A stretch of 40,000 bases of DNA from Paenibacillus sp. FSL R10-2734 (GTDB lineage Bacteria; Bacillota; Bacilli; Paenibacillales; Paenibacillaceae): assembly GCF_037963865.1 (NCBI RefSeq), contig NZ_CP150170.1, forward strand, positions 6,317,760 to 6,357,759. Reading direction: 5' to 3'. A program made the translations under genes and the position numbers. Each line of letters begins with the position of its first letter. Positions within the stretch are counted from its first letter, which is position 1. The notes beneath the pieces were generated by a model. That model worked only from the letters and a program-made list of their open reading frames with translations, searched no databases and was not told the origin of the DNA. Positions 1-40,000 of the stretch are shown piece after piece.

Positions 1-1170
1 GGACATCCCGTTATATATGCCGACTATCTTCATGCTCCGGGTAAGCCAACCATTCTTGTATACGGACACTACGATGTGCAGCCAGTAGATCCGTTAAACC
101 TATGGACCACACCTCCATTTGAACCAGAGATCCGTGATGGCAAGCTTTATGCACGCGGAGCAACGGATGATAAAGGACAAGTATTCATTCACTTCAAAGC
201 GATTGAAGCGATACTGAAACAAGAAGGTACTCTTCCTGTAAACATCAAGCTTTGCATCGAGGGTGAAGAAGAAATCGGTAGTATAAATCTACCGCCATTC
301 CTTGAAGCTAACAAAGAAAAGCTGGCTGCGGACGCGGTTCTAGTCTCCGATACATCCCTGCTGGAGCGTGGTCGCCCTGCAATTTGTACTGGACTGCGTG
401 GTCTTGGATCACTTGAAGTTAGCGTGACAACAGCTCTTACAGACCTTCACTCTGGATCTTACGGCGGCGGCGTTCCGAATGCACTGCATGCGCTCGTGTC
501 CTTGCTCAGCTCGCTTCATGACGACAAAGGCCGTGTTTCCGTAGAGGGCTTCTATGATGGAGTACCTGAGCTTTCTCCAATGATACGGGAGGAATTCGTG
601 AAGCAAGGCGTGAATGAGGATAAAATCCGCGAAGCACTTGGACTAGATGCGTTATACGGCGAAGAAGGTTATTCCTTCGTTGAGCGGATTGGCGCTCGCC
701 CTACCCTTGAGCTTAACGGTGTTTATGGTGGTTTCCAAGGGGAAGGCAGCAAGACGGTTATTCCTAAAGAGGCACATGCCAAGATTACCTGTCGCCTTGT
801 TGGCGATCAGGATCCACAGCATATCCTTGATGCTGTGGAGGCTCATCTGAAGGCTAATATTCAAAGCGGAGCGAAAGTGCATGTGAAGCAAATGGAAAAG
901 GCACGTGCCTTTAACATCGATCCATCAAATCCGATTCTGCAAACTGCAGCGGACGCTTACGGTAAAGTATACGGAACCCGCGCCCTCTTCACTAAAGATG
1001 GTGGTTCCATTCCGATCATGGAAAGCTTCTCCCGTGTACTTGAAGCACCAGTGGTCCTAATGGGCTTTGGCCTTGATGATGAGAACCTGCATGCACCGGA
1101 TGAGCATTTCAACCTTGAGAACTTCGATAAGGGACTGCTCACCATTGTGGAGTTCTTAAAGACTGTTTAA
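1..1170 (+). CDS. M20-family metallopeptidase/dipeptidase (ArgE/DapE/CPG2-like), 5' end outside window
   Basis: Frame 1 is open from base 1 (GHPVIYADYLHAPGKPTILVYGHYDVQPVD...ARGATDDKGQ...EGEEEIGS), matching M20 peptidase metal-binding motifs. TAA at 1168-1170 is followed by a hairpin terminator. Confidence 0.85.
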   Translation, partial: GHPVIYADYLHAPGKPTILVYGHYDVQPVDPLNLWTTPPFEPEIRDGKLYARGATDDKGQVFIHFKAIEAILKQEGTLPVNIKLCIEGEEEIGSINLPPFLEANKEKLAADAVLVSDTSLLERGRPAICTGLRGLGSLEVSVTTALTDLHSGSYGGGVPNALHALVSLLSSLHDDKGRVSVEGFYDGVPELSPMIREEFVKQGVNEDKIREALGLDALYGEEGYSFVERIGARPTLELNGVYGGFQGEGSKTVIPKEAHAKITCRLVGDQDPQHILDAVEAHLKANIQSGAKVHVKQMEKARAFNIDPSNPILQTAADAYGKVYGTRALFTKDGGSIPIMESFSRVLEAPVVLMGFGLDDENLHAPDEHFNLENFDKGLLTIVEFLKTV

Positions 1171-1189
1171 GAAAATACACAGCATATAA

Positions 1190-1228
1190 AAAGCCAGACT
1201 CCACTTGTTTGTGGAGTCTGGCTTTTTA
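1190..1228 (+). terminator. Rho-independent terminator of the dipeptidase gene
   Basis: AGCCAGACTCCAC / GTGGAGTCTGGCT 13-bp stem (1192-1204 / 1211-1223) followed by TTTTT. Confidence 0.8.
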
Positions 1229-1230
1229 CT

Positions 1231-1252
1231 GTTTGAATTATGGAGCGGGTGA
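1231..1252. repeat. 22-bp copy of the tRNA-Gly 3' end plus its downstream flank (second att-like scar)
   Basis: GTTTGAATTATGGAGCGGGTGA matches GTTTAAATTATGGAGCGGGTGA at 1632-1653 at 21 of 22 positions. Confidence 0.6.
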
Positions 1253-1380
1253 ATAGAAGGCTGTTCGTTTAAACCGCCGCCGCTTACAGAGCACACATCG
1301 CTGTACTCTCTGCAGGATTTCGGAGGTTTGGCGAGTAGGAACTCCTGTGTACGTTAAGGATTTTTCTTTGGTGGAGAGTG

Positions 1381-1503
1381 TTATAGGGAAATCCTCCCTA
1401 TAAAATAGGTCATCGCTGTTATTGTGACCTGGTTATACGGAAAAATTCCCTATAGTCAATCAATGACCTTAAATCACATAATTATACGGAGAAATTCCCT
1501 ATA
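1381..1503. repeat. Cluster of four TCCCTATA/TATAGGGA boxes (one palindrome, two 22-bp direct repeats)
   Basis: Palindrome TTATAGGGA-AATCC-TCCCTATAA at 1381-1403. Direct repeats TTATACGGA(A/G)AAATTCCCTATA at 1433-1454 and 1482-1503. Confidence 0.6.
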
Positions 1504-1600
1504 ATTCCAATAGACCGACCCTGAAAAAGAGCAATAGATAGCATCAAGAACGCAACATCAAGAAGTGTATATATGAACGTAGAATGTAACCCCTATAATT

Positions 1601-1626
1601 AAAAAAATCCTTGCGTCGCAAGGATT
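1601..1626 (-). terminator. Terminator downstream of the (former) tRNA-Gly gene
   Basis: Minus strand reads AATCCTTG-CGACG-CAAGGATT followed by TTTTTTT, immediately 3' of the tRNA CCA end. Confidence 0.7.
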
Positions 1627-1641
1627 TGGAAGTTTAAATTA

Positions 1642-1690
1642 TGGAGCGGGTGATGGGAATCGAACCCACGCTATCAGCTTGGAAGGCTGA
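1642..1690 (-). other. Truncated tRNA-Gly(UCC): anticodon arm to CCA end only; putative prophage att core
   Basis: Minus strand is TCAGCCTTCCAAGCTGATAGCGTGGGTTCGATTCCCATCACCCGCTCCA. This covers the anticodon stem-loop (CUUCCAA), T-arm GGTTCGATTCC and the 3' acceptor plus CCA. No D-arm or 5' acceptor strand follows. Confidence 0.75.
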
Positions 1691-1846
1691 TAATAAGGTA
1701 TGTCAGTGTCGGTCTGTCCCTTAATATATATGGGTTTTCCATAAATTCAAGGGTGTTAACAAAGTCAGAAACCACCACTATTACCCACGTAGGTCAATTT
1801 CCTTTGCCCCTATTTTGCCCCCTGTTGAATACGGGGAGGTTATCAT

Positions 1847-2053
1847 ATGAAAATAAAAGACCTTAAACAAGGAATTGGAGTCCAGATCATCGCAGGCCAC
1901 TGGAAAGACCGTATAGGCACCATATGTCAATTTGCATTTGGCAAAATCATCATTGATATTGGAGAACCCTTACTCATTAGTGAACCACCTGAATATCTTG
2001 AACTTGCACCAGAGGATCCATTACCTCCAGGATGGGAGGAAGTCGAGGTATAA
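1847..2053 (+). CDS. Small hypothetical protein, KOW/SH3-like N-terminus, conserved C-terminal EPLLxIxEPE...PLPPGWxE motif (paralog of 2925-3161)
   Basis: RBS GGGGAGGT lies 7 nt upstream of the ATG and a terminator follows. Clear similarity to the 78-aa ORF at 2925-3161. Confidence 0.6.
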   Translation: MKIKDLKQGIGVQIIAGHWKDRIGTICQFAFGKIIIDIGEPLLISEPPEYLELAPEDPLPPGWEEVEV

Positions 2054-2057
2054 ACTA

Positions 2058-2095
2058 AAGCCCTGCTACCGTAATGGTCAGCAGGGCTTTATTAT
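2058..2095 (+). terminator. Hairpin terminator
   Basis: AAAGCCCTGCT / AGCAGGGCTTT 11-bp stem followed by a T-rich tail. Confidence 0.6.
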
Positions 2096-2166
2096 ACCGC
2101 ATACTATCGTAGGGTTGATTACAGATAAAACAAAAGAATTTCTTAGCAACAAAAGAGCCGTCCAGG

Positions 2167-2382
2167 TTATCCCTGTGACGACTCTTCTACATGTTCAATG
2201 ATATCGTTTGGTTGTACTCCGAAATGGCTACAAAGTTTGTCCAGCACTTCAAGAGAGATATTCTCACCCTTACCCATCTTCGCTATAGTGGACGGACCAA
2301 GGCCAAGTGCCTCCCTTAAATCCTGCTTCTTCATTTCATTTTTCGCTAATAGCACCCATAAGGGCTTGTACGAAAACGGCAT
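2167..2382 (-). CDS. XRE/Cro-C1 family helix-turn-helix transcriptional regulator
   Basis: KKQDLREALGLGPSTIAKMGKGENISLEVLDKLCSHFGVQPNDII is a typical short XRE HTH. RBS GGAAGGTG lies 6 nt before the ATG at 2382; the track start is an upstream GTG at 2391. Confidence 0.8.
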   Translation of the reverse strand: MPFSYKPLWVLLAKNEMKKQDLREALGLGPSTIAKMGKGENISLEVLDKLCSHFGVQPNDIIEHVEESSQG

Positions 2383-2413
2383 TATATTCACCTTCCTACT
2401 TCTTTATGTACTC

Positions 2414-2493
2414 ATAATAATAAAATAAATACAGGAAGTCAAACTTTTTATTTGACTAAAGATACAACATATGATATATTTAATACAGGAAGT
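2414..2493. promoter_or_regulatory. Back-to-back near-consensus sigmaA promoters with two AATACAGGAAGT boxes (putative XRE operators)
   Basis: Plus strand: TTGACT (2452-2457), N17, TG-extended TATATT (2475-2480). Minus strand: TTGACT (rc of 2437-2442), N17, TATTAT (rc of 2414-2419). AATACAGGAAGT occurs at 2428-2439 and 2482-2493, each abutting a short inverted repeat. Confidence 0.55.
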
Positions 2494-2524
2494 GAAAGTA
2501 ATACTTCCCGAAAGGAGAGAAGGG

Positions 2525-2638
2525 ATGAAGGATTGGGTACAACTCCTAACAGCATCTATCCAGTGTTACACAGCTTATCTACTGCTAAAGGACAAGAAAA
2601 AAGGAACCAAACGCCGCGCACCACGCAAACGTAAATAG
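2525..2638 (+). CDS. 37-aa peptide, hydrophobic N-terminal half and strongly basic tail (MKDWVQLLTASIQCYTAYLLLKDKKKGTKRRAPRKRK)
   Basis: Strong RBS AAAGGAGAG lies 7-8 nt upstream. It is the first gene after the plus-strand promoter and is followed by the hairpin GGAGGAAGGG/CCCTTCCTCC. It is below the 60-aa cutoff of the ORF track. Confidence 0.4.
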   Translation: MKDWVQLLTASIQCYTAYLLLKDKKKGTKRRAPRKRK

Positions 2639-2737
2639 GTTCCCGGAGGAAGGGATTGAGCCCCTTCCTCCACCCAATCATAACACACTCACACCAGAAA
2701 ATAAATTAGCCGGCGGGCATACGCGGGAGGGATATGA

Positions 2738-2824
2738 ATGTTGAATATAATCACTTGGATTGTTATCGGAGTATCACTTGTTTTGTCCATCATTGCAATG
2801 ATTAGATCCCGGAGACGCCACTGA
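2738..2824 (+). CDS. 28-aa single-TM peptide with basic C-terminus (MLNIITWIVIGVSLVLSIIAMIRSRRRH)
   Basis: RBS GGGAGGG lies 6-7 nt upstream of the ATG. Not in the ORF track because it is too short. Confidence 0.35.
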   Translation: MLNIITWIVIGVSLVLSIIAMIRSRRRH

Positions 2825-2924
2825 TGCTAACGATACAACGACAGTACCATTACTCAAATGACAGTGCTACTTACTTTGGAATGTCCCAGATAACTTTAAA
2901 TGATCTAGGAGCACCCCCTACTTT

Positions 2925-3161
2925 ATGAGATGGGAAGAAATAAAGCCGGGGCAGTCCGTGCGTATCTGTGACAATCACGATAGCGGATTTGGTGGAAGGT
3001 GTGGAAGAGTTGTAGCGATTGGTACTTTTATTGGAATCAGCGAACGTATAGGTGCGTTAATTGACATACATGAACCACTACTAGTAATTATTGAACCAGA
3101 AGCCCTCGATGAAATCAACTTCGAACCACTGCCACCAGGATGGGCTGAATTTGATATATAA
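2925..3161 (+). CDS. Small hypothetical protein, paralog of 1847-2053
   Basis: Shares IKPGQSV-type KOW-like N-terminus and the HEPLLVIIEPEALDEINFEPLPPGWAEFDI C-terminus. A terminator follows. Confidence 0.6.
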   Translation: MRWEEIKPGQSVRICDNHDSGFGGRCGRVVAIGTFIGISERIGALIDIHEPLLVIIEPEALDEINFEPLPPGWAEFDI

Positions 3162-3175
3162 ATTATCTAATTAAA

Positions 3176-3214
3176 ATGCCTCGTCAGTATAATCACTGAT
3201 GAGGCACATTTTTA
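3176..3214 (+). terminator. Rho-independent terminator
   Basis: GCCTCGTCAGT / ACTGATGAGGC stem followed by a TTTTT-containing tail. Confidence 0.75.
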
Positions 3215-3498
3215 CAATTGTCGCGGTTGGGTGTCTTATTGACTTTATTGAGCTATCGTGTCCCGTTAGTTCAAGAAGAATCGTAAACATTTCACTATTC
3301 CTTTACTTCGGTTAATTTCAATAAAACGCCCTTTTAACTAACCTGCCCATTAGCTTAAAGCTATTACCGCAAAGGTACCATCGACAGCAATATTACTATT
3401 CCTGTTTAATTTTTGATAATATATCATAAAAAAGACTATTGAATGGACTTGTCGACAGTCTTTTTTGGGCTATTATTTGAATGGACGCATTGTTGCAG

Positions 3499-3783
3499 CT
3501 ATTCCTTTAGGGCATCCACATATTGCTTCGCTTCTAATAGTGACAAACCAAGCACTTCTCTCGCTTTTTTAATAGCTGCTACTTCCTTGCCGTTACGTAC
3601 GAGCTGGAGAACCTCATTTTGAACAAGATGTGGGGGCAGACCTTCAGACTTGGCAATTTGGTCAACATTTACCTGCATTGTTTTGATACGAGCTTCCATG
3701 GCACTTACTTTGTTATACACAGTTAAACATACAACTAAGGACACAAGTGATATCGAAATTGATAGGTATTCCATTTGCGCCAC
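3499..3783 (-). CDS. Membrane-anchored small protein with ribosomal L7/L12 C-terminal-like domain
   Basis: N-terminal TM segment (LSISISLVSLVVCLTV). The C-terminus AAIKKAREVLGLSLLEAKQYVDALKE resembles the L7/L12 CTD fold motif. Confidence 0.55.
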   Translation of the reverse strand: MAQMEYLSISISLVSLVVCLTVYNKVSAMEARIKTMQVNVDQIAKSEGLPPHLVQNEVLQLVRNGKEVAAIKKAREVLGLSLLEAKQYVDALKE

Positions 3784-3951
3784 TCCCTTCTATCTCTTCT
3801 TTTATTCTAAATGAAGATGTCTGGTTAAACAACTTTATGTCGTGTCCTATTGAACTAACTGCCCGTTAGTTGAACAAATAAAAAAAGCTGCCGAAGCAAC
3901 CGCTATTCCACTAACGTGTCCCGTTAGCTCTATAGTTTGATCGATCTAAAG

Positions 3952-4119
3952 TCATCTATTTCTCTTTTCATCTAAATATATATCGAGCGCTGCTATCGCT
4001 CTGATTAATAGCTTTATGATTAAATACAGTGTATATAATCCAAGCAAAATGAAAAGTCCGTAAGCAATCATAAGGATCATTGGCCAAAACATCGATAACA
4101 TTGTAGAAGAAGTACCCAT
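3952..4119 (-). CDS. 55-aa two-TM membrane protein (MGTSSTMLSMFWPMILMIAYGLFILLGLYTLYLIIKLLIRAIAALDIYLDEKRNR)
   Basis: RBS AAAGGAG lies 7 nt upstream of this ATG. It is an alternative frame to the 72-aa track ORF 3968-4186, which has no properly spaced RBS. Confidence 0.45.
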   Translation of the reverse strand: MGTSSTMLSMFWPMILMIAYGLFILLGLYTLYLIIKLLIRAIAALDIYLDEKRNR

Positions 4120-4354
4120 ATTCCATCTCCTTTAAAACAAAATTTATGTGAGCCATGACTAATAATCGGGAACAGTTAATTTCCAAGACCCAACCTCATA
4201 TTACCATAATTGGAACTATCCTGCCGCTTAGCTTAATAAGGGATAAGTGAAAATGTAGCCAGAAATAAGTGAATAGTTACGAAATGAAGTAGAAAATATT
4301 ACCTTATTCTGATAGACTACTCCCAGAATCATACATTGGGGGTATTTATTTTTT

Positions 4355-5410
4355 ATGAAAAGAATTATTGTTTCAATCTTCATGTCACTCGTTTTATTGT
4401 TGATGCCTGTACTTGCTGAGGCACACCCAGGACGTACAGATGGAGATGGCGGTCATTATTGCCGCACAAATTGCGCAAAGTGGGGACTGGAAGACGGAGA
4501 ATACCATTACCACAATGGTGGAAGTTCAGATTCAAAACCGACTGCCACTGCTAAACCAGCTGTTAAACCTACCGCGAAACCAACACCAAAGCCTACTGCT
4601 ACACCAGCTCCAACTTTGCTTTTACCAAAGAAACAAAACGTTGGCACTCTTCAGGTTTACTTTTTCGATGTTGGTCAAGGTGACTCTACCTTAATCCGGA
4701 CTCCGAATAATCAATATGTACTCATTGACGGAGGTGATAACACTCAGGGTAAAAACGTAGTAAAGTATCTGAACGCTCTTGGTGTAAAGACACTTGATGC
4801 CATGGTAGCAACTCATCCTGACGCGGATCATATTGGCGGTCTTGACGATGTTTTAAAGGCTGTAGACGTTAAATCTGTATATGCCCCAAAGGTTTCCCAC
4901 ACGACGGATACATATAAAGACTTTCTAACTGCAGTCAAAAATGAAGGTCGTACAATAAAAAGTGTGACAAAAGGGGGTACCATTCCCCTATCTGGTATAG
5001 AAGCAAACTTTCTGGCCCCCATCAATACTTACGGCGATGATTTGAATAATTGGAGTGCAGTCCTGAAGATCACTTACAAAAACAACTCCTTCTTATTCAC
5101 TGGAGATGCTGAGCTCAAATCTGAAAATGATATGCTTGCAGATGGTCTGGCTCTTAAAGCAGATGTTCTAAAGGTCGGCCATCATGGATCCAATAGTTCA
5201 ACCAGCAAAGCATTTCTTAATGCCGTTAAACCACAGTACTCATTAATAAGCGTAGGTAAAAACAATTATGGACATCCAGATTCCGGAATACTTACAAGGT
5301 TAAAAAATGCAGATACTTCTATTTTACGAACTGATCAAAAAGGTACAATTACTGCTATTAGTGATGGAAGTAAAATATCCTTTACGACAACTAAGGGGGC
5401 TTCTAAATGA
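4355..5410 (+). CDS. Secreted YHYH-domain / ComEC-type metallo-beta-lactamase-fold hydrolase (putative extracellular nuclease)
   Basis: Signal peptide ending LAEA/HP, then GGHYC...EYHYH and a KPT/PTA-rich linker. MBL motifs are DVGQGDS, THPDADHIGG, GDAE, VGHHGS and YGHP. Confidence 0.8.
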   Translation: MKRIIVSIFMSLVLLLMPVLAEAHPGRTDGDGGHYCRTNCAKWGLEDGEYHYHNGGSSDSKPTATAKPAVKPTAKPTPKPTATPAPTLLLPKKQNVGTLQVYFFDVGQGDSTLIRTPNNQYVLIDGGDNTQGKNVVKYLNALGVKTLDAMVATHPDADHIGGLDDVLKAVDVKSVYAPKVSHTTDTYKDFLTAVKNEGRTIKSVTKGGTIPLSGIEANFLAPINTYGDDLNNWSAVLKITYKNNSFLFTGDAELKSENDMLADGLALKADVLKVGHHGSNSSTSKAFLNAVKPQYSLISVGKNNYGHPDSGILTRLKNADTSILRTDQKGTITAISDGSKISFTTTKGASK

Positions 5411-5622
5411 GAAAAGGAATTATTGATCGCTTCGAAGGAGTATATGCCGTTGTAGAATTTGAAGGGCAAACTGAGGATATCTTAAAATCAATTTTACCTA
5501 AAGAGGCAAAGTCTGGAGATACTCTTATTTTTAAAGATAATGAAATTCTGATCGATAAGAATGACTCGAAAAAGAGAAAAGAAGACATTCAGCAGCTAAT
5601 GGACGATTTGTTCGAAGATTAA
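5407..5622 (+). CDS. DUF3006-like small protein (usual partner of ComEC-type MBL genes)
   Basis: ATGA start/stop overlap with the MBL gene. MRKGIIDRFEGVYAVVEFEG...GDTLIF pattern. A terminator follows. Confidence 0.65.
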   Translation: MRKGIIDRFEGVYAVVEFEGQTEDILKSILPKEAKSGDTLIFKDNEILIDKNDSKKRKEDIQQLMDDLFED

Positions 5623-5625
5623 AAA

Positions 5626-5657
5626 GAAACCCTGGAGAAATCCAGGATTTCTTTTAT
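5626..5657 (+). terminator. Rho-independent terminator
   Basis: GAAACCCTGGA-GAAA-TCCAGGATTTC followed by TTTT. Confidence 0.75.
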
Positions 5658-5819
5658 AGATTTTTAAACACAGTTTAGGGAAGGATCCATTCAAATGAAA
5701 TACTTATATTTGAAAAACTTGTAGATAAACATTAGCCGTCCCAATCAAAAGTATTCTAGTCAAAAAAGTTAACTCAGCTCTATGAATACCATTATTATAA
5801 TTCAGTGCAATTGGATTTA

Positions 5820-6251
5820 TTAATACTGATAATAAAAAATAATATAGATATATACGCCTAACAAAAGTAGCAATTTTAAATAAGATTGGAAATCTCTTAA
5901 GCCTTTTCTTTTAATGAATTGAACAGCTCTGATTAAAAAGAGAATTGGAAAAAGAATTAAGACAACATACGTAATAAGAAAATTCTTTTCGATACCCGGT
6001 ATGAGATGAACATATGTAGCGAAAAGAATAAGCAGTAATGATAGTAGTTCATCGTGTTCCTTTATTATTATGGAGACTAAAACTAATGTAAAAATGACTA
6101 ATGGAATAATATAATTACTAAATATTACTTCTAAAAAACTTTCATCAAAAGATTTGCTTGTTACTTGCAATGCCATCCACAAAGCTACTAAAAAACCTGT
6201 AGTAACATAATGCCATAAAACGCTTTTCCTCTGAAGTCTAGACATAGTCAA
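5820..6251 (-). CDS. Hypothetical polytopic membrane protein (4-5 TM)
   Basis: 143-aa ORF that is hydrophobic throughout, in very AT-rich DNA, downstream of the secreted-protein gene. Confidence 0.5.
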   Translation of the reverse strand: MTMSRLQRKSVLWHYVTTGFLVALWMALQVTSKSFDESFLEVIFSNYIIPLVIFTLVLVSIIIKEHDELLSLLLILFATYVHLIPGIEKNFLITYVVLILFPILFLIRAVQFIKRKGLRDFQSYLKLLLLLGVYIYIIFYYQY

Positions 6252-6271
6252 CTCCTATTTTATATTGAAAT

Positions 6272-6312
6272 CAAAAAAACTTCCTCATCTATTATTATAG
6301 CATGAGGAAGTT
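6272..6312 (-). terminator. Rho-independent terminator after 6325-7059
   Basis: Minus strand: AACTTCCTCATG...ATGAGGAAGTT followed by TTTTTTT. Confidence 0.7.
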
Positions 6313-6324
6313 ATTTTATTTTAA

Positions 6325-7059
6325 TTAATAAATAGTATACGAGCTATTTTTATTATACGTACCGTCGGTTGGCGCGTCAACGTATGGATATTCTGCCCAT
6401 GGTAAAAATATAGTGTTCTCTCCATAGCTTGTATTATAACTCGTGTATTTTGATGCCCCACCTGTTGCTCTGATCTGTCTAATAACATCAGCGGTCATTA
6501 GATCATCCATTATCGATGCTAGACCATACCAACCAATTAAGTGACTTATAACTGGGTATTTACTAGACAAAAGATAACTCACAAAAACTGTTGTTACATC
6601 TGACCACGTAGCTAACTTGCCATTTTGATAATTTTGAATTAATGATGAGGTTACAGTTGGCGCGTTTAGTTGCTCCCTAAGAGTCCCTGCATACAGGCTA
6701 CCAGAATACACTTGCGTGAAGGTTTCCCCTCCCCTAGGCATGCGAACATTTTTAGATCGAGCGCTGAAGTTATTAACATTTTCCGAATAACTATTTTCTA
6801 TATAATCATAAAATACCTGATAAACCTCTTCAGAAGCGTTTTGAGCATCCAGTTGTTCTTTAGCGATTTCTTTAAGTGCAGAGATTCCTTCCTCGTCACT
6901 CATTCTATTACGTTGATTATTCTCCTCTGCTTTTTTTACATCAATATCCCACCAACTTTCAGTATTGGTAGTTTGACTCTCGGACGCAAAAACTGGTACG
7001 ACTTGGAATATTAGTGCGAAAACAAGTAAAAATGATAATACTTTTTTCAATTTAAACAT
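6325..7059 (-). CDS. Secreted hypothetical protein
   Basis: Signal peptide MFKLKKVLSFLLVFALIFQVVPVFA/SES. 244 aa with no recognisable domain. Confidence 0.6.
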   Translation of the reverse strand: MFKLKKVLSFLLVFALIFQVVPVFASESQTTNTESWWDIDVKKAEENNQRNRMSDEEGISALKEIAKEQLDAQNASEEVYQVFYDYIENSYSENVNNFSARSKNVRMPRGGETFTQVYSGSLYAGTLREQLNAPTVTSSLIQNYQNGKLATWSDVTTVFVSYLLSSKYPVISHLIGWYGLASIMDDLMTADVIRQIRATGGASKYTSYNTSYGENTIFLPWAEYPYVDAPTDGTYNKNSSYTIY

Positions 7060-7271
7060 CCTCTCTTTTTTTTAAAAATACTAGTAAAATATACTATAAT
7101 ATGGATTATTTTGATGTAGTATTAAAATACTATTTAAATTACAAAATCTATCAAATTACGACAAATATTATATTTTAAATTTTAATATATCGACATAAAA
7201 AAACAAAATAAATAACAAAATAATTCCATTTTTTTGTTTAAAACCATACAAAATTGATAAGATTGAAACAG

Positions 7272-7310
7272 AAAAAAACCTGTCAGCCAATAAGGTCGAC
7301 AGGTTTTTGT
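7272..7310 (-). terminator. Bidirectional hairpin terminator
   Basis: AACCTGTC...GACAGGTT flanked by an A-run and a T-run. Confidence 0.65.
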
Positions 7311-7319
7311 TATAAATAC

Positions 7320-7535
7320 TTATGCCAAAATCATCCTAAATTCAAATTCATTTCTCATGTAATAAGCATCGGCAACCTTAACGCTACAAGGACTCCATTT
7401 CTGGACTGGACCTCCACAATCAATTATGCAGCCAGCTAGATCACCACGGCGTTCAAGTATATCCACTTCAGACTGTGACAAAGCAGCAGTTAGAAATTCA
7501 GAGTCTGACTTGATGACTTTGTATACATTACTCAA
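7320..7535 (-). CDS. Small hypothetical protein A (71 aa), paralog of 8896-9090
   Basis: TTG start preceded by GGAGTGAT, the same RBS context as paralog B. Shared pattern YKV(I/L)(K/R)SD..F...AL..S.V...II..GG.V. The N-terminal extension of the 114-aa track ORF crosses a terminator-like hairpin. Confidence 0.5.
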   Translation of the reverse strand: MSNVYKVIKSDSEFLTAALSQSEVDILERRGDLAGCIIDCGGPVQKWSPCSVKVADAYYMRNEFEFRMILA

Positions 7536-7550
7536 TACGATCACTCCTAT

Positions 7551-7581
7551 GCAATAAAATACCCTACCGATATTGGCAGGG
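7551..7581 (-). terminator. Copy of the CCCUGCC/GGURGGG hairpin plus U-rich tail
   Basis: Minus strand CCCTGCC-AATATC-GGTAGGG then TATTTTATTGC. Related to the hairpins at 9887-9906, 10856-10875 and 14208-14228. Confidence 0.45.
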
Positions 7582-7746
7582 TACGGTGCTTCCGTATAAC
7601 TGTAATATAAACTACTCTCCACTTTATGTATGTGACAAATAAGGATATTATTATATTTTCTCATTATTTATCCATTATTCTCCGATAATAAAGATTGGAC
7701 ACCATATATCAACCTTAAAGAAAATTGTGAGGAGAGAAATAGATCC

Positions 7747-8829
7747 ATGCTGAATGCTGAACCTTTGCAGTCAATAATTAAATGTCTTACGATTACGCTT
7801 GAAATCTCAATAATATTTTTTCTGATTTTTTTCCCAACCATTAACCGTTTACCTGTATTCAGAGTTCTTTTCCGAATCGGACATCGTATAACAACCATGA
7901 TGCTACCTGTATCTTTACCACTATTTTTTGTATATGTGTTTACTATCTCCGGTATCATGATTGCCTCAAAATTTTCAAGTTTACCTTTCAATTCCTTTTT
8001 ATTGGCATTTTCATTATCCACGAAAATCTTTTTGTACACACTTTTCCCAGCCCTGATTATTCATCTAACTTGCTTATTAATAATGTCTATCCTTAAATCA
8101 ACGCATAAAATTCAATACGAACGTTTTGGAATTCTATCTCAATGGGGAACAAAGACAAGAGCTTATAAGAGAGCTATCAATTGGGTACCCGTTGTTTCAG
8201 AAAAACTACTGCCTGTATTAAAATCCTTAACAACGAATAGACCTACCTTAAATATTCTTGCTCCGGCAGCCAATGATGGAACAGAAGAATTAGACCTGGC
8301 CCAATCTTTTTCCCAACTGACTCAACGCAAAATTCGTATGCAAACCAGTGACGCTTCACCTATGAAACACCAAAAAACTTTGAATACTCCAACTGTTGAA
8401 TTCACTTATGAACAGTGTGATGCTTTTGAGCTTCCAAATAAGATTAAAGAATTACAAGATATAATTTATGACCCTAAAGGCATCCTTTGGTTTACATTCG
8501 GTAAGGACAAAAAGTTACTGCCTGCTCTCCAACTCTTTTATAATCTACTCACACACGATGGCATTGTAATTATAGATGCTCCAGATGAACAGAAAAGAAA
8601 TCAGAAAAAAAATCGCCATCGCCTTTATTTTGGAATGAAGCTACGGTATTATTGTGAGTCATCCACCTATACTCATATTGAAAAGGCCTTTAAACCGGGC
8701 TCTGCAGCAAGTAAATTGTTTACCTTAGAAAAAGTCGATGGACTATCCGGACCTTACGGAATGGTGATACTTCGAAAAGTTCCAGCTGATACTTTAAATC
8801 AGAGAAAAAAAGAAGAGAACGTAGGATAA
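7747..8829 (+). CDS. Hypothetical protein: N-terminal hydrophobic region plus C-terminal Rossmann/class-I methyltransferase-like domain (weak)
   Basis: RBS GAGGAGAG lies about 10 nt upstream of the ATG at 7747. The C-terminal half has MTase-like strand pattern (LNILAPAANDGTEE, MQTSDAS, CDAFELP, LLTHDGIVIID) but a degenerate motif I. The N-terminal part overlaps an antisense ORF. Confidence 0.4.
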   Translation: MLNAEPLQSIIKCLTITLEISIIFFLIFFPTINRLPVFRVLFRIGHRITTMMLPVSLPLFFVYVFTISGIMIASKFSSLPFNSFLLAFSLSTKIFLYTLFPALIIHLTCLLIMSILKSTHKIQYERFGILSQWGTKTRAYKRAINWVPVVSEKLLPVLKSLTTNRPTLNILAPAANDGTEELDLAQSFSQLTQRKIRMQTSDASPMKHQKTLNTPTVEFTYEQCDAFELPNKIKELQDIIYDPKGILWFTFGKDKKLLPALQLFYNLLTHDGIVIIDAPDEQKRNQKKNRHRLYFGMKLRYYCESSTYTHIEKAFKPGSAASKLFTLEKVDGLSGPYGMVILRKVPADTLNQRKKEENVG

Positions 8830-8843
8830 TACATAAGAGAAAG

Positions 8844-8886
8844 AATAGCTCATCTTCCATTTAGGTTGATGAGTTATTTTATATTT
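8844..8886 (+). terminator. Hairpin terminator between convergent genes
   Basis: AATAGCTCATC / GATGAGTTATT (one G:U pair) followed by a TTTT-rich tail. Confidence 0.55.
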
Positions 8887-8895
8887 GCTCTGAAT

Positions 8896-9090
8896 TCAAA
8901 ACACTAGGACAAAGTTTAAACCAGAAAGCCTGATGGATTCAGGAGTAAATTCTTCTACAAGACCTCCATAATTAATTATGTGGTCTATCTGATCCGGACC
9001 AAGCCTAAACCAGACAGACACCTTGGATTTCGCTAGGGCGGACACGAAGAAATCATTGTCACTCCGTAAAACTTTATATGTAGTGTTCAA
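8896..9090 (-). CDS. Small hypothetical protein B (64 aa), translationally coupled to the 4-TM gene
   Basis: The upstream gene ends ...GCG GAG TGA, then TAC, then the TTG start. GGAGTG serves as the RBS. Confidence 0.55.
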   Translation of the reverse strand: MNTTYKVLRSDNDFFVSALAKSKVSVWFRLGPDQIDHIINYGGLVEEFTPESIRLSGLNFVLVF

Positions 9091-9094
9091 AGTA

Positions 9095-9766
9095 TCACTC
9101 CGCCTGAATTTTTTCTTTACTTTCTACTATACTAACCTTTTCTTCTGCATTAATAACCTTCTTCGCCGTGTCAACAATTTTTGTAAAAAACGCAAATATA
9201 AACTCGGAGCTGTATCCTGCCGCAAAAATAATTGCATTGATTTTTGAAATCCCTACTATTGTATCGTCTTCAATTTTAACGAGACTAATAAAAACAATTG
9301 GGAATAAAAAAACCAATAGAAAACGAATATTAAAGCTTTCATACTCATTTTTCAAAGCCAGCGCTTTGGAGAACATATAAGAGAATGTACCAAACAATGC
9401 GATGAATGCAAAATAAAGAAACTGATAAACACTGAACAAAAAAGGTTGATTTAACTTAGATAAATCCTCAGTCAAGTTAGCTATTAAGATTGAAAATACT
9501 CCTAAAATGACGATGCCCCAAATTCCTCGTTGTAATATTTTTTCTTCATTTTTTTCGGGATGGTTTACCAATTTCTTTTCTAATACTATTATTTCGTATT
9601 TAATATCTACAAGTTGTGAAAGACTTGGTTCCTTTAAGATCAGTCTTTTTTCAATTTTTTTGCATCTTTTAGTTAGCGAAGATGGAAGTTCAGAATTCGA
9701 GGTTAAGTACTTTCCTCTTATGCGCTCTATCTCTTCAATAAGCATTTGCTGGGTTAATTGTGTCAT
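9095..9766 (-). CDS. Membrane protein: about 85-aa N-terminal helical/coiled-coil region plus 4 TM helices (possible pore/effector)
   Basis: Charged helical N-terminus (MTQLTQQMLIEEIERIRGKY...). TM segments: GIWGIVILGVFSILIANL, FLFSVYQFLYFAFIALFGTFSYMF, IRFLLVFLFPIVFISLV, INAIIFAAGYSSEFIFAFF. Confidence 0.6.
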   Translation of the reverse strand: MTQLTQQMLIEEIERIRGKYLTSNSELPSSLTKRCKKIEKRLILKEPSLSQLVDIKYEIIVLEKKLVNHPEKNEEKILQRGIWGIVILGVFSILIANLTEDLSKLNQPFLFSVYQFLYFAFIALFGTFSYMFSKALALKNEYESFNIRFLLVFLFPIVFISLVKIEDDTIVGISKINAIIFAAGYSSEFIFAFFTKIVDTAKKVINAEEKVSIVESKEKIQAE

Positions 9767-9816
9767 TAATTCCTGCCAACCACCTTATATTTAATTAGGT
9801 AATAGATCAAATATAG

Positions 9817-9906
9817 TTCATTTGGAACATTATGTATATGCACTCTATATCTCTGGTAAGGAAGATTTCCTGAAAGCAAAGAAATGCCCCACCATTGTTG
9901 GCAGGG
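9817..9906 (-). promoter_or_regulatory. Terminator-hairpin plus leader/promoter cassette, copy 1 (upstream of the 4-TM gene)
   Basis: About 90 bp similar to 10784-10875, including the 35-nt near-identical core TTCATTTGGAACATTATGTATATG(C/T)ACTCTATATC. Contains a CATAAT -10-like box on the minus strand (rc of 9829-9834). Confidence 0.5.
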
Positions 9907-9943
9907 CACGGTGCTCCAGTGCTCATGAATTTCAAAGTTCAAA

Positions 9944-10732
9944 TTAGATTTTATTTAATCTACGAGTTATTGCTTCTATTAACAAGGCCAATTCATTATC
10001 CTTTCCAAAGGCATGGCTATATGCTGAGAGAACGTGACTCCCTTTCATACGTTCCTTTCTAATAGCATGTAATACATATCCAGCTGTTACTGTAGTGCCC
10101 TCTATTGTAAAAGCAAAATTGCGATTGATATCATCTAATTCAGGGTACGTATCTTTCTCTGATTCAATGCTACGTAACAAGTTATCAGGAATAGCACTTC
10201 TTTCGATGGCTAATCGATCTAACAGCATTCTTTTTTCTCCGTTTGTCACATCCAATTTCTTTCTTACTTCTTCTAGCTCTCTCATTAATAATTCTGCTTC
10301 TTTACGACTGATAGTTGGTTCAGTTACATTTGAAGGTACTTCGTCTAATCTATCCATTAATAACTTCAATCCATGTTTATAACTCTCCTTACTTGTAAAA
10401 TCAGCATATAATTTTCCCTTTAAGAATCCAGGAAGTTCTACACTCTCTAACATTATAGGTAGCACTTTCACTACTTTTCCTTCGATTTCTTGGTTCATAG
10501 CAATATCAACTTCTCGTTTGACCCATTCGGAATTAATTGAGTTTTTCGATAATACTACTCCCACAAACATAACTTTATCTATGCCTTCTCTTATTTTTGT
10601 TATAAGAGAATCCCCTATTTTTATTTCTGCTTCATCAACCCAAACGTAATACCCTTTCCTTTGCAAATCTTTTGCTAATTTTCGAACGAACGGTTTATCA
10701 TTAGAGTTATGACTTAAAAAAATACTACTCAT
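9944..10732 (-). CDS. TIR-domain protein (N-terminal TIR, coiled-coil linker, unknown about 100-aa C-terminal domain)
   Basis: SSIFLSHNSNDKPFVRKLAKDLQRKGYYVWVDEAEIKIGDSL...VVLSKNSINSEWVKREVDIA has the TIR signature with a W-x3-E putative catalytic Glu. RBS AGAAGAGGGA lies 8 nt before the ATG at 10732; the track start at 10768 lies in the leader cassette. Confidence 0.85.
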   Translation of the reverse strand: MSSIFLSHNSNDKPFVRKLAKDLQRKGYYVWVDEAEIKIGDSLITKIREGIDKVMFVGVVLSKNSINSEWVKREVDIAMNQEIEGKVVKVLPIMLESVELPGFLKGKLYADFTSKESYKHGLKLLMDRLDEVPSNVTEPTISRKEAELLMRELEEVRKKLDVTNGEKRMLLDRLAIERSAIPDNLLRSIESEKDTYPELDDINRNFAFTIEGTTVTAGYVLHAIRKERMKGSHVLSAYSHAFGKDNELALLIEAITRRLNKI

Positions 10733-10783
10733 TTTACACGTCCCTCTTCTATTTGATGTAAAAAACAAGTAAAAATAGTATAT

Positions 10784-10875
10784 TTCATTTGGAACATTAT
10801 GTATATGTACTCTATATCACTTGAAAGAAAATTTTCACGGAACGCAAAGAAATACCCCACCATTGCAGGTAGGGG
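10784..10875 (-). promoter_or_regulatory. Terminator-hairpin plus leader/promoter cassette, copy 2 (upstream of the TIR gene)
   Basis: Repeat of 9817-9906. Minus strand has TTCAAG (rc of 10820-10825), N18, CATAAT (rc of 10796-10801). Hairpin CCCTACC-TGCAAT-GGTGGGG followed by TATTTCTTTGC. Confidence 0.5.
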
Positions 10876-10894
10876 TGAAGTTTGCTTATATAAG

Positions 10895-11452
10895 TTAGTG
10901 TTTATATAAATTGCAATTCTCATCATTTTCCATAATAACATTTAAAAAAATATCCGCAGGTAAGCCAGACTTTTTCATTTTAATAAGATTAGCTTCGTGT
11001 TCATTTACTCCATGAACAGTTACTCTCCCGACTGCTTTTCCCTTCGATAAATAAACATTCAAATCAATTTGATCTTTTGATAGAAACGGGAATGATTTCG
11101 ACCATAAAATAACTTCATTACTTTTAGTGTTAATTTCGTAAATGGATTTTTTTGTATTGTTGGAATTAACAAGAACTTTAATACCAAAATAAAACAAAAT
11201 TATCAAAGGTATTAAAATTACAGATAAAATAAAACCTGATAATTCCGATTTTGTGGTTAGGAAGAAATAAAAAATCCCTGTTACAAGAGACAAGAAAGCC
11301 CAGACAACAAGCGCTAACTGAAAAGTGATGGAAATTGCCTCAGCTTTATTAAAAATTGTTGAAGCCTTCCAAGTCTTTGCTCTGTAGAGAAGAAAGGTGA
11401 ATGTAAAAATGAAAAATAATAATGCCATTTGTACTATTATTATTGTTTTCAT
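10895..11452 (-). CDS. Membrane protein (3-4 N-terminal TM helices plus about 75-aa soluble C-terminal domain)
   Basis: RBS AAGGAGGT in the 24-nt gap after the lipase gene. TM segments: IIIVQMALLFFIFTFTFLL, ISITFQLALVVWAFLSLVTGIFYFFL, GFILSVILIPLIILFYFGI. Confidence 0.6.
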   Translation of the reverse strand: MKTIIIVQMALLFFIFTFTFLLYRAKTWKASTIFNKAEAISITFQLALVVWAFLSLVTGIFYFFLTTKSELSGFILSVILIPLIILFYFGIKVLVNSNNTKKSIYEINTKSNEVILWSKSFPFLSKDQIDLNVYLSKGKAVGRVTVHGVNEHEANLIKMKKSGLPADIFLNVIMENDENCNLYKH

Positions 11453-11476
11453 CTTTTCACATAACCTCCTTATCAG

Positions 11477-14071
11477 CTATTCTTCATCGTCCTTCATTAT
11501 AAGCGTTATTTCACGTAGTGCTGGACTAGTGTTTTTGACATCAGTAATTACTAGTCTAAATTTATGTTGTTTAAAGATCTCATCAACAACAAATTTCCCA
11601 TAATAAATCCCGTCTTTCTCAACCAAATCTCTCACTAATATATCTGGGGTCCTATTTCTAAAAGCTTTTAGTCTAACTGCAGGTGAAGTATTTGTAATCG
11701 TTTCTTTACTTCTTTCAGTGAGAAGTTGAAAAGAAAAATTGCACGTTTGTCCAACCTCTAGTACTTCTGTTGGTGCACCCTCAAAATAAAGTGAGTATTT
11801 TTCTGCGTAACGAGCCTCAATTTCAATAAGTTCCGATTTAAAAGATACGCCTTTAACGTTGTCTGGAACGACTGTACCAGTAGTGACTTTGGAGCCTTTT
11901 ACATCAATAAAACTAATGCTAAAATCTCCAAGCCCTATAGAATCATGTTTAAATATATTACCCCAAATCAGATCTGGCGTTATCGCTGATGTTGTTTCTT
12001 CCCACATTAATATCGGAATGTTACCCAAACTTAATTTAAGACTTTTGATTTCCTCTGTTTTTCCGAATTCATTTTCGGAATAGTAATCCAATTTCACGAA
12101 TGAATTGATGTCATTCAATAATTCTGTTATTGGAACAGTTACCTCTTCACCTTGGGATACCTCCTGAAATTCCTGATCACCTAAACGGTAAAACGTTTTT
12201 GAAGCACCGCCCAGTGAAATACTGTCAAAAATCAAAATGATGCCTTCTGGGTTAATATTGATATTTATTTTGGTCTTTGGATTATTATTATCGATAGTAA
12301 AAGTATAGTCCTTTGCCAACAGTGAACGATTATAAATATCTTTCCCAAAAGCTTTAATTTTATGAATTCCGGAATCAAGTACAAGTTCTTCAGCTTGAGC
12401 ATATTTCTTCGGAACTCCATCATCTACTGTATAATAAATATTTTCGACGAGTTCATTATTATCTGCAGTTATTTTCATTACAACTACGCCAGAAAAAAGA
12501 GGTCTGTACTTGATTCGCTCATTCCCTTGAACCTTTATTGTCAACTTAGGAACTGCATCTGTATTAGCAGTAATTAATTGCTTTGTGTAACTCCGCTTTT
12601 TAGAATTGTATTGCACATCATCGACAGTTAAATCTGCATCCTTAATATCACGAGATAATGGTATGCGTACAGTTGCAGCAATCTCATCCGATACCGGAAT
12701 AGGATCAAAACTTTGCTCTATGACCTCATCACCATCAAAATATTTAACTGAAACATCGGCAACACCAGTGTCATAAGAATTTATTTTTATAATAATATCT
12801 TCGTCTACCTTTTCAGAAAAGAAAATATACTTTGCTTCACCAACATTAAAATACATTATGGAATCGCCTTTGGCTAACGGACTAATTTCTTCAACGCTCG
12901 TATCGAACACTCCTGCAATATATTTATGCTGCGAATCCATAACTGTTGAATCCACAGGACAAAGAACTTTTGCTAAAACTTTCCGATTAAATACGTCAGT
13001 AAAAGGTTCAGTATTAATATGTTGCGGTAATACATTAACCTTTCCGTTAATTGACCAATCAATAAAATTCAAGACATAATCTAAATTTGTTAAATTTTTA
13101 TGTTCACCTTTGCAATAGTAAACATTTGCTTGATGACATGGAATACTACTCATTAATGGGACTACGCCATCTCCATTATCAAATTCACAGTCTCTCTTGA
13201 AGGGCAATCTTTTTTTGTCAGTTGTAAATGGAATTTTGTATATTGTCGGGACTTCGCATCCAATCAAACAGTCATGATCTATATAATCAGGTAAGGGTAA
13301 TTGAATAATTTCTTGGACAGGTTTCATGATATCATTCCATATATTAGGTGCAGAAGCATTGATTCCGTTGGCATCAAAAAACTGTTTGTTATACAATGAC
13401 TGTACCTTTAAAAGCATTTCTTCGTATGTAACCTCTTGTTCTTCCCCTACCAAAAATTTACCTTGCTCTAATTTATCATAATAGTGTTTACTCGGAAGCA
13501 ATTGGTATACAGAGGGTAATTGTGCAGCTAGTAAACGTGTTTTCTTATCATCAAACATTTGTAAAACTTGCGAAAAATTGCTGAATAGACCTGGTTCACC
13601 AAACACTAGGCTTTTGTAAGCATCGGGAGAACCGTGCCAAGGAGTACCCAAAGTAATAAATTTTGTTACTTTGTTATGTAATCCTAGAGAATCTAATTCG
13701 TGTATCGCCATTTTTGATAGTATACCACCCATACTATGAGCTACTAAAACAATCGATTCGTGATTTTGGCTTTCGTTTACAATTCTCCTTGTTAATTGAT
13801 CAACTATATCGAGAAGTGATTGTCTCCAATCATACGCAAAAAACGCAAAATTTTCAGGGGAATAGTGTTCCAGTATACCTTTATAAATTTCTGCTTTATA
13901 AAATCCAAATGCATTTACAATATTCAAAATCCCCTTTGCCTCAAGAGGATTATTAATATTTAATGCATTAAAATCATCTAGGTTTTTTGGAAACCACCGT
14001 TTATTATCTCCCTCGAACAGCTCACTACCTTTGATGCCTGGCACAAATAAAATGAATGGTTGCACTTCCAC
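11477..14071 (-). CDS. 864-aa LCAT/PGAP1-like alpha/beta-hydrolase (lipase/phospholipase-acyltransferase) fused to about 450 aa of beta-sandwich repeats; no signal peptide
   Basis: GTG start with RBS AGGAGG. Motifs: YDWR (aa 80-83), nucleophile elbow AHSMGG (Ser113, nt about 13726-13743), LGTPWHGSPDA, DNGDGVVP, GEHKNL. The C-terminal half contains IYYTVDDG.. and TFYRLGDQ.. Ig/chitobiase-C-like repeats. Confidence 0.75.
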   Translation of the reverse strand: MEVQPFILFVPGIKGSELFEGDNKRWFPKNLDDFNALNINNPLEAKGILNIVNAFGFYKAEIYKGILEHYSPENFAFFAYDWRQSLLDIVDQLTRRIVNESQNHESIVLVAHSMGGILSKMAIHELDSLGLHNKVTKFITLGTPWHGSPDAYKSLVFGEPGLFSNFSQVLQMFDDKKTRLLAAQLPSVYQLLPSKHYYDKLEQGKFLVGEEQEVTYEEMLLKVQSLYNKQFFDANGINASAPNIWNDIMKPVQEIIQLPLPDYIDHDCLIGCEVPTIYKIPFTTDKKRLPFKRDCEFDNGDGVVPLMSSIPCHQANVYYCKGEHKNLTNLDYVLNFIDWSINGKVNVLPQHINTEPFTDVFNRKVLAKVLCPVDSTVMDSQHKYIAGVFDTSVEEISPLAKGDSIMYFNVGEAKYIFFSEKVDEDIIIKINSYDTGVADVSVKYFDGDEVIEQSFDPIPVSDEIAATVRIPLSRDIKDADLTVDDVQYNSKKRSYTKQLITANTDAVPKLTIKVQGNERIKYRPLFSGVVVMKITADNNELVENIYYTVDDGVPKKYAQAEELVLDSGIHKIKAFGKDIYNRSLLAKDYTFTIDNNNPKTKINININPEGIILIFDSISLGGASKTFYRLGDQEFQEVSQGEEVTVPITELLNDINSFVKLDYYSENEFGKTEEIKSLKLSLGNIPILMWEETTSAITPDLIWGNIFKHDSIGLGDFSISFIDVKGSKVTTGTVVPDNVKGVSFKSELIEIEARYAEKYSLYFEGAPTEVLEVGQTCNFSFQLLTERSKETITNTSPAVRLKAFRNRTPDILVRDLVEKDGIYYGKFVVDEIFKQHKFRLVITDVKNTSPALREITLIMKDDEE

Positions 14072-14200
14072 AATAAGCCTCCTAAATTTTCCATATTAAA
14101 TATTCTCTATAATTCGCCATATTACATCAATTCCCTTCTTTTTGATATATACGTTTACCATATGCGTTGTTAAAAACACCAAACTGAGCAAGTCAACAAA

Positions 14201-14228
14201 AAAATAACCCCACCAACGCCCGGCATGG
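14201..14228 (-). terminator. Minus-strand hairpin plus U7 tract upstream of the lipase gene promoter region
   Basis: Minus strand CCATGCC-GGGCGTT-GGTGGGG then TTATTTTTTTG. Followed by TTGACT, a possible -35 for the lipase operon. Confidence 0.5.
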
Positions 14229-14393
14229 TCCATATCTTTATCACCAGGGAGTTATGTGATTACTATAATCCTCTTAGCTTAAATAAGTATGAAACCATTT
14301 GCTAAATTTTTATTATTGAAACCGATCAAACAAAGTAACGTATCAATCTTAATTTCCAAGTTACTACATATACAAAATGGAGGTGTGTATAAA

Positions 14394-14609
14394 ATGAAGT
14401 TGTTCAGTCTATTGCTTGTAGCATTATCTGCCATTGTAGTAGTTGCCACATTCGGATTTTCAACATTCAGCGTAGTCACAGGTATAGTAGGAGGGCTTAT
14501 TGCAGCATTTGCGATTGCAGGCTACTTGCAGTCTGTCAGACGTGATTATCCACTTAAGGGCTATGAGAACAAACAAGTTAAGTATCAATCGAACTATAAT
14601 ACGTGGTAA
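14394..14609 (+). CDS. 71-aa two-TM membrane protein, opposite orientation to all neighbours
   Basis: RBS GGAGGTG lies 8 nt upstream of the ATG at 14394. MKLFSLLLVALSAIVVVATFGFSTFSVVTGIVGGLIAAFAIAGYL then a polar tail. The N-terminal extension of the track ORF lacks an RBS. Confidence 0.55.
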   Translation: MKLFSLLLVALSAIVVVATFGFSTFSVVTGIVGGLIAAFAIAGYLQSVRRDYPLKGYENKQVKYQSNYNTW

Positions 14610-14611
14610 GC

Positions 14612-14645
14612 AAAAGCCCCGCCATAAACTGGTGGGGCTTTTCAT
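14612..14645. terminator. Bidirectional terminator shared by 14394-14609 and the endolysin gene
   Basis: AAAAGCCCCGCCA-TAAAC-TGGTGGGGCTTTT. Confidence 0.8.
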
Positions 14646-14664
14646 ATTCCCAAACGCTTAGGAA

Positions 14665-15399
14665 TTACTTTGTGATATTAACAGTCTTTGTTTCTGCGTC
14701 ATATACAACCGTAGCTCCTAGAGCCTCCGCTACAGCTCGCGCAGGTGTAAAGGTTGAGCCATTATCAATCACTCCATCAGCTACCTTCTTGCCGTTTACG
14801 TTGACTGTCACTGTTACATCTTTATTCACTGATGCCGCCTCCTTCTTTTTCAGCCCTAGGTACTTTGCAATCCCGGTCACGTGACCATCAATGATTGCTT
14901 GGATAACCACATCTTTTTTGAGTTTGGCAGCGTCGGTTGCCACATCCAAAAACAAATTTTCTGTCAGTACTGCTGGCATTTTACTCTCTCGCACCATGTG
15001 CAGGTTTTTTGCCTTTTGTCCCCGGTCGATCACGCCAACAGCAACCTTATTGAGCATGTACATAATCTCCTTGTGTAGGACGTTTTGTAGTGCTGGCGAT
15101 GCGGCTGAGGCTTTTGTATATCTAAAGGTTTCAAAGCCACCAGAGCCGCCACCAGCGTTACAGTGGATGGACACTAGGAGATCAGCGCCCGCTTTGTTAG
15201 CTAGATCCGTGCGCTCCTTTAATTCCAGAAACACATCTGAACTACGGGATAGTAACACCTGAACTCCATCATAATTTGTCTCAAGTCTCTTTTTAATCTC
15301 CAAAGCCACTGGCAGTGCGATGTCTTTCTCTTTCAAACCATTTACAACTGCTCCTGGATCCTTACCACCATGCCCTGCGTCGATCCATACCTTCTTCAT
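14665..15399 (-). CDS. Endolysin: N-acetylmuramoyl-L-alanine amidase (Amidase_3) with C-terminal copper-amine-oxidase-N-like wall-binding domain
   Basis: MKKVWIDAGHGGKDPGAV...SIHCNAGGG...TENLFLD matches Amidase_3. The C-terminus VNGKKVADGVIDNGSTFTPARAVAEALGATVVYDAETKTVNI matches the wall-binding domain. Last gene of the lysis cassette. Confidence 0.85.
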   Translation of the reverse strand: MKKVWIDAGHGGKDPGAVVNGLKEKDIALPVALEIKKRLETNYDGVQVLLSRSSDVFLELKERTDLANKAGADLLVSIHCNAGGGSGGFETFRYTKASAASPALQNVLHKEIMYMLNKVAVGVIDRGQKAKNLHMVRESKMPAVLTENLFLDVATDAAKLKKDVVIQAIIDGHVTGIAKYLGLKKKEAASVNKDVTVTVNVNGKKVADGVIDNGSTFTPARAVAEALGATVVYDAETKTVNITK

Positions 15400-15665
15400 T
15401 ATTCTTCACCACTTTTCTTTGCTTGCTTGACCAGTTGGTTACCATATACAGCCACAGCACCACACAAGATACCCTGTATAAAGCTTGTAATAACAAACCC
15501 TAACATCAGTACAGCAAATACGATGGCCACCAGCGTAACAATGTACACAATACTCCAGTCCGGTACTTTTGGCGTTTGTTTTAACCAATAACCGATGATC
15601 CAACAAGCTACGACAACAACCAATAATTCAGGATTAATAAACTCCATAACTGCATTCCATTCCAT
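15399..15665 (-). CDS. Phage holin (A118 Hol118-like, 3 TM)
   Basis: MEWNAVMEFINPELLVVVVACWIIGYWLKQTPKVPDWSIVYIVTLVAIVFAV...charged tail. RBS GGAAGGTGG lies 8 nt before the ATG at 15665; the track GTG at 15677 is too close to the RBS. TAATG overlap with the amidase gene. Confidence 0.75.
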   Translation of the reverse strand: MEWNAVMEFINPELLVVVVACWIIGYWLKQTPKVPDWSIVYIVTLVAIVFAVLMLGFVITSFIQGILCGAVAVYGNQLVKQAKKSGEE

Positions 15666-15666
15666 A

Positions 15667-15918
15667 TTAATTTCCACCTTCCATAGTAAATTTTATGATT
15701 GCCAATATAACGGCTCCGACTATAGTGGTCCCTAACCAAAAGATTGTTTTGTCGATTTTGTCTAATCTGTGGTGGGCTGACCTTGCAGAAGATAATGCCT
15801 CTACAGCTGTTTCGTTGGCCGTAATCGCACGATCTAATTTTTTATCCATTTCATTTACTTTCGTTTCTACTCTCGTTATCCGTTGCAAAACCTCGGATTG
15901 TTCCATGCCCATCCCCAT
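15667..15918 (-). CDS. xhlA: XhlA-like lysis-associated membrane protein
   Basis: Coiled-coil (RITRVETKVNEMDKKLDRAI...HHRLDKIDK) plus C-terminal TM segment. Sits upstream of the holin as in PBSX. Confidence 0.75.
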   Translation of the reverse strand: MGMGMEQSEVLQRITRVETKVNEMDKKLDRAITANETAVEALSSARSAHHRLDKIDKTIFWLGTTIVGAVILAIIKFTMEGGN

Positions 15919-15975
15919 TCCCCCTCAACATAAATAGCCCCCGTAATAGCTACGAGGGCAAAATAAAAACGCCTA

Positions 15976-16107
15976 CTATTCGGCGCTATCAGTAATCTCT
16001 TCAGCTTGTTTATCCGTTATCTTTTTGGCGGTAACAAATATTTGCACTTGAGCAACAGTGTAATAACCTGCATTGTAATAGCGTTTAATTGTCGCATACC
16101 AGTCCAT
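15976..16107 (-). CDS. xkdX: XkdX-family small phage protein (43 aa)
   Basis: MDWYATIKRYYNAGYYTVAQVQIFVTAKKITDKQAEEITDSAE. TAATG overlap with the xkdW-like gene. Below the ORF-track cutoff. Confidence 0.7.
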   Translation of the reverse strand: MDWYATIKRYYNAGYYTVAQVQIFVTAKKITDKQAEEITDSAE

Positions 16108-16592
16108 TAGTCCACACCTCCCTGTACGATCATGAGCAACATATCGGCTGCGTTTTTATCTGCTAAATCCTGACGAGCTTGGGCTTGTGCTATCTCAAGT
16201 AGTAGTGCCGCGTTATCGGCTCGCAGTTGCTCGGTATCGGTCAGCTCCGGGGGTTTATTAGCTTCGGCTTCCTGGTACGCCACCCATGCAGCTTGTAACT
16301 CTTCTTCTGTCGGTTGCGGCTCGTCCAGATTCCAAGCGGCGATAAACTGCCCACGCGATACAATATCGTAGTCAACGCCCTCTACTAGTCGATTAAAGTC
16401 CACTACATAACGATAATGCACGCCCTCCACTAGCTCAGTTTCGTCTTCTTCAAGTGGTCGGATCTCGTAGCGCGTCTGTCCGTCTACACCTTCACGCAAT
16501 ACAGGCTCAGGTCCATTGTTTTGCACCATAAAATCGTGTATTGGATTAGCATTTGGGTATAGATGCATAATTGCTTGTGCTATGTTCATCAT
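16107..16592 (-). CDS. xkdW: XkdW-like phage tail-associated protein
   Basis: MMNIAQAIMHLYPNANPIHDF...AAWNLDEPQPTEEELQAAW pattern typical of XkdW. Position after the fibre gene. Confidence 0.7.
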   Translation of the reverse strand: MMNIAQAIMHLYPNANPIHDFMVQNNGPEPVLREGVDGQTRYEIRPLEEDETELVEGVHYRYVVDFNRLVEGVDYDIVSRGQFIAAWNLDEPQPTEEELQAAWVAYQEAEANKPPELTDTEQLRADNAALLLEIAQAQARQDLADKNAADMLLMIVQGGVD

Positions 16593-16601
16593 AATTCCTC
16601 C

Positions 16602-17543
16602 TTATGCTATTCTAACAATACTTGCGTGAGTATACGTATCTTCATTAGTAATACTTCCGGCAGAAGGGGAGAGGACGAAGATTTCAACCGTCATCCCTGC
16701 GTCCAATGAAAATTGATAAGAGCCTGCGATGGTGATGAGGGTTTGCCCCGCCCTAATAATCCCATCTGCAAGTTGAGAATTTAAACCGCCATTTATCGCA
16801 AAAAAACCTACTGCGTTTTGTATTGAGGAAGAAGTGGCTACCCTGAATCCAAACCGTGCCGAAACTATATATATTCCTGTTTCTGGAACCAAGAATCGCG
16901 AATTCATCAAGTCACAAACGCCTTTTTGGTCTGCGGTCTTATTCGACCAAAGAATCTTCGTTAAAGTATTTGCTGAGATATTCTGCCTTTCCGTAGCTGC
17001 AGATCTGGAGAGTTCTCCGGCTGCCCGCATTGAGGCTGTATTATCTCCCCAAGGTTTAATAACGCCATCTAATTTAGCTTTATCTGCCGGAGGTAGGAGT
17101 CCAGCAGTTGACGATGTTGCAAGGGCTGTGGAAGCTTTGGCATTAAGTTGTGTTTGTATGACACTAGTTACCCCATCCAAATATCCGAACTCTGCATTAG
17201 ATACTGCCCCGGTCCCGATCTTGGAAGCATCAATCCCGGCTGCAGCATTAATATCCGCATTTACAATCACCCCTGCCGCGATAGCTGTAACCCCATCACC
17301 TGTGCTGGTAATATCTCCGGTATGGTTTGGATGCGTGTAGTTATTCGCACCTGTTGCGATACCCGCCAGCTTTGTTTTCTCAGGTGTTGTGTAATCGTTG
17401 GTAGACAGTTGTTTGCCAGTAACTTTATCAACCTTGCCATTAACGGCATTATCCAAGATATCCATATTTCCGTTCAGATCGGCTATATCAACGATATCTG
17501 TTCCCTCGGGCTTCTTTAAGCCCAAATTTCCTGTGGTTTGCAT
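16602..17543 (-). CDS. Tail fibre protein (XkdV position) with C1q/TNF-like C-terminal domain
   Basis: N-terminus NLGLKKPEGTDIVDIADLNGNMDILD and LSTNDYT..EKTKL repeats are typical of phage fibres. The C-terminus ETGIYIVSARFGFRV...AGMTVEIFV resembles a C1q jelly-roll. Confidence 0.7.
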   Translation of the reverse strand: MQTTGNLGLKKPEGTDIVDIADLNGNMDILDNAVNGKVDKVTGKQLSTNDYTTPEKTKLAGIATGANNYTHPNHTGDITSTGDGVTAIAAGVIVNADINAAAGIDASKIGTGAVSNAEFGYLDGVTSVIQTQLNAKASTALATSSTAGLLPPADKAKLDGVIKPWGDNTASMRAAGELSRSAATERQNISANTLTKILWSNKTADQKGVCDLMNSRFLVPETGIYIVSARFGFRVATSSSIQNAVGFFAINGGLNSQLADGIIRAGQTLITIAGSYQFSLDAGMTVEIFVLSPSAGSITNEDTYTHASIVRIA

Positions 17544-17554
17544 GTGTCACTCTC

Positions 17555-18163
17555 CTATCCAAAAGTTCTTAAGTCGTTCCATGTGCCAGTGCCAGCAGTA
17601 TTCCAAGTTAACGTTTTAAGTGAATCCCAGAAGGTATACGTATAAGCAAACTCATACGCTAAGTGTGCCGGCTTAATTTCATCGATTATCTGAATTAGTC
17701 CAGCCATATTCGGTGGGATACCTAGAATGCCTATGAATCGAACGATGAATCGGTATTCACCTGGAACTTCCTCTACAGATACATCCCCACCAGCAAATGC
17801 CGATGCAGTTCGTTGTATCATTTCAGGTGTCGTTGTCCCCGTACCTCGCCGCTTAGCTCTAATCATTTCACGTCTACTCTCGTAAGACTTTGATGGATCC
17901 GAACTTAATCCAAGTTCGGTCTCCCAACGCGAAAGGCTCCATGTTGCAGTTTCAACATAAGCCTGGTCTAGCACGTCCTGCACCCCTATAGTTAAACCGT
18001 GTATCTCAATACCTAATGATTTCTGCAGTTCTTCTATTTCTTGTACGCCTCTGTAATAGGCAGGTAAGTATTTCATAAGATCGATCGTATCTAAATCGCC
18101 AATATCCTCTATTTCATCAGCAGAGAAAAGAAGATTGCTATATGAAGAGTCTCCGTATTTCAA
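17555..18163 (-). CDS. xkdU: XkdU/YmfQ-like (DUF2313) baseplate/tail-fibre-associated protein
   Basis: LMKYLPAYYRGVQEIEELQKSLGIE...LSRWETELGL motif. Confidence 0.7.
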   Translation of the reverse strand: MKYGDSSYSNLLFSADEIEDIGDLDTIDLMKYLPAYYRGVQEIEELQKSLGIEIHGLTIGVQDVLDQAYVETATWSLSRWETELGLSSDPSKSYESRREMIRAKRRGTGTTTPEMIQRTASAFAGGDVSVEEVPGEYRFIVRFIGILGIPPNMAGLIQIIDEIKPAHLAYEFAYTYTFWDSLKTLTWNTAGTGTWNDLRTFG

Positions 18164-18166
18164 GGA

Positions 18167-18505
18167 TCACACCCCCTTCAATTGGTTCCATGTTACCGGA
18201 CCCTTACCCATGTATTCAGAGTGCGTATGTGATGATGGAGGATACGTTGCTGGTTTTCCTGAAACGCCAGACCAAGGAACAGCATCAGCAATGGCAGCGT
18301 AATCCACTTTACCGTCATTGTTTGTATCATAGATACTTTTAAGCATATCTCCTGAGCTTTGAGCAGCTACCAGTAACACATTGCCGGTAGTTGTACCGAT
18401 GTACAGTTTGCTTGTATCGGTACAATAACCAAGCTCACCGACAGCCAACGTTCCGATTGCATTTTCCAAACCTCGTCGGATCTGGATCATTACTTTTCTA
18501 GCCAT
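18167..18505 (-). CDS. Short tail-fibre-like protein (Mtd/HylP-type N-terminal motif plus DxNxDGKVD Ca-binding-like loop)
   Basis: IQIRRGLENAIGTLAVGELGYCTDTSKLYIGT shares the N-terminal motif with 18517-19539. Also contains DTNNDGKVD. Confidence 0.55.
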   Translation of the reverse strand: MARKVMIQIRRGLENAIGTLAVGELGYCTDTSKLYIGTTTGNVLLVAAQSSGDMLKSIYDTNNDGKVDYAAIADAVPWSGVSGKPATYPPSSHTHSEYMGKGPVTWNQLKGV

Positions 18506-18516
18506 TACCTCGCCCC

Positions 18517-19539
18517 CTAAAACGTACCGCCGTCAATCATTGCCACCGTGAGTTTATTTCCATTGGCTGTATCGTAGACAATACTAGAGTTATCTATGTT
18601 AGCCTCGATTCCTGTTGCGTTAACAATAATGCCTTTACCCGGTTTAGCAGCCACGGTAGTGGAATCTACAACGACCCCGTTTCCAGCTCCTACTGTTAAT
18701 GTAACAGTATCTGACTGACCACCACCGGTTAGGCCGTTACCCGCCGTAATCGTCTGGAGTGCGCCACCAGTTCGAACCCAAGCTGTACCATTCCAACTGT
18801 AGATCTTTTGCTCGTCGTCCACATATGCAGTCCATCCTATAGCAGGGGTATAGTAAGCCCACACTCCGGATTGAAACTCTGCAATTTGATTTGTTTTCCC
18901 CGCCCATGCCCCTGTCGCTGATGCTGGAATAATATAACGGTCAGCTTCTGCCGGACTTGCCGGAGGGGCCAATAAATGTTGGTCTTTTACAGACGCTTGT
19001 GGTTCGATATTATGTTTTGCTAATTCGATTTCATTTTTGATTTTTTGTGCTGACCAGATATCGGTAATGGCTGTACCAGAATCATTAATGACTCGGTGTT
19101 TAGCTGCATCGTCAATATGGTTTTTAATCTCAGCGGCAGTTTTAGTATTCGTTCCATCTGACACCTTATTGATATGCCCTGCACTGACATCAGCCTTTAA
19201 TACCTTTGCATAAGTAGCGCCATCCGCTATATTATCAAGCGAACCCGTTAAATCACTGAGGGCTTGAGAATTCACTCGCCGCCAAGCTATGCCATCATCA
19301 AAGTATAAGTATCCGTTATTTGCTCCGCTCGTTACATAAAACAGACGTCCGACCGATGCCGCCACCGGACGTGAAGCCTCTGCACCTGATAAAGCTCGCC
19401 CAACCATTGAGTTGGTAGTCCCATCTCCGATATATATTTCCTTCGTGTCTGAACAAAAACCCATCTCACCAGCAAGCAATGCGCCATAAGTACTGAGTTG
19501 AGCTTTTGTACCACGTTTTATTTGTATCGTCTGCGCCAT
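18517..19539 (-). CDS. Tail fibre / receptor-binding protein
   Basis: IQIKRGTKAQLSTYGALLAGEMGFCSDTKEIYIGDG N-terminal motif and a Gly/Thr-rich beta-helical-looking C-terminus. Confidence 0.65.
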   Translation of the reverse strand: MAQTIQIKRGTKAQLSTYGALLAGEMGFCSDTKEIYIGDGTTNSMVGRALSGAEASRPVAASVGRLFYVTSGANNGYLYFDDGIAWRRVNSQALSDLTGSLDNIADGATYAKVLKADVSAGHINKVSDGTNTKTAAEIKNHIDDAAKHRVINDSGTAITDIWSAQKIKNEIELAKHNIEPQASVKDQHLLAPPASPAEADRYIIPASATGAWAGKTNQIAEFQSGVWAYYTPAIGWTAYVDDEQKIYSWNGTAWVRTGGALQTITAGNGLTGGGQSDTVTLTVGAGNGVVVDSTTVAAKPGKGIIVNATGIEANIDNSSIVYDTANGNKLTVAMIDGGTF

Positions 19540-19540
19540 C

Positions 19541-19954
19541 TTACACCCCTCTCATAAATGAACCGCCGTCTATCAGCCCACTCGATTTATACCTTTCCAC
19601 CTCTGTTTGTGTGGCTGTTACTGCTTTCTGTAGCGCATTAATATCGTCTGCTTCTACGGTATCACCTGGAGTCTCATAGGTTACGTAAACTTCAGCAGCT
19701 CCACTAAATATCTTAATTAACCTACACCATGGTGTATCACTTGGAATGGTTAAGGTCCAGTTTGTCAATTTATCCCCCGTCAATTTACTCCCACTATAGA
19801 CTTGGACAGTAGTGTTATTGATATTATCGTGATTCAGGAACCCCTCATAAACGCCTGCAACAAGTGTTATCCGTTCTTCAATGACATAATTGTTTCCTGT
19901 TGGATTTTTGTTCAGCTTTTCCTGAAAAACATCAATTTTACTCGGATAGGCCAT
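19541..19954 (-). CDS. Hypothetical phage tail/baseplate-associated protein
   Basis: Tightly packed between the baseplate J and fibre genes. No recognised motif. Confidence 0.45.
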   Translation of the reverse strand: MAYPSKIDVFQEKLNKNPTGNNYVIEERITLVAGVYEGFLNHDNINNTTVQVYSGSKLTGDKLTNWTLTIPSDTPWCRLIKIFSGAAEVYVTYETPGDTVEADDINALQKAVTATQTEVERYKSSGLIDGGSFMRGV

Positions 19955-19955
19955 G

Positions 19956-21020
19956 TTACACCCCCAATTCTACAGTACCGATCACTGGCACCTCTTCTTC
20001 GGAAAGAACAATGTTCCCAGCAGCTCCATTGAGCAGCAACCCAACATAATCAATAACCCCGTCAGTGCCTAAAAGGATTGATCCAATTACGGCCTGACTT
20101 ACATAAGTAGATACAAATGATGCCGACTTACGCCAAGCTTCCAAGCGCTCCAAAAAGGAATTCTTTACACCTTGCAAGCTATAACCAGGTGCCAAGGTTA
20201 CCTTAGCTGATATATTGATAGTTTTACCGATTGCCGAAGTAACTGTGACTACTGCCCCAATAGGCGCCTGCCCTTCACCTTTCCCTGCGGCTGGATCGAT
20301 ATAGTCTTGTACTTGATTTACAAGAACGCTTGAGGCTGGAGCGCCTTCTGTATTTATAATGACAACTTTTACGCTCTTCGGACCCGACCATAATGGAAAT
20401 ACACGAGCGCCGCCCACTCCAGAAACTTCAAGAGCCCATTCAATGTAATGATATTTGTTTCCGCTGGTCGCTGGACGTCTGGCAGAATCAAGGTACCGCC
20501 GCCTTAACATATCGTCAGTCTCCTTATCAGTCCCGGGGACAAGTAACTCTTTCAATTCAGCTCTTGCTAGATTATTAACAAAATCGATAGGAATTAAGAC
20601 ACCGAAATGCTGATTTCCCGCAATTCCTTCAACCTCTGCTTCAAGGCGATACTCCCCTAAAGAGAGTCGAGAAATTACTTTATAGTTGATTGCACCAATG
20701 GCGAAGCGACTACCAATTGGAATATCCATTAAGGTGTTAGCTGCGTTATAAAACAGCCCTCGGAGTTGCGCTTTTGTCGCCTTCTTGCGAGTCACACCGG
20801 ACCATGCGATGGATCTATCCAGATAATCGCCACTAGCTGTATCAGCAAATATTAAATTCGCGTTAATATCTAGCTCAACATACATCTGAGCCAACTCCAT
20901 TGCCGCCGGAGCCATGGCATCATAAATAATACTGCCTTCTCGCTTGTCCAGCCCATCCGGCACCCGATCTAGCATTCGTTCTAAGATAGTTTCAAACGTT
21001 TGGCCCTCATACACCGCCAC
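19956..21020 (-). CDS. xkdT: Baseplate J-like protein (XkdT-like)
   Basis: MAVYEGQTFETILERMLDRVPDGLDKREGSIIYDAMAPAA is a typical baseplate J N-terminus. Synteny supports the call. Confidence 0.8.
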   Translation of the reverse strand: MAVYEGQTFETILERMLDRVPDGLDKREGSIIYDAMAPAAMELAQMYVELDINANLIFADTASGDYLDRSIAWSGVTRKKATKAQLRGLFYNAANTLMDIPIGSRFAIGAINYKVISRLSLGEYRLEAEVEGIAGNQHFGVLIPIDFVNNLARAELKELLVPGTDKETDDMLRRRYLDSARRPATSGNKYHYIEWALEVSGVGGARVFPLWSGPKSVKVVIINTEGAPASSVLVNQVQDYIDPAAGKGEGQAPIGAVVTVTSAIGKTINISAKVTLAPGYSLQGVKNSFLERLEAWRKSASFVSTYVSQAVIGSILLGTDGVIDYVGLLLNGAAGNIVLSEEEVPVIGTVELGV

Positions 21021-21420
21021 TCACCTCCAATCGGTCTGTATAGTTTCCATAGTCGCTCTCTACGTCAAACAAGACGAGTGAAGCATCGCCATCATAGGTA
21101 AATCTAAAGTTGGTTACGGAAACGATACGATCATCCTGGAGTAACGCTTCCCTAGTCCAGCGTTCCACTTCGGTTTCAAATACCGCCCGGCCCCGCACCA
21201 CTCCAACATCTGCCTCACTACCGTAATTGTCACTGTAAATCAGGTTTACAAATCGGATTGTTGAGAGTGTTTTTATAACTGCCTGTTTTACGGCATCCAA
21301 CCCATCCACTATCACGGATCCTACACGTCCATTTACAAGGTCTAATTTATAGGTGAGGCTTGGTTGGGGCGTATCCTCCATGTCCTCATTTAGCAGTACA
21401 TTGTCGCTCTGTGGTATCAA
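21007..21420 (-). CDS. xkdS: XkdS-like (DUF2634) baseplate protein
   Basis: Size, PSLTYKLD motif and position between the xkdR-like and xkdT-like genes. Confidence 0.65.
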   Translation of the reverse strand: MIPQSDNVLLNEDMEDTPQPSLTYKLDLVNGRVGSVIVDGLDAVKQAVIKTLSTIRFVNLIYSDNYGSEADVGVVRGRAVFETEVERWTREALLQDDRIVSVTNFRFTYDGDASLVLFDVESDYGNYTDRLEVSGGV

Positions 21421-21710
21421 TTACTCACCACCCTATCCATAATCACATAGCGTTGGCCGCCTTGCATCCGGATAAGAAGGAGCTTGTCACCGGCTACCAA
21501 GGGCTTTCTGATCTCATATTCAGTTGACCCTATAGCTAATTTAAATTCTGCAAGTGTCTCCGGAACAATTAAAAAACCCTCTGAAAGCGATAGCCGATTA
21601 TCGACTAGCACCTCAAGAGGATTATCATTTGTTACGATTCCAAGTTGCACCTGAACCGGACCTGCAGCTTCTACTGCTTCCTGAGCAGCCCGCTTAATTG
21701 CTTCCAGCAT
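21417..21710 (-). CDS. xkdR: XkdR-like (DUF2577) protein
   Basis: 97 aa with overlapping start and stop. Synteny with PBSX. Confidence 0.6.
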   Translation of the reverse strand: MLEAIKRAAQEAVEAAGPVQVQLGIVTNDNPLEVLVDNRLSLSEGFLIVPETLAEFKLAIGSTEYEIRKPLVAGDKLLLIRMQGGQRYVIMDRVVSN

Positions 21711-21712
21711 AA

Positions 21713-22678
21713 TTACACCAGCCTTAATTCGAGGTCCATAGTATGTATGCCACCTTCTTTTGAATGGCTACACTCATCGACCAAGAAGAATTTATTAATG
21801 TTCATCGCCTTAATATATAGATTCACGTAGCAGCCGGCTCTCATCCGATAATCTCCAAGAGCCTCTATGCTAAGTGTTCGTTTTTCTCGATTCTTCATAA
21901 ACAGTTGCTGTACCAGTTGTTCTGTAATCTGAGCCTGATTCAGCTTCTCATCAACACTCTGGTATAACTGCAACAAACCCCACTTCGCTATACTGGCACT
22001 GTCTTTGGTGACGAAAGTTTCTCTCTTACCCGTCTCCTTGTTGTCCCGGTACAAAACAATTTGATTGTATGTCTCATCGTCTATGTTGCGACTGTAAGAG
22101 TAATCTGTCATAAGTGAATCATCACCCACCACAAAAGGAAAACGCATATTGGAAACATTACGTATCGTCAAGCTCCCGAAATCGTCGAAAAATACGAAGT
22201 TGGTCCCGTAATTGATCAACGTCTCATCTAACGCCATGCAGATCATATCGATAAACGTTTTGTCGTCGCGGATCTGAGAAGGAATAATGTATTTTGTATC
22301 TTCCAGCATCCCGGTCTTGAGCTGCATGTCTTGAGCAATCTTTTGAACTACCTGAGTTGCTGTCTGTTTCGTAAATACATAAGTTCCGCTATTCATTAAA
22401 TACCTGACCTGATCATAGGCCAAGATACTTACTTCCTCAGACTTACCATCATCAATATTAAAAATGTAACCGTAAAAGACCCTTTGTCCCTCGTCCATGT
22501 ACCGTACAACATCACCATTGTTCAACTGGAACTTTTTATCTTGCCATGGTCCACGGTCTACAAGGGTAAATTCTAGTGATGCTGCCTTTCCAATACGAAC
22601 CGTCTTCCAAGATATATCAGTAACGATGCTGGATACATCCCAGATGGATCCATTTTTATTATCGATCAATAATTCCAT
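21713..22678 (-). CDS. xkdQ: XkdQ/YqbQ-family late control/baseplate hub-like protein
   Basis: MELLIDNKNGSIWDVSSIVTDISWKT... typical N-terminus. Synteny supports the call. Confidence 0.7.
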   Translation of the reverse strand: MELLIDNKNGSIWDVSSIVTDISWKTVRIGKAASLEFTLVDRGPWQDKKFQLNNGDVVRYMDEGQRVFYGYIFNIDDGKSEEVSILAYDQVRYLMNSGTYVFTKQTATQVVQKIAQDMQLKTGMLEDTKYIIPSQIRDDKTFIDMICMALDETLINYGTNFVFFDDFGSLTIRNVSNMRFPFVVGDDSLMTDYSYSRNIDDETYNQIVLYRDNKETGKRETFVTKDSASIAKWGLLQLYQSVDEKLNQAQITEQLVQQLFMKNREKRTLSIEALGDYRMRAGCYVNLYIKAMNINKFFLVDECSHSKEGGIHTMDLELRLV

Positions 22679-22682
22679 GTAA

Positions 22683-23378
22683 TCACCCCGGAAGCTTCAG
22701 GACGGAACCGATCTTGAGCGTCTTCAGTTGCGCATCCGTTAAGCCGTTTAACTTCTGAATCTCTTTCCATCGGCTCCCGTCACCGAGTTCTCTTTTAGCA
22801 ATCTTCATCAAAGTATCCTCGGATTTGACGGTAACTGTTTTCGACTTGGTACGTTCATCTGCACGTTTCGCTGGCTCTTTCTTTGTTGTAGTGGTTGTAC
22901 CGGCTGCTGTCTCGGTTGACTTCAGCTTCACTTTTTTAGCAGCATAAAAAACATACTCCTTCAAGCTAATGTCATATTCAAAATCACCTGGGGATCCAGC
23001 AACCTCTTTATAATTGAATTCCTCAATACTGGCCGCAATGTTGATTTTTAGACCTGTTGAGGTAAAAATAAACCGGATCGGCTTCCGCTTATTCATCCAG
23101 TTTTCAATCAGTTGGATGTAATCCGCGGGTTGCCCCCAGTTTTTTGATGATACATAACTTGGTACGGCACCACCTACAGCGATAGCCGGAAAAAAGCTGC
23201 TAAAGCTAATCTCTTTTAGCTTTGCAGCTTTGATCACATTGATTTCACCAAGATCAGTTATATTGTAGGTCTCCCCATCGCCTTCCCCACCGATCTCTAT
23301 TTCTTCCGGAAGGACGGGGATTTCAAACCATATTGCGCGGTTGTTGAAACTCAGTTCGATGCTGTAGCCATCGGCCAC
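22683..23378 (-). CDS. xkdP: XkdP-like LysM-domain tail protein
   Basis: C-terminal LysM (VTVKSEDTLMKIAKRELGDGSRWKEIQKLNGL...LKIGSVLKLP). Follows the tape measure gene. Confidence 0.8.
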   Translation of the reverse strand: MADGYSIELSFNNRAIWFEIPVLPEEIEIGGEGDGETYNITDLGEINVIKAAKLKEISFSSFFPAIAVGGAVPSYVSSKNWGQPADYIQLIENWMNKRKPIRFIFTSTGLKINIAASIEEFNYKEVAGSPGDFEYDISLKEYVFYAAKKVKLKSTETAAGTTTTTKKEPAKRADERTKSKTVTVKSEDTLMKIAKRELGDGSRWKEIQKLNGLTDAQLKTLKIGSVLKLPG

Positions 23379-23392
23379 ACAACCACCCCCTT

Positions 23393-25816
23393 TTAGTTAT
23401 AGAGACCCTTCGCGGTACTAGCGATCTCATCATTAAGCTTCTTCGTTATCTTTGATACAATCGAATCAACATTCGCCCGATTGGTTACTGGACCAGTCTT
23501 CATCTGAATAGTCGGTGTCAATGTCACAAAGTTTTGAATGTTCTTCATCTCAGCGACATCACGCATAACCTTTAGGTCTTCTTTACTGATATCAATTGGT
23601 TTTTCTACTTTACCAAGTTTATCGACTTTTTTTAATTTATCGGCTTTAGGAGAAGTAGCAGCACCTGAACCACCAGCAGCAAATCCCATACCTACTTCTT
23701 TTCCAGCATTTTGTAATTGATTTTGTTTAGCGGCTGCAGCTGCTGACTCATCTTCTCTCTTCTTTGTGCGATCATCCAGCATTTTCTGCGTTTTTGCTTC
23801 TCGTTCCTTCGCCTTGGCGGCTGCATCTGCATAGGCTTGGTCTTTTTTGGCTCCTGCGTAGTCTAGTGCAGCATCGGCAATTTTTTCAAAACTAAAGCTT
23901 CCTGCTATCTCATACGATGATCCCGTGATTTTATTTATGAGCCAGAGAACGTCATTGATCCCATCGATGATTCCGTTTATAACGGCGTCGTAAATCTTTC
24001 CGACACTACCAGCCCACCACGTAAACGCTTTGGCAATAGCTTCGACTACTGTCCAAAAATAAGCAGGAACTGTTGAAAAGAAATTAAATATCGCATTCCA
24101 AGCTCTTTGCCATCCTGCTGCAAATTCATCATTAGTCTTATAAAGTTGCCATATCCACGCTATTAAACCAACAATTAGTGAGATAATCAAAACTATTACA
24201 TTTGCTTTCATAGCGGCATTAAGGGTTGCCCATGCTGCCCTTAGACCGAAAACGGCTAAGGTTTGTAAGAAAACTGCAGCTGTTCCTGTTCCGGTAGCTA
24301 AAGCATTGAGTCCCTGATTAATGGCCACAGCTAAGGTAGCAACTTTCCATGCCACAAATGCGGCTACTATCCCCCACACTATAGGTTCAATTAATGACCA
24401 ATTGCTTGAAAAAAATTCATATACTTGCGCAGCTACTTGTCCTAAATAAACAACTGCATCGACAGCAGCAGAGATTCCAGCACTAAGCCCGCTCAAAAAT
24501 TGATCCCCTGCACTCGTATCTAACCATGCCGTAAAATCTTGGACCATTTTTGTGATTTTAGCTAAAGGTCCCTCAACACCATTAATTGTTCCTACCCATT
24601 CTGCCACTTTATTCTGTAATATTGTGGTTGCAGATCCAAAAGTCATCGGCATCTGAGCAAACATCTTATCGATTTTATCACTTTGATTTTGGAATGCTTT
24701 AACGATCATTGCCGATGTTAATTCGCCATCCGCCCCCATTTGCTTGAGTTGTCCACGAGCCACACCCAACCCCTCTGCAAGTAGAGTCATCATTGCCGGT
24801 GCATTTTCTGAGAGAGAACGAAGCTCATCCCCTTGTAAGACACCAGACCCGAGAGCTTGCCCCATCTGGAGTATCGCTGCTGTTGTTTCCTGTGCTCCTG
24901 CCCCGGAAAGGACCAAACTTTTGTTAAAGCTCTTTGTGAAAGCAATGATATCGTCATCGTTTTTAAAGATACCTTGAGTGCTCATCCCAAGTTTAGTTAC
25001 CAAATCAGCAGTAGCTTGGTAATTGGATCGCGTCTCATTTGCAGCAGCCATAACTTGCTTTTGAAGTTGGTATTGAGTTCTGAGACCATCGTTAACCATA
25101 CCGAGACGCGCATTAGTTAATGCTACATCGTCAGATATTTCAAGTAGGCTTTTTGCGGCCGCAATTGAAAGATAAGCCGCAACTACGTTTTTGAGACTAC
25201 CGAGCCAATTTGATGTGTTTTTCGTTGCTTTATTAATTTGTCCGTTTACTCTAGACTGTAGGTCGGCAATTTGCCGTTCTAGCCTAGCGATACGTTCTAG
25301 AGCTCTTTGTAGTTCACCAGCATCTGCACTTCGTGTTCTCAATTGTCGCGTTGATCTAATGAGTTGAGATACTAAGCGTTGGAGGTTTGTAAACATAGCC
25401 TCCAACGACCGAGGCAACTCAATCCGAATCCGTGCAACAACGCTACTTAACTCCGATTCTATTTGTCTTTTGATAATCGCAATTTGCGCGGAAATATCGG
25501 CGGCGTCGATTCTTATTTTAATTGCCGACTCTTCGTCACCTAGCCGCTGCCTAATCAGCGCTAATTGTTGTAATACTTCTGTTGAGTTAATGTTTATTCG
25601 TATTAGGCTACCTGTTCCAAGAGCGGCAATCTGCTGTTTAATCATATCTAAACCACTAATTACATCAAAGGCACTAATTCGAATCATCATCGGATTACGC
25701 ATTTGAGCTTCTAATCTCGCCATTAGCTGGATCGTCGCTGCAAGAGCGGTATTGACCTGACCCAATCGCTGACTAAAAGCATCATTAAGCGCTAGGCTTG
25801 CAGCAATACTTGGCAT
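23393..25816 (-). CDS. xkdO: Tail tape measure protein
   Basis: 807 aa. Coiled-coil N-terminus, central TMP motif (LGMSTQG...GAGAQETTAAILQMGQALGSGVLQGDELRSL) and hydrophobic segments. Position after the chaperone gene. Confidence 0.9.
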   Translation of the reverse strand: MPSIAASLALNDAFSQRLGQVNTALAATIQLMARLEAQMRNPMMIRISAFDVISGLDMIKQQIAALGTGSLIRININSTEVLQQLALIRQRLGDEESAIKIRIDAADISAQIAIIKRQIESELSSVVARIRIELPRSLEAMFTNLQRLVSQLIRSTRQLRTRSADAGELQRALERIARLERQIADLQSRVNGQINKATKNTSNWLGSLKNVVAAYLSIAAAKSLLEISDDVALTNARLGMVNDGLRTQYQLQKQVMAAANETRSNYQATADLVTKLGMSTQGIFKNDDDIIAFTKSFNKSLVLSGAGAQETTAAILQMGQALGSGVLQGDELRSLSENAPAMMTLLAEGLGVARGQLKQMGADGELTSAMIVKAFQNQSDKIDKMFAQMPMTFGSATTILQNKVAEWVGTINGVEGPLAKITKMVQDFTAWLDTSAGDQFLSGLSAGISAAVDAVVYLGQVAAQVYEFFSSNWSLIEPIVWGIVAAFVAWKVATLAVAINQGLNALATGTGTAAVFLQTLAVFGLRAAWATLNAAMKANVIVLIISLIVGLIAWIWQLYKTNDEFAAGWQRAWNAIFNFFSTVPAYFWTVVEAIAKAFTWWAGSVGKIYDAVINGIIDGINDVLWLINKITGSSYEIAGSFSFEKIADAALDYAGAKKDQAYADAAAKAKEREAKTQKMLDDRTKKREDESAAAAAKQNQLQNAGKEVGMGFAAGGSGAATSPKADKLKKVDKLGKVEKPIDISKEDLKVMRDVAEMKNIQNFVTLTPTIQMKTGPVTNRANVDSIVSKITKKLNDEIASTAKGLYN

Positions 25817-25830
25817 ATGCTTCCTCCTTC

Positions 25831-25870
25831 CTAAATAAATAAAAGAGCACCCCGTTTGGAGTGCTCTTTA
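25831..25870 (-). terminator. Intrinsic terminator inside the tail operon (after the 188-aa moron)
   Basis: Minus strand AAGAGCACTCC-AAAC-GGGGTGCTCTT followed by TTATTTATTT. Confidence 0.65.
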
Positions 25871-25873
25871 GAA

Positions 25874-26440
25874 TTATAATTGAACTGTCTGCTTAGGATT
25901 ATCAATAATGATCGGCTTCAGTTTGTTTACTATTTTCTGTGCTCCAAAAGGACTATTCCCCCCATCGAACATTAGGGCAGTTAAATCACCTGCTACGTTG
26001 GTGTAATTAATGATGAGGTAGTATGTGTTTGTTTTCTTTTCTTTGCTAGTTGCTCTAGCTCCAACTACCAGACCAATTGGTCCGAACAACAATCCACCTG
26101 CTATTCCTTTAGCAGCACTTGATTTAACGATATTCGCAATTTCAGTATCTGTCTTGACTTCTGTCGCACGAATTTGAGTAGCATCAATTTTAAAGTCTGT
26201 CCCACCACCATTGATGACAAGACCCGTATCAGTAACAGATACTTGGCATTGAGTTTTTTCCGAAAGTGGTAATCCTTCGACGTGATGCAACAACACCTGT
26301 GCCGAAATTTTGTTTTCTTTCATTTGTTTTTTGGCTTTCTGCCGCCCTTTTATGGATATGACTATTAGAAATATCAACAGAAACAAAAGAAAAAAAAGTG
26401 CTCCTATGGCTATTAATGCACCCGTCACTAAGTACACCAT
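25874..26440 (-). CDS. Membrane-anchored hypothetical protein inserted between the tail chaperone and tape measure genes (moron)
   Basis: N-terminal TM segment (LVTGALIAIGALFFLLFLLIFLIVISI) and a second Gly-rich hydrophobic segment (GIAGGLLFGPIGLVVGA). Has its own terminator and no PBSX counterpart at this position. Confidence 0.6.
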   Translation of the reverse strand: MVYLVTGALIAIGALFFLLFLLIFLIVISIKGRQKAKKQMKENKISAQVLLHHVEGLPLSEKTQCQVSVTDTGLVINGGGTDFKIDATQIRATEVKTDTEIANIVKSSAAKGIAGGLLFGPIGLVVGARATSKEKKTNTYYLIINYTNVAGDLTALMFDGGNSPFGAQKIVNKLKPIIIDNPKQTVQL

Positions 26441-26498
26441 CCCTTCAAAATCATGAAAAATATACCATCAATATATCAAATGTTCCATTAATGGTCTA

Positions 26499-26692
26499 TT
26501 ACTTTTTACGTGATTTTGATTTTGTTTTTGCTGCATCCTTTTTATCTTTGTCAATTCGAACTGATATCATGGCATATATAGCTGCTCGTTCTAGCTGCCC
26601 CATAGCCATAAGGTCATGCGGTAAAATGTGCAGCTCATGGAGAGCGTAGTAAGCTAAGTTAGCCTCACCGTCACCCTCCTCTATTAGTTTTT
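26499..26692 (-). CDS. -1 frame extension of the tail assembly chaperone (G/GT-type frameshift product; xkzB position)
   Basis: The -1 frame is open from the slippery site: LIEEGDGEANLAYYALHELHILPHDLMAMGQLERAAIYAMISVRIDKDKKDAAKTKSKSRKK. There is no independent RBS or start. Confidence 0.6.
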
Positions 26693-27106
26693 TACTTCTG
26701 CAATTTGATCATTGATATCCTGATCGAAACCATTGAGCGCTTGTACTTTTTCCATTAAGGATGAAAACTCGCCAGGAAGCAGCATTTTACGAATTAGTGG
26801 CTCAGCCCCCATAACGCCATAAGACTTCTGCAAATCCGCATTCTTCAAATCTGGGTATGCAATTGACGCCACAACCATCTTTGCCAGATACTCATTGGTA
26901 TCAACTTCAGAAGTGTATTGTCCGTATTTCGCCTTAGAGCGCTTGGTAGCCGCTTTCCGTAGTGCTTGATTATCTTCTTCCGTGATACTACGCAACTTCC
27001 ACGGAATTACCTTGTTATCTTTATCTTTAAATCTAGGAGAGACCACGAAATCCTCTGTAGTCTCCACTGCTGCGTTTTGTGCGTAGAATGCTGAAAAGTC
27101 GCTCAT
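26684..27106 (-). CDS. xkdN: XkdN-like tail assembly chaperone
   Basis: Position between the tube and tape measure genes. MSDFSAFYAQNAAVETTEDFVVSPRFKDKDNKVIPWKLRSITEEDN pattern. Confidence 0.75.
   Translation of the reverse strand: MSDFSAFYAQNAAVETTEDFVVSPRFKDKDNKVIPWKLRSITEEDNQALRKAATKRSKAKYGQYTSEVDTNEYLAKMVVASIAYPDLKNADLQKSYGVMGAEPLIRKMLLPGEFSSLMEKVQALNGFDQDINDQIAEVKN
26687..26693 (-). other. Slippery heptamer A AAA AAC (programmed -1 ribosomal frameshift site)
   Basis: The zero frame reads GTA AAA AAC TAA. The heptamer sits immediately before the chaperone stop codon. Confidence 0.6.
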
Positions 27107-27136
27107 ATAATAATTCCTCCTGAAATTTAATTTATT

Positions 27137-27598
27137 TTAATTGGTTGGTGCGTTAAATGCTTGACCCATATCAATATCCTCAAAGGTAAAATCGATATCC
27201 TCTTCTAGTGCATCAGACTCTGTATCCAGTGATACCATAACTACACTATCAAGGTTCACACCTAGTAAAGTAATTGTTTGAGACCCAATGGTAGATCCCG
27301 GATCTTCATTAGTTACCGTAATATCAAAGTTGGTATCTCTACCTGTCTTGATATAATCAATCATCAACTGACGAAACCGACTTGTCATATAGTAGATCGT
27401 CATACTACCGGTACCAGACCATCCGGTAGTTTTATGTTGCGTACCGCGGCGGCCCAATGTCTTTACCTCAGCCTTTTCCTTTTCAACAGAGGCTTCAAGA
27501 GTCTTGATATAAAACATTTCCTCGACCTGACCATTGATCGTGGCGTAGGCTCGTCCCTCTTGCCCACTGATTGTTTCGCTAGCCTTTAAGAAACCCAT
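27137..27598 (-). CDS. xkdM: Tail tube protein (XkdM-like)
   Basis: ISGQEGRAYATINGQVEEMFYIKTLEASVEKEKAEVKTLGRRGTQHKTTGWSGTGSMTIYY is close to the XkdM core tail protein pattern. Confidence 0.85.
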   Translation of the reverse strand: MGFLKASETISGQEGRAYATINGQVEEMFYIKTLEASVEKEKAEVKTLGRRGTQHKTTGWSGTGSMTIYYMTSRFRQLMIDYIKTGRDTNFDITVTNEDPGSTIGSQTITLLGVNLDSVVMVSLDTESDALEEDIDFTFEDIDMGQAFNAPTN

Positions 27599-27599
27599 C

Positions 27600-28916
27600 T
27601 TATCTCACCTGCACTTTCATATATACTTTTTCGATACTATCTACTGGTTGAATATTGGCTTCAACATAGATGGCATCTGATTCAACACCAGGAAGTACTG
27701 TGATATCTGTCTGGGCATCAAAGTTTTGAATGGCAGAAATGCTCTGTAGACTATCCAGATAGATCACAGCCTCTTTACGAAACAAAGCTCGGCCATCAAC
27801 ATTGTTTGATACCTTACCGATGTAAAATGACTCAAAGATACGCTTCAAATCATTTGCAATTCCATCCAAAACTCGAAGCACACGATTTTTATGAAGTTGT
27901 TTCCCCTTCTTCGGAGTGTAAGAGAGGAAAGTATTAATATCCTGCTCAACCACGGCCCGATTAACGGACGGTGTAAAGAGAAATTCTCCAGCTTTCAAAG
28001 CTGCTTCAATCTGTGTGTTGGTGTAGCGTGGCGCCACATCTACAGCGTCGTCATATGCCGAATAAGTCAGAGACTCATTCATTTCAGCTGCTGCACTAGC
28101 CCCAGCTACCCATGCTGTGGCCTGCGCTGCTGTTAGTGTTGTCCCATCTGAGAGAACCACACCATTCTTAACGCTAATTACACCTTCATTGTCAGCTACT
28201 GGATAGTTCTCCAGCACGACTTGAATCTTCTTCCCCTCATTATCCCGTAGACGCTTTGCAAAGGCTGCATACACAGCTTTCAGGGCGTTATCTGTAGATG
28301 TCAATGCGGAGGTTTGAAAGTCATATAGTTCCAGCGCGGCTAAATAGGCTGTGTGATCAGCATTAGTCACAGTACCATTAGTACCGCCCACTAGAGGTGC
28401 TCCTGCACTTGCAGTCAGCGCACCGGTTCCACCCCAATCAATCCAATCATTAGCTTTGAGCCCAGCGATATTAGCGACCACCTGTGTATCGACTACTGCG
28501 TTATCAAGCAACGTTTTCACATCGAACTTGCTACTGTCGTCAATGTTGGTTTGTATTACAACCTTTAGATCGTTCCCCCGAGTACCACCGTATTTTGCTT
28601 TGGGTGTCAAATCGCCTATTGTAGCAGTTGCCTTAACTCCTTCATTAAGCTTGTAGAGTAACACTGTTCGCGCTCGCTTAAATGACTCACGCACCAGCAA
28701 CAGTTCTGGGGCTGTGATGTCATACCCTAGTGTTTTAAATGTGTCCTCTCCTGCGACAATTGGCATGATGACTTTTGCGGCACCCCACGGTAGTGTCAGA
28801 GCCAATGAGGTAATCCCTCTACTACCGACCGTCCCTAAAGCCCCACCAGACGTTTCCACATTGACATATACGCCAGGTCTTTCTTTATTTTGAGTGGTCC
28901 ATGTTCCACCGGCCAT
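27600..28916 (-). CDS. xkdK: Contractile tail sheath protein (XkdK-like)
   Basis: MAGGTWTTQNKERPGVYVNV... N-terminus. 438 aa. Lies upstream of the tube gene. Confidence 0.9.
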   Translation of the reverse strand: MAGGTWTTQNKERPGVYVNVETSGGALGTVGSRGITSLALTLPWGAAKVIMPIVAGEDTFKTLGYDITAPELLLVRESFKRARTVLLYKLNEGVKATATIGDLTPKAKYGGTRGNDLKVVIQTNIDDSSKFDVKTLLDNAVVDTQVVANIAGLKANDWIDWGGTGALTASAGAPLVGGTNGTVTNADHTAYLAALELYDFQTSALTSTDNALKAVYAAFAKRLRDNEGKKIQVVLENYPVADNEGVISVKNGVVLSDGTTLTAAQATAWVAGASAAAEMNESLTYSAYDDAVDVAPRYTNTQIEAALKAGEFLFTPSVNRAVVEQDINTFLSYTPKKGKQLHKNRVLRVLDGIANDLKRIFESFYIGKVSNNVDGRALFRKEAVIYLDSLQSISAIQNFDAQTDITVLPGVESDAIYVEANIQPVDSIEKVYMKVQVR

Positions 28917-28919
28917 AAT

Positions 28920-29114
28920 CTACTCAGCCTCCTTATTCTTAAATTCTTCGATGATCTGCTGTGCCTCAGCCGCCGTATACAACTTTTCTGGCTCCAGTAG
29001 CGCCGACAGGACATCTTTATCCTGGTATGAGTATTTGGTAGAGTTCAAGAACTGTTCCTTTGTATACGAAGCCTCAGGAGCTTCAATAGCTTCCTTTTCA
29101 TTTTTCACACTCAC
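28920..29114 (-). CDS. Small hypothetical phage structural-module protein
   Basis: 64-aa acidic ORF, tightly packed. Confidence 0.45.
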   Translation of the reverse strand: MSVKNEKEAIEAPEASYTKEQFLNSTKYSYQDKDVLSALLEPEKLYTAAEAQQIIEEFKNKEAE

Positions 29115-29539
29115 TTAATACCGCCCCCTTGCTTCATAGTCTGCATTTTTACATCCGTTGCTTTCGTCCTCACGACATGGTAGTTATATTGGATGAAGAA
29201 ATGCAGCACTCCATCCACAATTTCATCACGCATGCCGATACCGCGGTATCCTCCCTCAGCGCCGGTCACATACTCTAGTTCTGAGTACAGTCGCTCAGCC
29301 ATGAGCTCGCATTCTTCCCGGGGTGCCGCGGCATCCTTGTGTGGAAAGTAATGAACATCGAAGGAATTCAAACGCCGATACCGCCGATTAATTTCCCTGT
29401 TTTGGCCGCCTTCGATGCGCAACACAAAAAAGCACGGCTGCTTCATGCCCTGCTCTACTGCTTCGTCATAAACTGGATACTCCGGAGTAAATAACGATAG
29501 CCTCTTTATAAGTGCGTCTTTGATATCCTGCATGCTCAC
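29111..29539 (-). CDS. Tail completion/terminator-like protein (XkdJ/YqbJ position)
   Basis: Overlapping starts and stops. Call based on synteny only. Confidence 0.5.
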   Translation of the reverse strand: MSMQDIKDALIKRLSLFTPEYPVYDEAVEQGMKQPCFFVLRIEGGQNREINRRYRRLNSFDVHYFPHKDAAAPREECELMAERLYSELEYVTGAEGGYRGIGMRDEIVDGVLHFFIQYNYHVVRTKATDVKMQTMKQGGGIK

Positions 29540-29940
29540 CGCCCCATGTGCTTCTCCATGTATTTTTTCAGCTTCCGCTCCATGATCCCTGGCAACTCTC
29601 TCTCTAGTTCCTGCTCGGATAAGGTCAACATGAATTTACCGTTAACCCAACCGGTCCGTAGTCTAGTAACGTGTCCAAATTCTACATAGAGCGCATATTC
29701 AACATTATTTGTGATCTCTACGTGGATACCGCCACCAGCTAATCTAACTACCTCACCGATCTGCCAACCTCGCCTCAAGTCTCCGCTTAGAACCGGAGTT
29801 CTAGCTATAGTCTTCGCCAGTAACCGTCCTGCAAGCTCACGAATACACTCCTCCATAAACGCTGGAAATTCATTTTGCATCCGTTGAAGGCTCTTCTGAA
29901 GCTTTTTAACATCGGAGAAATCGAATTTACCCATGCTCAT
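29536..29940 (-). CDS. HK97 gp10-family head-tail joining protein
   Basis: ARTPVLSGDLRRGW...NNVEYALYVEFGH motif. Confidence 0.75.
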   Translation of the reverse strand: MSMGKFDFSDVKKLQKSLQRMQNEFPAFMEECIRELAGRLLAKTIARTPVLSGDLRRGWQIGEVVRLAGGGIHVEITNNVEYALYVEFGHVTRLRTGWVNGKFMLTLSEQELERELPGIMERKLKKYMEKHMGR

Positions 29941-30317
29941 GCGTTCAGGACCTCTTTTAGTTTGATTTCCTGATGAGTAGCATACCTGAATGCCTTACCC
30001 GCCTGTTCTCCCTTGAACTCCATGCCATTCTGCTGAACCGTGATTCGACTTCCTGGCTTGATAGTTACATCAGGAGAGATAAACAGCTTAGCATCGTATT
30101 CCACCTTGTCTGACGTTACGGTCTGTGTCGCGCTTGGAAGAGTTGATTGAGAGAGTCCACAAGGCTCGTCAGCCAACACAACGACAGGCTGCTGCCGTGT
30201 TTTACCGCTCACTGGATCTTTTACATCCTTCATTTCCGAAACAGTACATAAGCCTTCATAGGTGCTCTCCAGCGCTGCCCGTTCCGCAGCTACCATGCCA
30301 AATTGCATAGTTACCAC
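29937..30317 (-). CDS. Head closure / head-tail adaptor protein (XkdH/YqbH-like)
   Basis: Size and synteny. Confidence 0.55.
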   Translation of the reverse strand: MVTMQFGMVAAERAALESTYEGLCTVSEMKDVKDPVSGKTRQQPVVVLADEPCGLSQSTLPSATQTVTSDKVEYDAKLFISPDVTIKPGSRITVQQNGMEFKGEQAGKAFRYATHQEIKLKEVLNA

Positions 30318-30691
30318 CTCAATCTGCGGAACGCTTGCAACTGAGCAGAATAGTTCCGCACGAAAGCTGCTCCAGATCCTACAGTAACTGTCGCCTTAGC
30401 GGATCCGAACGCTGTTGTAACATCTCCACGCTTGATACTAGTAACTGCTGGCACGGTCTGTTCGAATTCTGTAGGGTACTTCGTCCGGTAGTAATCCTCA
30501 GCAATATGCAGAACCACATTATCCAAGGCTTCTGGAATAGATGGTATGTTGCAATAAGTTTTAATCTCCTGGACGATAGTTTCCAAAACAAACAGCAGTC
30601 TACTATCCTTACTGGTATCTTCAAACGGTATCAGTAGTAATTGTTTCAGTCGAATTAGATACTTTTGGATCTCCTCCGGCATCTGCTTCAC
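30311..30691 (-). CDS. gp6-like head-tail connector protein (start uncertain)
   Basis: IQKYLIRLKQLLLIPFEDTSKDSRLLFVLETIVQEIKTYCNIP pattern. The 5' end overlaps the upstream gene by about 60-70 nt, so the true start may be internal. Confidence 0.6.
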   Translation of the reverse strand: MKQMPEEIQKYLIRLKQLLLIPFEDTSKDSRLLFVLETIVQEIKTYCNIPSIPEALDNVVLHIAEDYYRTKYPTEFEQTVPAVTSIKRGDVTTAFGSAKATVTVGSGAAFVRNYSAQLQAFRRLRW

Positions 30692-30986
30692 CTGCTTTCA
30701 GGATAACTGCAAGCACTTCCTTTATCTTCGAAGCTTCGCCCAAGTCAATACCATGTTCCTTAGCATATTTCTTGAGTGCTGGCAGTTTCATTTCTTCCAG
30801 CGGCACATCCTGCTCATCTTCATCATCATCAAATTCAGGCACATCTTCACGCCGAATTACTCCATCCTTAATGAGCGATTCCACTTCACTCGGCAGGATG
30901 GCAATAGTCTCACCAGCTTGATAAAACTTCCGGTTATATTTAGCGGTTATAGCTAGGGAGATATCAATACGTTTTTCTTCAGCCAT
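30621..30986 (-). CDS. YqbF-like protein with HeH/Rho-N-like motif
   Basis: RBS AAAGGAAG lies 8 nt before the ATG at 30986 (MAEEKR...). LPALKKYAKEHGIDLGEASKIKEVL is a HeH-like motif. Confidence 0.55.
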   Translation of the reverse strand: MAEEKRIDISLAITAKYNRKFYQAGETIAILPSEVESLIKDGVIRREDVPEFDDDEDEQDVPLEEMKLPALKKYAKEHGIDLGEASKIKEVLAVILKAGEADAGGDPKVSNSTETITTDTV

Positions 30987-31033
30987 TTTTAATCTTCCTT
31001 TCAAATGGGGGTAAGAGAGGCATCAGCCTCTCC

Positions 31034-32077
31034 TTATGCTACTTTAACGATGTAAATGTTATCGATAGACTCAAACGATGGCAGGGTAATTTCAGAAACG
31101 ATAGTTTGAACGTTGACAGGGTGAGGTTCTTTAATAGTAGTGATAGCCACACCAGTTTCAACAATATTAACTTGGGCTACAGTTGCTCCACTCATAAGAT
31201 CAGCTTCCTCAGGCGTTGTACCAAAGTATGTGTTACCTAAAGTGCCATCCGGAATAAACGTAATGAAGTCATCAGGGTAATATAAATGAGAACTTCCATC
31301 CTGCAGTTCGTACTTCTTGTTGTACACCGAAATAGAAATCCCCAGTTTATTCAGCAGGTACTGTCTCATGAGAGCATCAGTCATGATGATGTTTTGGCCG
31401 CCTAGCGGATTCATATCCAAACGAATCGCTTTGTTCTTCATGATATATCCCCATGTCTTGCGTGTGCAGATTGCTTTAGTTAATTGAACGCCACGGTCAT
31501 CATCCATGGTTTGTTGGATTTCCTGAATATCTCCAACGATATCAGCATCAGGATTAGACCATTTGTCATCACCAGTTAAAGTAACTTTGTGATTATCAGG
31601 CATCTGATAGTCGTAATCATAATTTTGGCGGTTAGCAGTAATCAAAATCTTGCCGGTAGACAAGAGTTGCATCCGCATACGTTCCGGGTTGACTAGTGCG
31701 CCTTTCACAAGCGTAGTCGCATCGTCGTAAATGTTATTGATCAGCGGCATATAATACTGCTCGTTTGTAGATGCCATCAATTCAAGAAGTTCCTGACGCT
31801 CTTCCTCTCCAATGCTCATTGCTTCTCGGAAGAACGGCATCTTTGTTTTAACATCCTTGAATCCAATACGGTCCCTCAATGTGGCTTTTGCATCAAATGC
31901 AGACGGCATGAGTGCAACTGGCAACCCCTTTGAACCTTTAATCCATTTCAGCGTAAGGCCTTTTTGCTTCTTAGATGGGAAAAGTGTTTCCCCAAGGTAA
32001 GGAATTTCCTCAGATGTGACAGTGTTATAATACGTGCCGATGCTTTCCGCATCAACAAGATCAAAAATTGTTTTCAT
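31034..32077 (-). CDS. Major capsid protein (protein E / XkdG-YqbE family)
   Basis: MKTIFDLVDAESIGTYYNTV...PYLGETLFPSKKQKGLTLKWIKGSKGLPVALMPSAFDA. 347 aa. Follows the scaffold gene. Confidence 0.85.
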   Translation of the reverse strand: MKTIFDLVDAESIGTYYNTVTSEEIPYLGETLFPSKKQKGLTLKWIKGSKGLPVALMPSAFDAKATLRDRIGFKDVKTKMPFFREAMSIGEEERQELLELMASTNEQYYMPLINNIYDDATTLVKGALVNPERMRMQLLSTGKILITANRQNYDYDYQMPDNHKVTLTGDDKWSNPDADIVGDIQEIQQTMDDDRGVQLTKAICTRKTWGYIMKNKAIRLDMNPLGGQNIIMTDALMRQYLLNKLGISISVYNKKYELQDGSSHLYYPDDFITFIPDGTLGNTYFGTTPEEADLMSGATVAQVNIVETGVAITTIKEPHPVNVQTIVSEITLPSFESIDNIYIVKVA

Positions 32078-32093
32078 GATATTTTCCCCTTTC

Positions 32094-32465
32094 TTATTTC
32101 AGAAATGTAATCTGCTTCAAAGCTGAAATTTCTTCAGCCGTCGGAGCAGTTGGTATTTTTACTAGGTCAACAAATCCGTGAATCATCATTGCACCCGGTG
32201 CTGGCCCGTCGGTTACATCAACATCATTGAACAAAACACCTTCTGCATTTGAAACTCCGGTTGTAGTAACTGCTTTTTTTGCAAGTTTTGTCTGATCAGT
32301 CAGAATCCCGTTTCCGAGAATAGTTCCAGCAGGAACAATCTTCTTGCCTTCTGTATTTGCTGTGATCCCTGTGTTATCTACAGTCACAGCCAAATTGACG
32401 TAATGGTCCGGAAATTTATGAATCTGCTTTCTATTTCCGTATGTCGTTGTAGTAAATTTACTCAT
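32094..32465 (-). CDS. Putative head decoration/capsid accessory protein
   Basis: Lies between the scaffold and capsid genes. Gly/Thr-rich, 123 aa. No firm motif. Confidence 0.4.
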   Translation of the reverse strand: MSKFTTTTYGNRKQIHKFPDHYVNLAVTVDNTGITANTEGKKIVPAGTILGNGILTDQTKLAKKAVTTTGVSNAEGVLFNDVDVTDGPAPGAMMIHGFVDLVKIPTAPTAEEISALKQITFLK

Positions 32466-32478
32466 TACTTTTCACTCC

Positions 32479-33111
32479 TTAATTGAAATATGATTCTCTT
32501 GCCTTTTCCAAATCTTTACCCCCAGCGTTCCTTTGATCAGCTAGAAGTTTTCCAAAGTTTTCTGGTTGTTGTCCGCCGCCTCCGCTTGGCTTACTATCAG
32601 ATGGCGTTGTCCCGCGGAAAGCTGGAGGCTTGCTTTCCTGCTTTTCTGCAAACAAAAAGCCCTTGCTTTCCCGCAGGGGCTTCAGTAGATCATCCAACCC
32701 ACCTTTAATCGAGCCGTTTTCGTCCAGTTGGATTTGGGATTTATCCAAGAGTCCAGCAACAATATCTGGATCGTGAGCATCGCCGGTCAATGCCATCTTA
32801 ATTGCGGTGCTCATTTTTAATTCACTGAGGTCAGATGAATATTTATCAGCTGCGGTTTTGTTTTCATCCTGCAGCTTTGTGATTTTCTCCTGAAGAGAAG
32901 CATTGTCTCCGGCTGACTTTTTCAAGTCTTCCAATTGTTTATCCCGATCTTTCAAGGTATCTTCCGCAGTCTTTTTAGCCGTATTGACCTCATTGAACTT
33001 GTCCTTTGGAATCCAACTGCCATCGGACACTAACGCAATTTTATGTTTGTCACCTGCCTTTTCAAAGACTTTGTTGAACAATTCCTCTCCAAGCAATTCT
33101 TTCAAATCCAT
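32479..33111 (-). CDS. Phage scaffolding protein (GP20-like)
   Basis: MDLKELLGEELFNKVFEKAGDKHKIALVSDGSWIPKDKFNEVN... plus a coiled-coil. Confidence 0.8.
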   Translation of the reverse strand: MDLKELLGEELFNKVFEKAGDKHKIALVSDGSWIPKDKFNEVNTAKKTAEDTLKDRDKQLEDLKKSAGDNASLQEKITKLQDENKTAADKYSSDLSELKMSTAIKMALTGDAHDPDIVAGLLDKSQIQLDENGSIKGGLDDLLKPLRESKGFLFAEKQESKPPAFRGTTPSDSKPSGGGGQQPENFGKLLADQRNAGGKDLEKARESYFN

Positions 33112-33184
33112 CTATAACACCATCCCATTTGGTTTATTTAGCGCAACCCCGCCATGGGCAGCCGTAATACTCCGGCAAACGAGC

Positions 33185-33251
33185 AAAAAGGGCCGCGGCA
33201 GTCTCAACCGTGGCCCAATATAAAAAGCACCCTCGCGTATTGGAGAGTGCT
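33185..33251 (-). terminator. Two tandem minus-strand hairpin/T-run terminators between the MuF and scaffold genes
   Basis: Minus strand AGCACTCTC...GAGGGTGCT followed by TTTTT, and GGGCCACGG...CCGCGGCCC followed by TTTTT. The G:U pairs form only on the minus strand. Confidence 0.55.
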
Positions 33252-33422
33252 TTATTTCTTGCTTTTCAATTCTTTTCTCGTCTGTTCAACTTCTTCCTTG
33301 GAATACCCACACTGTTTCATGAGGTCATCAACAAAATCATCACCCGTTTTTGTAAAATCCGGACTCAACGGTACGTCATTGTATTCGCGGATCACGTTTT
33401 GTGGCCGTGAAGTCTTCGCCAT
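33252..33422 (-). CDS. 56-aa ORF overlapping the 3' end of the MuF gene (MAKTSRPQNVIREYNDVPLSPDFTKTGDDFVDDLMKQCGYSKEEVEQTRKELKSKK)
   Basis: G-rich RBS-like GGGGTGGGG directly upstream. It ends at the first of the tandem terminators. Below the ORF-track cutoff. Confidence 0.4.
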   Translation of the reverse strand: MAKTSRPQNVIREYNDVPLSPDFTKTGDDFVDDLMKQCGYSKEEVEQTRKELKSKK

Positions 33423-35184
33423 ATCCCCACCCCGTTTCCTTGATAAGTCTAAGAATCACCTGGTAATCAAAGTATTCATCCTGCGCTGTCTTTGACATTG
33501 TAGCATACTTCTTATCCTTTTGTAACAAGGCATAGACCTCAGAGAATATGCCCGGGAGCATACTACGTAGCGCTACTGAATCAATTGTGGAATCCGCGGC
33601 ATAAACAAAGCTTATGCCCCCGTTGTGCCCAGAAGCAATAACCGCCTGAACGGAGAGATAATTAGCCAAATTCCTGGAATCTAACACATTCACCCGCGTC
33701 CCGCGTGGATGGTTATGGGTCAAAATAATGGAACGCGAAGGTGCTGCCCTGAGCTTCTTATCTACCTCCTCGGTGAATGCCACCTTATTGACGGAACCAG
33801 TAAGCCGGGCAATTTCTTCCCCTGTAGTCTTGTCCAGCATTACAACAATTTCTTTAGCTTCCTTATATCCACTTCGGGCAACCTCGCGGTTAATATCCGC
33901 TACTCTCTCCAGTACTTCATCCGTCACATCAGGCAAGTCAGCAAAATAGCTGGCACGCGGATTATATTTCCGGTTTACCACACCCCGCCGTGGTTCTTCA
34001 ACTCCAGCTTCGAAATCATCCATTGTCGGCACTGAAAAAGCTTGTTGCTGTGGTATTGGAATATCCTTTGTTGGTCCACCTGGAATCTCGATAGTAGGCA
34101 ATGGGGTTTCAGGTGTCTTCTTGGATGGTACCTCCACGGTAACCGCTTCAGAAGCTTCCGGAGCGTATTTCTCTTCCCACTCTGGATATGCTATATCCTC
34201 TGGTACCTCGTATGTCTTTCCATCATCATCACGAGCCACCCGCTCTTTGATGTTATCGTCATAGTGCGGTATAGTCGTAGATCGGCAGTAAGCATGCATA
34301 GGCGGGTAATTGACGTTAACCTGAGCATCTTCAACATCAAATACCTTACCGTCTAGATCTCGACAAGTAATGGAAGTACGACTGTCTAGCGTGGCAGTGT
34401 AACGGTATTGCTCTACCCCAAGTTCTTTGTAACCAGCTATACGAGACTGACCAGCGAAGTATGCTGATTCCGTCAGTATCAATCTTTCTGCGTTCTTGCG
34501 CGAGACCCCCAGCCGATCCTGCAACTGCTGAACCATCTGTTTTGATGTATCCCCTCGGATAAGTCCTTGAGTAAAGATATTCCGCAGCTCACCATTCAAC
34601 CTTACTCGATCGGTCCATATACGAGATGAGAAGTTACTACCATCTGGTGCCCATGGAGCCGAAAGGATAGCTTCAAGCTGTCGTTTATCTACTTTTGAGA
34701 ATGATGCTCCTATACCGATGCCCTTTTCAAGTTCAAAAATACTCCGATAGTAACCATCCTTGTAGACGTTACCCAGCAGCTCTGTGGTGCCTGACAGACG
34801 CTTAGCAGATAATTCCTCAACATGTTGCTTCATCTGCAATTGAATGGATTCTAAGCGGGTAACACGTACTCTTATGCTGGCATTCTCTAATTCCTTCATC
34901 CACCGCTGATCAATGGCGTTCTCTTTACCGCGAGCAATGTAATCCTCAACGGTCCATTTGAATTCTTTGAGCTCGCCTGCTTTGAGAACTTGTTTAGCAG
35001 CGGATAAGCTAACGATCCCGTTATTATCTGCAAACCGCTGATAGAAATTGTTAACGTCCGTCTGGATAGATATCTGAGCCTTGCGGTATTCCTTATTCAT
35101 TGACTTTGTGAATGGAACTCCCTTGTTAAGCAGAGATTCATTCAACCGCTCCATTCGCTTTGACCAGTAAGCTTCTGATCTCAT
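33376..35184 (-). CDS. Head morphogenesis protein, SPP1 gp7/Mu F family, with about 270-aa C-terminal extension carrying a RadC/JAB-like HNHP motif
   Basis: The N-terminal two thirds match MuF (SNFSSRIWTDR...LILTESAYFAGQSR...TLDSRTSITCRDLDGKVF...PPMHAYCRSTT). The C-terminus reads EIVVMLD...SIILTHNHPRGT (nt 33706-33717)...D. Confidence 0.8.
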   Translation of the reverse strand: MRSEAYWSKRMERLNESLLNKGVPFTKSMNKEYRKAQISIQTDVNNFYQRFADNNGIVSLSAAKQVLKAGELKEFKWTVEDYIARGKENAIDQRWMKELENASIRVRVTRLESIQLQMKQHVEELSAKRLSGTTELLGNVYKDGYYRSIFELEKGIGIGASFSKVDKRQLEAILSAPWAPDGSNFSSRIWTDRVRLNGELRNIFTQGLIRGDTSKQMVQQLQDRLGVSRKNAERLILTESAYFAGQSRIAGYKELGVEQYRYTATLDSRTSITCRDLDGKVFDVEDAQVNVNYPPMHAYCRSTTIPHYDDNIKERVARDDDGKTYEVPEDIAYPEWEEKYAPEASEAVTVEVPSKKTPETPLPTIEIPGGPTKDIPIPQQQAFSVPTMDDFEAGVEEPRRGVVNRKYNPRASYFADLPDVTDEVLERVADINREVARSGYKEAKEIVVMLDKTTGEEIARLTGSVNKVAFTEEVDKKLRAAPSRSIILTHNHPRGTRVNVLDSRNLANYLSVQAVIASGHNGGISFVYAADSTIDSVALRSMLPGIFSEVYALLQKDKKYATMSKTAQDEYFDYQVILRLIKETGWGYGEDFTATKRDPRIQ

Positions 35185-36686
35185 TTCTCATCATCTTCTT
35201 CCGGCTTAGCATTGCCTTTAGAATCTCCCTGAAGTCCGTAATCCTCCATATCTTTCAGCGCTGCTTTTTCTTCATCAGCCTTGCGCTTAATTTCCTCCTT
35301 GGTATTTGTCACCCATGGATGGTTAGCGAGTATGGTTTCATCAGAGACGATTCCTACGCTGTTCTTGGCATCAGTGATAACTTGAGACTCATTAATGACA
35401 ATATCCCGATTAAATAGAAAATTGACTGCCTCTTCTGAGAAGTCATTCCCAGTGGTATTGAAGATATGTTTATCAACGAACCACAAAAGTTGCTCAAGCG
35501 CTGCTTGGAACTCGTTTTCGATATCGTTAGCGTCCATATCCAGATCAGCATATAAGAATTTTAACGCTTCACCGCTCGGTGCTGTAGCAAATGAATCCGC
35601 TTGAGTATCTACCCCACGACCGAATTCATATATATCAGACCGGGTCATCTCCGTATGGAGCTTATAAGCCTCAGTATTGATATTGACATCCATAGTTTCG
35701 ACATCAGCGCCATCTTCTGCAGTTACCTTAACAGACCTAAAAATCATCAAGTTTCTTCGGAACTCACCAAGATCAGTTCCATCATATCCCTTAAGTTTAA
35801 ATATACTGTTGGGAATGTCTTCTAAGTTATTGCTGTTATCAGACTTGCTTCTATCATAGTCATCTATCAGCGATTTAAGTAAGCTGATCAGCGGTAACTC
35901 GTCCTCATTGTATTTAAAGCAAATGAAAGGGATGCGCTCCCAGTTTAAGGCATGTTCAGCTTTTTCAATCCCGTCTATAGCAGCAAAATGACTGCTGAAC
36001 TCACCCAATTCCACATCTGGTATCAGTCCGCTTGTTGTCGGTAGAGCTGTACTACCGGTACCGATCACATAGCGGTTAACACCTTTTGAGTGCCAGAATT
36101 CAACCTTTTTGATAGTTGTTTTCTTTTTCCCCTCATATGCTTCAACCTCATATACACGGATAATCGCATCCAGTTCGGTATGAGCGGCGTCTTTCCATAG
36201 TGGTATAATTTCTTCAGAAGGCAGCTTCTTAAACCGGAAACGGCCTTCTTCGTCGTAATAAACATGCAACCAAGCGCGGCCCTTCTTGCTACTTTCTTTC
36301 AACAAGCTTTTTAAGAGTCGCTTAAACCCTTTATCAAATATTCCTGTCAAAAGTTCATCATAAACTTTGTTCTTGGTCTGTATGCTCATTTCCTTACTCA
36401 GCAGATAGCCTGCTTTCTGGTCAATAAGCTTCCGCAAGAATCCATGGACGATCTTGTTATTAGCTAGGTTTTTAGCTTCTATTAGCGCCCCGCCTTCTCC
36501 AATGGTCATTCGCTTACGTTCTAAGATATCAGCCTTATTCCGATAGTAACGTTCACCAGCAAGCATGTCCTTTCGATCCTGAGATGATAACCAATCATCT
36601 ATTTCTTGCTTAATGATCTCCTCGTCTGTCATAGCGGATGCCGCGCCCTTTTCAATGATTCGGATAACCTCTTCTGTTGTGCTCAA
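35181..36686 (-). CDS. Portal protein (SPP1 gp6 family)
   Basis: 501 aa between the terminase and MuF genes. Motifs: WLSSQDRKDMLAGERYYRNKADI, LRKLIDQKAGYLL. Confidence 0.85.
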   Translation of the reverse strand: MSTTEEVIRIIEKGAASAMTDEEIIKQEIDDWLSSQDRKDMLAGERYYRNKADILERKRMTIGEGGALIEAKNLANNKIVHGFLRKLIDQKAGYLLSKEMSIQTKNKVYDELLTGIFDKGFKRLLKSLLKESSKKGRAWLHVYYDEEGRFRFKKLPSEEIIPLWKDAAHTELDAIIRVYEVEAYEGKKKTTIKKVEFWHSKGVNRYVIGTGSTALPTTSGLIPDVELGEFSSHFAAIDGIEKAEHALNWERIPFICFKYNEDELPLISLLKSLIDDYDRSKSDNSNNLEDIPNSIFKLKGYDGTDLGEFRRNLMIFRSVKVTAEDGADVETMDVNINTEAYKLHTEMTRSDIYEFGRGVDTQADSFATAPSGEALKFLYADLDMDANDIENEFQAALEQLLWFVDKHIFNTTGNDFSEEAVNFLFNRDIVINESQVITDAKNSVGIVSDETILANHPWVTNTKEEIKRKADEEKAALKDMEDYGLQGDSKGNAKPEEDDEK

Positions 36687-36705
36687 TTAGTTTCCTCCTC
36701 TCCTA

Positions 36706-37980
36706 TTAATCAAATGAGAATGAAGCCGGACGCATCACAATAGTGTTCACGAAATAGCGGTCACCGTCCATTTGGTGGTCATTCTGCTTTATGGGCTTCT
36801 CATCTCCCCGGTCAGCTGCGTTCTCATCCCATATATAGGAAGAGAATTCCCGGAAGGTTTCCTTGCAGCAGTCATTATAGAGAATCTTCCCGGTCTTTAA
36901 AGCGGAAGCGACATTAAGAATCCCTTCAATAACATCGTTTTTTGCTTTTTTTACAATGAACTTTCCGTATTTCCTTACCGTAGCTATAAAGCTGGCTGCC
37001 GATGGATCCACTATCACACTTTGTATAGGAATGTCCCCGGCAAATTTAACTAAGTCATGGTAATACTCATCATCTGTCTTCTGCTGGCTCCGTTGGCGGC
37101 CGTCATAGTGATATTCCTTCACCTTGTACCAGACACCAGAAAAAAGCCCCCACAGCCCGAACGTCATCGGGTTTTGGGTGCCGTAGTCACACGATACATG
37201 ATATTTACTGTAGCGCCGTTCCTCAGTCTTTACCATGTGCTTCTCACGGTCAAACATGTCGTAAATAACGCCTTCCGCCAATACCCAGAGCCCCAGAATA
37301 TAGCGTTTATAAAAGATCCCGCTGTACATCCTGCGGTAGCGCTCCTTAACACGTTCTGATAAGGAGAGATTATCGTCCATCGTAAAATGTAGATGGACAG
37401 CCTGCTTCATTTCCAACTGATCTAACCATTCCATTTTGAACCAGTGATACGGCCCTGCTGGGTTACAGTTAAACCAGTACTTCGCTCCATCTACTGAACA
37501 ACGTGCAGTTGCTTGATCTACAAATGACCGTGGCATTAACGCTACTTCATCAAAAAACATACCAGCTAGTGTGATACCTTGTATCAAATCCTGGCTTCGT
37601 TCATCCTTACCACCAAACAAATAGAAATCATTGCTTTGTAATCCTCTACTGATGGTTAGATAATTTTCTGCTCTATGATCAACTACAGTGTATCCACGAG
37701 AATAAAGCATCTGCTTCAGCGGCCCTATAACGTTTCGTCGTAACGCGCCGATTGTTTTTCCAGCCATACCAATATTCTCACCGTTGAAAGTTTCTGTAGC
37801 CCAAGCCACAAACGAAAAAGACATTGATGCTGTTTTACCAGAGCGGACCGCCCCGTCACAGATCAATGCGTCTTTGTCAGCATGAGGACTATTCCCCTGC
37901 ATCCACCAGGTCAATACTTGTAATTGTTTACGAGAGAATGGCTTCCACTTGAAGGTGGCTATTTTACGCTTCACCTTCAT
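36706..37980 (-). CDS. Terminase large subunit
   Basis: Walker A DGAVRSGKT, a nuclease-half Asp motif, and size. RBS GGGAGGTG lies 7 nt before the ATG at 37980, overlapping the terS end. Confidence 0.9.
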   Translation of the reverse strand: MKVKRKIATFKWKPFSRKQLQVLTWWMQGNSPHADKDALICDGAVRSGKTASMSFSFVAWATETFNGENIGMAGKTIGALRRNVIGPLKQMLYSRGYTVVDHRAENYLTISRGLQSNDFYLFGGKDERSQDLIQGITLAGMFFDEVALMPRSFVDQATARCSVDGAKYWFNCNPAGPYHWFKMEWLDQLEMKQAVHLHFTMDDNLSLSERVKERYRRMYSGIFYKRYILGLWVLAEGVIYDMFDREKHMVKTEERRYSKYHVSCDYGTQNPMTFGLWGLFSGVWYKVKEYHYDGRQRSQQKTDDEYYHDLVKFAGDIPIQSVIVDPSAASFIATVRKYGKFIVKKAKNDVIEGILNVASALKTGKILYNDCCKETFREFSSYIWDENAADRGDEKPIKQNDHQMDGDRYFVNTIVMRPASFSFD

Positions 37981-38869
37981 CGGCCCACACCTCCCTCGCA
38001 TGGCCTTTCAGAGCTTCCATGAATCCATCATCTGGTAAATCATTAGCATCAGGTGGAGTCATACCCTTAATCTCAAGCTGTAATTTCTGAACCCGGAGCT
38101 TAGTTTCTTCGTCCATATAACCTAGATACTTTTCCAGTTCCTTCAGTGCTCGCATTTTGTCGTAAAACTTAATACTCACACCATCACGGCCCTGCTTCAC
38201 TTCACTGATCAGCGTTCCATCTACCTCATAAGCTGATTTGAAATGGACAAAGCTGACTGTTTTCGTGACCGGATCGCCCTCTTCATCATAAGTAGGTCCA
38301 TCTATACCAATTACTGGCTCTTCCGTTGTACCGAAGTCTACGTAATCAGTAGTATCAGCAAATGCGATTTTAAGGTACTCGGCTATGACCCGGTGGACAC
38401 TTAAGCCAAGCTCCGCAGTCATTTGTTTCTTCAAGCGCGTGATTTCCGCCTGAATTTCAGGTTTTCTCAAGTTTTCCCATCCTATTGCGTATGCAGCTCG
38501 CTTTGAATACCCCGCAGCCATTGCCGCCCGGGTAGCGTTAAAGTCTCGCATATATTCAAGGACAAACATTCTTTGCTTGTCAGTTAGCTCATCTTCTACT
38601 TCTGACGGATCTCCTCTAGCCACTTCTTTTTTCTGCTTGTTGGACTTCGGTTTCTTTTGTTGTACAACACTTTTCTTTTCTTTTGGCTGTTGTACAACTT
38701 TATTTGTTGATTGTTGTACAACATTCCATTTATCACGCTGCTTCCAGACCGCTACCTTCTTTTCGTCAATGTCCAGTTGCTCGGCTATCTGCCTGTTTGT
38801 TATTTCCCCACCGTGTTCACGCCATATTTCTAGTGCGCGGTCCCGGTTTGGATCGCGTGCTCTTGGCAT
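37964..38869 (-). CDS. Terminase small subunit (N-terminal HTH plus Terminase_2-type domain)
   Basis: LTDKQRMFVLEYMRDFNATRAAMAAGYSKRAAYAIGWENLRKPEIQAEI is the Terminase_2 signature. The N-terminus ITNRQIAEQLDIDEKKVAVWKQRDKW is HTH-like. Confidence 0.85.
   Translation of the reverse strand: MPRARDPNRDRALEIWREHGGEITNRQIAEQLDIDEKKVAVWKQRDKWNVVQQSTNKVVQQPKEKKSVVQQKKPKSNKQKKEVARGDPSEVEDELTDKQRMFVLEYMRDFNATRAAMAAGYSKRAAYAIGWENLRKPEIQAEITRLKKQMTAELGLSVHRVIAEYLKIAFADTTDYVDFGTTEEPVIGIDGPTYDEEGDPVTKTVSFVHFKSAYEVDGTLISEVKQGRDGVSIKFYDKMRALKELEKYLGYMDEETKLRVQKLQLEIKGMTPPDANDLPDDGFMEALKGHAREVWADEGEA
38659..38722. repeat. Three copies of the 10-bp palindrome GTTGTACAAC inside terS (candidate pac/terS recognition site)
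   Basis: Exact copies at 38659-38668, 38689-38698 and 38713-38722. They encode the VVQQ repeats of the TerS linker. Confidence 0.5.
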
Positions 38870-38956
38870 TACATTATCACCACCCCCGGAATGAATTATT
38901 ATCTTTTTACTTTTATAGACCGATATAGTTTTTATAACAGTAGGAGGATATTAACT

Positions 38957-39460
38957 ATGTCGTATGAAAGAATAAAAGCGATTGAGGACTACTTATCAAA
39001 CAAGAAAAAGAAAAAGAAAGAGAATACTCCTGACAATATCAGAAATGCCAGAACACACCTGATAATGGTTTCAAGCGAAATGAGTGAGGAAGAGTTGTCC
39101 AACGTTAAAATTTACTACCAAGGTCTGTTAGCCACTTTTCCTTCTATTAGTAACCTCTTAACTACGCTTGCTATAGCAGTGTCAATTTTTGCTGGTTTAT
39201 TAAGCATTGCCAGTTCCTTTGGCGATGCTGAAAACATATATTTTCGCCCGTTAATTTTAGTCTTATTAGTTATTTCCATTTTATTGCTTCTATTACTCAG
39301 ATTGCTTATTAAGAAAATTTCTGAGGCTTCAAAAAAGTGCGATACATATACTATCATCATAAATCTCATTGATGAAGTATTAAATTCAGATTCAGCAAAA
39401 TCTAAAAGTAAATTATCACAGCGTGTTATGAAAGAAACGATAGAAACGGACGACCTTTAA
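38957..39460 (+). CDS. AT-rich two-TM membrane protein, antisense orientation upstream of the packaging genes (moron)
   Basis: RBS TAGGAGGA lies 7-8 nt before the ATG at 38957 (MSYERIKAIEDY...). TM segments: LLTTLAIAVSIFAGLLSIA and LILVLLVISILLLLLLRLLI. Confidence 0.6.
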   Translation: MSYERIKAIEDYLSNKKKKKKENTPDNIRNARTHLIMVSSEMSEEELSNVKIYYQGLLATFPSISNLLTTLAIAVSIFAGLLSIASSFGDAENIYFRPLILVLLVISILLLLLLRLLIKKISEASKKCDTYTIIINLIDEVLNSDSAKSKSKLSQRVMKETIETDDL

Positions 39461-39504
39461 AAAAACGCTGATAATCGGCTCACAGTAGACCCTATTTTAA
39501 GCAT

Positions 39505-39527
39505 GAAAAAAGCACCCTCGGGTGCTT
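39505..39527 (-). terminator. Terminator of 39538-39762
   Basis: Minus strand AAGCACC-CGAG-GGTGCTT followed by TTTTTT. Confidence 0.65.
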
Positions 39528-39537
39528 AGTAACATTT

Positions 39538-39762
39538 TTACAAGCCTGGCGGTTTTGCTACAACTTTGGCTCGTTGTTTAGGCTTTGCAATTTCCGCGTA
39601 CTTTATCTCGGATCGATTGATAATAGTATCGATGTGTCTAAACCACCCCGAATCTTCGGAGCTGATTTCGCTTAATAGAAACTCCGGATCTTCGGTATCC
39701 AATTTGACTAATTGATTCCCACCAAAATAAACGATAACTTGCTTAATTTCTTTTGCTGACAT
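39538..39762 (-). CDS. Hypothetical phage protein (74 aa)
   Basis: RBS GAAGGAGGTG lies 6 nt before the ATG at 39762 (MSAKEIKQVIVYFGG...). The upstream extension in the track lacks an RBS. Confidence 0.55.
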   Translation of the reverse strand: MSAKEIKQVIVYFGGNQLVKLDTEDPEFLLSEISSEDSGWFRHIDTIINRSEIKYAEIAKPKQRAKVVAKPPGL

Positions 39763-40000
39763 AGTCACACCTCCTTCGACATCATATTTCGACGCAAAAG
39801 AAGTATTTTCCTGCAACTATTACCCATGTACCTTACTTCGCCGTCACCTCTGCAGCTTTTGGGGTTTAGATTATGGGCTTTACCTCCATTTTCCATTCGA
39901 TGGCATTAAGCCGACTCACATACTCATCCCTGACTTCCAAAGGAATACGTTCATCTTCAATAATCGGTTCAGAATGTCCACAGTCTCCTTAACCGGCTCC

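Follow-up and report, generated by a model that had tools for sequence, protein, structure and literature searches.

A probable cargo hotspot in a PBSX-like Paenibacillus prophage carries a conserved lipase–membrane protein gene pair beside a stand-alone TIR gene

Five adjacent genes in Paenibacillus sp. FSL R10-2734 most probably (at about 0.75 by our own estimate) represent a cargo ('moron') hotspot of a PBSX-like prophage, in which three cassettes that move independently, each bearing a terminator and a promoter of its own, stand side by side rather than forming one five-gene system. As far as our searches show, earlier literature contains no description of this hotspot. The window, that is, the whole stretch of DNA analysed, covers 40 kb of the 7.3-Mb genome, so that an effector encoded elsewhere would escape this view. 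A preliminary description had placed five co-oriented genes in AT-rich prophage cargo beside a lysis cassette. All five ORFs were found where it had put them, on the minus strand and directly after the XhlA–holin–Amidase_3 cassette, and the setting is borne out by Pfam matches and by the GC profile, which is 0.30-0.36 at 5-14 kb and 0.42-0.48 in the structural genes. The ORFs are real genes and not chance ORFs, because homologues of all five exist elsewhere. The features are listed below by position in the window.

14665-15918, minus strand: prophage lysis cassette, the context of the cargo (Pfam)
15667-15918, minus strand: XhlA (Pfam, 1.3e-14)
15399-15677, minus strand: holin (Pfam Phage_holin_5_2, 2.8e-17)
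14665-15399, minus strand: Amidase_3 endolysin (Pfam, 5.7e-44)
14610-14641, minus strand: terminator-like hairpin 3' of the endolysin gene (-21.5 kcal/mol, z -3.75), followed by a T-run
10824-14157, no strand assigned: DNA block of cassette 1, comprising the lipase gene, the TM185 gene, 86 nt upstream and ~70 nt downstream (blastn of the window against locus L085)
11477-14071, minus strand: LCAT/LPLA2-fold serine lipase/phospholipase, 864 aa (Pfam, AF2, Foldseek)
10895-11452, minus strand: 3-TM partner of the lipase (TM185), 185 aa
10779-10874, minus strand: junction element copy A, a terminator-like hairpin (10855-10874) and then a promoter-like 58-nt box
9944-10732, minus strand: stand-alone TIR protein, 262 aa from the ATG (TIR_2, family alignment, AF2)
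9812-9909, minus strand: junction element copy B, a strong terminator-like hairpin (9884-9909) and then a promoter-like box
9095-9766, minus strand: near-orphan membrane protein TM223, 223 aa, the cargo of a variable slot that precedes the 72-aa gene
8874-9090, minus strand: frameshifted copy of a conserved 72-aa prophage gene (protein and DNA alignments)
7320-7584, minus strand: second paralogue of the 72-aa gene (about 7320-7535) with a hairpin copy

The five genes had been proposed to make up a single defence system, in which the TIR protein senses infection and a nucleotide signal activates the lipase and/or both membrane proteins. Their shared orientation and adjacency within the AT-rich cargo suit this proposal. 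It also has precedents in TIR-plus-TM systems: a P2-like phage encodes Rst_2TM_1TM_TIR (PMC9122126), and there are Thoeris types whose effectors are TM, SLATT or hydrolase proteins or predicted phospholipases (10.64898/2025.12.03.692087). However, a tblastn search of 83 loci with TIR homologues returned no match to the lipase, TM185, TM223 or the small protein, and nine other lipase loci encode neither the TIR protein nor TM223. The block of lipase and TM185 is also exchanged alone: it is 88% identical in DNA to a prophage locus of Paenibacillus sp. FSL P4-0081 (L085), and the similarity stops at both borders. Furthermore, TM223 occurs elsewhere without the TIR protein, and Pfam, PADLOC and NCBIfam revealed no domain for signal binding in the lipase, TM185 or TM223. 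Together with the predicted terminator and promoter elements between the units, these results make a single five-gene system highly improbable. Another statement about the cluster was correct: it contains no ThsA, cyclase, STING, RT or NTPase partner. No PADLOC, NCBIfam or Pfam model assigns it to a known multi-gene system. The alternative that had been offered, two or three independent mini-systems stacked in a hotspot, matches the evidence for modularity. TIR genes are known to exchange effectors among related loci (Yirmiya et al., bioRxiv 10.64898/2025.12.03.692087), and therefore the missing conserved synteny is no strict exclusion of local cross-talk in this genome.

The borders of the cassettes are marked by hairpins and promoter-like repeats that flank the TIR gene, all of them predicted from the nucleotide sequence by terminator and promoter scans. 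The hairpin of copy B is strong (-19.8 kcal/mol, z -3.55) and that of copy A weak (z -1.9); the direct repeats D1 and D2 of the two junctions are 86% identical. The window contains two copies of their 34-nt core, where 0 would be expected, and the core is also found in L085 and in two further loci, L087 and L088. A third hairpin copy lies at 7559-7584, before the second paralogue of the 72-aa gene (-18.2 kcal/mol, z -4.06). The 114-aa ORF listed at 7320-7664 was rejected as an over-extension running across this hairpin.

The small ORF at 8896-9090 had been described as a translationally coupled 64-aa protein. The ORF and its close start hold, with a TTG 4 nt past the TM223 stop and GGAG upstream, but the gene is not intact: the loss of 2 nt close to its 3' end exchanges the conserved C-terminal ...RERFEFRAYIK for LVF, and the ancestral stop lies at 8874-8876. 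It is a frameshifted member of a 72-aa family present at 15 related IMG/VR prophage loci, where the genes upstream of it belong to 10 different families, Mrr_cat and RES among them, and it is frequently preceded by the same promoter-like core; at none of the 15 loci is the upstream gene related to TM223. The 72-aa gene marks a variable cargo slot, bounded upstream by a conserved promoter element, in related prophages.

TM223 occupies this slot in the window. The helical N-terminus (~80 aa) and membrane character ascribed to it were found, with three to four TM segments. Only three clusters of homologues were retrieved among 5.8 billion, with no match in Pfam, PADLOC, NCBIfam or PHROGs. Within a modest sample of three contexts, a homologue with 88% identity follows HNH and a SIR2 gene (PADLOC PDC-S25, 1e-108) in L087, and another with 70% identity follows a secreted non-enzyme protein in L088. 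As TM223 is adjacent to the TIR gene on the same strand, the TIR protein, TM223 and the small protein might instead make up a Thoeris-like signalling unit whose effector acts in the membrane, separate from the lipase pair. In Thoeris, TIRs are combined with numerous unrelated TM effectors, and effectors can differ within one TIR cluster (10.64898/2025.12.03.692087), and the SIR2 preceding TM223 in L087 is another NAD+-consuming enzyme. Such a unit is nevertheless unlikely: the strong copy B hairpin and a separate promoter-like box lie between the two genes, DNA identity to L087 is confined to 8859-9840 and ends at the junction element, and none of the 83 TIR-family loci carries a TM223 relative. 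The variation of the gene preceding TM223 and of that preceding the small protein in related prophages also argues against it. Since the variable slot holds Mrr-nuclease, RES-domain and unknown genes in other prophages, TM223 is probably a single-gene toxic or exclusion factor, although this is a weak assignment.

The TIR domain noted earlier, with its FLSH and W-x3-E motifs, was confirmed by a Pfam TIR_2 match (1.6e-28), the second motif reading WVKRE. E74 corresponds in the alignment to the Glu of 'NYE' in AbTir and is the candidate catalytic residue. The protein (AF2, pLDDT 84) belongs to a widespread family of ~265 aa, in which the TIR domain is joined to a private helical C-terminal domain that is found only in fusion to TIR and has no PDB match. 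PADLOC models PDC-S66 (9e-25) and bSEFIR (2e-13) match the TIR region, spbK being insignificant at 0.017; the ThsB-like and PDC-S66 models are matched by the TIR domain alone and by no other part of the cluster. No neighbour is conserved at the 83 homologue loci, and an all-against-all comparison of neighbours at 18 full-length family loci revealed no partner that is conserved, although additional TIR genes occasionally occur nearby. Family members lie beside other TIR genes at L004, L014 and L084, and the one in L007 adjoins a TIR-SLATT operon. Judging from the fold and E74, the chances are even that the protein, once activated, would consume NAD+, perhaps yielding cADPR isomers, and would need no effector encoded in cis to abort infection. 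The private C-terminal domain would most likely serve in sensing or oligomerisation.

The lipase and the 3-TM protein form a two-gene module that is conserved in Bacillales prophages, and this pair looks to be the sole new component of the region. In all ten contexts of a modest sample (the window, L085/L089, L086, L090-L095 and L180), a lipase homologue with 29-89% identity is followed after about 1-26 nt by an ORF of ~175-195 aa, and these ORFs align as one family; the hosts are Paenibacillus, B. cereus, B. safensis, Priestia and Terribacillus. In the window, the ORF coordinates agree with the spacing of 24 nt given before, and TM185, formerly assigned three to four TM segments, is a membrane protein with three. 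Its conserved C-terminal domain (~85 aa) is predicted to be cytoplasmic from a positive-inside charge count.

The call of an LCAT-type lipase without signal peptide was upheld by Pfam (LCAT 1.3e-13, PGAP1 4.8e-8, DUF676 2e-5) and by inspection of motifs (YDWR, AHSMGG, LGTPWHGS, GDGVVP, GEHKNL) and of hydrophobicity, which found neither a hydrophobic segment nor a signal peptide at the N-terminus. The triad S113, D301 and H324 is invariant across 27 homologues. Foldseek matched the AF2 model (pLDDT 85) to LPLA2 (4x92, E 7e-13, TMt 0.66) as well as to LCAT and Tle4, and no PADLOC model matched the lipase except LmuA at chance level (0.013). From fold and motifs, we infer a cytoplasmic LCAT/LPLA2-type phospholipase or acyltransferase. 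The C-terminal beta-sandwich region noted previously is seen in the model as Ig-like domains at residues ~360-864 (~500 aa), which in Foldseek resemble MG/Ig/FN3 arrays. An Ig-like array is an unusual feature for a cytoplasmic immune effector.

The pair is an uncharacterised candidate for an abortive-infection or a lysis-linked role, and we tentatively favour the former. In this role, the membrane partner may hold the lipase at the membrane's inner face or gate it there, and on a trigger the Ser-Asp-His triad would hydrolyse membrane phospholipid, leading to cell death or lysis. Only slightly less probable is a non-immune function, either membrane destruction at the end of the prophage lytic cycle or an exolipase or toxin freed by holin/endolysin lysis, with the TM protein as immunity or retention factor. 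In eight of the ten contexts, the pair is the first gene unit directly 3' of endolysin/holin, where the lysis enzymes vary in type (Amidase_3, Amidase_2, VanY/M15_4, GH25), and a remnant (L095) retains only XkdX-holin-amidase-lipase-partner. The lipase lacks a signal peptide yet carries domains typical of extracellular or virion-surface proteins, and its structural matches include the lipase toxin Tle4. Against this function, one pair (L094) is chromosomal among housekeeping genes, without phage or lysis genes; a predicted terminator and an opposite-strand gene lie between pair and endolysin in the window; none of the sequenced isolated phages carries the pair; and the conserved domain of TM185 is predicted to be cytoplasmic, not external. 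Gram-positive lysis is not known to require a lipase, which also counts against it. The near-constant site of the pair right 3' of the lysis genes suits a role in lysis and one in defence equally well.

The N-terminal ~400 aa of the lipase share fold and Ser-Asp-His triad with eukaryotic lysosomal phospholipase A2/LCAT and with Tle4, a PGAP1-like T6SS lipase toxin. In contrast to these, the present lipase is bacterial and predicted cytoplasmic, is fused to the Ig-like domains and has a 3-TM protein as its partner; unlike Tle4, it has no T6SS or T7SS link, and its partner is unrelated to Tli4. Rst_Hydrolase-3Tm and Kiwa likewise combine a soluble enzyme with a small multi-TM protein on a prophage or satellite hotspot, but the hydrolase of the Rst system is of the HAD-like and not the alpha/beta type (PMC9122126). 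The membrane is a likely target as for the phospholipase effectors of CBASS (CapV) and Lamassu-lipase, whereas CapV is patatin-like.

Thoeris (ThsB TIR plus effector; types I-XI, Yirmiya et al. 2025 preprint) shares with the TIR protein the ThsB-like/TIR_2 domain, the catalytic Glu and carriage on mobile elements, and some relatives of the protein lie in TIR-rich islands (L007, L014, L004); the TIR protein differs in having no conserved adjacent effector and in its private C-terminal domain. The Thoeris survey explicitly left out stand-alone TIRs (Yirmiya et al., bioRxiv 10.64898/2025.12.03.692087). The closest solved relatives of the TIR domain are the NADases AbTir, BtTir, PdTIR and BtpA (~30% identity, 1e-5 in Foldseek, 5e-21 by profile), in which the catalytic Glu is conserved but an N-terminal coiled coil precedes the TIR domain, whereas here the TIR domain precedes the helical domain. 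SpbK of ICEBs1, the PADLOC candidate PDC-S66 and bSEFIR, which are single-gene TIR abortive-infection systems, are also short lone TIRs on mobile elements, with another domain order and partner domain. The region as a whole resembles the P2/P4 defence hotspots (Rousset et al. 2022) in its conserved flanks, swappable cassettes and fixed prophage site, and in cargo comprising TIR, SIR2, nuclease and TM genes. It differs from them in phage lineage, here PBSX-like Paenibacillus prophages, and in its flanks, formed by the terminator/promoter repeat and the 72-aa gene.

All five open reading frames (ORFs) that the preliminary description had joined into one candidate TIR-lipase defence system were found on the minus strand where it had placed them, and the lysis cassette was recognized by its domain matches:

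11477-14071, minus strand: lipase, 864 aa
10895-11452, minus strand: 3-TM protein (TM185), 185 aa, starting 24 nt past the lipase gene
9944-10732, minus strand: TIR protein, 262 aa counted from ATG
9095-9766, minus strand: TM223, a protein of 223 aa with 3-4 TM segments
8896-9090, minus strand: small ORF, 64 aa, TTG start, 4 nt past the TM223 stop codon
15667-15918: XhlA, lysis cassette
15399-15677: holin, lysis cassette
14665-15399: Amidase_3, lysis cassette

The GC content of the cargo block is 0.30-0.36 vs 0.42-0.48 for the phage structural genes, and the block adjoins the lysis cassette, in agreement with the original view of AT-rich cargo beside lysis genes. The cassette is part of a PBSX-like myovirus prophage, in which sheath, XkdW and terminase genes are present. 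The TIR protein has an exact match in Paenibacillus sp. FSL R10-2734, the host of this prophage. Near-identity searches of isolated phage genomes with the DNA of 8.8-14.3 kb and 14.3-36 kb gave no match. The stretch from the endolysin terminator to the lipase promoter region also contains a small opposite-strand ORF (14289-14609, plus strand), whose product is a two-TM-like membrane protein with no family match.

The cargo block contains two copies of a ~95-nt junction element, 86% identical to each other, at 10779-10874 (copy A) and about 9812-9906 (copy B). Its 34-nt core has two matches in the window vs 0 expected. According to terminator and promoter scans, each copy consists of a terminator-like hairpin followed by a promoter-like box, and no credible RNA family in Rfam covers the element. 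The hairpins of this region are as follows:

Copy A, after the 3-TM protein gene: -12.9 kcal/mol, z -1.9
Copy B, after the TIR gene: -19.8 kcal/mol, z -3.55
7559-7584, third hairpin, before the second paralogue of a 72-aa gene family: -18.2 kcal/mol, z -4.06
14610-14641, after the endolysin gene: -21.5 kcal/mol, z -3.75

DNA similarity to L085, a prophage locus of Paenibacillus sp. FSL P4-0081, is limited to 10824-14157 (88%), which corresponds to the lipase and 3-TM genes, and that to L087, a locus of Paenibacillus sp. P32E, is limited to 8859-9840 (86%), which corresponds to TM223 and the small gene; both similarities end inside the junction element. For the TIR gene, a single DNA relative (L084) was found, and its similarity is confined to the coding region. 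The element copies and these limits of similarity indicate three separately exchanged units, so that the order is lysis cassette, lipase with the 3-TM protein, element, TIR, element, and TM223 with a frameshifted 72-aa gene. The proposal of a single five-gene system was not borne out, since neither the 83 TIR loci nor the other lipase loci share these neighbours and the genes form separate DNA units. What survives is its fallback of stacked independent units. Gene neighbourhoods likewise showed no synteny of TIR and lipase genes, the lipase being conserved with its 3-TM partner alone. The division into three cassettes matters because a 'five-gene TIR-lipase system' could mislead a naive annotation pipeline as it misled the preliminary description.

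The TIR domain call was upheld by Pfam (TIR_2, 1.6e-28; ThsB_TIR, 4.3e-6), and in PADLOC the protein matched PDC-S66 (9e-25) and ThsB1 (6e-14). Residue E74, aligned to the AbTir glutamate, is invariant across the family alignment. The structures nearest to the TIR protein (AF2 model, pLDDT 84) are BtTir, AbTir, PdTIR and BtpA, and its helical C-terminal domain had no match in the PDB. Full-length family members of ~265 aa, with 45-70% identity over 100% of the length, occur in Bacillota, Bacteroidota, Pseudomonadota and other phyla. Synteny was analyzed in 83 homologue loci with flanks of up to 10 kb, in none of which did tblastn find the lipase, TM185, TM223 or the small protein. Clustering of all neighbours in 18 full-length family loci revealed no conserved partner, and extra TIR genes were occasionally located near family members in these loci (L004, L014 and L084). 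The C-terminal domain (residues 135-262) had 13 matches among 1.8 billion representative proteins; the eight checked were TIR fusions or short proteins without a Pfam domain, and no other domain type was attached to it in these eight.

The TIR protein is described here as a new member of an already-known kind, and its family as a compact stand-alone protein with a private sensor-like domain distributed across phyla. Without an effector in cis, it would sense or oligomerize via this private domain and then consume NAD+. NAD+ consumption is the simplest model, and we put it at about even odds. Alternatively, the TIR protein may produce a signal for an effector encoded elsewhere, beyond the 40-kb window. 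Some homologues of the TIR protein with this C-terminal domain are located in TIR-rich islands (L007, L014 and L004). The one in L007 is near a type VII Thoeris-like operon of ThsB_TIR, SLATT_3-SLATT_1 and TIR_2 genes (6454-8476, minus strand). L014 harbors four TIR-domain genes (7102-11764), one of which is fused to a response regulator and a histidine-kinase ATPase, and has a ~165-aa unknown gene in common with L004 (10001-12632).

TM223 is represented by just three clusters among 5.8 billion, which makes it a near-orphan; neither TM223 nor the small protein matched Pfam, PADLOC, NCBIfam or PHROGs. Its relative in L087 (88% identical) lies past the lysis cassette behind genes for HNH and SIR2 proteins (the SIR2 protein, of 523 aa, matches PDC-S25, a PADLOC single-gene candidate, over its full length at 1e-108), and its relative in the locus L088 (70% identical) lies behind the end of a secreted protein. 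Thus, the upstream neighbour of TM223 differs in all three contexts, including the window. The HNH and SIR2 proteins of L087 (6794-9456) occupy the place equivalent to that of the window TIR gene, and so another NAD+-linked enzyme is encoded there.

The small ORF had been regarded as a small coupled protein. Its position just past TM223 stands, but it is a frameshifted copy of a 72-aa family member, which is found beside unrelated genes elsewhere; a 2-nt deletion shifts the frame and removes the conserved C-terminus. The second 72-aa paralogue of the window is located at about 7320-7535. The 114-aa ORF at 7320-7664 (minus strand) is an over-extended artefact, of which only the last ~72 codons represent the gene and the N-terminal part reads across the terminator-like hairpin at 7559-7584. 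Between the two paralogues lies a 360-aa ORF (7747-8829, plus strand) whose N-terminal part has three TM segments and whose C-terminal half is soluble; for this half, only a chance-level methyltransferase-like match was obtained (NCBIfam BC85_0335, E 0.07).

The 72-aa family is present in 15 IMG/VR prophage loci, neither TM223 nor TIR being found in any of them, and profile searches with it against PDB sequences were empty. In the 12 of these loci with an upstream ORF, the gene preceding the 72-aa gene belongs to 10 different families, which include an Mrr-type nuclease (L187) and several unknowns; in L192, a RES-domain gene overlaps the start of the 72-aa gene. A toxin-antitoxin pairing with TM223 was considered. 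The small gene is located 3′ of TM223 in three of three loci, a sample of three only; across loci, at least 10 unrelated genes precede it where it is not found by itself, and the window copy is frameshifted. The 240-aa protein preceding another 72-aa copy in L087 has no similarity to TM223. The promoter-like core of the junction element also occurs in L085, L087 and L088, before the 72-aa gene or TM223, and in the IMG/VR loci it precedes either a variable gene plus the 72-aa gene or the 72-aa gene alone.

In related Paenibacillus prophages, the conserved promoter-like core (…CATATACATAATGTTCCAAATGA…) and the 72-aa gene bracket a variable slot (L181-L195, L087, L088 and window 8874-9906), whose fillers are unrelated (Mrr_cat nuclease, RES domain, TM proteins and unknowns) and often overlap the 72-aa gene or lie ≤16 nt from it. 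TM223 is one of many alternative cargo genes of this slot, itself a new example of an already-known kind of hotspot. Its slot-mates RES and Mrr suggest by analogy that TM223 probably acts in toxicity or exclusion. For the 72-aa gene, the possible roles are those of a regulator, of a promiscuous partner or simply of a conserved flank; such a partner might serve the various unrelated toxic genes in front of it (RES, Mrr, TM proteins) as antitoxin or adaptor. Because the promoter element and the 72-aa gene mark its limits, the slot could offer a way to look for new single-gene effectors in prophages of Paenibacillus.

Among other cargo, several otherwise unrelated secreted proteins end with a conserved ~80-aa C-terminal domain (…KEYDL…AF..WY…DKH.NNKGPF..RKDYVIFDKILTFSVDEY). 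It is located at L085 15473-15721, L087 11697-11936, L086 13338-13565 and L088 136-384, and also in L091 and L001; its carriers have F5/8 type C, Kelch and Big_2 domains and PT-rich linkers, and it is absent from the window. Secreted cargo proteins of the window are a ComEC-like MBL-fold hydrolase with a YHYH motif and a PT-rich linker (4355-5410, plus strand; phrog_14556, 3.6e-89) and a 244-aa protein with a signal peptide and a weak match to the SAR2788 putative toxin (6325-7059, minus strand; 0.02).

The initial LCAT/PGAP1-like assignment of the lipase agrees with Pfam, in which residues 74-202 matched LCAT (PF02450; 1.3e-13, 51.3 bits against a gathering cut-off of 21), PGAP1 and DUF676. 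The GxSxG nucleophile S113 and the triad residues D301 and H324 are invariant in 27 family sequences. In Foldseek searches with the AF2 model (pLDDT 85), the first ~400 residues superposed on lysosomal phospholipase A2 and LCAT (4x92: E 7e-13, 400 columns, TMt 0.66) and matched the T6SS lipase toxin Tle4 more weakly, while the C-terminal remainder resembled arrays of Ig/FN3/macroglobulin-like domains. In a viral structure library, the lipase part matched only LCAT-like enzymes of eukaryotic viruses and the C-terminal part matched phage surface and tail proteins. As first proposed, the lipase has no signal peptide, nor does it have a TM segment; the family consensus begins straight at the first strand of the hydrolase fold. 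The family (~865-900 aa) is conserved end to end and almost confined to Bacillales. Judged by Pfam score, triad and fold, the protein is an LCAT/LPLA2-type alpha/beta-hydrolase with predicted phospholipase or acyltransferase activity on membrane lipid.

No match to the lipase was found by tblastn in isolated phage genomes, and a metagenome scan with the family alignment returned just distant, lipase-domain-only relatives (22-33% identity) of no use for synteny. The defence HMM library searched, PADLOC, includes no lipase of the LCAT/LPLA2 fold, and literature searches found nothing on LCAT/PGAP1-type lipases in prophage or anti-phage settings. A structural role in the virion, considered for the Ig-like arrays, was rejected: the gene is not part of the structural module, isolated phages lack it, and in L094 it is present with no phage at all.

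Ten contexts of the lipase were compared, namely the window and the following loci:

L085/L089, Paenibacillus: lipase 89% identical
L086: lipase 55% identical
L090-L092: lipase 39-42% identical
L093, B. cereus
L094, Terribacillus
L180, Priestia
L095, B. safensis: distant lipase paralogue

An ORF of ~175-195 aa is located about 1-26 nt 3′ of the lipase gene in all ten, and the products of these partner ORFs can be aligned as a single family, each having three TM helices followed by a conserved C-terminal domain; profile searches with this family against PDB sequences were empty. No relative of TIR or TM223 is present in any of the other lipase loci. The lipase and its 3-TM partner constitute an uncharacterised conserved module. 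The pair is the first unit past the endolysin/holin genes in 8 of the 10 contexts, the preceding endolysins are of unrelated types (Amidase_3, Amidase_2, VanY/M15_4 and GH25), and the prophages include both sipho- and myovirus types. L095 is a remnant holding only XkdX, holin, amidase, lipase and partner. In L092, the pair is beside DUF4145 and nucleoside-deoxyribosyltransferase-like genes, and in L094 it is flanked by the suf operon on one side and other housekeeping genes on the other, phage genes being absent. The numbers of Lys/Arg residues in ten partner sequences (2-4 in loop 1, 0-1 in loop 2 and 2-6 just past TM3) suggest that the conserved C-terminal domain is cytoplasmic, like the lipase.

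We favour the reading that the pair acts by abortive infection, with a probability of roughly 0.4. The lipase would be a gated membrane-destroying effector: its 3-TM partner would retain or regulate the cytoplasmic enzyme at the membrane until a trigger allows it to hydrolyse membrane lipids. The autonomy of the pair in L094 counts toward this reading. So do its carriage by prophages as cargo, equipped with a hairpin upstream and a conserved 86-nt leader, and its neighbours in L092. It is also possible, at somewhat less than even odds, that the pair is linked to lysis, either through membrane breakdown at that stage or by supplying an exolipase that escapes when the cell lyses, in which case the TM protein would confer immunity or retain the enzyme; the striking position first after the endolysin and the Ig-like array, commoner in extracellular proteins, speak for such a role. 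As to the abortive-infection reading in its full form, a new two-gene system of Bacillales prophages in which a membrane sensor or gate frees a cytoplasmic membrane-destroying phospholipase upon infection, we regard it as possible but less likely than not. The pair directly follows the lysis genes in many Bacillus, Paenibacillus and Priestia prophages, and would add either a new type of membrane-targeting immune effector or a new helper of phage lysis in Gram-positive hosts.

In PADLOC, NCBIfam and PHROGs, the lipase, both TM proteins and the small ORF had no significant match and the TIR domain alone was matched, so that none of the curated model sets run classifies the cluster, as had been anticipated from the sequence. 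The window TIR resembles Thoeris in being a ThsB-like TIR_2 protein with the catalytic glutamate, but the window has no conserved same-operon effector and hairpins flank the TIR gene. SIR2, SLOG, Macro, SLATT and caspase models of Pfam, PADLOC and NCBIfam had no match in the five proteins. The cluster does not qualify as Thoeris because a conserved effector is lacking. Effectors of the TM, SLATT, hydrolase and phospholipase kinds are catalogued in a recent survey of Thoeris, from which stand-alone TIRs were excluded (10.64898/2025.12.03.692087). The cluster is not CBASS, Pycsar, TIR-STING or retron-TIR either; no CD-NTase, cyclase, STING or reverse transcriptase was detected by Pfam, PADLOC or NCBIfam in any ORF of 5.8-14.7 kb, and the Retron_TIR model of NCBIfam matched the TIR part alone (76 bits vs a 600-bit cut-off). 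A link of the plant EDS1-like TIR-lipase type was rejected because the lipase is LCAT-type and TIR and lipase genes never co-occur in the other loci compared.

Rst_2TM_1TM_TIR of the P2-like phage AC1 is a conceptual parallel to the TIR and TM genes of the window; however, TM185 is tied to the lipase and TM223 occurs without TIR, and the models of this system were not among the PADLOC matches of TM185, TIR and TM223. The hydrolase of Rst_Hydrolase-3Tm is HAD-like (PMC9122126), whereas the window lipase is an alpha/beta-hydrolase of the LCAT/LPLA2 fold with no PADLOC match. Unlike the periplasmic/external immunity protein of Tle4-Tli4, the partner of the window lipase has a conserved domain predicted to be cytoplasmic, and T6SS or T7SS genes were found in none of the 10 lipase contexts. 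In its logic, the lipase pair would resemble other systems of a soluble enzyme with a small TM protein and, if immune, would be a new form of membrane-targeting defence.
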